NCBI RefSeq assembly: GCF_044324875.1
Contig: NZ_CP172185.1
Origin: Escherichia coli
GTDB taxonomy: Bacteria; Pseudomonadota; Gammaproteobacteria; Enterobacterales; Enterobacteriaceae
Direction: 5' to 3' (one strand)
Length of the DNA stretch: 64,000 nucleotides
Shown one piece after another: positions 1 to 64,000 of this stretch. Position 1 is the first letter of the stretch. Each line of letters starts with the position of its first letter. The position numbers were made by a program, and so were the translations under genes. The notes under the pieces are model-generated. The model made no database searches. It was not told the DNA's origin and saw only the letters and a program-made list of their open reading frames with translations.

Positions 1-2966
<2,966 letters not shown>

Positions 2967-2970
2967 TATT

Positions 2971-2994
2971 TAACGCCGGTTTTAACCGGCGTTA
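2971..2994. terminator. palindromic hairpin between convergent lplT and tas (taacgccgg-tttt-aaccggcgtta)
   Basis: Perfect inverted repeat read directly; no strong T-tract, so efficiency uncertain. Confidence 0.35.
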
Positions 2995-2997
2995 ATC

Positions 2998-4038
2998 TTA
3001 TGGTGCAGGATACGTATAAACCTGATGCACCGCTTCAATTTCAGCTAATACGTCTTCGCTTAACTCCAGATGCAAACTTTCGACGTTAGTTTTCAGCTGC
3101 TCCATCGTGGTTGCGCCCAGCAGAGTGCTGGCAACAAACGGTTGACGGCGTACAAATGCGAGCGCCATCTGAGCAGGGTCCAGGCCATGACGTCTGGCGA
3201 TATCAACATACGCCGCGACGGCTTTTTGCGTTTGCTCACCGCTATAGCGGGTGAAGCGACTAAAGAGCGTATTACGTGCGCCAGCGGGTTTTGCACCATT
3301 GAGATATTTCCCGGTCAGCGTGCCGAAACCCAGGCACGAATAGGCCAGCAGTTCGACTCCTTCATACTGGCTGACTTCTGCCAGACCTACTTCAAAACTG
3401 CGGTTTAACAGACTGTAAGGGTTCTGAATGGTGACAATACGCGGCAGATCGTGTTTGTCCGCCAGATGCAGGTAGCGCATTACGCCAAATGCAGTTTCGT
3501 TCGACACGCCGATATAACGAATTTTTCCCGCGCGTTGGTACTCTGCCAGTGCGTCCAGCGTATCCAGCAGCGAAACCGCAGGCGCAGAATCTGTCCAGCT
3601 ATAACCGAGTTTGCCGAAGCAGTTGGTTGGGCGCTGCGGCCAGTGCACCTGATAAAGATCGAGGTAATCAGTCTGCAGACGCTTGAGGCTGTCATGCAGC
3701 GCTTCGCGGATATTCTTCCGATCCAGCGCCTGATCCGGGCGGATGCCCTTGTCATTATTGCGCGACGGTCCGCTCACTTTGGAGGCGATAATTAACTTTT
3801 CGCGGCTGCCATGTTTCGCCAGCCAGTTGCCGACGTAGGTTTCGGTTAACCCTTGCGTTTCGGGGCGCGGAGGTACTGGGTACATTTCGGCAACGTCGAT
3901 AAGGTTAATGCCCTGAGCGACGGCATAGTCGAGTTGTGCGTGGGCGTCGGCTTCGCTGTTCTGTTCACCAAACGTCATCGTGCCAAGCCCCAGCGTGCTG
4001 ACTTCCAGCGAACTGTGGGGTATACGGTGATATTGCAT
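2998..4038 (-). CDS. tas: NADP(H)-dependent aldo-keto reductase
   Basis: 346-aa ORF; aldo-keto reductase family sequence; conserved neighbourhood. Confidence 0.9.
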   Translation of the reverse strand: MQYHRIPHSSLEVSTLGLGTMTFGEQNSEADAHAQLDYAVAQGINLIDVAEMYPVPPRPETQGLTETYVGNWLAKHGSREKLIIASKVSGPSRNNDKGIRPDQALDRKNIREALHDSLKRLQTDYLDLYQVHWPQRPTNCFGKLGYSWTDSAPAVSLLDTLDALAEYQRAGKIRYIGVSNETAFGVMRYLHLADKHDLPRIVTIQNPYSLLNRSFEVGLAEVSQYEGVELLAYSCLGFGTLTGKYLNGAKPAGARNTLFSRFTRYSGEQTQKAVAAYVDIARRHGLDPAQMALAFVRRQPFVASTLLGATTMEQLKTNVESLHLELSEDVLAEIEAVHQVYTYPAP

Positions 4039-4145
4039 AGCCGTTTCCTTTTTATAATCACGACATAAGGAATATAAAAATGGCAGAGGGAAGGGAAAAG
4101 GGAAAGAGAAAAATCTTAAGGCCAGCCGGATGCTGACCTTATTTG

Positions 4146-4364
4146 TTAACGTTCAATAATTTGCGAAACATCATCACGGTTAATTTGCATCGCGTTACCT
4201 TGCTGATCGTGATAACTCACCAGCCCGGTATCATCATCAATTTCAGGTTTTCCATCGGTCAAAATCATACGGCCATCTTTGGTCGCCATGACGTAATCAC
4301 TGGAACACCCGGAAACAGCAAACGCCAGTCCGACTGCAGAAATTATTACTGCCCATTTTTTCAT
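4146..4364 (-). CDS. ygdR: small lipoprotein, DUF903 family
   Basis: 72-aa ORF with lipoprotein signal peptide and lipobox (LAFAVSG-C); paralog of ygdI in this window. Confidence 0.85.
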
Positions 4365-4501
4365 CCGGTTATCCTCATTTGGCCCACCTATGATAATAGT
4401 CTGTTTATAAACCGACGTTATATATCTTGAAAGCAGGAAAATCTTAAACTGTGAGGGGAACAGGAGTGAGTACGCCCTCCCGCAGGAGAGCGTACGGAGT
4501 A

Positions 4502-5215
4502 TCAGAGCGGGTTCTTTTTGTTGCGAATAAGGTTGAGGCTTTCAACCGCAATAGAGAAGAACATCGCGAAGTAGATGTAACCTTTCGGTACGTGGATGTC
4601 GAAACTTTCCAGAATCAGGGTAAAGCCCACCAGAATCAGGAAAGAGAGCGCCAGCATTTTTACCGAAGGATGGCGTTCGACAAAATCACCAATCGAGCGC
4701 GCGGCAAACATCATCACGCCTACGGCAATCACCACGGCTGCCATCATAATAAACAGGTGATCTGACAGACCCACAGCGGTAATCACCGAGTCGAGGCTGA
4801 AGATAATATCCAGCAGCATAATCTGCACGATAGCGCCGAGGAATGATGAAACGCGTGTTTTCAGCCCTTCTTCTTCACCTTCAATGGATTCGTGGATTTC
4901 CTTGCTGGCTTTCCAGATAAGGAACAAGCCACCCAGAAGCAGAATCAAATCACGGGCGGAAATTTCCTGGCTGAATATTGTAAAAAGCGGATTCGTCAGG
5001 CGCGTAACCCAGGCGATTGATGCCAGCAGCGCCAGACGCATAACCATGGCTCCCGCCAACCCCAGACGCCGCGCATGAGCACGTTGTGCTGTGGGGAGCT
5101 TTGCCACCACCAGAGAAAGGAAAATAATATTGTCGATCCCAAGAACGATCTCCAGCAGCGTCAGCGTACCGAGCGCAAGCCAGGCGTTAGGATCGGTTAT
5201 CCATGCAAATAACAT
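4502..5215 (-). CDS. ygdQ: TerC-family integral membrane protein
   Basis: 237-aa hydrophobic ORF; conserved position between ygdR and mutH. Confidence 0.85.
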
Positions 5216-5283
5216 CTAAAAAGCCCTGCCAAAAAAATGAAGCGGTAATTATATGCCCGGAAAGCGGCAGGTCAAAGCGATGG

Positions 5284-5973
5284 CTACTGGATCAGAAAAT
5301 GACGGGCCAGTAGCGCACTGGTGAAATTCTTCTTCAAATAAAATCCGCGCGGCAGCGTCAGAATCCGTTCGCCCCGGGCACCAATGGCTTCGGTCAGCGC
5401 TTTCGCATTCGCTGCTTTCGGTCGTATCTGTAAATATTCCCCGTGACGAGCGGTAATCCGCTCAACCTGACCGAGAACAATCATATCCATTAATTCTTCC
5501 CAGTCTTCGCGTAGCTGTCGGTCTTCCTCTTCATTCGGGCTCCACAGTAACGGTGATCCTACGCGACGCTGCGCCAGCGGGATGCTGCGCTCGCCTTCAA
5601 CCGGTATCCACAGTACGCGTTTGAGCTTGTGGCGTACGTGGCTGGTTTCCCAGGTCACCCCGCTATTACCCGTTAACGGGGCAACACAAACGAATGTTGT
5701 TTCCAGCGGACGACCAAGACTATCCACAGGGATAGTTTTAAGTTCCACGCCCAGGGCAGCAAAATCTTGCTCAGGTTTACTTCCTGCGCTGGCACCTAGC
5801 CAGATCTCCAGTAACACGCCAATCCAGCCCTTATCGCGTTTTAAATTCTCTGGTGTAACCAGCCCGGCAAGTGCCGCCAGTTCTCCCAATGTATAACCAG
5901 AAAGTTGCTGTGCTTGCGCTAACAACTGTTCTTCAGTTTCGGGAGGAGAGAGCAGTGGGCGAGGTTGGGACAT
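5284..5973 (-). CDS. mutH: DNA mismatch repair endonuclease MutH
   Basis: 229-aa ORF recognised as MutH; conserved neighbourhood. Confidence 0.92.
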
Positions 5974-6149
5974 GTCACGATACCTTGGTTAAAAAACAAA
6001 CAGCAATTATGTGCCGAATATTCGCAGTGTAACTTTTTCCACATGCGTTGTTCAATTCTCTGATTTATATTGCTTTTTAGGCTTCCTGTAATCGAGTTGC
6101 GCAACACTGCAATGGGTTTTCCAAATCTGGTCACTGAAAATAAACAGGA

Positions 6150-6520
6150 TCTTACACCATGTTATCCACAGAAAGCTGGGATAACTGTGAAAAACCTCCA
6201 CTACTGTTTCCATTTACAGCCTTGACGTGCGACGAAACTCCAGTTTTTAGTGGTTCAGTGCTTAACTTAGTGGCACATTCTGTGGATAAATACGGCATTG
6301 GTTGATCTTTCGCCAACCCGTAAATGAGAGGTGTGACCTGGGTCACGAATTACTCTTTTTTATTACTAAAATTACATGTAATGCATTGACTGATAATGAA
6401 TATTTTAAAATGTCTATATCGGGCTTATTCAGAATGCTCCGGGTTTTCCCGTAGTAATTCCGTAGTTCTTCACAACTCTATCCACAGAAAAGGTGAATAA
6501 AAACGGCTATCCACCCATTC
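6150..6520. promoter_or_regulatory. DARS2-like DnaA-reactivating sequence (DnaA-box cluster) plus divergent mutH / rppH-ptsP promoter region
   Basis: Perfect DnaA boxes TTATCCACA at 6162..6170 (+) and 6281..6289 (-), near-consensus cTATCCACA at 6478..6486 and TATCCACC at 6508..6515; DARS2 is described in the mutH-ygdP(rppH) intergenic region. Confidence 0.55.
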
Positions 6521-6657
6521 CTCTGTTTATAACTCTGCACATAACTGTGAGTTATTCAATTGTTATTAGTGTGTAATGCCCTGCAGAGAGTGGTTTACCG
6601 TCTTCCTGGAGTATGAAACAATCATTCGTATATAAAGCTTTATTTTGAGGTAGTCCG

Positions 6658-7188
6658 GTGATTGATGACGATGGCTACCGCCCAAACGTAGGTATCGTGA
6701 TTTGTAATCGCCAGGGGCAGGTAATGTGGGCCCGGCGATTTGGTCAGCACTCCTGGCAATTTCCGCAAGGCGGAATCAACCCCGGAGAATCCGCAGAGCA
6801 GGCGATGTACCGTGAATTGTTTGAAGAAGTAGGATTAAGCCGCAAAGACGTTCGAATCCTTGCTTCAACGCGTAACTGGTTGCGCTACAAATTACCGAAA
6901 CGTTTGGTGCGTTGGGACACGAAGCCGGTTTGTATCGGCCAAAAACAAAAATGGTTTCTCTTGCAGCTGGTGAGCGGCGATGCAGAAATCAATATGCAAA
7001 CCAGCAGTACACCAGAGTTTGACGGCTGGCGATGGGTAAGTTACTGGTATCCGGTCAGACAGGTGGTGTCATTTAAACGTGATGTCTACCGTAGGGTAAT
7101 GAAAGAGTTCGCGAGTGTGGTGATGTCACTGCAGGAAAATACGCCAAAACCACAAAACGCATCTGCTTATCGACGTAAAAGAGGTTAA
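6658..7188 (+). CDS. rppH: RNA pyrophosphohydrolase (Nudix)
   Basis: 176-aa ORF with GTG start; Nudix box ([22 protein letters not shown]). Confidence 0.92.
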
Positions 7189-7200
7189 GTCACGCCAATT

Positions 7201-9447
7201 ATGCTCACTCGCCTGCGCGAAATAGTCGAAAAGGTAGCCAGCGCACCACGCCTGAATGAGGCGTTAAATATTCTGGTTACCGACATCTGTCTTGCGATGG
7301 ATACCGAGGTCTGTTCGGTTTACCTTGCCGATCATGATCGACGTTGTTACTACCTGATGGCGACCCGGGGGCTGAAAAAACCACGCGGTCGCACTGTAAC
7401 GCTCGCGTTTGATGAAGGGATCGTCGGCCTGGTTGGCAGGCTGGCGGAACCGATAAACCTTGCAGATGCGCAAAAGCACCCCAGCTTCAAATACATCCCT
7501 TCCGTAAAAGAAGAACGTTTCCGCGCGTTTTTAGGCGTACCAATTATTCAACGTCGCCAGTTGCTTGGTGTACTGGTGGTACAGCAACGAGAGTTGCGCC
7601 AGTATGACGAAAGTGAAGAATCCTTCCTGGTGACGCTTGCCACTCAGATGGCAGCTATTCTTTCTCAGTCGCAGTTGACTGCCTTGTTTGGACAATATCG
7701 CCAGACGCGAATCCGCGCATTACCGGCAGCGCCTGGTGTGGCGATTGCCGAAGGCTGGCAGGATGCCACGTTACCTTTAATGGAACAGGTGTATCAGGCA
7801 TCAACGCTGGATCCGGCTCTGGAACGCGAACGACTGACCGGGGCGCTGGAAGAAGCGGCAAACGAGTTTCGCCGCTACAGCAAACGCTTTGCCGCCGGTG
7901 CACAAAAAGAAACGGCGGCTATTTTCGATCTTTACTCGCACCTGCTTTCGGACACCCGGCTGCGGCGCGAATTGTTTGCCGAGGTTGATAAAGGCTCGGT
8001 GGCAGAGTGGGCGGTAAAAACGGTCATTGAAAAATTTGCCGAACAGTTTGCCGCGCTAAGCGATAACTATCTCAAAGAGCGGGCTGGCGATTTACGTGCG
8101 CTGGGTCAGCGATTGCTGTTTCATCTTGATGACGCTAATCAAGGGCCGAACGCCTGGCCGGAACGTTTCATTCTGGTGGCAGATGAACTGTCAGCGACAA
8201 CGCTTGCAGAGCTGCCCCAGGATCGCTTAGTCGGTGTTGTCGTGCGAGATGGCGCAGCCAACTCCCATGCTGCGATCATGGTACGTGCGCTGGGGATCCC
8301 TACCGTAATGGGCGCGGACATTCAGCCTTCGGTGCTGCATCGTCGGACGTTGATCGTCGATGGTTATCGCGGTGAATTGCTGGTCGATCCGGAGCCGGTA
8401 CTGCTGCAAGAATATCAGCGGCTAATTAGTGAAGAGATTGAACTTAGCCGTCTGGCGGAAGATGACGTCAATTTACCCGCCCAGTTAAAAAGCGGCGAGC
8501 GCATTAAAGTCATGCTCAATGCCGGTTTAAGCCCGGAACATGAAGAAAAACTGGGCAGCCGTATTGATGGCATAGGACTTTATCGCACTGAAATCCCATT
8601 CATGCTGCAAAGTGGTTTTCCGTCGGAAGAAGAACAGGTGGCGCAGTATCAGGGGATGCTGCAAATGTTCAATGATAAACCCGTCACCTTGCGTACGCTG
8701 GATGTCGGAGCAGATAAGCAGCTGCCTTACATGCCGATCAGCGAAGAGAATCCATGCCTGGGTTGGCGTGGGATTCGCATTACGCTCGATCAGCCGGAGA
8801 TCTTCTTGATCCAGGTGCGGGCGATGCTGCGTGCTAATGCCGCTACGGGCAACCTGAATATTCTGTTGCCGATGGTCACCAGCCTCGATGAAGTTGACGA
8901 AGCACGCCGCCTGATTGAACGTGCCGGACGTGAAGTCGAGGAGATGATCGGTTACGAAATTCCCAAACCACGTATCGGCATCATGCTTGAAGTGCCGTCA
9001 ATGGTATTTATGCTGCCGCATCTGGCAAAGCGGGTCGATTTTATCTCTGTTGGCACCAACGATCTGACTCAATACATCCTGGCCGTTGATCGCAACAATA
9101 CCCGGGTGGCGAACATTTATGACAGTCTTCATCCTGCAATGTTACGAGCTCTGGCGATGATCGCTCGGGAAGCGGAAATACATGGTATCGATCTCCGTTT
9201 GTGCGGTGAAATGGCGGGCGATCCCATGTGCGTGGCAATCCTCATTGGGCTTGGGTATCGTCATCTGTCTATGAACGGACGTTCTGTAGCGCGCGTAAAA
9301 TACCTGCTGCGGCGCATTGATTATGCCGAAGCAGAAAATCTTGCGCAGCGTAGTCTGGAAGCGCAACTGGCGACCGAAGTTCGCCATCAGGTTGCAGCCT
9401 TTATGGAGCGTCGCGGCATGGGCGGGTTGATTCGCGGAGGGTTATAG
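7201..9447 (+). CDS. ptsP: phosphoenolpyruvate-protein phosphotransferase EI-Ntr (GAF + PEP-utilising domains)
   Basis: 748-aa ORF immediately downstream of rppH; enzyme-I family sequence. Confidence 0.93.
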   Translation: MLTRLREIVEKVASAPRLNEALNILVTDICLAMDTEVCSVYLADHDRRCYYLMATRGLKKPRGRTVTLAFDEGIVGLVGRLAEPINLADAQKHPSFKYIPSVKEERFRAFLGVPIIQRRQLLGVLVVQQRELRQYDESEESFLVTLATQMAAILSQSQLTALFGQYRQTRIRALPAAPGVAIAEGWQDATLPLMEQVYQASTLDPALERERLTGALEEAANEFRRYSKRFAAGAQKETAAIFDLYSHLLSDTRLRRELFAEVDKGSVAEWAVKTVIEKFAEQFAALSDNYLKERAGDLRALGQRLLFHLDDANQGPNAWPERFILVADELSATTLAELPQDRLVGVVVRDGAANSHAAIMVRALGIPTVMGADIQPSVLHRRTLIVDGYRGELLVDPEPVLLQEYQRLISEEIELSRLAEDDVNLPAQLKSGERIKVMLNAGLSPEHEEKLGSRIDGIGLYRTEIPFMLQSGFPSEEEQVAQYQGMLQMFNDKPVTLRTLDVGADKQLPYMPISEENPCLGWRGIRITLDQPEIFLIQVRAMLRANAATGNLNILLPMVTSLDEVDEARRLIERAGREVEEMIGYEIPKPRIGIMLEVPSMVFMLPHLAKRVDFISVGTNDLTQYILAVDRNNTRVANIYDSLHPAMLRALAMIAREAEIHGIDLRLCGEMAGDPMCVAILIGLGYRHLSMNGRSVARVKYLLRRIDYAEAENLAQRSLEAQLATEVRHQVAAFMERRGMGGLIRGGL

Positions 9448-9597
9448 CGCGGATCATATACATATCTTTTAACGGTATCCGGCAACCAGCCAGGTCCCCT
9501 TGTGCTATTATTCGCACCTTTGGAGCGCCTGAAACCTGCGGCGCGCATTTCAATCGCTGTTCTCTTTCAGCGAAATAACAAGAACTTGTGGTGACAG

Positions 9598-10473
9598 ATG
9601 ACCAGTAGCTATCTGCATTTTCCGGAGTTTGATCCGGTCATTTTCTCAATAGGACCCGTAGCGCTTCACTGGTACGGCCTGATGTATCTGGTGGGTTTCA
9701 TTTTTGCAATGTGGCTGGCAACACGTCGGGCGAATCGTCCGGGCAGCGGCTGGACCAAAAATGAAGTTGAAAACTTACTCTATGCGGGCTTCCTCGGCGT
9801 CTTCCTCGGTGGACGTATTGGTTATGTTCTGTTCTACAACTTCCCGCAGTTTATGGCCGATCCGCTGTATCTGTTCCGTGTCTGGGACGGCGGCATGTCC
9901 TTCCACGGCGGCCTGATTGGCGTTATCGTGGTGATGATTATCTTCGCCCGCCGTACTAAACGTTCCTTCTTCCAGGTCTCTGATTTTATCGCACCACTCA
10001 TTCCGTTTGGTCTTGGTGCCGGGCGTCTGGGCAACTTTATTAACGGTGAATTGTGGGGCCGCGTTGACCCGAACTTCCCGTTTGCCATGCTGTTCCCTGG
10101 CTCCCGTACAGAAGATATTTTGCTGCTGCAAACCAACCCGCAGTGGCAATCCATTTTCGATACTTACGGTGTGCTGCCGCGCCACCCATCACAGCTTTAC
10201 GAGCTGTTGCTGGAAGGTGTAGTGCTGTTTATTATCCTCAACCTGTATATTCGTAAACCGCGCCCAATGGGAGCTGTCTCAGGTTTGTTCCTGATTGGTT
10301 ACGGCGCGTTTCGCATCATTGTTGAGTTTTTCCGCCAGCCCGACGCGCAGTTTACTGGTGCCTGGGTGCAGTACATCAGCATGGGACAAATTCTTTCCAT
10401 CCCGATGATTGTCGCGGGTGTGATCATGATGGTCTGGGCATATCGTCGCAGCCCACAGCAACACGTTTCCTGA
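9598..10473 (+). CDS. lgt: prolipoprotein diacylglyceryl transferase
   Basis: 291-aa membrane ORF recognised as Lgt; followed 7 nt later by thyA. Confidence 0.93.
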
Positions 10474-10479
10474 GGAACC

Positions 10480-11274
10480 ATGAAACAGTATTTAGAACTG
10501 ATGCAAAAAGTGCTCGACGAAGGCACACAGAAAAACGACCGTACCGGAACCGGAACGCTTTCCATTTTTGGTCATCAGATGCGTTTTAACCTGCAGGATG
10601 GATTCCCGCTGGTGACAACCAAACGTTGCCACCTGCGTTCCATCATCCACGAACTGCTGTGGTTCCTGCAGGGCGATACTAACATTGCTTATCTACACGA
10701 AAACAATGTCACCATCTGGGACGAATGGGCCGATGAAAATGGCGACCTCGGGCCAGTGTATGGTAAACAGTGGCGCGCCTGGCCAACGCCAGATGGTCGT
10801 CATATTGACCAGATTACTACGGTATTGAACCAGCTGAAAAACGACCCGGATTCCCGCCGCATTATTGTTTCAGCGTGGAACGTAGGCGAACTGGATAAAA
10901 TGGCGCTGGCACCGTGCCATGCATTCTTCCAGTTCTATGTGGCAGACGGCAAACTCTCTTGCCAGCTTTATCAGCGCTCCTGTGACGTTTTCCTCGGGCT
11001 GCCGTTCAACATTGCCAGCTACGCGTTACTGGTGCATATGATGGCGCAGCAGTGCGATCTGGAAGTGGGTGATTTTGTCTGGACCGGTGGCGACACGCAC
11101 CTGTACAGCAACCATATGGATCAAACTCATCTGCAATTAAGCCGCGAACCGCGTCCGCTGCCGAAGTTGATTATCAAACGTAAACCCGAATCCATCTTCG
11201 ACTACCGTTTCGAAGACTTTGAGATTGAAGGATACGATCCACATCCGGGCATTAAAGCGCCGGTGGCTATCTAA
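10480..11274 (+). CDS. thyA: thymidylate synthase
   Basis: 264-aa ORF with the ThyA active-site region (..[24 protein letters not shown]..). Confidence 0.95.
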
Positions 11275-11293
11275 TTACGAAACATCCTGCCAG

Positions 11294-11322
11294 AGCCGAC
11301 GCCAGTGTGCGTCGGTTTTTTT
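11294..11322 (+). terminator. rho-independent terminator after thyA
   Basis: GC stem ccgacgc/gcgtcgg followed by T8 run. Confidence 0.6.
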
Positions 11323-11458
11323 TACCCTCCGTTAAATTCTTCGAGACGCCTTCCCGAAATTTTGCAACGTCCTGCAACGGCGTAAATAGTCCGGAAGATG
11401 CGCCGAAGAAATAGAAACTGGCCCTCGTCTTTTTTTCTCCTCGCCCCATACTGCCGGC

Positions 11459-11929
11459 ATGAAAACACAACGTGGTTATACGCTGATTGAAACGCTGGTC
11501 GCGATGCTGATTTTGGTCATGCTAAGCGCAAGTGGACTCTATGGCTGGCAATACTGGCAGCAGTCGCAACGGCTATGGCAAACCGCCAGCCAGGCGCGGG
11601 ACTATTTGCTCTATTTACGTGAAGATGCCAACTGGCATAACCGCGACCACAGTATCAGCGTTATCAGGGAGGGGGCGTTATGGTGCCTTGTGAGTTCCGC
11701 TGCTGGGGCCAATACCTGTCATGGCAGTTCACCATTGGTCTTTGTGCCACGCTGGCCCGAAGTCGAAATGAGCGACCTGACACCTTCGCTTGCTTTCTTT
11801 GGCCTGCGCAATACCGCATGGGCCGGGCATATTCGCTTCAAAAACTCAACGGGCGAGTGGTGGCTGGTGGTTTCGCCGTGGGGAAGACTCCGGCTTTGTC
11901 AGCAAGGAGAAACAGAAGGATGCCTGTAA
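11459..11929 (+). CDS. ppdA: prepilin-type (pseudopilin-like) protein
   Basis: 156-aa ORF; N-terminal prepilin motif [15 protein letters not shown]. Confidence 0.85.
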
Positions 11930-12483
11930 AAGAGCTAGGTTTTTCTCTGCTGGAAGTGTTGATTGCTATGGCGATCAGTAGCGTATTGTTGCTGGGGGCA
12001 GCACGCTTTCTGCCTGCGTTACAGCGTGACAGTTTAACGAGCACCCGTAAGCTGGCGCTGGAAGATGAAATCTGGCTGCGGGTATTTACCGTTGCGAAGC
12101 ATCTCCAGAGGGCGGGTTATTGTCATGGCAGCTGTACCGGCGAAGGGCTGGAAATTGTCGGACAGGGTGACTGTGTCATTGTGCAGTGGGATGCGAACAG
12201 TAACGGTATCTGGGATCGCGAACCGGTAAAAGAGTCCGACCAGATTGGATTTCGTCTGAAGGAGCATGTGCTGGAAACGCTACGCGGTGCGACATCCTGT
12301 GAAGGTAAGGGCTGGGATAAAGTCACTAATCCGGATGCCATCATTATCGACACTTTTCAGGTTACCCGACAGGATGTCAGCGGTTTCTCGCCGGTGTTGA
12401 CGGTTAATATGCACGCTGCCAGCAAGGCTGATCCGCAAACCGTGGTGGATGCCAGCTATAGCGTGACAGGATCCAACCTGTGA
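11920..12483 (+). CDS. ppdB: prepilin-type (pseudopilin-like) protein
   Basis: True start at ATG 11920 (ORF track is 5'-extended); N-terminus [19 protein letters not shown] is a prepilin leader with Glu+5; overlaps ppdA stop. Confidence 0.8.
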
Positions 12484-12887
12484 ACCGCGAAAAGGGTGTT
12501 TCGTCACTGGCTCTGGTCCTGATGCTGCTGATTTTGGGTAGCTTGCTATTACAAGGAATGAGCCAACAGGATCGCAGTTTTGCCTCTCGCGTGAGCATGG
12601 AAAGTCAGTCATTGCGCCGCCAGGCCATCGTTCAGTCGGCGCTGGAGTGGGGAAAAATGCACTCCTGGCAGACGCAGCCCGCAGTTCAGTGCTTACTGTA
12701 TGCTGCCACCGGTGCCCGGGTTTGTCTGCGTTTATTGGCAGATAATGAGGCCTTATTGATTGCCGGTTATGAAGGCGTTTCGTTGTGGCGAACAGGTGAA
12801 GTCATCGATGGAAACATTGTTTTTTCGCCACGCGGCTGGAGCGATTTTTGTCCGCTGAAAGAGAGGGCGTTATGTCAGCTTCCCTGA
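12480..12887 (+). CDS. ygdB: DUF2509-family protein with hydrophobic N-terminus, in the ppd operon
   Basis: 135-aa ORF, GTG start overlapping the ppdB stop. Confidence 0.8.
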
Positions 12888-13195
12888 AGAATCAACAAGG
12901 CTTTAGCCTGCCGGAGGTAATGTTGGCGATGGTGTTGATGGTGATGATTGTCACTGCGTTATCGGGTTTCCAGCGAACATTAATGAACAGTCTTGCCAGC
13001 AGAAACCAGTACCAACAGCTCTGGCGGCATGGCTGGCAGCAAACGCAACTGCGTGCGATTTCGCCACCTGCCAACTGGCAGGTCAACCGAATGCAGACAT
13101 CGCAGGCGGGATGTGTCAGCATCAGCGTTACGCTAGTTTCACCCGGGGGCAGAGAAGGCGAGATGACCCGCCTGCATTGCCCGAATCGTCAGTAG
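12872..13195 (+). CDS. ppdC: prepilin-type (pseudopilin-like) protein
   Basis: Start at ATG 12872 (ORF track is 5'-extended); N-terminus [24 protein letters not shown] is a prepilin leader. Confidence 0.8.
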
Positions 13196-13207
13196 TCAGG
13201 AGCCGCT

Positions 13208-16200
13208 ATGTTAAGGGTCTACCATTCCAATCGTCTGGACGTGCTGGAAGCGTTGATGGAGTTTATTGTCGAACGCGAACGGCTGGACGATCCTTTCGAA
13301 CCAGAGATGATTCTGGTGCAAAGTACCGGTATGGCGCAGTGGCTGCAAATGACCCTGTCGCAAAAGTTTGGTATTGCGGCAAACATTGATTTTCCGCTGC
13401 CTGCGAGCTTTATCTGGGATATGTTCGTCCGGGTGTTACCGGAAATCCCCAAAGAGAGCGCCTTTAACAAACAGAGCATGAGCTGGAAACTGATGACTCT
13501 GTTGCCGCAATTGCTGGATCGCGAAGACTTTACCCTGTTGCGGCATTATCTGACTGACGATAGCGACAAGCGAAAACTGTTCCAGCTTTCCTCAAAAGCG
13601 GCGGACCTGTTTGACCAGTATCTGGTCTATCGCCCGGACTGGCTGGCACAGTGGGAAGCCGGGAATCTGGTAGAAGGACTTGGAGAGGCGCAGGCCTGGC
13701 AAGCGCCGTTGTGGAAGGCGTTGGTGGAATATACCGACGAACTCGGGCAACCGCGCTGGCACCGCGCCAATCTTTATCAGCGCTTTATCGAAACGCTGGA
13801 GTCCGCGACGACCTGCCCGCCGGGGTTACCTTCGCGCGTCTTTATATGCGGTATTTCCGCGTTACCGCCTGTTTATCTCCAGGCGCTACAGGCGCTGGGT
13901 AAACATATTGAAATCCATCTCCTGTTTACCAACCCCTGCCGTTATTACTGGGGCGACATTAAAGATCCTGCTTATCTGGCGAAACTGCTGACTCGCCAGC
14001 GCCGACACAGTTTTGAAGATCGCGAATTACCGCTATTTCGCGACAGCGAAAATGCCGGACAGCTCTTTAACAGCGATGGTGAACAGGATGTCGGCAACCC
14101 GCTGCTGGCCTCATGGGGCAAGCTTGGGCGCGACTACATTTATCTCCTTTCTGATCTGGAGGGCAGCCAGGAGCTGGACGCCTTTGTCGATGTCACGCCA
14201 GATAACCTGCTGCATAACATTCAGTCTGACATTCTGGAACTTGAAAACTGCGCTGTTGCGGGTGTGAATATCGAAGAGTTTTCCCGTAGCGATAACAAAC
14301 GCCTGCTTGATCCACTGGATAACAGTATCACCTTCCACGTTTGCCATAGCCCGCAGCGCGAAGTTGAAGTTTTACACGATCGCCTGCTGGCGATGCTGGA
14401 GGAAGACCCGACACTCACTCCGCGCGACATCATCGTGATGGTGGCCGACATCGACAGCTACAGTCCGTTTATTCAGGCTGTGTTTGGTAGCGCACCTGCG
14501 GATCGTTACCTACCTTACGCCATTTCCGACCGTCGGGCGCGGCAGTCGCATCCTGTACTTGAAGCGTTTATCAGCCTGTTATCACTGCCTGACAGTCGCT
14601 TTGTGTCGGAGGACGTTCTGGCATTACTGGATGTGCCGGTGCTGGCGGCGCGGTTTGACATCACCGAAGAAGGGCTGCGTTATTTACGCCAGTGGGTCAA
14701 CGAGTCTGGCATTCGTTGGGGGATAGATGACGACAACGTTCGCGAGCTGGAACTCCCCGCCACCGGACAACACACCTGGCGATTTGGCCTGACGCGTATG
14801 TTGCTGGGCTACGCGATGGAGAGCGCGCAGGGCGAGTGGCAATCGGTTCTACCTTATGATGAATCGAGCGGCTTAATTGCAGAACTAGTGGGGCATCTGG
14901 CTTCACTGCTAATGCAGCTAAACATCTGGCGTCGCGGGCTGGCGCAGGAGCGTCCGCTGGAAGAGTGGTTGCCGGTTTGTCGCGATATGCTCAACGCCTT
15001 CTTCCTGCCGGATGCGGAAACCGAAGCGGCGATGACGCTGATCGAACAACAATGGCAGGCGATTATCGCCGAAGGTTTAGGTGCGCAGTATGGCGACGCG
15101 GTGCCGCTGTCACTATTGCGTGATGAACTGGCACAGCGCCTGGATCAGGAACGTATCAGCCAGCGTTTTCTCGCCGGACCGGTTAACATTTGTACTCTGA
15201 TGCCAATGCGTTCCATCCCATTCAAAGTGGTTTGCCTGCTGGGAATGAACGACGGCGTTTATCCACGCCAGCTTGCGCCATTGGGCTTTGACCTGATGAG
15301 CCAGAAACCGAAGCGTGGCGACCGTAGTCGTCGCGATGACGACCGCTATCTGTTCCTGGAAGCGTTAATTTCCGCGCAGCAAAAACTCTATATCAGCTAT
15401 ATCGGGCGTTCTATTCAGGATAACAGTGAACGTTTCCCGTCGGTACTGGTGCAGGAACTGATCGACTACATCGGGCAAAGCCATTATCTACCGGGCGATG
15501 AAGCGCTCAACTGTGATGAAAGCGAGGCAAGGGTAAAAGCGCATCTTACTTACCTCCATACCCGGATGCCGTTTGATCCGCAAAACTACCAGCCAGGCGA
15601 ACGACAAAGCTATGCTCGTGAATGGCTACCTGCGGCCAGCCAGGCTGGTAAAGCACATTCTGAATTTGTTCAGCCGCTGCCGTTTACCTTACCGGAAACC
15701 GTGCCGCTGGAAACGCTACAACGATTCTGGGCACATCCGGTACGGGCGTTCTTCCAGATGCGTTTGCAGGTGAACTTCCGTACTGAAGACAGCGAAATCC
15801 CCGACACCGAGCCATTTATTCTGGAAGGGCTTAGCCGTTATCAAATCAATCAGCAGTTATTGAATGCACTGGTTGAGCAGGATGATGCCGAACGCTTGTT
15901 CCGCCGCTTCCGGGCGGCAGGGGATTTACCGTATGGCGCTTTTGGTGAAATTTTCTGGGAAACACAGTGCCAGGAGATGCAGCAGCTTGCCGACAGAGTT
16001 ATTGCCTGTCGCCAGCCGGGGCAGAGTATGGAAATTGATCTCGCCTGCAACGGTGTGCAGATAACTGGCTGGTTGCCGCAGGTGCAGCCGGATGGCCTGT
16101 TGCGCTGGCGTCCCTCTTTATTAAGTGTGGCGCAGGGAATGCAACTTTGGCTGGAACACCTTGTCTACTGTGCCAGCGGTGGTAATGGTGAAAGTCGCCT

Positions 16201-16576
16201 TTTTCTACGCAAAGACGGCGAGTGGCGTTTTCCGCCGCTTGCAGCCGAACAGGCTTTGCATTACCTCTCACAACTGATTGAGGGGTATCGTGAAGGAATG
16301 TCCGCGCCATTGCTGGTGTTACCTGAAAGTGGCGGCGCGTGGCTAAAAACCTGTTATGACGCGCAAAACGATGCCATGCTGGATGACGATTCCACGTTAC
16401 AAAAAGCCCGTACGAAATTCCTTCAGGCTTACGAAGGCAACATGATGGTGCGTGGCGAAGGTGATGATATCTGGTATCAACGGCTCTGGCGGCAATTAAC
16501 ACCAGAGACAATGGAGGCCATCGTTGAACAGTCGCAACGTTTCCTGTTACCGCTGTTTCGCTTTAATCAGTCATGA
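13208..16576 (+). CDS. recC: exodeoxyribonuclease V gamma subunit
   Basis: 1122-aa ORF; RecC sequence; upstream of ptrA-recB-recD. Confidence 0.95.
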   Translation: MLRVYHSNRLDVLEALMEFIVERERLDDPFEPEMILVQSTGMAQWLQMTLSQKFGIAANIDFPLPASFIWDMFVRVLPEIPKESAFNKQSMSWKLMTLLPQLLDREDFTLLRHYLTDDSDKRKLFQLSSKAADLFDQYLVYRPDWLAQWEAGNLVEGLGEAQAWQAPLWKALVEYTDELGQPRWHRANLYQRFIETLESATTCPPGLPSRVFICGISALPPVYLQALQALGKHIEIHLLFTNPCRYYWGDIKDPAYLAKLLTRQRRHSFEDRELPLFRDSENAGQLFNSDGEQDVGNPLLASWGKLGRDYIYLLSDLEGSQELDAFVDVTPDNLLHNIQSDILELENCAVAGVNIEEFSRSDNKRLLDPLDNSITFHVCHSPQREVEVLHDRLLAMLEEDPTLTPRDIIVMVADIDSYSPFIQAVFGSAPADRYLPYAISDRRARQSHPVLEAFISLLSLPDSRFVSEDVLALLDVPVLAARFDITEEGLRYLRQWVNESGIRWGIDDDNVRELELPATGQHTWRFGLTRMLLGYAMESAQGEWQSVLPYDESSGLIAELVGHLASLLMQLNIWRRGLAQERPLEEWLPVCRDMLNAFFLPDAETEAAMTLIEQQWQAIIAEGLGAQYGDAVPLSLLRDELAQRLDQERISQRFLAGPVNICTLMPMRSIPFKVVCLLGMNDGVYPRQLAPLGFDLMSQKPKRGDRSRRDDDRYLFLEALISAQQKLYISYIGRSIQDNSERFPSVLVQELIDYIGQSHYLPGDEALNCDESEARVKAHLTYLHTRMPFDPQNYQPGERQSYAREWLPAASQAGKAHSEFVQPLPFTLPETVPLETLQRFWAHPVRAFFQMRLQVNFRTEDSEIPDTEPFILEGLSRYQINQQLLNALVEQDDAERLFRRFRAAGDLPYGAFGEIFWETQCQEMQQLADRVIACRQPGQSMEIDLACNGVQITGWLPQVQPDGLLRWRPSLLSVAQGMQLWLEHLVYCASGGNGESRLFLRKDGEWRFPPLAAEQALHYLSQLIEGYREGMSAPLLVLPESGGAWLKTCYDAQNDAMLDDDSTLQKARTKFLQAYEGNMMVRGEGDDIWYQRLWRQLTPETMEAIVEQSQRFLLPLFRFNQS

Positions 16577-16751
16577 GTGCTGTATAAAAATTGCGCAATA
16601 TATCTGCTTGCTTTATGATGCGCACCAGTCACGGACTGATGGATATATAGACATAGGCTGACTCGTGCAGCACAAGATTAAATTCTGGCAGATGATTTGC
16701 GTTAACCTGTTGAATCTGGCCAGAAAATAAAGTTGATTATGAGGTCCGTGA

Positions 16752-19640
16752 ATGCCCAGCAGCACCTGGTTCAAAGCATTATTGTTGTTTGTTGCCCTTT
16801 GGGCACCCTTAAGTCAGGCAGAAACGGGATGGCAGCCGATTCAGGAAACCATCCGTAAAAGTGATAAAGATAACCGCCAGTATCAGGCTATACGTCTGGA
16901 TAACGGTATGGTGGTCTTGCTGGTTTCTGATCCGCAGGCGGTTAAATCGCTCTCGGCGCTGGTAGTGCCCGTTGGGTCGCTGGAAGATCCCGAGGCGTAC
17001 CAGGGGCTGGCACATTACCTTGAACATATGAGTCTGATGGGGTCGAAAAAGTACCCGCAGGCTGACAGTCTGGCCGAATATCTCAAAATGCACGGCGGCA
17101 GTCACAATGCCAGCACGGCACCGTATCGCACGGCTTTCTATCTGGAAGTTGAGAACGACGCCTTGCCCGGTGCGGTAGACCGCCTGGCGGACGCTATTGC
17201 TGAACCCTTGCTCGACAAGAAATACGCCGAACGTGAACGTAATGCAGTGAATGCCGAATTAACCATGGCGCGTACGCGTGACGGGATGCGCATGGCACAG
17301 GTCAGCGCAGAAACCATTAACCCGGCACACCCCGGTTCAAAGTTTTCTGGTGGTAACCTCGAAACTTTAAGCGACAAACCCGGAAATCCGGTGCAGCAGG
17401 CGCTGAAAGATTTTCACGAGAAATATTACTCTGCCAATCTGATGAAGGCGGTTATTTACAGCAATAAACCGCTGCCGGAGTTGGCAAAAATGGCGGCGGA
17501 CACCTTTGGTCGCGTGCCGAACAAAGAGAGCAAAAAACCGGAAATCACCGTGCCGGTAGTCACCGACGCGCAAAAGGGCATTATCATTCATTACGTCCCG
17601 GCGCTGCCGCGTAAAGTTCTGCGCGTTGAGTTTCGCATCGATAACAATTCAGCGAAGTTCCGTAGTAAAACGGATGAATTGATTACCTATCTGATCGGTA
17701 ATCGCAGCCCAGGTACACTTTCTGACTGGCTGCAAAAGCAGGGATTAGTTGAGGGCATTAGCGCCAATTCCGATCCTATCGTCAACGGCAACAGCGGCGT
17801 ATTAGCGATCTCTGCGTCTTTAACCGATAAAGGTCTGGCGAATCGCGATCAGGTTGTGGCGGCCATTTTTAGCTACCTCAATCTGTTACGCGAAAAAGGG
17901 ATTGATAAACAATACTTCGATGAACTGGCGAATGTGCTGGATATCGACTTTCGTTATCCGTCAATCACCCGTGATATGGATTACGTCGAATGGCTGGCAG
18001 ATACCATGATTCGCGTTCCTGTTGAGCATACACTGGATGCAGTCAATATTGCCGATCGGTACGACGCTAAAGCAGTAAAAGAACGCCTGGCGATGATGAC
18101 GCCGCAGAATGCGCGTATCTGGTATATCAGCCCGAAAGAGCCGCACAACAAAACGGCTTACTTTGTCGATGCGCCGTATCAGGTAGATAAAATTAGCGCA
18201 CAAACTTTCGCTGACTGGCAGAAAAAAGCCGCCGACATTGCGCTCTCTTTGCCAGAGCTTAATCCTTATATTCCTGACGATTTCTCGCTGATTAAGTCAG
18301 AGAAGAAATATGACCACCCAGAGCTGATTGTTGATGAGTCGAATCTGCGCGTGGTGTATGCGCCAAGCCGTTATTTTTCCAGCGAACCCAAAGCTGATGT
18401 CAGCCTGATTTTGCGTAATCCGAAAGCCATGGACAGCGCCCGCAATCAGGTGATGTTTGCGCTCAATGATTATCTCGCAGGGCTGGCGCTTGATCAGTTA
18501 AGCAACCAGGCGTCGGTTGGTGGCATAAGTTTTTCCACCAATGCTAACAACGGCCTTATGGTTAATGCCAATGGTTACACCCAGCGCCTGCCGCAGCTGT
18601 TCCAGGCTCTGCTGGAGGGCTACTTTAGCTATACCGCTACGGAAGATCAGCTTGAGCAGGCGAAGTCCTGGTATAACCAGATGATGGATTCTGCAGAAAA
18701 GGGCAAAGCGTTCGAGCAGGCGATTATGCCCGCCCAGATGCTCTCGCAAGTGCCGTACTTCTCGCGAGATGAACGGCGCAAAATTTTGCCCTCCATTACT
18801 TTGAAAGAGGTGCTGGCCTATCGCGACGCCTTAAAATCAGGGGCTCGACCAGAGTTTATGGTTATTGGCAACATGACCGAAGCCCAGGCAACAACGCTGG
18901 CACGCGATGTGCAAAAACAGTTGGGCGCTGATGGTTCGGAGTGGTGTCGTAACAAAGATGTCGTGGTCGATAAAAAACAATCCGTCATCTTTGAAAAAGC
19001 CGGTAACAGCACCGACTCCGCACTGGCAGCGGTATTTGTACCGACTGGCTACGATGAATACACCAGCTCAGCCTATAGCTCTCTGTTGGGGCAGATCGTA
19101 CAGCCGTGGTTCTACAATCAGTTGCGTACCGAAGAACAGTTGGGCTATGCCGTGTTTGCGTTTCCAATGAGCGTGGGACGTCAGTGGGGCATGGGCTTCC
19201 TGTTGCAAAGCAATGATAAACAGCCTTCATTCTTGTGGGAGCGTTACAAGGCGTTTTTCCCAACCGCAGAGGCAAAATTGCGGACGATGAAGCCAGAAGA
19301 GTTTGCGCAAATCCAGCAGGCGGTAATAACCCAGATGCTGCAGGCACCGCAAACGCTCGGCGAAGAAGCATCGAAGTTAAGTAAAGATTTCGATCGCGGC
19401 AATATGCGCTTCGATTCGCGTGATAAAATCGTGGCCCAGATAAAACTGCTGACGCCGCAAAAACTTGCTGATTTCTTCCATCAGGCGGTGGTCGAGCCGC
19501 AAGGCATGGCTATTCTGTCGCAGATTTCCGGCAGCCAGAACGGGAAAGCCGAATATGTGCATCCTGAAGGCTGGAAAGTGTGGGAGAACGTCAGCGCGTT
19601 GCAGCAAACAATGCCCCTGATGAGTGAAAAGAATGAGTGA
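16752..19640 (+). CDS. ptrA: periplasmic protease III (pitrilysin), M16 family
   Basis: 962-aa ORF with signal peptide and inverzincin motif HYLEHM. Confidence 0.95.
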   Translation: MPSSTWFKALLLFVALWAPLSQAETGWQPIQETIRKSDKDNRQYQAIRLDNGMVVLLVSDPQAVKSLSALVVPVGSLEDPEAYQGLAHYLEHMSLMGSKKYPQADSLAEYLKMHGGSHNASTAPYRTAFYLEVENDALPGAVDRLADAIAEPLLDKKYAERERNAVNAELTMARTRDGMRMAQVSAETINPAHPGSKFSGGNLETLSDKPGNPVQQALKDFHEKYYSANLMKAVIYSNKPLPELAKMAADTFGRVPNKESKKPEITVPVVTDAQKGIIIHYVPALPRKVLRVEFRIDNNSAKFRSKTDELITYLIGNRSPGTLSDWLQKQGLVEGISANSDPIVNGNSGVLAISASLTDKGLANRDQVVAAIFSYLNLLREKGIDKQYFDELANVLDIDFRYPSITRDMDYVEWLADTMIRVPVEHTLDAVNIADRYDAKAVKERLAMMTPQNARIWYISPKEPHNKTAYFVDAPYQVDKISAQTFADWQKKAADIALSLPELNPYIPDDFSLIKSEKKYDHPELIVDESNLRVVYAPSRYFSSEPKADVSLILRNPKAMDSARNQVMFALNDYLAGLALDQLSNQASVGGISFSTNANNGLMVNANGYTQRLPQLFQALLEGYFSYTATEDQLEQAKSWYNQMMDSAEKGKAFEQAIMPAQMLSQVPYFSRDERRKILPSITLKEVLAYRDALKSGARPEFMVIGNMTEAQATTLARDVQKQLGADGSEWCRNKDVVVDKKQSVIFEKAGNSTDSALAAVFVPTGYDEYTSSAYSSLLGQIVQPWFYNQLRTEEQLGYAVFAFPMSVGRQWGMGFLLQSNDKQPSFLWERYKAFFPTAEAKLRTMKPEEFAQIQQAVITQMLQAPQTLGEEASKLSKDFDRGNMRFDSRDKIVAQIKLLTPQKLADFFHQAVVEPQGMAILSQISGSQNGKAEYVHPEGWKVWENVSALQQTMPLMSEKNE

Positions 19641-22600
19641 TGTCGCCGAGACACTAGATCCTTTGCGCTTGCCCTTACAGGGCGAGCGCCTGATTGAAGC
19701 CTCTGCCGGCACAGGCAAAACCTTTACGATTGCGGCGCTCTATTTGCGCCTGTTACTTGGACTAGGCGGTTCTGCCGCCTTTCCCCGCCCGCTGACCGTT
19801 GAAGAACTGCTGGTGGTCACCTTTACCGAGGCTGCCACGGCAGAATTGCGCGGTCGTATCCGTAGCAATATCCATGAGTTGCGCATCGCCTGTCTGCGTG
19901 AAACCACCGACAATCCACTGTACGAACGCCTGCTGGAAGAGATCGACGATAAAGCGCAAGCCGCGCAGTGGTTGTTGTTAGCCGAACGGCAGATGGATGA
20001 AGCGGCAGTCTTTACTATTCACGGTTTTTGCCAGCGCATGCTCAACCTGAATGCCTTTGAATCCGGCATGCTGTTTGAGCAGCAGCTGATTGAAGATGAG
20101 TCTCTGCTACGCTACCAGGCCTGCGCCGATTTCTGGCGTCGCCACTGCTACCCGCTGCCGCGTGAAATTGCCCAGGTGGTCTTTGAAACCTGGAAAGGGC
20201 CGCAGGCGTTGCTGCGCGATATTAATCGTTATCTGCAAGGCGAAGCACCGGTTATCAAAGCACCGCCGCCCGATGATGAAACGCTGGCTTCCCGCCACGC
20301 GCAAATTGTGGCGCGTATCGACGCCGTAAAACAGCAGTGGCGCGACGCAGTGGGTGAACTGGATGCGCTGATCGAATCTTCTGGTATTGATCGACGCAAG
20401 TTTAACCGTAGCAATCAGGCTAAATGGATCGAGAAGATCAGCGCCTGGGCAGAAGAAGAGACCAACAGTTATCAGTTGCCAGAGTCGCTGGAAAAATTCT
20501 CTCAGCGTTTCTTAGAAGATCGCACGAAAGCCGGGGGGGAAACCCCGCGACATCCACTGTTTGAGGCGATCGATCAACTGCTTGCAGAACCATTGTCGAT
20601 CCGCGATCTGGTGATCACCCGCGCATTGGCTGAGATCCGCGAAACAGTAGCGCGTGAAAAACGCCGCCGTGGCGAATTGGGTTTTGATGACATGTTAAGT
20701 CGGCTCGATTCCGCGCTGCGTAGCGAAAGCGGAGAGGTGTTGGCAGCGGCGATCCGTACGCGATTCCCGGTGGCAATGATCGATGAATTTCAGGATACCG
20801 ACCCCCAGCAGTACCGAATTTTTCGCCGTATCTGGCACCATCAGCCGGAAACCGCATTGTTGCTGATTGGCGACCCGAAACAGGCCATATATGCATTCCG
20901 GGGTGCGGATATCTTCACTTATATGAAGGCGCGTAGCGAAGTTCACGCCCACTACACTTTAGATACCAACTGGCGCTCCGCACCAGGAATGGTGAACAGT
21001 GTGAACAAGCTTTTCAGCCAGACTGATGACGCGTTCATGTTTCGCGAAATTCCTTTTATTCCAGTGAAATCAGCCGGGAAAAATCAGGCGTTACGTTTTG
21101 TGTTTAAAGGTGAAACGCAGCCTGCGATGAAAATGTGGCTGATGGAAGGCGAAAGCTGCGGCGTTGGCGACTATCAAAGTACCATGGCGCAGGTATGTGC
21201 TGCGCAAATCCGCGACTGGCTACAAGCCGGACAGCGGGGCGAAGCGTTGCTGATGAACGGCGACGACGCGCGTCCGGTGCGTGCTTCGGACATTAGTGTG
21301 CTGGTGCGCAGCCGCCAGGAGGCCGCCCAGGTGCGCGACGCCTTAACGTTGCTGGAAATCCCTTCCGTTTACCTTTCGAACCGCGACAGTGTTTTTGAAA
21401 CTCTGGAAGCGCAGGAAATGCTTTGGCTGTTGCAGGCGGTGATGACGCCCGAACGTGAGAACACCCTGCGTAGTGCGCTGGCAACGTCAATGATGGGGCT
21501 GAATGCGCTGGATATTGAAACGCTGAATAATGACGAACATGCGTGGGATGCGGTAGTCGAAGAGTTCGATGGTTATCGGCAAATCTGGCGCAAACGTGGC
21601 GTTATGCCGATGCTGCGGGCGCTGATGTCGGCGCGTAAGATTGCAGAAAACTTGCTGGCAACGGCAGGCGGTGAGCGGCGTCTTACCGATATCTTGCATA
21701 TCAGCGAACTGCTACAAGAAGCCGGAACGCAGCTGGAAAGTGAACATGCGCTGGTACGCTGGTTATCGCAACATATCCTCGAGCCAGACAGTAATGCCTC
21801 CAGCCAACAAATGCGCCTCGAAAGTGATAAACATCTGGTGCAGATTGTCACGATCCATAAATCAAAAGGGCTGGAATATCCGCTGGTTTGGTTGCCATTT
21901 ATTACCAATTTCCGCGTCCAGGATCAGGCGTTCTATCACGATCGCCACTCGTTTGAGGCTGTTCTGGATCTTAACGCTGCGCCAGAAAGTGTCGATCTCG
22001 CGGAGGCCGAACGTCTGGCGGAAGATCTGCGTTTGCTTTACGTGGCGCTGACGCGTTCGGTTTGGCATTGCAGTCTCGGCGTTGCACCGCTGGTGCGCCG
22101 TCGTGGCGATAAAAAAGGTGACACCGACGTCCACCAAAGTGCGCTCGGGCGTTTGCTGCAAAAAGGGGAACCGCAAGATGCGGCAGGGCTTCGCACCTGT
22201 ATTGAAGCGTTATGCGATGATGATATTGCCTGGCAAACGGCACAAACTGGTGATAACCAGCCCTGGCAGGTTAATGATGCTATAACTGCAGAACTGAATG
22301 CGAGGATACTACAACGATTGCCCGGCGATAACTGGCGTGTCACCAGCTACTCCGGTTTGCAGCAGCGTGGTCACGGTATCGCTCAGGATCTGATGCCACG
22401 GCTGGATGTTGATGCCGCAGGCGTGGTCAGCGTCGTTGAAGAACCGACGTTAACACCGCATCAGTTCCCGCGCGGTGCGTCACCGGGGACATTCTTGCAC
22501 AGTTTGTTTGAAGACCTCGATTTTACCCAGCCGGTTGACCCGAACTGGGTACAGGAAAAACTGGAACTCGGCGGCTTTGAATCGCAGTGGGAACCGGTGT

Positions 22601-23175
22601 TGACCGAGTGGATCACGGCTGTCCTCCAGGCACCTCTCAATGAAACGGGTGTTAGCCTGAGTCAGCTTTCCGACCGCGATAAACAGGTGGAGATGGAGTT
22701 TTACCTGCCGATTAGTGAACCGCTCATCGCCAGCCAGCTTGATGCACTAATTCGCCAGTTTGATCCGCTATCCGCTGGCTGCCCGCCGCTGGAGTTCATG
22801 CAGGTACGCGGCATGTTAAAAGGCTTTATCGACCTGGTATTCCGCCACGAAGGGCGTTATTACCTGCTCGACTATAAATCCAACTGGCTGGGTGAAGACA
22901 GTTCGGCTTACACCCAACAGGCTATGGCAGCGGCGATGCAGGCACACCGCTATGATCTGCAATATCAGCTTTATACCCTGGCGCTGCACCGTTATCTGCG
23001 CCATCGCATTGCTGATTACGACTATGATCGTCACTTTGGCGGCGTTATCTATCTGTTCCTGCGTGGCGTTGATAAAGAACATCCGCAACAAGGGATTTAC
23101 ACAACCCGACCCAACGCCGGGTTGATTGACCTGATGGATGAGATGTTTGCCGGTATGACCCTGGAGGAGGCGTAA
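19633..23175 (+). CDS. recB: exodeoxyribonuclease V beta subunit (helicase-nuclease)
   Basis: ORF 19624..23175; likely start at ATG 19633 ([10 protein letters not shown]..) overlapping ptrA end; Walker A GTGKT. Confidence 0.93.
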
Positions 23176-25001
23176 TGAAATTGCAAAAGCAATTACTGGA
23201 AGCTGTGGAGCACAAACAGCTACGCCCGCTGGATGTGCAATTTGCCCTGACCGTGGCGGGAGATGAACATCCTGCCGTCACCCTCGCGGCAGCCCTGTTA
23301 AGCCACGACGCCGGGGAAGGGCATGTCTGTTTACCGCTCTCACGACTGGAAAATAACGAGGAGTCACATCCGCTGTTAGCAACCTGTGTCAGTGAAATCG
23401 GTGAGTTACAAAATTGGGAAGAATGCTTGCTGGCTTCACAAGCGGTCAGCCGGGGAGATGAACCAACGCCGATGATCCTCTGTGGTGATCGTCTTTATTT
23501 GAATCGCATGTGGTGTAACGAGCGCACAGTGGCACGCTTTTTCAACGAAGTGAATCATGCCATTGAGGTTGATGAAGCTCTACTGGCGCAAACCCTGGAC
23601 AAACTTTTTCCAGTAAGCGATGAAATTAACTGGCAAAAAGTTGCGGCGGCAGTGGCGCTGACGCGGCGGATCTCGGTGATTTCCGGCGGCCCTGGCACCG
23701 GTAAAACGACCACCGTAGCGAAGTTGCTGGCAGCGTTAATTCAAATGGCCGACGGCGAACGCTGCCGTATCCGTTTGGCTGCACCAACGGGTAAAGCTGC
23801 CGCGCGCTTAACCGAATCTCTCGGCAAGGCTTTGCGACAGTTACCGCTGACCGATGAACAAAAGGAACGCATTCCGGAAGATGCCAGTACTTTGCATCGA
23901 TTGCTGGGTGCACAGCCGGGTAGCCAGCGTTTACGTCATCATGCCGGTAACCCGCTGCATCTTGATGTGCTGGTGGTAGATGAAGCGTCAATGATCGATC
24001 TGCCTATGATGTCGAGACTGATCGACGCCTTGCCCGATCATGCGCGAGTGATCTTTCTCGGCGATCGTGATCAACTGGCCTCGGTTGAGGCTGGGGCTGT
24101 GCTGGGCGATATTTGTGCTTATGTCAATGCCGGCTTTACCGCCGAGCGTGCCGGGCAGCTAAGCCGCCTGACGGGAACTCACGTTCCGGCAGGAACTGGC
24201 ACAGAAGCGGCATCTTTGCGCGACAGTCTCTGCCTGCTGCAAAAAAGCTATCGTTTCGGCAGCGATTCTGGCATTGGTCAGTTAGCTGCGGCGATCAACC
24301 GTGGTGATAAAACGGCAGTGAAAACCGTTTTTCAGCAGGATTTTTCTGATATCGAAAAACGGCTTTTACAGAGCGGCGAAGATTATATTGCGATGCTTGA
24401 GGAAGCTCTTGCGGGTTATGGACGTTATCTGGATCTGCTGCAAGCGCGTGCCGAGCCGGATTTAATCATTCAGGCGTTCAATGAGTACCAACTTTTGTGC
24501 GCCCTGCGGGAAGGGCCGTTTGGCGTGGCTGGACTGAATGAGCGAATTGAGCAGTTTATGCAACAGAAGCGCAAAATTCATCGTAATCCGCACTCTCGTT
24601 GGTACGAAGGCCGACCGGTGATGATTGCCCGTAATGACAGCGCGCTTGGGTTGTTTAATGGCGATATCGGTATCGCTCTGGATCGTGGGCAGGGGACGCG
24701 CGTCTGGTTTGCGATGCCGGACGGCAATATTAAGTCTGTGCAACCGAGTCGCTTGCCAGAGCACGAAACTACGTGGGCGATGACGGTACATAAATCGCAG
24801 GGATCGGAGTTCGACCATGCGGCGTTGATTTTACCGAGCCAACGCACGCCGGTAGTAACACGAGAGCTGGTTTACACTGCGGTAACCCGCGCGCGTCGAC
24901 GTTTGTCGCTGTATGCCGATGAGCGTATTTTGAGTGCGGCAATCGCCACGCGCACTGAGCGGCGCAGTGGTCTGGCGGCATTGTTTAGTTCGCGGGAATA
25001 A
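23175..25001 (+). CDS. recD: exodeoxyribonuclease V alpha subunit
   Basis: 608-aa ORF; start overlaps recB stop (TAATG); Walker [10 protein letters not shown]. Confidence 0.95.
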
Positions 25002-25009
25002 ACGTAATT

Positions 25010-25050
25010 GCCGGATGCGACGCACGGGTGTTACGCATGTCGCATCCGGC
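25010..25050. repeat. REP-like palindrome between convergent recD and argA
   Basis: gccggatgcgacgc ... gtcgcatccggc inverted repeat read directly. Confidence 0.45.
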
Positions 25051-25062
25051 GATTTTCATCGC

Positions 25063-26394
25063 TTACCCCAAATCCGCCATCAACACTTTGGATTTACGCT
25101 GGTAGTTGTACAACTGCTTTTTGCTCTCGGGCAGTAAATCAATATCCACTGGGGTAAATCCACGTTCCTGGAACCAGTGAATACTGCGCGTGGTCAGCAC
25201 AAATAATTTGCTTAAGCCGCTCTGCTTCGCCTGAGCGGCAATGCGTTCCAGCAGAACCTCGCCCCGTGATGAACTGCGGTAATCCGGGTGAACTGCCACA
25301 CAGGCCATTTCCCCAATCTTCTCTTCCGGGAACGGATAGAGCGCGGCGCAGGCAATAGTCGTGTTATCGCGCTGAATAATGGTGAATTTGTCGATTTCCA
25401 TCTCCAGCTGCTCGCGAGAACGGCGCACCAGAATACCTTGCTGCTCCAGCGGGCGAATCAACTCCAGAATACCGCCAATATCGTTGATTGTTGCGCGACG
25501 AATCTGCTCGGCGCTTTCCATCACAATCTGCGTACCGATACCGTCGCGTGAGAACAACTCTTGCAACAGCGCGCCATCTTCCTGATAACTGATTAAATGA
25601 CAGCGACGCACGCCGCTGCGGCAGGCTTTCACTGCGCCACGCAAAAAGCGCACCGTACCGGAGTTGTAATCGCCTTTCTCTTCCTGGGCTTCTACCCGTG
25701 CTTGCGCTTCGTTAGGGAAAAGTTCGGAGACAATATCACCGTCGTCATTAGTGACGCCCTGGGAAGAGCAAAAACCAATCATCTTTTCAGCTTTCAGTTT
25801 GATGGCCAGTTGAGTGGCAATCTCTTCCGAGGTCAGATTAAAGCTCTCGCCAGTGACTGAAACAGCGACCGGCCCCATTAGCACTATTGCACCGCTGTCC
25901 AGTTGACGATGGATCGCGTCTTCATCAATCCGCCGGATACGCCCGCTATGGCAGTAATCCACGCCGTCATCGACGCCCAGCGGCTGGGCAATAATAAAAT
26001 TGCCACTGACGACGTTGATATGCGCGCCCTGCAGCGGCGTGTTATTGAGACTCATCGACAGGCGAGCAGTAATATCCAGTTGCAATGTTCCCGCAGCCTG
26101 CTTCACCAGTTCCAGTGTTTTGGCGTCGGTCACACGTATATTCTTGTGATACAGCGGTTCGTGGTGATGCGCGGCCAGATTTGCGTCGATCTGCGGACGT
26201 GCGCCATAGACCACCACCAGACGGATGCCGAGGCTGTGCAGCAACCCGATATCATTAACGATACTGGAGAAATTCTCATGCTCAATGGCTTCACCGCCGA
26301 GCATGATGACAAACGTTTTTCCCCGGTGGGTATTGATATAGGGAACCGAATGGCGGAATCCCTCGACCAGCTCGGTTTTACGTTCCTTTACCAC
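25063..26394 (-). CDS. argA: amino-acid N-acetyltransferase (N-acetylglutamate synthase)
   Basis: ORF track 25063..26460; start placed at GTG 26394 ([13 protein letters not shown]..) giving 443 aa; AAK + GNAT domain order. Confidence 0.92.
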
Positions 26395-26625
26395 GGCACA
26401 CCTCTTTGCATGATTATTCGAAATTAGTGTATTTTTATTCTGTTTTTTCGCAGGGTGCAAGTGTAAATTTTATGCGAGAGCGACTTTTTTATCAGTAATG
26501 CCGTGAATATAAAAAGAATGTTTACCGTTTATTAGATGACAGATTATGCGTCTTTCGCTAAAGTTTCCGGTCAAATTAGTCGTTTACTTGTTACACAGCT
26601 TAGATTTCTTTTGCTCGGGAGAGGC

Positions 26626-27879
26626 ATGTCAGGATCCAACACTGCAATCAGCCGTCGTCGTTTACTGCAAGGCGCGGGTGCCATGTGGCTATTGAGCGTA
26701 AGTCAGGTCAGTCTGGCTGCGGTCAGCCAGGTCGTGGCGGTGCGCGTCTGGCCTGCGTCCAGCTACACCCGCGTGACGGTAGAATCAAATCGTCAGCTGA
26801 AATATAAGCAGTTCGCGTTGAGTAACCCGGAACGCGTGGTGGTGGATATCGAAGATGTAAACCTGAACTCGGTACTCAAGGGGATGGCGGCACAAATTCG
26901 TGCAGACGACCCGTTCATCAAGTCGGCGCGCGTCGGGCAATTTGACCCGCAAACCGTACGCATGGTTTTTGAATTAAAGCAAAACGTAAAACCGCAGCTG
27001 TTTGCCCTTGCGCCGGTCGCCGGGTTTAAAGAGCGTCTGGTGATGGACCTCTATCCGGCCAATGCACAGGATATGCAGGACCCGCTGCTGGCGCTGCTGG
27101 AGGATTACAACAAAGGCGACCTCGAAAAGCAGGTGCCGCCAGCGCAAAGTGGTCCACAACCAGGTAAAGCAGGGCGCGATCGTCCGATTGTCATTATGCT
27201 TGACCCTGGCCACGGTGGCGAAGACTCCGGTGCGGTGGGGAAATACAAAACGCGCGAAAAAGACGTGGTATTGCAAATAGCTCGCCGTCTGCGCTCTCTG
27301 ATCGAGAAAGAGGGCAATATGAAGGTGTACATGACGCGCAATGAAGACATCTTCATTCCGTTGCAAGTGCGCGTAGCAAAAGCCCAGAAACAGCGTGCCG
27401 ACCTGTTTGTCTCTATCCATGCCGACGCCTTTACCAGTCGCCAGCCGAGCGGTTCCTCTGTGTTTGCGCTCTCAACCAAAGGTGCAACCAGTACTGCGGC
27501 AAAATATCTGGCACAAACCCAGAACGCCTCGGACTTGATTGGTGGCGTGAGCAAAAGCGGTGACCGCTATGTCGACCACACCATGTTCGATATGGTGCAG
27601 TCGCTGACCATTGCCGACAGCCTTAAGTTTGGTAAAGCGGTGCTGAATAAGCTCGGTAAAATCAACAAGCTGCATAAAAATCAGGTTGAACAGGCCGGGT
27701 TTGCCGTGCTGAAAGCGCCTGATATTCCCTCCATTCTGGTCGAAACGGCGTTTATCAGTAACGTTGAGGAAGAGCGTAAACTGAAAACGGCGACCTTCCA
27801 GCAGGAAGTTGCGGAGTCTATTCTTGCGGGGATTAAAGCGTATTTTGCCGATGGGGCGACGCTGGCGAGAAGGGGATGA
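26626..27879 (+). CDS. amiC: N-acetylmuramoyl-L-alanine amidase with Tat signal peptide
   Basis: Start at ATG 26626 ([19 protein letters not shown]..), twin-arginine motif; 417 aa; ORF track is 5'-extended. Confidence 0.92.
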
Positions 27880-27881
27880 TA

Positions 27882-27907
27882 AAAAGGCGCTGAATGGCGC
27901 TTTTTTT
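27882..27907 (+). terminator. rho-independent terminator after amiC (A-tract/stem/T-tract, potentially bidirectional)
   Basis: aaaaaggcgc-tgaatg-gcgcttttttt read directly. Confidence 0.5.
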
Positions 27908-27953
27908 ATGGGAGAGCAGAAACAAAAAAACACCCGTTAGGGTGTTCAATAAT

Positions 27954-28030
<77 letters not shown>

Positions 28031-28238
28031 TCCGTGGATGCGCACTATACTCCGCTCGCGTTTTCATGCAACCTTTTTTTTACCCCGATCACGGATTCGG
28101 CATGATTTTGAACAAAAACAAATCACTAAAGCCTATTTTTTGTGCAAAATTTGCGTCAGGGAGAGGCTGCTCATTTCATTAAACGCGGCGGTTTGTTATC
28201 TTCGTTGCGCCTTATTTTTTAACCTGAAGAAGAGAACA

Positions 28239-29336
28239 ATGAAAGGACGTTGGGTAAAGTACCTTCTTATGGGCACGGTTGTGGCAATGCTTGCCGCCTG
28301 CTCTTCCAAACCAACCGATCGCGGACAGCAATATAAAGACGGGAAATTTACCCAGCCTTTCTCTCTGGTGAACCAGCCAGATGCCGTTGGCGCGCCGATT
28401 AACGCCGGTGATTTTGCCGAGCAAATTAACCATATCCGTAATTCGTCACCGCGTCTGTATGGCAACCAGAGTAATGTTTATAACGCGGTGCAAGAGTGGC
28501 TGCGCGCAGGCGGTGATACCCGCAATATGCGCCAGTTCGGCATTGATGCCTGGCAGATGGAAGGTGCCGACAACTATGGTAACGTGCAGTTTACAGGCTA
28601 TTACACGCCGGTAATTCAGGCGCGCCATACCCGCCAGGGCGAGTTCCAGTATCCGATTTACCGTATGCCGCCAAAACGTGGTCGTCTGCCGTCTCGTGCG
28701 GAGATCTACGCGGGGGCATTGAGTGATAAATATATTCTCGCTTACAGTAACTCCCTGATGGATAACTTCATTATGGATGTGCAGGGTAGTGGGTATATCG
28801 ACTTTGGTGATGGCAGTCCGCTTAACTTTTTCAGCTATGCAGGGAAAAACGGTCATGCCTATCGCAGCATTGGTAAGGTGCTGATCGACCGTGGCGAAGT
28901 GAAAAAAGAAGATATGTCGATGCAGGCGATTCGTCACTGGGGCGAAACACACAGTGAAGCCGAGGTTCGCGAGCTGCTGGAACAGAACCCGTCTTTCGTC
29001 TTCTTTAAACCGCAATCTTTTGCACCGGTGAAAGGGGCAAGTGCGGTGCCGCTGGTTGGCCGTGCTTCTGTTGCCTCCGATCGTTCAATTATTCCGCCAG
29101 GTACTACCTTGCTGGCAGAAGTGCCGCTGCTGGATAATAACGGCAAATTTAACGGTCAGTACGAATTGCGTCTGATGGTGGCGCTGGATGTCGGTGGCGC
29201 AATCAAAGGCCAACACTTCGATATCTATCAAGGGATCGGGCCGGAAGCCGGGCACCGCGCAGGTTGGTACAACCACTATGGACGTGTCTGGGTGCTGAAA
29301 ACGGCTCCGGGCGCAGGTAACGTCTTTAGCGGCTGA
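28239..29336 (+). CDS. mltA: membrane-bound lytic murein transglycosylase A (lipoprotein)
   Basis: Start at ATG 28239 (MKGRWVKYLLMGTVVAMLAAC, lipobox); 365 aa; the ORF-track extension would overlap the tRNA and is rejected. Confidence 0.93.
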   Translation: MKGRWVKYLLMGTVVAMLAACSSKPTDRGQQYKDGKFTQPFSLVNQPDAVGAPINAGDFAEQINHIRNSSPRLYGNQSNVYNAVQEWLRAGGDTRNMRQFGIDAWQMEGADNYGNVQFTGYYTPVIQARHTRQGEFQYPIYRMPPKRGRLPSRAEIYAGALSDKYILAYSNSLMDNFIMDVQGSGYIDFGDGSPLNFFSYAGKNGHAYRSIGKVLIDRGEVKKEDMSMQAIRHWGETHSEAEVRELLEQNPSFVFFKPQSFAPVKGASAVPLVGRASVASDRSIIPPGTTLLAEVPLLDNNGKFNGQYELRLMVALDVGGAIKGQHFDIYQGIGPEAGHRAGWYNHYGRVWVLKTAPGAGNVFSG

Positions 29337-29411
29337 TGTGATATTCTGTATGCCGTTTTTACGTATACGACAGGGTGAGGGATAACCTCGCCCTTTTTAT
29401 TCTGAGGTGCT

Positions 29412-30218
29412 ATGTCTGTGGTAATTAGTGATGCATGGCGTCAGCGTTTTGGTGGCACAGCGCGTCTGTATGGTGAAAAAGCGTTGCAACTGTTTGCTGA
29501 CGCGCATATTTGTGTGGTCGGTATTGGCGGTGTCGGTTCCTGGGCGGCGGAAGCGCTGGCGCGCACAGGGATTGGCGCAATCACGCTTATCGATATGGAT
29601 GATGTGTGCGTCACCAATACCAATCGGCAAATTCATGCCCTGCGCGATAACGTTGGGCTGGCAAAAGCGGAAGTTATGGCGGAGCGTATTCGCCAGATTA
29701 ACCCGGAGTGCCGTGTAACGGTGGTGGATGATTTCGTGACGCCGGATAACGTAGCGCAGTATATGAGCGTGGGTTATTCGTACGTGATTGATGCCATTGA
29801 TAGTGTACGGCCCAAAGCGGCGCTGATTGCTTATTGTCGGCGCAATAAAATCCCACTGGTCACAACCGGTGGCGCGGGTGGGCAGATTGACCCGACGCAG
29901 ATTCAGGTTACCGATCTGGCGAAAACGATTCAGGACCCGCTGGCGGCGAAGTTGCGTGAGCGCCTGAAAAGCGATTTTGGCATAGTGAAAAACAGTAAAG
30001 GTAAGCTCGGCGTGGATTGCGTGTTCTCTACCGAAGCATTGGTGTACCCGCAGTCAGACGGTACGGTGTGTGCTATGAAAGCCACGGCGGAAGGGCCGAA
30101 GCGGATGGATTGTGCATCTGGATTTGGCGCGGCGACGATGGTGACCGCCACCTTTGGTTTTGTTGCGGTTTCTCATGCGCTGAAGAAGATGATGGCGAAA
30201 GCGGCCCGTCAGGGGTAA
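29412..30218 (+). CDS. tcdA: tRNA threonylcarbamoyladenosine dehydratase (ThiF/MoeB-like E1 fold)
   Basis: 268-aa ORF with nucleotide-binding motif VVGIGGVGSWAAEALARTG. Confidence 0.9.
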   Translation: MSVVISDAWRQRFGGTARLYGEKALQLFADAHICVVGIGGVGSWAAEALARTGIGAITLIDMDDVCVTNTNRQIHALRDNVGLAKAEVMAERIRQINPECRVTVVDDFVTPDNVAQYMSVGYSYVIDAIDSVRPKAALIAYCRRNKIPLVTTGGAGGQIDPTQIQVTDLAKTIQDPLAAKLRERLKSDFGIVKNSKGKLGVDCVFSTEALVYPQSDGTVCAMKATAEGPKRMDCASGFGAATMVTATFGFVAVSHALKKMMAKAARQG

Positions 30219-30225
30219 ACAATCA

Positions 30226-30257
30226 GGTCGGATGCGACGCGAACGTCTTATCCGACC
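30226..30257. repeat. REP-like palindrome between convergent tcdA and csdE
   Basis: ggtcggatgcgacgc gaacg tcttatccgacc. Confidence 0.45.
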
Positions 30258-30268
30258 TGGTTCTGTGC

Positions 30269-30712
30269 TTAAACCTGCTTCGCCACAGCGATAATCGCCT
30301 CGCTTAACGCATTCAACCCTTGGCTGCGTGAGGCGCTAAGCTGCGCACGCAATCCCAGCTCATCAAACAATGCCAGCGGCGACTGTGCCTGCAATTCGGC
30401 GGCGGTTTTCCCCTCAACGGCAGTCAACAACACCGCCAGCAGGCCGCGCACAATGCGCCCTTCGCTGTCGCCAAAGAAGTGCATTTTACCGTTTTCAGCC
30501 ACGGTATATCCCAGCCAGACGCGGTTTTCGCATCCGGCAATCTCTTTAGCCTGCGCTTTTAACTCGTCTGGCAAAGCCGGAAGCTGTTTCCCCAGCATGA
30601 TCAACTGGCGATATTTATCTTCCCATTGCGACAACGGTGCGAAGGTATTGCGTAACGTTTCTGCGGTTACGGTTGTGCCGAACGGATGTCCGGCGAATTG
30701 CGGGTTTGTCAT
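30269..30712 (-). CDS. csdE: cysteine desulfurase sulfur-acceptor protein (SufE-like)
   Basis: 147-aa ORF immediately downstream of csdA on the minus strand. Confidence 0.9.
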
Positions 30713-31917
30713 TAATCCACCAATAATTCCAGCGCGCGGTCAACGGCATTCACCAGCGCATCCACATCACTCTTTGTATTATATGGCGCAAATGAGGCAC
30801 GCAGTGTGCCGGTTACGCCTAATTCTGCCAGTAGCGGCTGAGCGCAATGCTGCCCGGCGCGCAGGGCAATACCGTACTCCGCCAGCAGCGTCACCATATC
30901 GCTGTGATGAACGCCAGCAAAATCGAAGGCCAGCAGGCTGGAATCCTGGCAGCGGAATGAACGAAAGCCTGGACGTTTCGCCAGCGCATCTTCCGCCAGC
31001 GTTGCTAAGCTACGGCTCCAGTTTTCAGCCTGGTTGATATCGTAATCTGCCAGCCATTCCAGCGCCGCGCTTAATCCTATGACACCAGCGACATTTGGCG
31101 TTCCGGCTTCCAGTTTCCACGGCGCAGATTGAGTCGTGAAGCCGTCAAAACTCACTTCGTGAATCATTTTGCCGCCACCCAGCCAGGGTGACATCGCTTC
31201 CAGCAGTTCTGATTTGCCATACAGCACGCCGATACCCGTCGGGCCATACAGTTTGTGACCTGAAAAAGCATAGAAATCAATATCCAGTTGCTGAACATCC
31301 GCAGGGAAATGCACCGCCCCCTGAGCACCATCAACCATCACCACCATCCCGGCTGAATGAGCAAAGGTAATCGCTCGCGCCAGATCCGGGCAACCGCCAG
31401 TGACATTCGACATTTGTCCCAGAGCAAGAATTCGACTACGAGGTGTGATCAGTTCTGGCAACAAATCGACATCCGGCAGTCGCTGCGCATTAAGCGGCAA
31501 TTTCACCACTTTGGATCCAGTTTGTTGGGCGACCATCAGCCAGGGGACAAGGTTGGCGTGGTGTTCTGCCACGCTGACAATAATCTCATCGCCCGGTTGC
31601 AGATGCGGACGCGCATAGCATTGTGCCACCATGTTGATGGATTCAGTGGTGCCGCGCGTCCAGACGATAGTTTTATCATCCGGTGCATTCAGTAATTGCG
31701 CCACTTTCTCTCGTGCAGCTTCATAACGCGCGGTCAGGCGTTGGGCTTCGGCAAACTGGCTGCGATGGACGTTTCCGGCGCTCAGGCTGTAAAACTGTCG
31801 GGTGGCTTCAACCACGGCTTCAGGTTTAAGCGCGGTCGCGGCGCTGTCGAGATAGACGCCCGCATCCTGTAGTGCGGGAAACTGGGCGCGAAACTGCGCG
31901 GGATTAAAAACGTTCAT
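30712..31917 (-). CDS. csdA: cysteine desulfurase / sulfinate desulfinase (PLP-dependent)
   Basis: Start at ATG 31917 ([16 protein letters not shown]..), 401 aa; class-V aminotransferase-like. Confidence 0.92.
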
Positions 31918-32108
31918 GGTACTCCTCGGCTTGATGCACCGATCGTGACGCAAAATTCACTTTGATACAAGGAGAGTGCTAACCATCAGAATTATCTGGA
32001 TATCCTGGCGAAGCCGCGTCAGTAACATATGCTGAATAGTGTTAGGCGTTAATTTTAGCCTGTTAATCAATACTATTAAGATTTATTAATCGCTTTAAGG
32101 AGAAGATG

Positions 32109-32336
32109 ATGAAAAAGACTGCCGCAATTATTTCTGCCTGTATGCTGACTTTTGCCCTGAGCGCCTGTTCCGGTTCGAACTATGTGATGCACACCAATGA
32201 CGGACGTACCATCGTCTCTGACGGCAAACCACAGACTGATAACGATACCGGTATGATTTCGTATAAAGACGCTAATGGCAACAAACAGCAGATCAACCGT
32301 ACTGACGTGAAAGAGATGGTCGAACTGGATCAGTAA
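32109..32336 (+). CDS. ygdI: small lipoprotein, DUF903 family (paralog of ygdR)
   Basis: [20 protein letters not shown] lipobox; start chosen at second ATG for SD spacing (AGGAG at 32098..32102). Confidence 0.85.
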
Positions 32337-32351
32337 TTCGCGATCGCAAGG

Positions 32352-32558
32352 TAAAAAAAAGCACCGCAATTAGGCGGTGCTACATTAATCACTATGGACA
32401 GACAGGGTAAATGTACAGGAAGTGAAAAAAGGTAGCTTTGCTACCATGGTCTGAATCGCAGACCAATTGCAAACACAACAACACAACATCACAACCGTAA
32501 GCCAAAAGTTCACCAGAACACGCATTCCGATAAAACTTTTCGTTCCGGCTCAGGAAGT
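32352..32558 (-). ncRNA. gcvB: GcvB small regulatory RNA (Hfq-dependent, amino-acid transporter regulon)
   Basis: Reverse complement begins ACTTCCTGAGCCGGAACGAAAAGTTTTATCGG.., contains the GU-rich region GTTGTGATGTTGTGTTGTTGTGTTTGCAATTGG and ends in terminator GCACCGCCTAATTGCGGTGCTTTTTTTT; divergent from gcvA. Confidence 0.85.
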
Positions 32559-32686
32559 GCCGCCACTATAGGTATTTGCTGGTAGAAGCTCAACGGACAA
32601 TTTATAATGGCTCAGATTAAAAAAACTAATAGGTTACACAGTGTGATCTAATTGTTAAATTCATTTAACATCAAAGTTTAAAAGCC

Positions 32687-33604
32687 ATGTCTAAACGATT
32701 ACCACCGCTAAATGCCTTACGAGTTTTTGATGCCGCAGCACGCCATTTAAGTTTCACTCGCGCAGCAGAAGAGCTTTTTGTGACCCAGGCCGCAGTAAGT
32801 CATCAAATCAAGTCTCTTGAGGATTTTTTGGGGCTAAAACTGTTCCGCCGCCGTAATCGTTCACTCCTGCTGACCGAGGAAGGGCAAAGCTATTTCCTCG
32901 ATATCAAAGAGATATTTTCGCAATTAACCGAAGCGACGCGTAAACTCCAGGCCCGTAGCGCCAAGGGGGCGTTGACGGTCAGTTTACTCCCCAGTTTCGC
33001 CATTCATTGGTTGGTTCCGCGACTTTCCAGCTTTAATTCAGCTTATCCGGGAATTGACGTTCGAATCCAGGCGGTTGATCGTCAGGAAGATAAGCTGGCG
33101 GATGATGTTGATGTGGCGATATTTTATGGTCGGGGCAACTGGCCGGGGCTACGGGTGGAAAAACTTTACGCCGAATATTTATTGCCGGTGTGTTCGCCGC
33201 TACTGCTGACTGGCGAAAAACCCTTGAAGACCCCGGAAGATCTGGCTAAACATACGTTATTACATGATGCGTCACGCCGTGACTGGCAGACATATACTCG
33301 CCAATTGGGGTTAAATCATATCAACGTTCAGCAAGGGCCAATTTTTAGCCATAGCGCCATGGTGCTGCAAGCGGCTATTCACGGGCAGGGAGTGGCGCTG
33401 GCAAATAACGTGATGGCGCAATCTGAAATCGAGGCCGGACGTCTTGTTTGCCCGTTTAATGATGTTTTGGTCAGTAAAAATGCTTTTTATCTGGTTTGTC
33501 ATGACAGTCAGGCAGAACTGGGTAAAATAGCCGCCTTTCGCCAATGGATCCTGGCGAAAGCCGCTGCTGAACAAGAAAAATTCCGCTTTCGTTATGAACA
33601 ATAA
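32687..33604 (+). CDS. gcvA: LysR-family transcriptional regulator of the glycine cleavage system
   Basis: 305-aa ORF with LysR HTH N-terminus; adjacent to gcvB. Confidence 0.93.
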   Translation: MSKRLPPLNALRVFDAAARHLSFTRAAEELFVTQAAVSHQIKSLEDFLGLKLFRRRNRSLLLTEEGQSYFLDIKEIFSQLTEATRKLQARSAKGALTVSLLPSFAIHWLVPRLSSFNSAYPGIDVRIQAVDRQEDKLADDVDVAIFYGRGNWPGLRVEKLYAEYLLPVCSPLLLTGEKPLKTPEDLAKHTLLHDASRRDWQTYTRQLGLNHINVQQGPIFSHSAMVLQAAIHGQGVALANNVMAQSEIEAGRLVCPFNDVLVSKNAFYLVCHDSQAELGKIAAFRQWILAKAAAEQEKFRFRYEQ

Positions 33605-33622
33605 TTTACGTAGGGTACGACC

Positions 33623-34018
33623 ATGACCAGCCGTTTTATGCTGATTTTCGCCGCCATTAGCGGCTTCATTTTTGTGGCTCTGGGCGCTTTTGGCGCGCAT
33701 GTGTTAAGTAAAACCATGGGGGCCGTTGAGATGGGCTGGATCCAGACCGGTCTCGAATACCAGGCGTTCCACACGCTGGCGATCTTAGGTCTGGCGGTGG
33801 CAATGCAGCGTCGCATCAGTATCTGGTTTTACTGGAGTAGCGTTTTCCTCGCGTTAGGCACGGTGCTGTTCAGCGGCAGCCTTTATTGCCTGGCACTGTC
33901 CCATCTGCGTTTGTGGGCGTTTGTCACTCCGGTTGGCGGCGTGAGCTTCCTTGCGGGCTGGGCGTTAATGTTAGTTGGTGCTATCCGTTTAAAACGCAAG
34001 GGCGTAAGTCATGAATAA
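33623..34018 (+). CDS. ygdD: inner membrane protein, DUF423 family
   Basis: 131-aa hydrophobic ORF; conserved position. Confidence 0.85.
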
Positions 34019-35111
34019 GGTTGTATTGCTGTGCCGTCCGGGCTTTGAAAAAGAGTGCGCCGCAGAAATTACCGATAAAGCCGGCCAGCGGGAAATTTTC
34101 GGTTTTGCCCGCGTGAAAGAGAATGCGGGTTATGTGATTTATGAATGTTATCAACCTGATGATGGCGATAAGTTAATCCGTGAGCTGCCGTTCAGTTCAT
34201 TAATTTTTGCCCGCCAGTGGTTTGTAGTGGGGGAACTCCTGCAGCATTTGCCGCCAGAAGATCGTATTACTCCCATTGTCGGCATGTTACAGGGCGTAGT
34301 AGAGAAGGGCGGTGAACTGCGTGTTGAAGTTGCCGATACCAACGAAAGCAAAGAGTTGCTGAAATTCTGCCGTAAATTCACCGTGCCGCTACGCGCTGCC
34401 TTGCGCGATGCGGGTGTGCTGGCGAACTATGAAACGCCGAAGCGTCCGGTTGTGCATGTATTCTTTATTGCACCAGGCTGCTGCTATACCGGTTACTCAT
34501 ACAGCAACAATAATTCGCCGTTCTATATGGGCATTCCGCGCCTGAAATTTCCGGCAGATGCGCCGAGTCGTTCCACGCTCAAACTGGAAGAGGCATTTCA
34601 TGTGTTTATTCCTGCGGATGAGTGGGATGAACGCCTGGCGAACGGGATGTGGGCGGTGGATTTAGGCGCTTGCCCAGGCGGCTGGACCTACCAACTGGTG
34701 AAGCGCAACATGTGGGTTTATTCCGTCGACAACGGCCCGATGGCGCAAAGTCTGATGGATACCGGACAGGTGACGTGGCTGCGGGAAGACGGTTTCAAAT
34801 TCCGTCCGACACGCAGCAATATCTCCTGGATGGTATGCGATATGGTTGAAAAACCGGCGAAAGTTGCGGCATTGATGGCGCAGTGGCTGGTTAATGGCTG
34901 GTGCCGTGAAACCATTTTCAACCTCAAACTGCCGATGAAAAAACGCTACGAAGAAGTGTCACACAATCTGGCGTATATTCAGGCACAGCTTGATGAACAT
35001 GGCATAAATGCTCAGATCCAGGCGCGGCAGTTGTATCACGATCGCGAAGAAGTGACGGTGCACGTCCGCCGTATCTGGGCTGCGGTGGGTGGTCGTCGCG
35101 ACGAGCGATAA
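34011..35111 (+). CDS. rlmM: 23S rRNA 2'-O-ribose C2498 methyltransferase
   Basis: 366-aa ORF overlapping ygdD stop; recognised from memory. Confidence 0.9.
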
Positions 35112-35154
35112 CAGGCAAGGCCGGGGCGTCGTCTCCGGCCTGCTACCCTTTCCG

Positions 35155-35886
35155 TCAGGCTGTTACCAAAGAAGTTGCAACCTGGCGCTCATCAGAAATA
35201 ATGTGCGTTACCTCATCCAGATGCCCGATGCGGGCTTCCCCTGAACGATTAAATTTACTTTTATCAATCAATAACAACGATTGCGCGGCGCGTTTTAATA
35301 GCATTGATTTGTAATCAGCGTTGATGGCATTGGAGTCCCACAGTGCGCCGCTGCTATCGATCCCTTCACAAGAAAAAATAAACAGATCGATTTCCAGCGA
35401 TTTAAGTTGAGAAATCAGCGAGGGATTGACGTAACAGCCATATTTGCGCTCAAGTGTGCCGCCGGAACTGATCAGTTGAATGCGTTCGCGTTTACCGAGT
35501 TCATGGCAAATCGGATGGCTATTGGTGAAGACCTGGATGTTGATGTCAGGCAACTGGCGTGCCAGATACCAGCAGGTTGAACTTGCGTCTAAGGCTATTA
35601 CCATCCCTTCTTCAATCCACGCGAGCGCCTCGCGCGCGATATCTGCTTTATGCGCATAATGGCTTTTCAGCCGGATGTGAAAGGGATCGCCACTGTCTTG
35701 ATTTTGACGGTGGATATATTTAGCGCGCCCATGATTGCGCAGAATTTTACCCTGCGTCTGTAATTCATTGAGATCGCGACGAATGGTTTCTTTACTGACC
35801 TTTAGCTGTTCAGAGAGAGCTTCCGTGGTCAGGCTGGTATGGTTCAGCAGCAGGTCGACTATCGCTTGCTGGCGTGCCGCTTTCAT
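35155..35886 (-). CDS. fucR: DeoR-family transcriptional activator of the fucose regulon
   Basis: ORF track 35155..35895; start placed at ATG 35886 (MKAARQQAIVDLL..), 243 aa. Confidence 0.9.
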   Translation of the reverse strand: MKAARQQAIVDLLLNHTSLTTEALSEQLKVSKETIRRDLNELQTQGKILRNHGRAKYIHRQNQDSGDPFHIRLKSHYAHKADIAREALAWIEEGMVIALDASSTCWYLARQLPDINIQVFTNSHPICHELGKRERIQLISSGGTLERKYGCYVNPSLISQLKSLEIDLFIFSCEGIDSSGALWDSNAINADYKSMLLKRAAQSLLLIDKSKFNRSGEARIGHLDEVTHIISDERQVATSLVTA

Positions 35887-35943
35887 ATTTTTCACCCCAT
35901 CATTCGATAACCGCCCGCGTCATGCGGGCGTACCGGTATGAGA

Positions 35944-36366
35944 TTACGGTGTTACCCCTTTTTTTAAAAGAATATTCCCGTACTTCGCTCGTTCGCCTGT
36001 GATAACGATCGCAAAGGCTTTTTGTGCCCGTTCATAAAACGCAAAACGATTGATGCGGATGATGTCAGGACACGGGGCTTGTAGTGAAAGCGCATTACGG
36101 TAACGTCGTTCTACTTCAGGATCGAGAGTGTCACCTTCTACCGCCGCCATCATCACCAGCGGCGGTGCATAACTGTCCAGTTCAAATAACGGGATAATCG
36201 CCTGGAGCAAGTCGCTCACCAACAGGCCATCAGCGCGGATCACCTGCGGTCCCATCGAATGGGCGGGAAAGTGAGCATCGGAAAAAATAATTTCATCTCC
36301 ATGCCCCATCTCTGCCAGCACTTTCAATAGTTCGGGAGAAATTAACGGCGAAATTGTTTTCAGCAT
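35944..36366 (-). CDS. fucU: L-fucose mutarotase
   Basis: 140-aa ORF, RbsD/FucU family; within fucPIKUR. Confidence 0.92.
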
Positions 36367-36367
36367 T

Positions 36368-37786
36368 TCACACTTCCTCTATAAATTCAGGTTCAGTTTG
36401 CGGGTAGAAATAACGGTACTGATAATGAATCTGCGCGCGGGCTTCTTCCGGGCTGTTAAATTCCCCTACGCCATACCAACCGAACAGCGCAGCTCCTGCG
36501 ACGGTCGTTTCTGCGTCGTCGAGAACTTTTACCGGAATATCAAGCATATTGGCTTTAATCTGATTCCACAAAGTGTTGCGACTTCCTCCGCCGACTAACA
36601 ATAATTCAGAGGCTTTAAAGTGCCCGATTTTTTCCAGCATCTGTAGATTGCGCTGTAATTGCTCAGTTAACCCTTCCAGCGCCGCGCGATAGAAATGCCC
36701 CCGCGTGGTATTAAGCGTCACTCCTTGCCAGCCAGCGTTCTGACACGACAATAAATCACACTGCATTTTCACACCATCCGCGCCAGGTGCGATCAGACGA
36801 GCCTCTTCAATCAACATTTGCCAGGGAGTTTCAGCCGTCCAGAACAGTTTTCTCACCCATTCCAGCACGCCGGATGCCAGCCATTGCATACCTGGGTTAT
36901 ACAACCCTGCCTGACTATCCAGTTCGCAGGTGGAACCGGCATACTGACTTAACAGCGAAGTATCAACCTGGGCGCTACGGACCATTAAAATTTCCCATGT
37001 ACCGGAAGAGAGCACGGGTTCATTTTGTTCAGCACCAGCGCCAAAAAGGGCGAACTGGGTATCGTGACCTGCGGAAATCACCGGTATGCCAACGGGTAAG
37101 CCGAGCATTGCTGCGGCGCTGTTCTGTAACGTACCAATCTGTTCACCCGCTTCCACCAGACGAGGGAAGAGGCGGCGTGGAATACCGGTGGCGTGTAAAA
37201 TTTGCGGACTGAAATCGCGTTGCTGGATATCCAGCATCTGGCTGGTTCCGGCCATCGTGATATCAGTAGTGAATTCGCCGGTTAAACGGTGGTTAATCAG
37301 CGACGAAATAAAGAGCCAGGCGTGCGCGCGTTCCAGCAGTTGTGGATGATTTTCTTTCAACCACACCAACTTATATAACGTATTGAAACTAAAGGCTCCG
37401 ACGCCAGAAATAGCCTGCAACTGCTGTGCGGAGATCAACCGTTCAATATTGTCCATTACCGCTGCTGTTCGCGGACATTTCCAGCTAATGATCGGATAGA
37501 GCAGATTGCCTTGCTTATCTACCAGAGCGCCATCCACACCAAAGGTGGTGACGGCGATACCGCGGATGTGGCATTCAGTCAGTTCACTATTGATTTGCCG
37601 ACAGCAATCAGCAAAGCGTTGCAAAATGGCGTCTAAAGACCACTGGTGCCAGGTGGTGTTTTCCATCGCGATATCGCTGGCATTAGGCGTTGAGGCGCGG
37701 GCAACAATTTTTCCCTGCCGATTAACCGCGATGGCCCTGACATTGGTCGCGCCACAGTCGAGTACCAGGATAACTTCTTGTTTCAT
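36368..37786 (-). CDS. fucK: L-fuculokinase
   Basis: FGGY-kinase ORF; start placed at ATG 37786 ([17 protein letters not shown]..) because of AGGAG SD 7 nt upstream; ORF track extends to 37816. Confidence 0.9.
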
Positions 37787-37894
37787 AATCGCTCCTGCAA
37801 TATAGCCGGATAACATTGCTTATCCGGCTAACCACTCTTGCTTGTTCAGGCCCGGTAGCCGGAGCGACCGGGCATCACATCAGGGAGTAATGTA

Positions 37895-39670
37895 TTAACG
37901 CTTGTACAACGGGCCGTAGTTCTGGCAAGCGCGGTAATCCTGGCCTTCAATATCCATGCCGTGCGCGGCCCAGGCAGAAGGACGATACACTTTGGTCTCT
38001 TCAACGTTGTGCATACATACCGGGATACGCAGCATGGAGGCAAGAGTGATAAAGTCTGCGCCAACGTGGCCGATGGTTAGAACCCCGTGGTTAGCGCCCC
38101 AGTTCGCCATTACCGAGTACACATCCGTAAACGGCCCTTTACCGGTGAGGCGCGGTGCAAACCAGGTGGTTGGCCAGGTTGAGTTGGTGCGTTTGTTGAG
38201 GATGTCATGCACATCCTTCGGCAATTCCACGCTCCAGCCTTCCGCGATTTGCAGTACCGGTCCCAGGCCTTTGATGATGTTGACACGAGTCATGGTGAAC
38301 GGGACGCCGCCTTCGGTAAGGAAGCGGGAAGAGTAACCGCCGCCACGGAAGTATTCGTGGATCGCCGGGCACCATTCGGTAGCGGCGAGGCAAGCGTCAG
38401 CCTCTTGCTGAGAGATTTCCCAGTGTGGCTTCATCGTCGGGTTACCTTCGCTGTCGCGTTGTTTACAGGAACCGTCCAGCGCAGCAGAACCGGAGTTGAT
38501 CAAATGGATGATGCCGTGTTCTGCCAGTCCATCGAGTTTATGCCCCGTTACACGTTCAATTGCTTCTGGTGACCAGTAGGTACGCACATCGGCAAATACC
38601 TGAGCGGTGCCGGTGAGCTGGTGACCCATTAGCATTGCCACGCCGTTAAGACTGTCGTTTTCGGTCGCCACGACAAAGGGTTCGCGCACGCCATTCCAGT
38701 CAAATGAACTGTTAAGGATCGCTTCGGCGGTGTCGCCATTGGGATATTGATCGGTCCAGTGGCGTTGTCCCTGGAAGCCCGCAGCGATGGCGTTGTAGCC
38801 AAGTGATTCTTCTACGCGACCAATATCGGCCAGTTTGCTGTTGCCTTGCATCATGTCGCGGATACACATCGCCATCAGTAAACTTTCGCGCAGAACTGCG
38901 CGGCTTTGCTCGGCATTGCGTTGATACTGTTTGTTATTTTCATCTTCGCCATAGCGGAAGTTTTTATCAGCCCAGGCCAGCGCCATTTCCAGTTCGGCTT
39001 CGTCGTAAATCTTCTGATCGATACGGCGACGAAGTTCGGTCATATCCACCGCCTGGACTTTCATTCCCAGCCAGGATTCAAAGAAGTTGTGATCAACAAT
39101 AGAACCGGCGATACCCATCGAAACGCCACCCAGCGACAGATAGCTTTTACCTTTCATGCTGGCGACGGCCAAACCGGCGCGGGCAAAGCGCAGCAGTTTT
39201 TCTTCAACATCAGCAGGAATCGATGTGTCATCGGCATCCTGAACGTCATGACCGTAAATGGAGAATGCCGGGATGCCTTTCTGGCTGTGAGCTGCCAAAG
39301 CCGCAGCCAGGTAAACAGCGCCGGGGCGTTCAGTGCCGTTAAAGCCCCAAATGGCTTTCGGGCGGGTTGGATCCATGTCGATAGTTTCACTGCCATAGCA
39401 CCAGCAAGGCGTTACCGTAATGGTGAGGCCTACATTCTGACTGCTGAATTTTTCTTCGCAAGCAGCGGCTTCAGCCATACCCGCGATACAGGTATCGGAA
39501 ATGACACACTCGACGGCAGCTCCGCAGGCATGGCGCAGTTTCTCGGTCAGCAGTGCGGCCGTAGCTTTCGCCATATTCATTGTTTGTTCTTCAAGCGACT
39601 CACGAACACCCATGCGACGACCGTCAATAACCGGGCGGATACCAATTTTCGGTAAGCTGATTTTTTTCAT
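37895..39670 (-). CDS. fucI: L-fucose isomerase
   Basis: 591-aa ORF recognised as FucI. Confidence 0.95.
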
Positions 39671-39702
39671 TACAGATTCCTCACTTTATTCGGAAAATAT
39701 GT

Positions 39703-41019
39703 TCAGTTAGTTGCCGTTTGAGAACGGAAACGGGCAAAGATAAAGATGACCGCGAAGCAGAGTGCGGGGATCAGTTCAGCAGTGGGGATGTTGCCCGCCG
39801 CGTCACTGACAAAACCCATGACCGGAGTGACAATACCGCCGCCAATAATGGTCATAACGATGAAGGACGAACCGTATTTGGTGTCCTGGCCGAGATTCTT
39901 AATGCCCAGCGAGAAGATTGTTGGGTACTGAATCGACATAAAGGCACTGCATAATGTCAGGGCTATTAAGCCCACATGACCGCCAGCGAAGGCTGAGATC
40001 AGGCACAGTGCCATAGCGATTAATGCGTAGGCTGCCAGGACTTTGTGTGGTGCGAAGCGACTGATGAGCCAGGTACCGGTGAAACGACCAATAAAGAAGC
40101 ACACCATGGTTCCGGTTAAATAGTTAGCGGCAAAGCCTGCGGTCATACCTGGAATTTCTTCTACAGCGTAGCGAATCAAATAGCTCCAGCAGGCCGTTTG
40201 CGCGCCGACATAGCAGAATTGCGCTAATACCGCCCAGCGCCAGTGACGAATACGCGCCAGACGAGAAAGCGATGCGGAGAACGATCCTTGTTTGGCGTCA
40301 CTGTGATTATCACTCTGCAATGCCGGGAATTTCGTCAGCATGATCAGCAGGGCGACCAGTAACACGATAGCCACGATGATCATATAAGGTGTCTGTACCG
40401 ATAATACCAGGCTGTGTTTATACGCACTCAATTGCTCTGGAGACATTTTATCGAGAACGTCTTGCGATTGATGTGGCACGTTAGACAAAATAAGACTTTG
40501 CCCAAAGACAACCGCGATAATTGCGCCAAACGAGTTAAATGTTTGCGCAAGATTTAAGCGGAAGTGACCACTGCTTTCCGGCCCTAATACCGTAACAAAA
40601 GGGTTTGCGGCAGTTTCCAGACAACCTAATCCGGCTGCAATAATAAATAGGCCAACTAAAAATAAGGTGTAGTTCATTATTTCTGCAGCGGGCCAGAATA
40701 ATGCAGCGCCCAAGGCATATAAAAATAATCCGGTAATAATCCCTGCTTTATAACTGAGTTTTTTCATCAATATCCCAGCAGGGATTGGGATAATGAAATA
40801 ACCAAAGTAAAAGGCCGATTGGATCAGGCCAGCCTGGAAATTTGTCAGCGTAAAAGCCTGCTGGAATTGAGGTAATAAAATGTCGTTAAGGTTATTGGCT
40901 ACCGCCCAAAGAAAAAACAGTGAGCACAGCAGCGCGAATGGAATAATGTAACTTCTGCTTTGCCCTGCATCTTTATCTACCGCACGGTAACTCTGCGTTT
41001 GTATTGATGTGTTTCCCAT
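39703..41019 (-). CDS. fucP: L-fucose:H+ symporter (MFS)
   Basis: 438-aa multi-TM ORF. Confidence 0.95.
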   Translation of the reverse strand: MGNTSIQTQSYRAVDKDAGQSRSYIIPFALLCSLFFLWAVANNLNDILLPQFQQAFTLTNFQAGLIQSAFYFGYFIIPIPAGILMKKLSYKAGIITGLFLYALGAALFWPAAEIMNYTLFLVGLFIIAAGLGCLETAANPFVTVLGPESSGHFRLNLAQTFNSFGAIIAVVFGQSLILSNVPHQSQDVLDKMSPEQLSAYKHSLVLSVQTPYMIIVAIVLLVALLIMLTKFPALQSDNHSDAKQGSFSASLSRLARIRHWRWAVLAQFCYVGAQTACWSYLIRYAVEEIPGMTAGFAANYLTGTMVCFFIGRFTGTWLISRFAPHKVLAAYALIAMALCLISAFAGGHVGLIALTLCSAFMSIQYPTIFSLGIKNLGQDTKYGSSFIVMTIIGGGIVTPVMGFVSDAAGNIPTAELIPALCFAVIFIFARFRSQTATN

Positions 41020-41565
41020 AGCATCCTCTTAGGTTCAGAAGCTTAAGCACGTAATCGGTTATGTTTTCAAAAGTGCAAAACCAGCGAGTTCGGGCTTCAT
41101 ATCAGTGAATATTTGCCTGTCAGAAATGAACTCATGGATTCATTTTCAAATAAAAAACGCTCTGTAATATGACGGCGGTCACACTTATTAGCTGGGAGGT
41201 GACTTTATGTGACTACCATCACTTTAATAATCGAAATTTCATGCCCGTTTCAGAAAATAAATCATAAAAAACACAAACCCGATGACCGTATTAATTGTTT
41301 GTGCCGAAAACGGGCATTTCTGGCGAGGGGGAATGGAAAAATGACCGTTTTGATAAATATTTTTAAGAGCGGTCATTTTTAATAGGGTTATAAAAAGAGA
41401 ACTTGCAGTTATTTACTGTGATTAGTTGAACCAGGTCACAAAATATAAGCTTGTGAATTTCTTTCTGGTTAATCAGGAAGAAGATGGTGGGTAATTAAAC
41501 GGCTAATTCAATAGTGTGAAAGGAACAACATTATTGCCCTGTTTTGAATCAGAGAGAGGTAGCTA
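41020..41565. promoter_or_regulatory. divergent fucPIKUR / fucAO control region with candidate CRP site and repeated ATGACCG/CGGTCAT motifs
   Basis: 546-bp AT-rich intergenic region between divergent fucP and fucA; TGTGActaccaTCACT at 41208..41223. Confidence 0.6.
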
Positions 41566-42213
41566 ATGGAACGAAATAAACTTGCTCGTCAGATTATTGA
41601 CACTTGCCTGGAAATGACCCGCCTGGGACTGAACCAGGGGACAGCGGGTAACGTCAGTGTACGTTATCAGGATGGGATGCTGATTACGCCTACAGGTATT
41701 CCATATGAAAAACTGACGGAGTCGCATATTGTCTTTATTGATGGCAACGGTAAACATGAGGAAGGAAAACTCCCCTCAAGCGAATGGCGTTTCCATATGG
41801 CGGCCTATCAAAGCAGACCGGATGCCAACGCGGTTGTTCACAATCATGCCGTTCATTGCACAGCAGTTTCCATTCTTAACCGACCGATCCCCGCTATTCA
41901 CTACATGATTGCGGCGGCTGGCGGTAATTCTATTCCTTGCGCGCGTTATGCGACCTTTGGAACACGCGAACTTTCTGAACATGTTGCGCTGGCTCTCAAA
42001 AATCGTAAGGCAACTTTGTTACAACATCATGGGCTTATCGCTTGTGAGGTGAATCTGGAAAAAGCGTTATGGCTGGCGCATGAAGTTGAAGTGCTGGCGC
42101 AACTTTACCTGACGACCCTGGCGATTACGGACCCGGTGCCAGTGCTGAGCGATGAAGAGATTGCCGTAGTGCTGGAGAAATTCAAAACCTACGGGTTACG
42201 GATTGAAGAGTAA
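41566..42213 (+). CDS. fucA: L-fuculose-phosphate aldolase (class II)
   Basis: 215-aa ORF. Confidence 0.95.
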   Translation: MERNKLARQIIDTCLEMTRLGLNQGTAGNVSVRYQDGMLITPTGIPYEKLTESHIVFIDGNGKHEEGKLPSSEWRFHMAAYQSRPDANAVVHNHAVHCTAVSILNRPIPAIHYMIAAAGGNSIPCARYATFGTRELSEHVALALKNRKATLLQHHGLIACEVNLEKALWLAHEVEVLAQLYLTTLAITDPVPVLSDEEIAVVLEKFKTYGLRIEE

Positions 42214-42237
42214 TTTCGTAAAGCAACAAGGAGAAGG

Positions 42238-43389
42238 ATGATGGCTAACAGAATGATTCTGAACGAAACGGCATGGTTTGGTCGGGGTGCTGTTGGGGCT
42301 TTAACCGATGAGGTGAAACGCCGTGGTTATCAGAAGGCGCTGATCGTCACCGATAAAACGCTGGTGCAATGCGGCGTGGTGGCGAAAGTGACCGATAAGA
42401 TGGATGCTGCAGGGCTGGCATGGGCGATTTACGACGGCGTAGTGCCCAACCCAACAATTACTGTCGTCAAAGAAGGGCTCGGTGTATTCCAGAATAGCGG
42501 TGCGGATTACCTGATCGCTATTGGTGGTGGTTCTCCACAGGATACTTGTAAAGCGATTGGCATTATCAGCAACAACCCGGAGTTTGCCGATGTGCGTAGC
42601 CTGGAAGGACTTTCCCCGACCAATAAACCCAGTGTACCGATTCTGGCAATCCCCACCACAGCAGGCACTGCGGCAGAAGTGACCATTAACTACGTGATCA
42701 CTGACGAAGAAAAACGGCGCAAGTTTGTTTGCGTTGATCCGCATGATATCCCGCAGGTGGCGTTTATTGACGCTGACATGATGGATGGTATGCCTCCAGC
42801 GCTGAAAGCTGCGACGGGTGTCGATGCGCTCACTCATGCTATTGAGGGGTATATTACCCGTGGCGCGTGGGCGCTAACCGATGCACTGCACATTAAAGCG
42901 ATTGAAATCATTGCTGGGGCGCTGCGAGGATCGGTTGCTGGTGATAAGGATGCCGGAGAAGAAATGGCGCTCGGGCAGTATGTTGCGGGTATGGGCTTCT
43001 CGAATGTTGGGTTAGGGTTGGTGCATGGTATGGCGCATCCACTGGGCGCGTTTTATAACACTCCACACGGTGTTGCGAACGCCATCCTGTTACCGCATGT
43101 CATGCGCTATAACGCTGACTTTACCGGTGAGAAGTACCGCGATATCGCGCGCGTTATGGGCGTGAAAGTGGAAGGTATGAGCCTGGAAGAGGCGCGTAAT
43201 GCCGCTGTTGAAGCGGTGTTTGCTCTCAACCGTGATGTCGGTATTCCGCCACATTTGCGTGACGTTGGTGTACGCAAGGAAGACATTCCGGCACTGGCGC
43301 AGGCGGCGCTTGATGACGTTTGTACCGGTGGCAACCCGCGCGAAGCAACGCTTGAGGATATTGTAGAGCTTTACCATACCGCCTGGTAA
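42238..43389 (+). CDS. fucO: lactaldehyde reductase (1,2-propanediol oxidoreductase), Fe-ADH family
   Basis: ORF with tandem ATGs at 42238 and 42241 (true start could be either); Fe-ADH motifs. Confidence 0.92.
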   Translation: MMANRMILNETAWFGRGAVGALTDEVKRRGYQKALIVTDKTLVQCGVVAKVTDKMDAAGLAWAIYDGVVPNPTITVVKEGLGVFQNSGADYLIAIGGGSPQDTCKAIGIISNNPEFADVRSLEGLSPTNKPSVPILAIPTTAGTAAEVTINYVITDEEKRRKFVCVDPHDIPQVAFIDADMMDGMPPALKAATGVDALTHAIEGYITRGAWALTDALHIKAIEIIAGALRGSVAGDKDAGEEMALGQYVAGMGFSNVGLGLVHGMAHPLGAFYNTPHGVANAILLPHVMRYNADFTGEKYRDIARVMGVKVEGMSLEEARNAAVEAVFALNRDVGIPPHLRDVGVRKEDIPALAQAALDDVCTGGNPREATLEDIVELYHTAW

Positions 43390-43407
43390 ATGCGCTGATG
43401 TGATAAT

Positions 43408-43440
43408 GCCGGATGCGACGCTAGCTGCGTCTTATCCGGC
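43408..43440. repeat. REP element between convergent fucO and xni
   Basis: gccggatgcgacgc tagct gcgtcttatccggc, followed by a partial second copy (ttgcatccggcacgcc). Confidence 0.5.
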
Positions 43441-43493
43441 GTATAAGTTCATTAAATTCAATGTGTTGATAATCGTTTGCATCCGGCACGCCG

Positions 43494-45727
<2,234 letters not shown>

Positions 45728-45784
45728 AGGAAATACATCGCGTTAAAACGGAGGAAGCGCCGCCCGAAAGCGGCGCGAAAGGAC

Positions 45785-47074
45785 TTAGCTGAACAGAGAG
45801 TAGAAGATTGCGGAGATTGCAATCAGACCCATCACGACAACGAATACGTTGCTGATGTGACCGCTGTACTTACGCATTGCCGGTACTTTCTGAATTGCGT
45901 ACATCGGCATCAGGAACAGGATCATCGCGATGATTGGGCCGCCCAGGGTTTCAATCATACCCAGGATGCTCGGGTTCAGGGTGGCAACAATCCAGGTCGT
46001 TACCAGCATGAACAGCGCAGTAATACGGTTCAGCTTGTTGATTTCGATAGACTTACCTTTACCACGCAGAGATTTAATCACCATACCGTTGAAGCCTTCA
46101 CGTGCGCCCAGGTAGTGGCCGAGGAAGGATTTGGTGATAGCGATAATCGCGATAATCGGTGCCATCCACGCGATAACCGGTGCGTTAAAGTGGTTAGCCA
46201 GGTAAGACAGAATCGAGATGTTCTGCTCTTTAGCCGCAGCCAGGTCTGCCGGAGTCAGGCTCAGTACGCAGCTGAATACGAAGAACATTACGGTCAGCAC
46301 CATCATGATGTGTGCGAATGCCAGGATCTTCGAGCATTTCTGTTCTGCCATATCGCCGTACTCTTCACGCTTCGCAACAGCGAAAGAAGAGATGATCGGA
46401 GAGTGGTTGAACGAGAACACCATTACCGGAATTGCCAGCCACAGGGTCATCCACAGACCGTTTCCGGTTGCCGATGCAGTGTCCAGAGACAGCGTTTCCA
46501 GTGCTGCGCCGTTCCACTGCGGGATCAGGTACAGAGCCAGCAGCATCAGTACGCCAACAAACGGGAATACCAGAATACTCATCGCTTTAACGATCATCTG
46601 CTCACCGAAGCGAACGATGGTCATCATACCCACGATCAGGATCAGCGACAGAATCGCACGCGGCGGTGGTGTCATACCCAGCTGGTGAGACATGAAGCTT
46701 TCAACTGTATTGGTGATTGCCACGCTATAAACCAGCAGGATCGGGTAGATAGCGAAGAAGTAGAGCAGGGTAATCAGTTTACCTGCGCCAATACCAAAGT
46801 GTTCTTCTACAACCTCGGTGATGTCTTCGCCCGGGTTTTTACCAGACAGTACGAAGCGAGTCAGACCGCGGTGAGCAAAAAATGTCATCGGGAACGCAAG
46901 GATAGCCATGATGATCAGCGGGATCATACCGCCAACACCGGCGTTGATTGGCAGGAACAGCACGCCCGCGCCGATTGCCGTGCCGTAAAGGCCCAGCATC
47001 CACATGGTGTCTGTCTTGCGCCAGGCACTACGAGAGTCTTTCGACGCAATCGTGCTGGTTTGAGTCGTTTCCAT
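45785..47074 (-). CDS. sdaC: serine:H+ symporter (HAAAP family)
   Basis: 429-aa multi-TM ORF. Confidence 0.95.
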
Positions 47075-47629
47075 CTATTTCTCCTGGAGGAATGCAAATA
47101 ATTCAGCTTTTAGCCAGTTCAGCCCGGGAAGGTGCCTGACCGTAAAAATGAAATCTGTCTATCGGCGATGGCTTAATCATTTACCGCCGTAATAATTTGA
47201 GGGCGGAAAGATACACACAAGTTATGTATCTATCAGTGATCTTGATCCCAAATACAATAATCTACTTGGAAGATAGATTATCCCAACGCTTTACTCTGTA
47301 AATCAAAAGTAAAAGAGAATTTAAGGGCAATATTTGCCCATTAAACGACATCTGACTTCTTCCGGGGCGCGCAATATATGTAGGTTGAACTGAAAAAATC
47401 AATACTTTTAGTTAATCATGGCGATAATTTCTTTTTCATAGCGATAAAATGTGGTTTATGAAAATAGGTAAACGTTTGCGTTACAACATAAATTGTATGA
47501 CATATTAACTGTAATGATATTTATCGCGTGAGGGTGGTAAGAAACATTCATATAACAAATGAAATAAATTGATGGGTATGTGACCAAAAACGAGAAAACC
47601 CGGCAACAAACGTCACCGGGGGAGGGAGA

Positions 47630-48994
47630 TTACGTGCAGATTTCGTAGCAAGGGATGTAGGCTGAGCCTGGCAACTTCATACGATGCTGGGCAACAAAAC
47701 CCTGTAGCAGGTCATCCATACGACGCATAATCTCTTTATCGCCGTTGATTTTATAAGGACCAAACTCTTCAATGGCGCGAATACCGACTTCTTTTACGTT
47801 ACCCGCCACAATACCGGAGAACGCACGGCGCAGGTCGGCAGCCAGCACTTCAACGGGTTGATCCGGGTAAAGCTTCAGATTAGCCATATTCTCGTGAGAC
47901 GGCTCAAACGGCATTTGCAAATCTGGCGCAATGCGCATTGACCAGTTAAAGCTGTAGGCATCGCCTGTGTCGCGGCGATTTTCTTTCACCAGCGGCATCG
48001 ATTTTTTCATCTGACGAGCGACTTCAGCGGCGTCATCAATGATGATGCGGTAATGGCGGCGCGCGTTTTCACCCAACGTATGCACGACAAACTCGTCCAG
48101 TACGCGGAAGTAGTCGGCGCTCTCTTTCGGGCCGGTGAGGATCAATGGTAAAACCTGATCTTTGTTGGCCGGGTTCATTAAAATTCCCAGCAAATACAGC
48201 AACTCTTCTGCCGTACCCACACCGCCAGGGAAGATAATGATACCGTGAGCGATACGGACAAACGCTTCCAGACGTTTTTCGATATCTGGCATGATGATCA
48301 ATTCGTTGACCAGCGGGTTAGGCGGTTCAGCGGCGATAATCGACGGCTCTGTCATACCAATAAAACGACTGTCTTTGTAACGCTGCTGTGCGTGTCCGAC
48401 CGCAGCGCCTTTCATCGGCGCTTCCATCGCTCCCGGACCACAGCCGGTGCAGATATTCAGCTCACGCAGGCCCAGCTGATTCCCGACGCGACGGGCATAC
48501 AAATACTCGTTTTCGTTAATTGAGTGCCCGCCCCAGCAGACCACCATATTTGGCGCTTCACCGACATGCAGTGCGCGAGCGTTACGCAAGATGGAAAAGA
48601 CCAGGTTAGTGATGTGGACGGAGTTGTCGAGATTCAGGTTGGGAAAACGAACGGTGTTATGGATTTGCCCGTAAACGAAGAGAATGTCACGCAGAACCGC
48701 GAACAAGTTGGCCTGCAAAGCGCGAATAATTCGCCCATCGACAAAAGCCTCTTCCGGGGGATTAATCAGTTCCAGCTTTACGCCGCGTTCACGGCGCAGG
48801 ACGTTAATATCGAAATTTTCAAAACGAGACAGCAATTCTTTGCTGTTATCGGTCAAACTACCGGAGTTCAGTACGGCAAGTGAACAGTTGCGAAACAGTT
48901 GATAGAGGTCGCTGCTGGCGGTGCGTTTAAGCATATCCACTTCCAGCTGCGACAACATATCCATGGAGCCAAGCGGGCTAATATGTGTAATCAA
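47630..48994 (-). CDS. ppnN: pyrimidine/purine nucleotide 5'-monophosphate nucleosidase (LOG family)
   Basis: 454-aa ORF recognised as YgdH/PpnN. Confidence 0.9.
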
Positions 48995-49105
48995 GAAAAA
49001 CTCCTTATGGGACGAATATCGTCATTCCCTTTGATTACAATAGCCCTGCCTGATGACCTTTCACAACCTTCTGCGTGAATCCAGCACGCAAAATTGAGAA
49101 AAAAT

Positions 49106-49954
49106 TTATTGCCGAACCAGTCTTGTGGTCGATGGGACAAAATCGCTATTACTGCGCCACGGGTTAATGTCCAGACCGCCACGACGGGTATAACGTGCGT
49201 AAACGCTCAATTTCTCTGGCTGGCAGAAGCGTAACAGGTCATTAAAGATGCGTTCCACGCACTGTTCGTGGAACTCGTTGTGATGACGGAAAGAAACCAG
49301 GTAACGCAGCAGTTTTTCTCTGTCAATTTGGCGTCCACGATACTGAATTTGGATCGATCCCCAATCTGGTTGATGGGTGATCAGGCAATTTGATTTCAGC
49401 AGGTGGCTGACGAGCGTCTCTTCTACTACTTTTTCGCCACTGGTGGCATTCTCCAGATAGTCAGTAGTGAATTCATAGTTATCGATAGTGATATCCTGGT
49501 CATCAATGCAAGTGCCATTGAAATGACCTATCGGTTGGCCTTCCAGTTCATCAAGACGATATAACGCCACGCTAACCTTACCCTGAGCGCAAGTGCTTAA
49601 GTCGCGCTCCAGCGTCTGGCGCACCTCATCCCAGTTATTAAAACGCGTCTGGTTAAAACTGTTGAGATAGAGCTTAAAACTCTTCGACTCAATCAGATTT
49701 GCGCTGGTGTAATCAAGTTCAACATGACCGACGGCGACCTGCGGCAAACCTTTCGCATTCAGCCAGGAAAGTTCATATAGCGTCCAGATATCCGTACCGT
49801 GAAAAGGCAGGTTATCCGCTTTCAGACCCAGCGGATCGCGATTCAGACTACGCGGAACGCCTTGCAGTAGGCTGGCGTCATAGGTATCCCGGTAATCGGT
49901 TGATTTTCCAAGAGTCAGGCCCGCAAGTGCCTGATGGTTTGCATAAGAAGACAT
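49106..49954 (-). CDS. queF: NADPH-dependent 7-cyano-7-deazaguanine (preQ0) reductase
   Basis: 282-aa ORF, two-domain QueF type. Confidence 0.92.
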
Positions 49955-50021
49955 GTTTCACCGTCATAAACCAGATAAACTAAACGACAAGTGTATCTGG
50001 TTTAAGTGAAGAGAGAAATTA

Positions 50022-50567
50022 GTGGACGATTTGACCGCACAAGCCCTGAAAGATTTTACTGCACGCTACTGCGATGCGTGGCATGAAGAGCATAAAAGCT
50101 GGCCGTTGAGTGAGGAACTGTACGGCGTTCCTTCACCGTGCATTATTTCAACCACCGAAGACGCCGTATACTGGCAACCCCAGCCGTTTACCGGGGAACA
50201 AAATGTAAACGCGGTTGAACGCGCTTTTGATATTGTGATACAACCCACAATTCATACCTTTTATACGACTCAGTTTGCCGGGGATATGCACGCGCAGTTT
50301 AGCGATATTAAACTGACATTGCTGCAAACCTGGAGTGAAGACGACTTCCGTCGGGTGCAGGAAAATCTGATTGGTCATCTGGTGACTCAGAAAAGGCTAA
50401 AATTGCCGCCCACGCTATTTATCGCGACGCTGGAAGAAGAGTTAGAGGTGATCTCGGTGTGTAATCTCTCCGGTGAAGTGTGTAAAGAGACGCTGGGAAC
50501 ACGTAAACGGGCGCATTTAGCCTCAAATCTTGCGGAATTCCTTAATCAACTTAAGCCTCTTCTGTAA
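50022..50567 (+). CDS. syd: SecY-interacting protein Syd
   Basis: 181-aa ORF divergent from queF. Confidence 0.92.
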
Positions 50568-50777
50568 TCCAAATACCCCATCTGGTTGTGAGAGATCTCT
50601 TACAGACTCTGTAGGAGATCGCCAGGAAATAAGCGAATACTTAAAAAGATAAGAATCGTTATTTTCATTTAAAATCAATATATTGCTTGTTAATCCTTAA
50701 CTTTCATATTAAATTTTCCTTAAGGCATTGTCTGTAAGCGCCTTGTAAGACTTCGCGAAAAAGACGATTCTATCTTC

Positions 50778-51143
50778 GTCGACAGGGAGTCAGACAACGA
50801 AGTGAACATCAGGATGATGACACTTCTGAAGGACACACCAGGATGGTGTTTCAGGGAAAGGCTTCTGGATGAAGCGAAGAGGATGACGCAGGACGCGTTA
50901 AAGGACACCTCCAGGATGGAGAATGAGAACCGGTCAGGATGATTCGGTGGGTCAGGAAGGCCAGGGACACTTCAGGATGAAGTATCACATCGGGGTGGTG
51001 TGAGCAGGAAGCAATAGTTCAGGATGAACGATTGGCCGCAAGGCCAGAGGAAAAGTTGTCAAGGATGAGCAGGGAGCAACAAAAGTAGCTGGAATGCTGC
51101 GAAACGAACCGGGAGCACTGTGAATACAGTGCTCCCTTTTTTT
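50778..51143 (+). ncRNA. csrB: CsrB small RNA (CsrA-sequestering, multiple GGA motifs)
   Basis: About 366 nt with roughly 15-18 repeats of CAGGA(U/A/C)G-like motifs (catCAGGATGatg, acCAGGATGgtg, tCAGGATGatt, ttCAGGATGaag, ttCAGGATGaac, cAAGGATGag ...) and terminal hairpin gggagcactgtgaatacagtgctccc + T7; boundaries approximate. Confidence 0.85.
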
Positions 51144-51188
51144 ATTCCTGCTATTCTTCGCGGCAGTTTTTCTTATTGAGGTTGCTTT

Positions 51189-51518
51189 ATGACCACTCAT
51201 GACCGCGTTCGTCTCCAGTTGCAGGCGCTTGAAGCGTTACTGCGTGAACATCAGCACTGGCGAAACGATGAACCCCAGCCGCATCAATTTAATAGTACCC
51301 AACCGTTCTTTATGGACACCATGGAACCACTGGAGTGGTTGCAGTGGGTGCTGATCCCGCGAATGCACGATTTGTTAGAAAACAACCAGCCGTTACCGGG
51401 CGCTTTTGCCGTTGCTCCCTATTATGAAATGGCGCTGGCGACGGACCACCCGCAACGCGCGCTTATTCTGGCTGAGCTGGAAAAACTGGATGCTCTTTTT
51501 GCGGATGATGCGAGCTAA
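51189..51518 (+). CDS. yqcC: DUF446-family protein
   Basis: 109-aa ORF; conserved position upstream of truC. Confidence 0.85.
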   Translation: MTTHDRVRLQLQALEALLREHQHWRNDEPQPHQFNSTQPFFMDTMEPLEWLQWVLIPRMHDLLENNQPLPGAFAVAPYYEMALATDHPQRALILAELEKLDALFADDAS

Positions 51519-52300
51519 TGCTGGAAATACTCTATCAGGATGAATGGCTGGTTGCGGTAAATAAACCCTCCGGCTGGCTGGTTCACCGCAGCTGGCTGGA
51601 TCGCGACGAGAAAGTAGTGGTCATGCAAACCGTGCGTGACCAGATAGGCCAGCATGTGTTTACTGCTCATCGTCTGGACCGACCAACTTCTGGTGTGTTG
51701 TTGATGGGATTATCCAGCGAGGCCGGACGGCTGCTGGCACAACAGTTTGAACAGCACCAAATCCAGAAACGTTACCATGCGATTGTGCGCGGCTGGTTGA
51801 TGGAAGAAGCAGTTCTGGATTATCCACTGGTGGAAGAACTGGACAAAATCGCTGATAAATTTGCCCGCGAAGATAAAGGCCCACAGCCAGCAGTGACGCA
51901 TTATCGCGGTCTGGCGACCGTAGAAATGCCGGTAGCGACCGGACGTTACCCGACCACGCGCTACGGCCTGGTGGAACTGGAGCCGAAAACCGGACGCAAG
52001 CACCAGCTCCGTCGCCATCTTGCCCATTTGCGCCACCCGATTATTGGCGACAGCAAACATGGTGATTTACGCCAGAATCGCAGCGGTGCTGAGCATTTTG
52101 GCCTTCAGCGGTTAATGTTGCATGCCAGTCAGTTGTCATTGACGCATCCTTTTACTGGCGAGCCGCTGACTATTCACGCGGGCCTGGACGACACCTGGAT
52201 GCAGGCGTTATCACAATTTGGCTGGCGCGGTCTGCTTCCTGAAAATGAAAGGGTTGAGTTCAGTGCGCCATCGGGTCAGGATGGAGAGATAAGTTCCTAA
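51518..52300 (+). CDS. truC: tRNA pseudouridine(65) synthase
   Basis: 260-aa ORF, RluA-family motif [12 protein letters not shown]; start overlaps yqcC stop (TAATG). Confidence 0.92.
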
Positions 52301-52317
52301 TCCAGGGAGAAAACGGT

Positions 52318-52767
52318 ATGGCGGAAATTGGTATTTTTGTCGGCACCATGTACGGAAATTCGCTGTTAGTGGCGGAAGAAGCAGAAGCAATTCTGACCGC
52401 ACAGGGCCACAAAGCAACGGTATTTGAAGATCCTGAATTAAGCGACTGGCTGCCCTATCAGGATAAGTATGTTCTGGTGGTTACGTCCACGACCGGGCAG
52501 GGCGACCTTCCTGATAGCATTGTGCCGCTCTTTCAGGGAATCAAAGATACCCTGGGCTTCCAGCCGAATCTGCGTTATGGCGTGATTGCGCTCGGCGACA
52601 GTAGTTATGTGAATTTCTGCAATGGCGGCAAACAGTTCGATGCCTTGTTGCAGGAACAGAGCGCTCAGCGAGTGGGAGAAATGCTGTTGATTGACGCCAG
52701 TGAGAACCCGGAACCGGAAACGGAATCAAATCCGTGGGTCGAACATTGGGGCACGCTGTTGTCCTGA
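52318..52767 (+). CDS. yqcA: flavodoxin-like protein
   Basis: 149-aa ORF with flavodoxin fold signature ([10 protein letters not shown]..). Confidence 0.9.
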
Positions 52768-53201
52768 TACGTTCAGCGAGCGGTAAATGCCGTTTTAGCG
52801 GTGCTGAATCGAATCTTTTCAGGCAAATGCCAGTAAAAACTGCTTCATAGCGCGGATTTTTACTGGCGTTTGCCTGGAGTCAAGCGATCCATTTCATACT
52901 CTTCTTTATTTCTTCGTTTTAACCCTTCCTTTCTTGTTCTTGTTTTCATTTCCGTGAAGTGGATTCCACCGTCCAGGGCTAATGCCAAAATCGGGCCTCA
53001 TTGAACGCATTAATGTTGTGTTGTTGCACGGTGAGCCACTATGGCGCGCTTTTTATACTGCTATTGCCAGATATAAACACGCGCCGTATTCGGCGAACGA
53101 CCTATAAAAACGGCAAAAAACACCCTACGTCACCTCTGATTTCCTGGCGATGTCGCAGTCCAGAGTGAGCGTGGCTAACGCGAATTTTCAGGAGTGCAAC
53201 A

Positions 53202-54554
53202 ATGAGTTCTTTAAGTCAGGCTGCGAGCAGTGTGGAAAAACGCACAAATGCTCGTTACTGGATAGTGGTGATGTTGTTTATCGTCACATCCTTCAACTAC
53301 GGCGACCGCGCTACGCTTTCTATTGCCGGTTCGGAAATGGCCAAAGATATCGGCCTTGATCCCGTGGGAATGGGCTATGTGTTCTCTGCTTTCTCATGGG
53401 CTTATGTTATCGGACAGATCCCTGGTGGTTGGTTGCTGGATCGTTTTGGTTCAAAACGCGTCTACTTCTGGTCGATCTTTATCTGGTCGATGTTTACCTT
53501 GCTGCAAGGCTTCGTCGATATTTTTAGTGGATTCGGCATTATCGTTGCCCTGTTTACGCTGCGCTTCCTGGTCGGGCTTGCTGAAGCGCCATCTTTCCCC
53601 GGCAACAGTCGCATTGTTGCGGCCTGGTTTCCGGCGCAGGAAAGGGGAACGGCGGTGTCGATTTTTAACTCCGCTCAATACTTCGCAACGGTGATCTTCG
53701 CGCCGATTATGGGCTGGCTGACGCATGAAGTGGGCTGGTCACACGTCTTCTTCTTTATGGGCGGTCTGGGCATTGTCATCAGCTTTATCTGGTTGAAAGT
53801 CATCCACGAGCCAAATCAACATCCGGGTGTAAATCAGAAAGAGCTGGAGTACATCGCCGCGGGTGGCGCGCTGATCAATATGGATCAGCAAAATACCAAA
53901 GTTAAAGTGCCGTTCAGCGTGAAGTGGGGGCAGATCAAACAGCTGCTCGGGTCACGGATGATGATCGGCGTTTATATCGGTCAGTACTGTATCAACGCCC
54001 TGACTTACTTTTTCATTACCTGGTTTCCGGTTTATCTGGTGCAGGCGCGTGGGATGTCGATCCTGAAAGCGGGCTTTGTGGCTTCCGTTCCGGCGGTTTG
54101 CGGTTTTATCGGCGGTGTGCTGGGTGGGATTATTTCCGACTGGCTGATGCGCCGCACGGGATCGCTGAACATTGCGCGTAAAACACCGATCGTAATGGGC
54201 ATGTTGCTGTCGATGGTGATGGTGTTCTGCAACTACGTCAACGTTGAGTGGATGATCATCGGTTTTATGGCGCTGGCCTTCTTCGGTAAGGGCATCGGGG
54301 CGCTGGGTTGGGCAGTAATGGCAGATACCGCGCCAAAAGAGATCAGCGGTCTTTCCGGTGGCCTGTTCAACATGTTCGGTAACATTTCTGGCATCGTCAC
54401 GCCAATCGCAATTGGTTATATCGTTGGCACGACTGGCTCGTTTAATGGGGCGCTGATTTATGTTGGTGTTCATGCCTTAATCGCGGTGCTGAGCTACCTG
54501 GTGCTGGTGGGCGATATCAAGCGTATCGAGCTGAAACCTGTCGCGGGGCAATAA
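53202..54554 (+). CDS. gudP: D-glucarate/galactarate transporter (MFS)
   Basis: 450-aa multi-TM ORF at head of gudPXD. Confidence 0.92.
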
Positions 54555-54555
54555 G

Positions 54556-55896
54556 ATGACGACACAATCCAGTCCTGTTATTACTGATATGAAAGTCATT
54601 CCGGTCGCCGGGCACGATAGCATGTTGCTTAATATTGGTGGGGCGCATAACGCATATTTCACTCGCAATATTGTGGTACTCACCGATAACGCCGGGCATA
54701 CCGGCATTGGTGAAGCGCCAGGCGGAGAGGTGATTTATCAGACACTGGTCGATGCTATTCCGATGGTGTTGGGCCAGGAAGTTGCGCGCCTGAATAAAGT
54801 GGTTCAGCAGGTGCATAAAGGTAATCAGGCAGCCGATTTTGATACCTTCGGCAAAGGTGCCTGGACTTTTGAATTGCGCGTTAATGCCGTGGCGGCGCTG
54901 GAAGCCGCCTTGCTTGACCTGCTAGGTAAGGCGCTGAATGTTCCGGTCTGCGAACTGTTGGGGCCAGGCAAGCAACGCGAGGCTATTACCGTCCTCGGTT
55001 ATCTGTTTTATATCGGTGATCGGACCAAAACCGATCTTCCTTATCTGGAAAATACGCCGGGCAACCATGAGTGGTATCAATTGCGGCATCAGAAAGCGAT
55101 GAACAGCGAAGCCGTTGTGCGTCTGGCGGAAGCCTCACAGGATCGCTACGGCTTTAAAGATTTCAAACTTAAGGGCGGCGTGTTACCTGGCGAGCAAGAA
55201 ATCGACACTGTTCGTGCATTGAAGAAACGCTTCCCGGATGCGCGGATTACCGTTGATCCCAACGGTGCATGGCTGCTTGATGAAGCTATTTCTCTGTGCA
55301 AAGGGCTGAATGATGTTCTTACCTATGCTGAAGATCCATGCGGAGCAGAACAGGGGTTCTCCGGACGTGAAGTGATGGCGGAGTTTCGACGGGCGACCGG
55401 CTTGCCCGTCGCGACTAACATGATCGCCACCAACTGGCGCGAAATGGGCCATGCGGTGATGCTCAATGCGGTAGATATTCCACTTGCCGATCCGCATTTC
55501 TGGACGCTTTCCGGTGCAGTCCGCGTAGCGCAGCTTTGCGACGACTGGGGGCTGACCTGGGGCTGCCATTCCAATAATCACTTCGATATCTCTCTGGCGA
55601 TGTTTACCCATGTGGGTGCGGCGGCACCGGGTAATCCTACCGCTATCGATACCCACTGGATTTGGCAGGAGGGCGATTGTCGCCTGACCAAAAATCCGCT
55701 GGAGATTAAAAACGGAAAAATTGCCGTTCCTGATGCGCCCGGTCTGGGCGTGGAACTGGACTGGGAGCAGGTACATAAGGCGCATGAGGCCTATAAACGT
55801 CTGCCTGGCGGTGCGCGTAACGACGCGGGCCCGATGCAGTACCTGATCCCCGGCTGGACCTTTGACCGTAAACGTCCCGTTTTCGGCCGTCATTGA
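54556..55896 (+). CDS. gudX: glucarate dehydratase-related protein (enolase superfamily paralog)
   Basis: 446-aa ORF clearly paralogous to the next ORF (shared blocks e.g. [37 protein letters not shown]). Confidence 0.92.
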
Positions 55897-55916
55897 TTTT
55901 GAAAAAGGACATAAAT

Positions 55917-57257
55917 ATGAGTTCTCAATTTACGACGCCTGTTGTTACTGAAATGCAGGTCATCCCGGTGGCGGGCCATGACAGTATGCTGATGAATCTG
56001 AGTGGTGCACACGCACCGTTCTTCACGCGTAATATTGTGATTATCAAAGATAATTCTGGTCACACCGGGGTAGGGGAAATTCCCGGCGGCGAGAAAATCC
56101 GTAAAACGCTGGAAGATGCGATTCCGCTAGTGGTGGGTAAAACGCTGGGTGAATACAAAAACGTTCTGACGCTGGTGCGTAATACATTTGCCGATCGTGA
56201 TGCCGGCGGGCGCGGTTTGCAGACATTTGATTTGCGGACCACTATTCATGTGGTTACCGGGATAGAAGCGGCAATGCTGGATCTGCTGGGGCAACATCTG
56301 GGGGTTAACGTGGCATCGCTGCTGGGCGATGGTCAACAGCGTAGCGAAGTCGAAATGCTCGGTTATCTGTTCTTCGTCGGTAATCGCAAAGCCACACCGC
56401 TGCCGTATCAAAGCCAGCCGGATGATAAATGTGACTGGTATCGCCTGCGTCACGAAGAAGCGATGACGCCGGATGCGGTGGTGCGCCTGGCGGAAGCGGC
56501 ATATGAAAAATATGGCTTCAACGATTTCAAACTGAAGGGCGGTGTACTGGCCGGGGAAGAAGAAGCAGAATCTATTGTGGCACTGGCGCAACGCTTCCCA
56601 CAGGCGCGTATTACCCTCGATCCTAACGGTGCCTGGTCGCTGAACGAAGCGATTAAAATTGGTAAATACCTGAAAGGTTCGCTGGCTTATGCAGAAGATC
56701 CGTGTGGTGCGGAGCAAGGTTTCTCCGGGCGTGAAGTGATGGCAGAGTTCCGTCGCGCGACTGGCCTGCCGACCGCAACCAATATGATCGCCACCGACTG
56801 GCGGCAGATGGGCCATACGCTCTCGTTACAATCCGTTGATATCCCGCTGGCGGATCCGCATTTCTGGACGATGCAAGGTTCGGTACGTGTGGCGCAAATG
56901 TGCCATGAATTTGGCCTGACCTGGGGTTCGCACTCTAACAACCACTTCGATATTTCCCTGGCGATGTTTACCCATGTAGCCGCTGCTGCACCGGGTAAAA
57001 TTACTGCTATTGATACGCACTGGATCTGGCAGGAAGGCAATCAGCGTCTGACCAAAGAACCGTTTGAGATCAAAGGCGGGCTGGTACAGGTGCCGCAAAA
57101 ACCAGGATTGGGCGTAGAAATCGATATGGATCAGGTGATGAAAGCCCACGAGCTGTATCAGAAACATGGGCTTGGTGCGCGAGACGATGCGATGGGAATG
57201 CAGTATCTGATTCCTGGCTGGACGTTTGATAACAAGCGCCCGTGCATGGTGCGTTAA
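55917..57257 (+). CDS. gudD: D-glucarate dehydratase
   Basis: Start at ATG 55917 ([20 protein letters not shown]..), 446 aa; ORF track is 5'-extended. Confidence 0.93.
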
Positions 57258-57331
57258 GACAGAAAACCAAAACCGGCTTCATAAGAAGTCGGTTTGAGAT
57301 TACTGACGAAGTGGTTTACGGGGCCGGTTTT

Positions 57332-57433
57332 CCCCCTCGCCCTTTCAGGGAGAGGGGCGGGGTGAGGGTAATCATTCGCACTTGCGTTGGCCTGTTCCCC
57401 TCACCCTAACCCTCTCCCCGGAGGGGCGAGGGG
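57332..57433. repeat. large imperfect palindrome (about 37-bp G/C-rich arms, about 28-nt spacer) between convergent gudD and barA
   Basis: Left arm ccccctcgccctttcagggagaggggcggggtgaggg vs right arm cccctcaccctaaccctctccccggaggggcgagggg are near reverse complements. Confidence 0.55.
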
Positions 57434-57497
57434 ACTGTCTGTGCTGCTCCCAGCATTGGCATTGGACGGAACCTATTTTGACTCGACAAGACGTCCA

Positions 57498-60254
57498 TTA
57501 CCCGAGAATTTTGCTGGCTTCGCGCGCGACATTATCCATCTCGTCCAACAGTTCCAGCAGCTCCGGCTCCAAATCTTCTTCTTTAGTACCGCTACGTAGC
57601 TGTTGTTCGATCAGCTGGCAGAGATTCTTCATACGCGGCACACCGCTATAGCCGCAACTGCCATGCAGTTTATGAATCAAATCAACCAGGCCTTCCGGGT
57701 TTTCTCCAACCAGCTGTTCCTCAACTTTGTTGCGAACTTCAGGCAGGAAATCGAGTAACATTTGCAGCATATCGCGCGCTAAATCGGTTTTTCCTGCTGC
57801 CTGGCGTAGTGCCAGTTGCCAGTCGAGGGTCGCATTCGGGTTCACCACAATTTCGTTGACTTCGGGCGTCACGACGCGAGACGAAATACCGCTGCCAGGC
57901 TTGTAGCGCAACAACAAATTATGCAATCGCTCTTCTTCAATCGGTTTCGCCAGATAATCGCTCATCCCTGCGCCAAGCAGCTTCTCTTTTTGCCCGGCCA
58001 TTGCATGCGCCGTTACCGCGATAACTGGCGTTTGTTGCTGATGGGGGAGCTGGTGGATGAGTTCGCAGGCCCGAATGCCGTCCATGTCCGGCATTTGAAT
58101 ATCCATTAAGATCAAATCGAACGGCATCTGTTTCGCCCGTTCAACCGCCTGATGCCCGCTATCGCAAAGTTCCACATGTTGCACCATATCTTCCAGCAAT
58201 GCGCCGATAAGTTTCAGGTTAGCGGGGTTGTCATCAACCGCCATGACTGTCATTGCCAGCTTACTTTCATCGGTTACAGGCAAAAGCGTGTTTTGTTTGT
58301 GATGACAAAATTCCGTCAGGGCAGGTAACAGGCGCGTAGGTGTTAATGGTTTCAGCAGACACGCGCCGATACCATCTTGCTTAAGTTTTTCAGCATTGAC
58401 TTGTGCATGGCAAGGAAGTGCCAGCATCAGGAAATCGGTCATCGATACCGCTTTCGCTAATCGCTCATGTTGCATTGTTAGCGGCTCGCGGAAGGTCACC
58501 GCAATGCCTAATAACATCATGTCGTAATGCGCGGGAGGCAGCGCGGAGAACGTTGGGCTATAAACCACTTCCAGCGGCGTTTCACTTAAAATATCCAGCG
58601 TGCATTGCGCTGCTGCGGAGTTTGGTTCGACATAGGCCAGGCGCTTGCCGGCGAGGCACTGGGTGGATGGCCCTTCGATAATAATGTTCGGGTTCAGATC
58701 GAGATTAATGTGGAACCAGAAAGTTGAACCGCGATTCGGCTGGCTATGGAACGAAATATCGCCGCCCATTTCATTAACCAGTTTTTGTGTAATCACCAGC
58801 CCCAGCCCGGTGCCACCATGACGGCGGGAAATACTGGCATCAGCCTGTCGGAAGGCCTGGAATAAGCGCGATTGATCGCGTTCAGGAATACCAATGCCGG
58901 TATCCCGAATCTGCACTTCAATCTGCACTTTAGTATTACTCAGCGCACGTTTTTCTACCAGAATATCAATGTTGCCATTCTCGGTGAATTTAATTGCATT
59001 CCCTACCAGGTTAGTGATGATTTGCTGTAATCGCAGTGGGTCGCCAATTACGTTATCGGGCACGTCGCTCTTAATATTGAGCGTCAGTTCCAGCCCTTTA
59101 TCGTGAGAAGAATGTGCCAGCAGGGTAACGACTTCATCCAGCGTGCTGCGTAGTGGGAATGGAATACTTTCCAGAATCAGCTTACCTGCTTCCAGTTTCG
59201 AGAAGTCGAGAACATCATTAATAATTGCCAGCAAATTATTTGCCGAACGTTCAATCGTATTCAGGTGATCGCGCTGCGTTGGTGTTAATTCTGTTTTCAG
59301 CGTCAGGCGGGTAAAGCCAATAACACCATTCAGTGGTGTACGCAGCTCGTGTGACATATTTGCCAAAAACTCGGATTTAATACGCGCCGCTTCCTGGGCG
59401 CGCTTTTTCGCCAGATCCAACTCAACGTTCTGAATTTCCATCTGCTCCAGCGTTTCACGCAGATCGGACGTCGCCTGGTCGATATTGTGCTGCATCTCTT
59501 CGTGATAAGCAGCCAGCGACATTGCCATCGAGTTGATACCGTTTTTCAGCATATCCAGCTCGCCGAGCATAAATCCTTCCACCCGGCTGTCGAGTTGCCC
59601 GCGACGGATGCGGTCGACGGTATTCACCATGTTGCGAATCGGACCGGTTACATCGCGCATTAAGCGCCAGCCAAAAATAAGCGCAATACCGATACAAAAC
59701 AGCATCATCACGCTGGAAATAAAGATCTCTTTATATTGCTGCAAGCGAACCGATTTAAGATCCAGCTCCAGCGCAATATATCCCAGCATATTTTGACTAT
59801 TTTTGGCATCGCTACTGGGCGATTCGTCGGGGGAGTAACTCTCAGAAATAATCGGCGTGCGGAGGATCATAATATCGCCGTCACGAGTGACAGTGAGCTG
59901 GCGAGGAAACGGCACGTTGCTGCCGAGCTGCATTGATGAAGGATCAAGATGAAAATTGGAGGTGACAAAGAGTCGGTTATTTTCATCATAAACCGAAATC
60001 GCGCGAACAATATCGGAATGGCGACGATGCAGTACGCTTATTAACTGACCGATAGATTCGCGATTTTGCAGGCTCATGCCATATTCAGTAGAAACTGCAA
60101 GCGGCTCAATAATGCTGGCTCCGGCATCTTCCAGTTGACGCTGCAAGTCGTTATAGCGATGCACAACGAAAAAGATACTCAGCAATAAACCAATAAGGAC
60201 GGTCGGTGCCAGGATCAGAATCATCATGCGTGCGCGCAGGCTGTAGTTGGTCAT
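57498..60254 (-). CDS. barA: hybrid sensor histidine kinase BarA (HAMP-HisKA-HATPase-REC-HPt)
   Basis: 918-aa ORF with H-box ([12 protein letters not shown]), receiver and HPt regions. Confidence 0.95.
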
Positions 60255-60310
60255 GGAGTTCCGTTATGGGACAATTAAGGTCACACTGTTAAATTGAGAA
60301 AGTCTCGCCA

Positions 60311-61612
60311 ATGGCGCAATTCTACTCTGCAAAACGACGCACGACGACGCGTCAGATCATAACTGTTTCAGTCAACGACCTCGACTCTTTTGGTCAGGGC
60401 GTGGCGCGACATAACGGCAAAGCGTTATTTATTCCTGGATTACTGCCACAGGAAAACGCGGAAGTTACTGTTACTGAAGATAAAAAACAGTATGCCCGCG
60501 CTAAAGTCGTGCGCCGGTTAAGCGATAGCCCGGAACGCGAAACGCCACGCTGCCCTCATTTTGGCGTATGCGGTGGCTGTCAGCAACAACACGCCAGCGT
60601 GGATTTACAGCAGCGAAGCAAAAGTGCGGCACTCGCCCGATTAATGAAACACGAAGTCTCTGAAGTGATCGCCGATGTTCCCTGGGGCTATCGCCGTCGC
60701 GCGCGTTTAAGTTTGAACTACTTACCGAAAACACAGCAACTTCAGATGGGGTTTCGCAAAGCGGGCTCCAGTGACATTGTCGACGTTAAACAATGCCCCA
60801 TTTTAGTGCCCCAACTTGAAGCATTGCTGCCCAAAGTCAGGGCATGCCTGGACAGCTTACAAGCTATGCGCCATCTTGGTCATGTTGAACTGGTACAGGC
60901 AACCAGCGGCACGCTGATGATTTTGCGCCATACCGCACCGCTAAGTTCGGCTGATCGCGAAAAACTGGAACGCTTTTCGCATTCTGAAGGCCTGGATCTG
61001 TATCTCGCCCCCGATAGTGAGATACTCGAAACCGTCGCTGGTGAGATGCCCTGGTATGACTCAAACAGGTTGCGCTTAACTTTTAGCCCGCGCGATTTTA
61101 TTCAGGTCAATGCGGGTGTGAACCAAAAAATGGTAGCGCGTGCGTTGGAATGGCTGGATGTGCAACCTGAAGATCGCGTACTGGATTTGTTCTGCGGTAT
61201 GGGCAACTTTACACTGCCATTAGCGACACAAGCTGCCAGTGTGGTGGGTGTAGAAGGTGTTCCGGCGCTGGTGGAAAAAGGCCAGCAGAATGCGCGTCTT
61301 AATGGCTTACACAATGTGACGTTTTATCACGAAAATCTTGAAGAAGATGTCACAAAGCAGCCGTGGGCGAAAAACGGCTTCGATAAAGTGTTGCTGGACC
61401 CGGCGCGAGCAGGTGCCGCAGGTGTTATGCAGCAAATTATAAAACTGGAACCTATTCGTATAGTTTATGTATCCTGTAACCCTGCAACGCTGGCTCGGGA
61501 TAGCGAAGCGTTATTAAAAGCAGGATATACCATTGCGCGACTGGCGATGCTGGATATGTTCCCACACACGGGACATCTGGAATCGATGGTACTTTTCTCG
61601 CGCGTTAAATAG
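60311..61612 (+). CDS. rlmD: 23S rRNA m5U1939 methyltransferase (TRAM + Fe-S + SAM MTase)
   Basis: 433-aa ORF with Cys cluster [14 protein letters not shown]. Confidence 0.93.
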
Positions 61613-61659
61613 TTGCGATTTGCCGATTTCGGCAGGTCTGGTCCCTAAAGGAGAGGACG

Positions 61660-63894
61660 ATGGTTGCGGTAAGAAGTGCACATATCAATAAGGCTGGTGA
61701 ATTTGATCCGGAAAAATGGATCGCAAGTCTGGGTATTACCAGCCAGAAGTCGTGTGAGTGCTTAGCCGAAACCTGGGCGTATTGTCTGCAACAGACGCAG
61801 GGGCATCCGGATGCCAGTCTGTTATTGTGGCGTGGTGTTGAGATGGTGGAGATCCTCTCGACATTAAGTATGGACATTGACACGCTGCGGGCGGCGCTGC
61901 TGTTCCCTCTGGCGGATGCCAACGTAGTCAGCGAAGATGTGCTGCGTGAGAGCGTCGGTAAGTCGGTCGTTAACCTTATTCACGGCGTGCGTGATATGGC
62001 GGCGATCCGCCAGCTGAAAGCGACGCATACCGATTCTGTTTCCTCCGAACAGGTCGATAACGTTCGCCGGATGTTATTGGCGATGGTCGATGATTTTCGC
62101 TGCGTGGTCATCAAACTGGCAGAGCGTATTGCTCATCTGCGCGAAGTAAAAGACGCGCCGGAAGATGAACGCGTACTGGCGGCAAAAGAGTGCACCAATA
62201 TCTACGCGCCGTTGGCGAACCGTCTTGGGATTGGACAACTGAAATGGGAGCTGGAAGATTACTGCTTCCGTTATCTCCACCCGACCGAATACAAACGCAT
62301 CGCAAAACTGCTGCATGAACGCCGTCTCGACCGCGAACACTATATCGAAGAGTTTGTCGGCCATCTGCGCGCTGAGATGAAAGCTGAAGGCGTTAAAGCT
62401 GAAGTGTATGGTCGTCCGAAACACATCTACAGCATCTGGCGCAAAATGCAGAAAAAGAACCTCGCCTTCGATGAGCTGTTTGATGTGCGTGCGGTACGTA
62501 TTGTCGCCGAGCGTTTACAGGATTGTTATGCCGCACTGGGGATAGTGCACACTCACTATCGCCACCTGCCGGATGAGTTTGACGATTACGTCGCTAACCC
62601 GAAACCAAACGGTTATCAGTCTATTCATACCGTGGTTCTGGGACCAGGTGGCAAAACCGTTGAGATCCAAATCCGCACTAAACAGATGCATGAAGATGCA
62701 GAGTTGGGTGTTGCTGCGCACTGGAAATATAAAGAGGGCGCGGCAGCTGGCGGCGCACGTTCGGGACATGAAGACCGGATTGCCTGGCTGCGTAAACTGA
62801 TTGCGTGGCAGGAAGAGATGGCTGATTCCGGCGAAATGCTCGACGAAGTACGCAGCCAGGTATTTGACGACCGGGTGTATGTCTTTACGCCGAAAGGTGA
62901 TGTCATTGATTTGCCTGCGGGATCAACACCGCTGGACTTCGCTTACCACATCCACAGTGATGTCGGACACCGCTGCATCGGGGCAAAAATTGGCGGGCGC
63001 ATTGTGCCGTTCACCTACCAGCTGCAGATGGGCGACCAGATTGAAATTATCACCCAGAAACAGCCGAACCCCAGCCGTGACTGGTTAAACCCAAACCTCG
63101 GTTACGTCACAACCAGCCGTGGGCGTTCGAAAATTCACGCCTGGTTCCGTAAACAGGACCGTGACAAAAACGTTCTGGCTGGGCGGCAAATCCTTGACGA
63201 CGAGCTGGAACATCTGGGGATCAGCCTGAAAGAAGCAGAAAAACATCTGCTGCCGCGTTACAACTTCAATGATGTCGACGAGTTGCTGGCGGCGATTGGT
63301 GGCGGGGATATCCGTCTCAATCAGATGGTGAACTTCCTGCAATCGCAATTTAATAAGCCGAGTGCCGAAGAGCAGGACGCCGCCGCGCTGAAGCAACTTC
63401 AGCAAAAAAGCTACACGCCGCAAAACCGCAGTAAAGATAACGGTCGTGTGGTGGTTGAAGGTGTCGGTAACCTGATGCACCACATCGCGCGCTGCTGCCA
63501 GCCGATTCCTGGAGATGAGATTGTCGGCTTCATTACCCAGGGACGCGGTATTTCAGTACACCGCGCCGATTGCGAACAACTGGCGGAACTGCGCTCCCAT
63601 GCGCCAGAACGCATTGTTGACGCGGTATGGGGTGAGAGCTACTCCGCCGGATATTCGCTGGTGGTCCGCGTGGTGGCTAATGATCGTAGTGGGTTGTTAC
63701 GTGATATCACGACCATTCTTGCCAACGAGAAGGTGAACGTACTTGGCGTTGCCAGCCGTAGCGACACCAAACAGCAACTGGCGACCATCGACATGACCAT
63801 TGAGATTTACAACCTGCAAGTGCTGGGGCGCGTGCTGGGTAAACTCAACCAGGTGCCGGATGTTATCGACGCGCGTCGGTTGCACGGGAGTTAG
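61660..63894 (+). CDS. relA: GTP pyrophosphokinase, (p)ppGpp synthetase I
   Basis: 744-aa ORF recognised as RelA. Confidence 0.95.
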   Translation: MVAVRSAHINKAGEFDPEKWIASLGITSQKSCECLAETWAYCLQQTQGHPDASLLLWRGVEMVEILSTLSMDIDTLRAALLFPLADANVVSEDVLRESVGKSVVNLIHGVRDMAAIRQLKATHTDSVSSEQVDNVRRMLLAMVDDFRCVVIKLAERIAHLREVKDAPEDERVLAAKECTNIYAPLANRLGIGQLKWELEDYCFRYLHPTEYKRIAKLLHERRLDREHYIEEFVGHLRAEMKAEGVKAEVYGRPKHIYSIWRKMQKKNLAFDELFDVRAVRIVAERLQDCYAALGIVHTHYRHLPDEFDDYVANPKPNGYQSIHTVVLGPGGKTVEIQIRTKQMHEDAELGVAAHWKYKEGAAAGGARSGHEDRIAWLRKLIAWQEEMADSGEMLDEVRSQVFDDRVYVFTPKGDVIDLPAGSTPLDFAYHIHSDVGHRCIGAKIGGRIVPFTYQLQMGDQIEIITQKQPNPSRDWLNPNLGYVTTSRGRSKIHAWFRKQDRDKNVLAGRQILDDELEHLGISLKEAEKHLLPRYNFNDVDELLAAIGGGDIRLNQMVNFLQSQFNKPSAEEQDAAALKQLQQKSYTPQNRSKDNGRVVVEGVGNLMHHIARCCQPIPGDEIVGFITQGRGISVHRADCEQLAELRSHAPERIVDAVWGESYSAGYSLVVRVVANDRSGLLRDITTILANEKVNVLGVASRSDTKQQLATIDMTIEIYNLQVLGRVLGKLNQVPDVIDARRLHGS

Positions 63895-63902
63895 TCTTAC
63901 AT

Positions 63903-63940
63903 AGCTGGATATGGCGTCAGCCGTATCCAGCGATATCTTT
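63903..63940 (+). terminator. hairpin terminator after relA
   Basis: gctggata-tggcgtcagccg-tatccagc stem-loop followed by a T-rich tract. Confidence 0.5.
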
Positions 63941-64000
63941 TACTCGAAGGTATTACACCTGACAGACCCGCAATTTTCAGGACAATTCAATGAATCAAAT

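Follow-up and report, generated by a model that had tools for sequence, protein, structure and literature searches.

A mazEF-free relA-mazG junction in Escherichia coli, probably an old inherited allele that carries a REP-like hairpin

The E. coli DNA analysed here (NCBI RefSeq assembly GCF_044324875.1, contig NZ_CP172185.1; a stretch of 64,000 nucleotides, called the window throughout) ends shortly after the relA gene, 11 nt into a further open reading frame. A sequence-only reading of this stretch had tentatively taken the frame starting ATG AAT CAA AT at position 63990 for the beginning of mazG, and had set this against the K-12 order relA-mazE-mazF-mazG, which the K-12 locus bears out. The locus therefore raises the question of whether the mazEF toxin-antitoxin cassette is really missing between the two genes and, if so, whether it was lost from this genome or its absence was inherited. 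Our analysis speaks for inheritance: with a probability of about 0.95, the window ends in a natural, old, inherited mazEF-free relA-mazG allele that has the family-ancestral arrangement. The genes and segments at this end of the window are the following.

57498-60254, opposite strand: barA, upstream of relA.
60311-61612: rlmD, upstream of relA.
61660-63894, + strand: relA (GTP diphosphokinase, 744 aa), from the list of open reading frames, with Pfam domains HD_4, RelA_SpoT, TGS, RelA_AH_RIS and ACT.
63895-63989, + strand: relA-mazG spacer of 95 nt without mazE or mazF, read from the sequence; the same 95-nt spacer is present in strain MEI003.
63895-63955, + strand: allele-specific 61 nt in place of the K-12 697-nt mazEF cassette, from pairwise alignment and direct reading.
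63956-63989, + strand: mazG leader of 34 nt, common to both alleles and identical in K-12 (L002 4293-4326) and MEI003.
63990-64000, + strand: mazG start, ATG AAT CAA AT, the first 11 nt (M-N-Q-I/M..), cut by the window end.

The relA gene ends in a TAG stop codon at 63892-63894, its domain architecture is complete (HD_4, RelA_SpoT, TGS, AH/RIS and ACT by Pfam), and relA is annotated in all matching E. coli genomes. From the relA stop to the mazG start there are about 95 nt with no gene between them, which is the layout of a mazEF-free allele, and an identical 95-nt layout was found in MEI003, Nissle and 2017-02-2CC. According to both the sequence and the list of open reading frames, no frame fits within this spacer. 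The constituents of a mazEF (chpA) locus were absent from it: no MazE antitoxin frame (PF04014, ~82 aa) follows relA directly, no MazF/PemK frame (PF02452, ~111 aa) overlaps a mazE stop, the cassette DNA being absent at the junction, and the operator/promoter with the ATCTACAATGTAGAT palindrome found upstream of mazE is missing, the K-12 flank in this position (flank X) being unmatched in the window's 61 nt. Searches by tblastn with K-12 MazE and MazF gave no match anywhere in the 64-kb window. The 95-nt spacer and the negative tblastn result confirmed the earlier claim of a junction without mazEF.

The identity of the downstream frame was assessed from the 45 nt at 63956-64000 (the 34-nt leader and the 11 nt of the frame), which are identical to the leader and start of K-12 mazG (45/45). 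The leader reads CACCTGACAGACCCGCAATTTTCAGGACAATTCA and contains a Shine-Dalgarno sequence, AGGA, at 63979-63982. The last 701 nt of the window matched 5,425 of 5,426 complete E. coli genomes, and the closest of them over this length, MEI003 (99.7%), has the gene order rlmD-relA-mazG-pyrG-eno with a mazG of 263 aa (PF03819) annotated to start exactly at the position equivalent to 63990. In every genome with the short junction that we inspected (MEI003, Nissle 1917 and 2017-02-2CC) a full mazG came directly after relA and was followed by pyrG and eno; ST131 and other short-junction matches are annotated with relA and mazG on the two sides of the junction. These comparisons support the identification of the frame at 63990 as mazG and not mazE, with relA and mazG adjacent, as the sequence-only reading had it. 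The 45/45 nt identity with K-12 and the closest genomes suggest that the source genome has a full-length mazG.

We then compared the spacer with the corresponding region of K-12. The window and K-12 agree as far as the relA stop, and they agree once more in the 34 nt that lead up to the mazG ATG. What lies in between is 61 nt in the window (63895-63955) and 697 nt in K-12 (L002 3596-4292), the latter with mazE (82 aa), mazF (111 aa) and their operator/promoter; the difference of 636 nt fits the annotated coordinates. In this alignment the difference between the two alleles is a replacement (61 versus 697 nt), not the simple gain or loss of a block. The 60 nt at 63895-63954 showed no likeness to the K-12 cassette beyond chance (536 of 2,000 shuffles as good), and no cassette remnant was detectable by the shuffle test in the allele-specific segment. 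Similarly, the tail of the segment matched neither the K-12 cassette (1,131 of 2,000 shuffles as good) nor the spacer of Escherichia albertii (1,347 of 2,000) better than chance. A resemblance noticed by eye, of 'AAGGTATTAC' in the window to the mazF 3' end 'GAGGAATTAC' and to 'AAGGAATTAC' in E. albertii, had suggested that the 61 nt are a mazEF deletion scar; the shuffles rejected it. Among the by-eye likenesses of the spacer that were tested, only that of its hairpin to REP elements, which are a repeat family, was significant. The hairpin and the elements that follow it are placed as follows.

63904-63931, + strand: perfect 12-bp hairpin with a 4-nt loop, a REP-like palindrome and candidate weak terminator or 3'-end stabiliser of the relA mRNA.
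63932-63941, + strand: tail GATATCTTTT after the hairpin, kept in short-allele variants.
63932-63954, + strand: second, weak predicted hairpin of 9 pairs, 3 of them G-U, which would sequester the T-run (minimum-free-energy structure, prediction only).

The hairpin, GCTGGATATGGC-GTCA-GCCGTATCCAGC, has 12 perfect pairs, 7 of them G-C, with a folding energy of -21.9 kcal/mol when taken alone, and the whole spacer folds with z = -5.1 relative to shuffles. It has the G+C-rich stem-loop of an intrinsic (Rho-independent) terminator, and a simple terminator scan marked it as terminator-like with the tail GATATCTTTT. The U-tract consists of 4 consecutive T only, the first one 6 nt past the stem, and the second hairpin is predicted to pair with this T-run. 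Thus, of the 'hairpin terminator' that had been described after relA, the hairpin is there and the word terminator is an interpretation, the T-run being short and offset by 4 nt from the stem. All 12 pairs were kept in every variant compared (four distinct sequences), among which we found several G-C to G-U changes and, in the divergent lineage L004 described below, one two-sided compensatory change of T-A to C-G; in this sample of four distinct sequences the hairpin appears constrained. In alignment with the second REP (REP2) of E. albertii approximately 25 of 30 columns matched and 0 of 2,000 shuffles were as good, a comparison made with that one element, and Citrobacter REPs at the same position look like the hairpin by eye. 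An Rfam scan of 63500-64000 returned no REP match, its sole hit (RSV_PBS, E = 0.55, inside relA) being due to chance. No second copy of the hairpin or REP core was present in the window within 6 edits, and the element is single per genome in 1,006 genomes at the level of megablast, so that the many dispersed copies typical of a REP were not seen.

To determine how widespread the short junction is, an 80-nt query (63885-63964) was searched against the 5,426 complete E. coli genomes at megablast sensitivity. It was found in 1,006 of them (18.5%), whose origins include humans, pigs, poultry and water, and each had one full-length chromosomal copy. The K-12 mazEF cassette was found in 4,419 genomes, with 0 plasmid matches. 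The two counts add up to 5,425, which is all genomes having relA; therefore the two states partition the collection, and the short junction and the cassette look mutually exclusive. The same sums imply that the short-junction genomes would have no K-12-type mazEF elsewhere, at megablast sensitivity, and the cassette is probably absent also from the rest of the source genome, of which 64 kb are visible. These counts cover the K-12-type cassette, as distinct from divergent MazF paralogues such as chpB or PemK-like copies, the latter as in AIEC NRG857c (PMC7232551). A third class of matches that covered relA alone (H26-H30) was discarded as a class of its own, these being ordinary mazEF-positive genomes in which the second BLAST piece had not been joined. 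The one remaining complete genome matched neither the relA 3' end nor the 20 kb from barA to relA, pointing to a large deletion or to a record with the wrong label. In a separate observation, E. coli SW07163 (NZ_CM129852.1, L087 2288-3354) has an IS1 directly upstream of an intact mazF and a truncated xni at its opposite end; mazE and relA are not neighbours at this place, two positions in the record match the cassette, and an IS1-mediated rearrangement has apparently split mazE from mazF.

The short allele is present in Nissle 1917, ST131/O25b:H4 and clone D i2, all of phylogroup B2, and also in porcine ETEC strains, in the pig strains EC556/EC571/EC581 and in MEI003. UPEC 536, likewise B2, has mazEF whereas the B2 strains Nissle and ST131 are without it, and strains H168-H170 have mazEF (+636 nt) although their identity to the window over 20 kb is 99.0-99.1%. 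The presence of mazEF is not a strict phylogroup marker. The window itself is probably not B2, because the 3' end of its relA resembles B2 strains less than it does some mazEF-positive ones (98.9% identity to K-12 versus 98.4% to Nissle) and its relA stop is TAG, versus TAA in B2 strains. Over positions 44000-64000 the best identity of the window among the 5,426 complete E. coli genomes was just 99.3% over 20 kb, the best matches being the pig strains EC556/EC571/EC581, porcine O139:H1 and ETEC strains, and MEI003; the source strain is therefore without a close relative in this collection.

The age of the allele was examined in divergent Escherichia lineages and in other genera. A GTDB species representative labelled E. 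coli (L005) was identical to the window over 63895-63954 (60/60 nt). A second such representative, 'E. coli' SCPM-O-B-8794 (NZ_JAATUR010000008.1; L004), carries the short hairpin allele with 89.5% identity over the same positions, and its relA and mazG are ~92% identical to those of E. coli; this genome probably belongs to a cryptic clade of Escherichia or to a different species. The spacer has therefore diverged in step with the genes beside it, and the occurrence of the short allele in L004 with the hairpin kept indicates that the allele is old. A scan with MazG as query and one genome per species gave at least 80 loci across Enterobacterales. Of the 80 listed, 77 belong to other genera (among them Citrobacter, Salmonella, Klebsiella, Enterobacter, Pantoea, Erwinia, Pectobacterium and Serratia) and the rest to E. 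albertii and the two E. coli-like lineages; none of those listed is the main E. coli representative, E. fergusonii or a further named species of Escherichia. The 3' end of relA was found upstream of mazG in 79 of the 80 loci listed, the flank of Klebsiella spallanzanii (L033) having none. No MazE or MazF was found by sequence match in any of the 80 loci listed; of the 79 counted as outside the E. coli-like group, 78 have a locatable relA end, and none of these has either gene between relA and mazG. The relA-mazG spacers among the loci listed were mostly 40-420 nt long, often with REP-type palindromes right after relA. Compared across the family in this way, relA-mazG without mazEF is indicated to be the ancestral arrangement and mazEF an Escherichia-specific insertion.

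Other genes were observed in some of these spacers. In Superficieibacter sp. 1612_C1 (L019 1566-2500) the relA-mazG spacer holds ParD (PF03693, E = 1e-18) and ParE (PF05016, E = 1e-11), and a parDE system has been reported in the same spacer of Salmonella spp. (PMC7167474), so the relA-mazG spacer is a recurrent landing place of toxin-antitoxin systems. The spacer of Buttiauxella agrestis ATCC 33320 (L043 710-2497) contains a 1.8-kb island that encodes Hcp (PF05638), a DUF4225 protein and a 109-aa hydrophobic protein without Pfam match, possibly a type VI effector-immunity set. In that of Superficieibacter electus (L017 1551-2500) we found a 112-aa hydrophobic frame, also without Pfam match.

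A different situation was encountered in E. albertii. The relA-mazG spacer of its type strain and of seven further genomes (8 strains in all; L006 2240-2500 in NBRC 107761, and the same in L088-L094) is 261 nt long and has neither mazE nor mazF. Its first ~30 nt match the operator-palindrome region of K-12 mazEF (AAATTTGTTCGTGTCTACAA-GTAGATTGA), the ~33 nt directly in front of the mazG leader correspond to the spacer between mazF and mazG in K-12 (TTAC-AACTCACTTCTGTTCTGGTCACAGGCTT), and for each of these flank matches 0 of 2,000 shuffles were as good. Two REPs lie between the flanks. The interior of the spacer showed no likeness to the interior of the K-12 cassette (490 of 500 shuffles as good), the flanks alone being shared. 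The flanks are ~90% identical to K-12, like the neighbouring genes; the backbone of the cassette is therefore old in the genus too, with the genes lost in E. albertii. The spacer of this species looks like a decayed mazEF locus that has become fixed, so loss of mazEF does happen within Escherichia. In the literature searched we found no paper describing these gene-less mazEF flanks.

Since the short hairpin allele is common to a lineage ~8% diverged and the X-mazEF-Y flanks are found in E. albertii, ~10% diverged, it is conceivable, although we consider it unlikely, that the two forms of the locus both go far back in Escherichia and have persisted side by side or passed from one lineage to another. 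The presence or absence of mazEF would then be a long-lived, possibly trans-species polymorphism kept by recombination or selection, rather than the outcome of one recent insertion into an empty site, and the allele of the window might be a clean replacement of an earlier cassette.

We also considered a secondary loss, in which an ancestor had X-mazEF-Y, the cassette was excised and replaced by a REP element, and the 61 nt are the scar instead of a site that mazEF never occupied. E. albertii, which keeps both cassette flanks without mazE and mazF and with two REPs between them, shows that a backbone as old as its ~90% identity to K-12 implies can decay, and the mazEF-positive strains nearly identical to the window over 20 kb, together with the mixed state of the B2 strains (536 with mazEF, Nissle and ST131 without), also speak for such a loss. 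Against it, neither flank is found in the 61 nt of the window, whose match to the cassette stays at the chance level, as does that of their tail to the spacer of E. albertii. L004 has the short allele too, diverged to the same degree as the genes on either side, and all other genera examined have no mazEF at relA-mazG. We regard secondary loss as doubtful, and we favour the view that the short allele of the window is not a recent loss, judging from the missing remnant and the occurrence of the allele in L004.

It is very improbable that the frame at 63990 only begins like mazG and that mazEF or another gene lies just past the window edge: only 11 nt of the frame are visible, but the 45 nt are those of the K-12 mazG leader and start, all inspected genomes with the junction run into a full mazG and then pyrG and eno, and the junction and cassette counts partition the collection exactly. 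Nothing was found in favour of an assembly error or a deletion (recent or made in the laboratory) confined to the source genome, and such an origin is hardly credible, given that 1,006 independent complete genomes of varied origin and two GTDB-distinct Escherichia lineages have the same junction.

The old, inherited mazEF-free allele that we prefer would have consequences for the expression of mazG. In this allele the first 61 nt of the spacer, around the REP-like hairpin, occupy the position of the K-12 mazEF cassette, and the last 34 nt are the mazG leader of both alleles. Transcription of mazG would for the most part be read-through that starts at the relA promoters, with the hairpin acting at most as a partial terminator or a stabiliser of the mRNA 3' end, which may set the relA:mazG ratio and lower mazG relative to relA. 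Alternatively, the hairpin and T-run could in principle terminate efficiently, and mazG would need its own promoter. We found none in the spacer apart from a promoter-like match at 63959-63986, which was discounted because its -10 element lies across the Shine-Dalgarno sequence, with its end 4 nt before the ATG; this match is probably due to chance. In K-12, mazG and mazEF are transcribed together (Gross et al. 2006, as cited in PMC5120126), and relA and mazEF have been reported as an operon in which relA has its own promoter (PMC7167474). For mazEF-free strains, relA-mazG has been described as an 'undisturbed bicistronic operon' (PMC7167474).

The absence of mazEF from relA-mazG in E. coli is already known from published work. 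Fraikin, Goormaghtigh and Van Melderen (2020) reported that mazEF is missing in many strains such as UTI89, in which relA-mazG is then intact, that the toxin-antitoxin pair was inserted between the two cistrons irrespective of function, and that another toxin-antitoxin site, when empty, is occupied by REP sequences (PMC7167474). The same paper cites Fiedoruk et al. (2015) for an uneven distribution of toxin-antitoxin systems among phylogroups. The literature uses mazEF-free strains as an argument that mazEF is dispensable, horizontally acquired and without a functional tie to relA. The phenotypes ascribed to mazEF in K-12, namely growth arrest by MazF, exclusion of phage P1 and expression of mazG from the mazEF promoter, are not to be assumed for the genome analysed here. 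Mildly new are the frequency of ~18.5%, the replacement of 697 nt by 61 nt between the alleles, the conservation of the hairpin with a compensatory change in a divergent Escherichia, and the cassette flanks without genes in E. albertii.

Compared with known systems, the window shares with the K-12 relA-mazE-mazF-mazG (chpA) locus the flanking genes and the 34-nt mazG leader, but instead of the 697 nt with operator/promoter, mazE and mazF it has 61 nt that are unrelated to them and contain a hairpin. This hairpin, GCTGGATATGGCG..GCCGTATCCAGC, is similar to the REP/BIME elements of Enterobacteriaceae in that it looks like the REP copies found at this position in E. albertii and, judged by eye, in Citrobacter and Klebsiella; it differs from them as a perfect 12-bp stem present in one copy per genome (megablast), with no second copy in the window. 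The decaying chromosomal ccdO157 system at folA-apaH (Mine et al. 2009, as cited in PMC7167474) is similar in that an intergenic toxin-antitoxin site is polymorphic across E. coli and that REP sequences are found in the unoccupied form of the site (PMC7167474). It belongs to another toxin-antitoxin family and another locus, and the window has no decayed toxin-antitoxin remnant of the kind that only E. albertii shows. The B2 strains Nissle 1917, ST131 and clone D i2 have an 80-nt junction 97.5-100% identical to that of the window. The closest counterpart is the mazEF-free relA-mazG locus of the UTI89 type, where relA is directly followed by mazG with no toxin-antitoxin genes between them, and from which the locus described here differs in nothing of substance.
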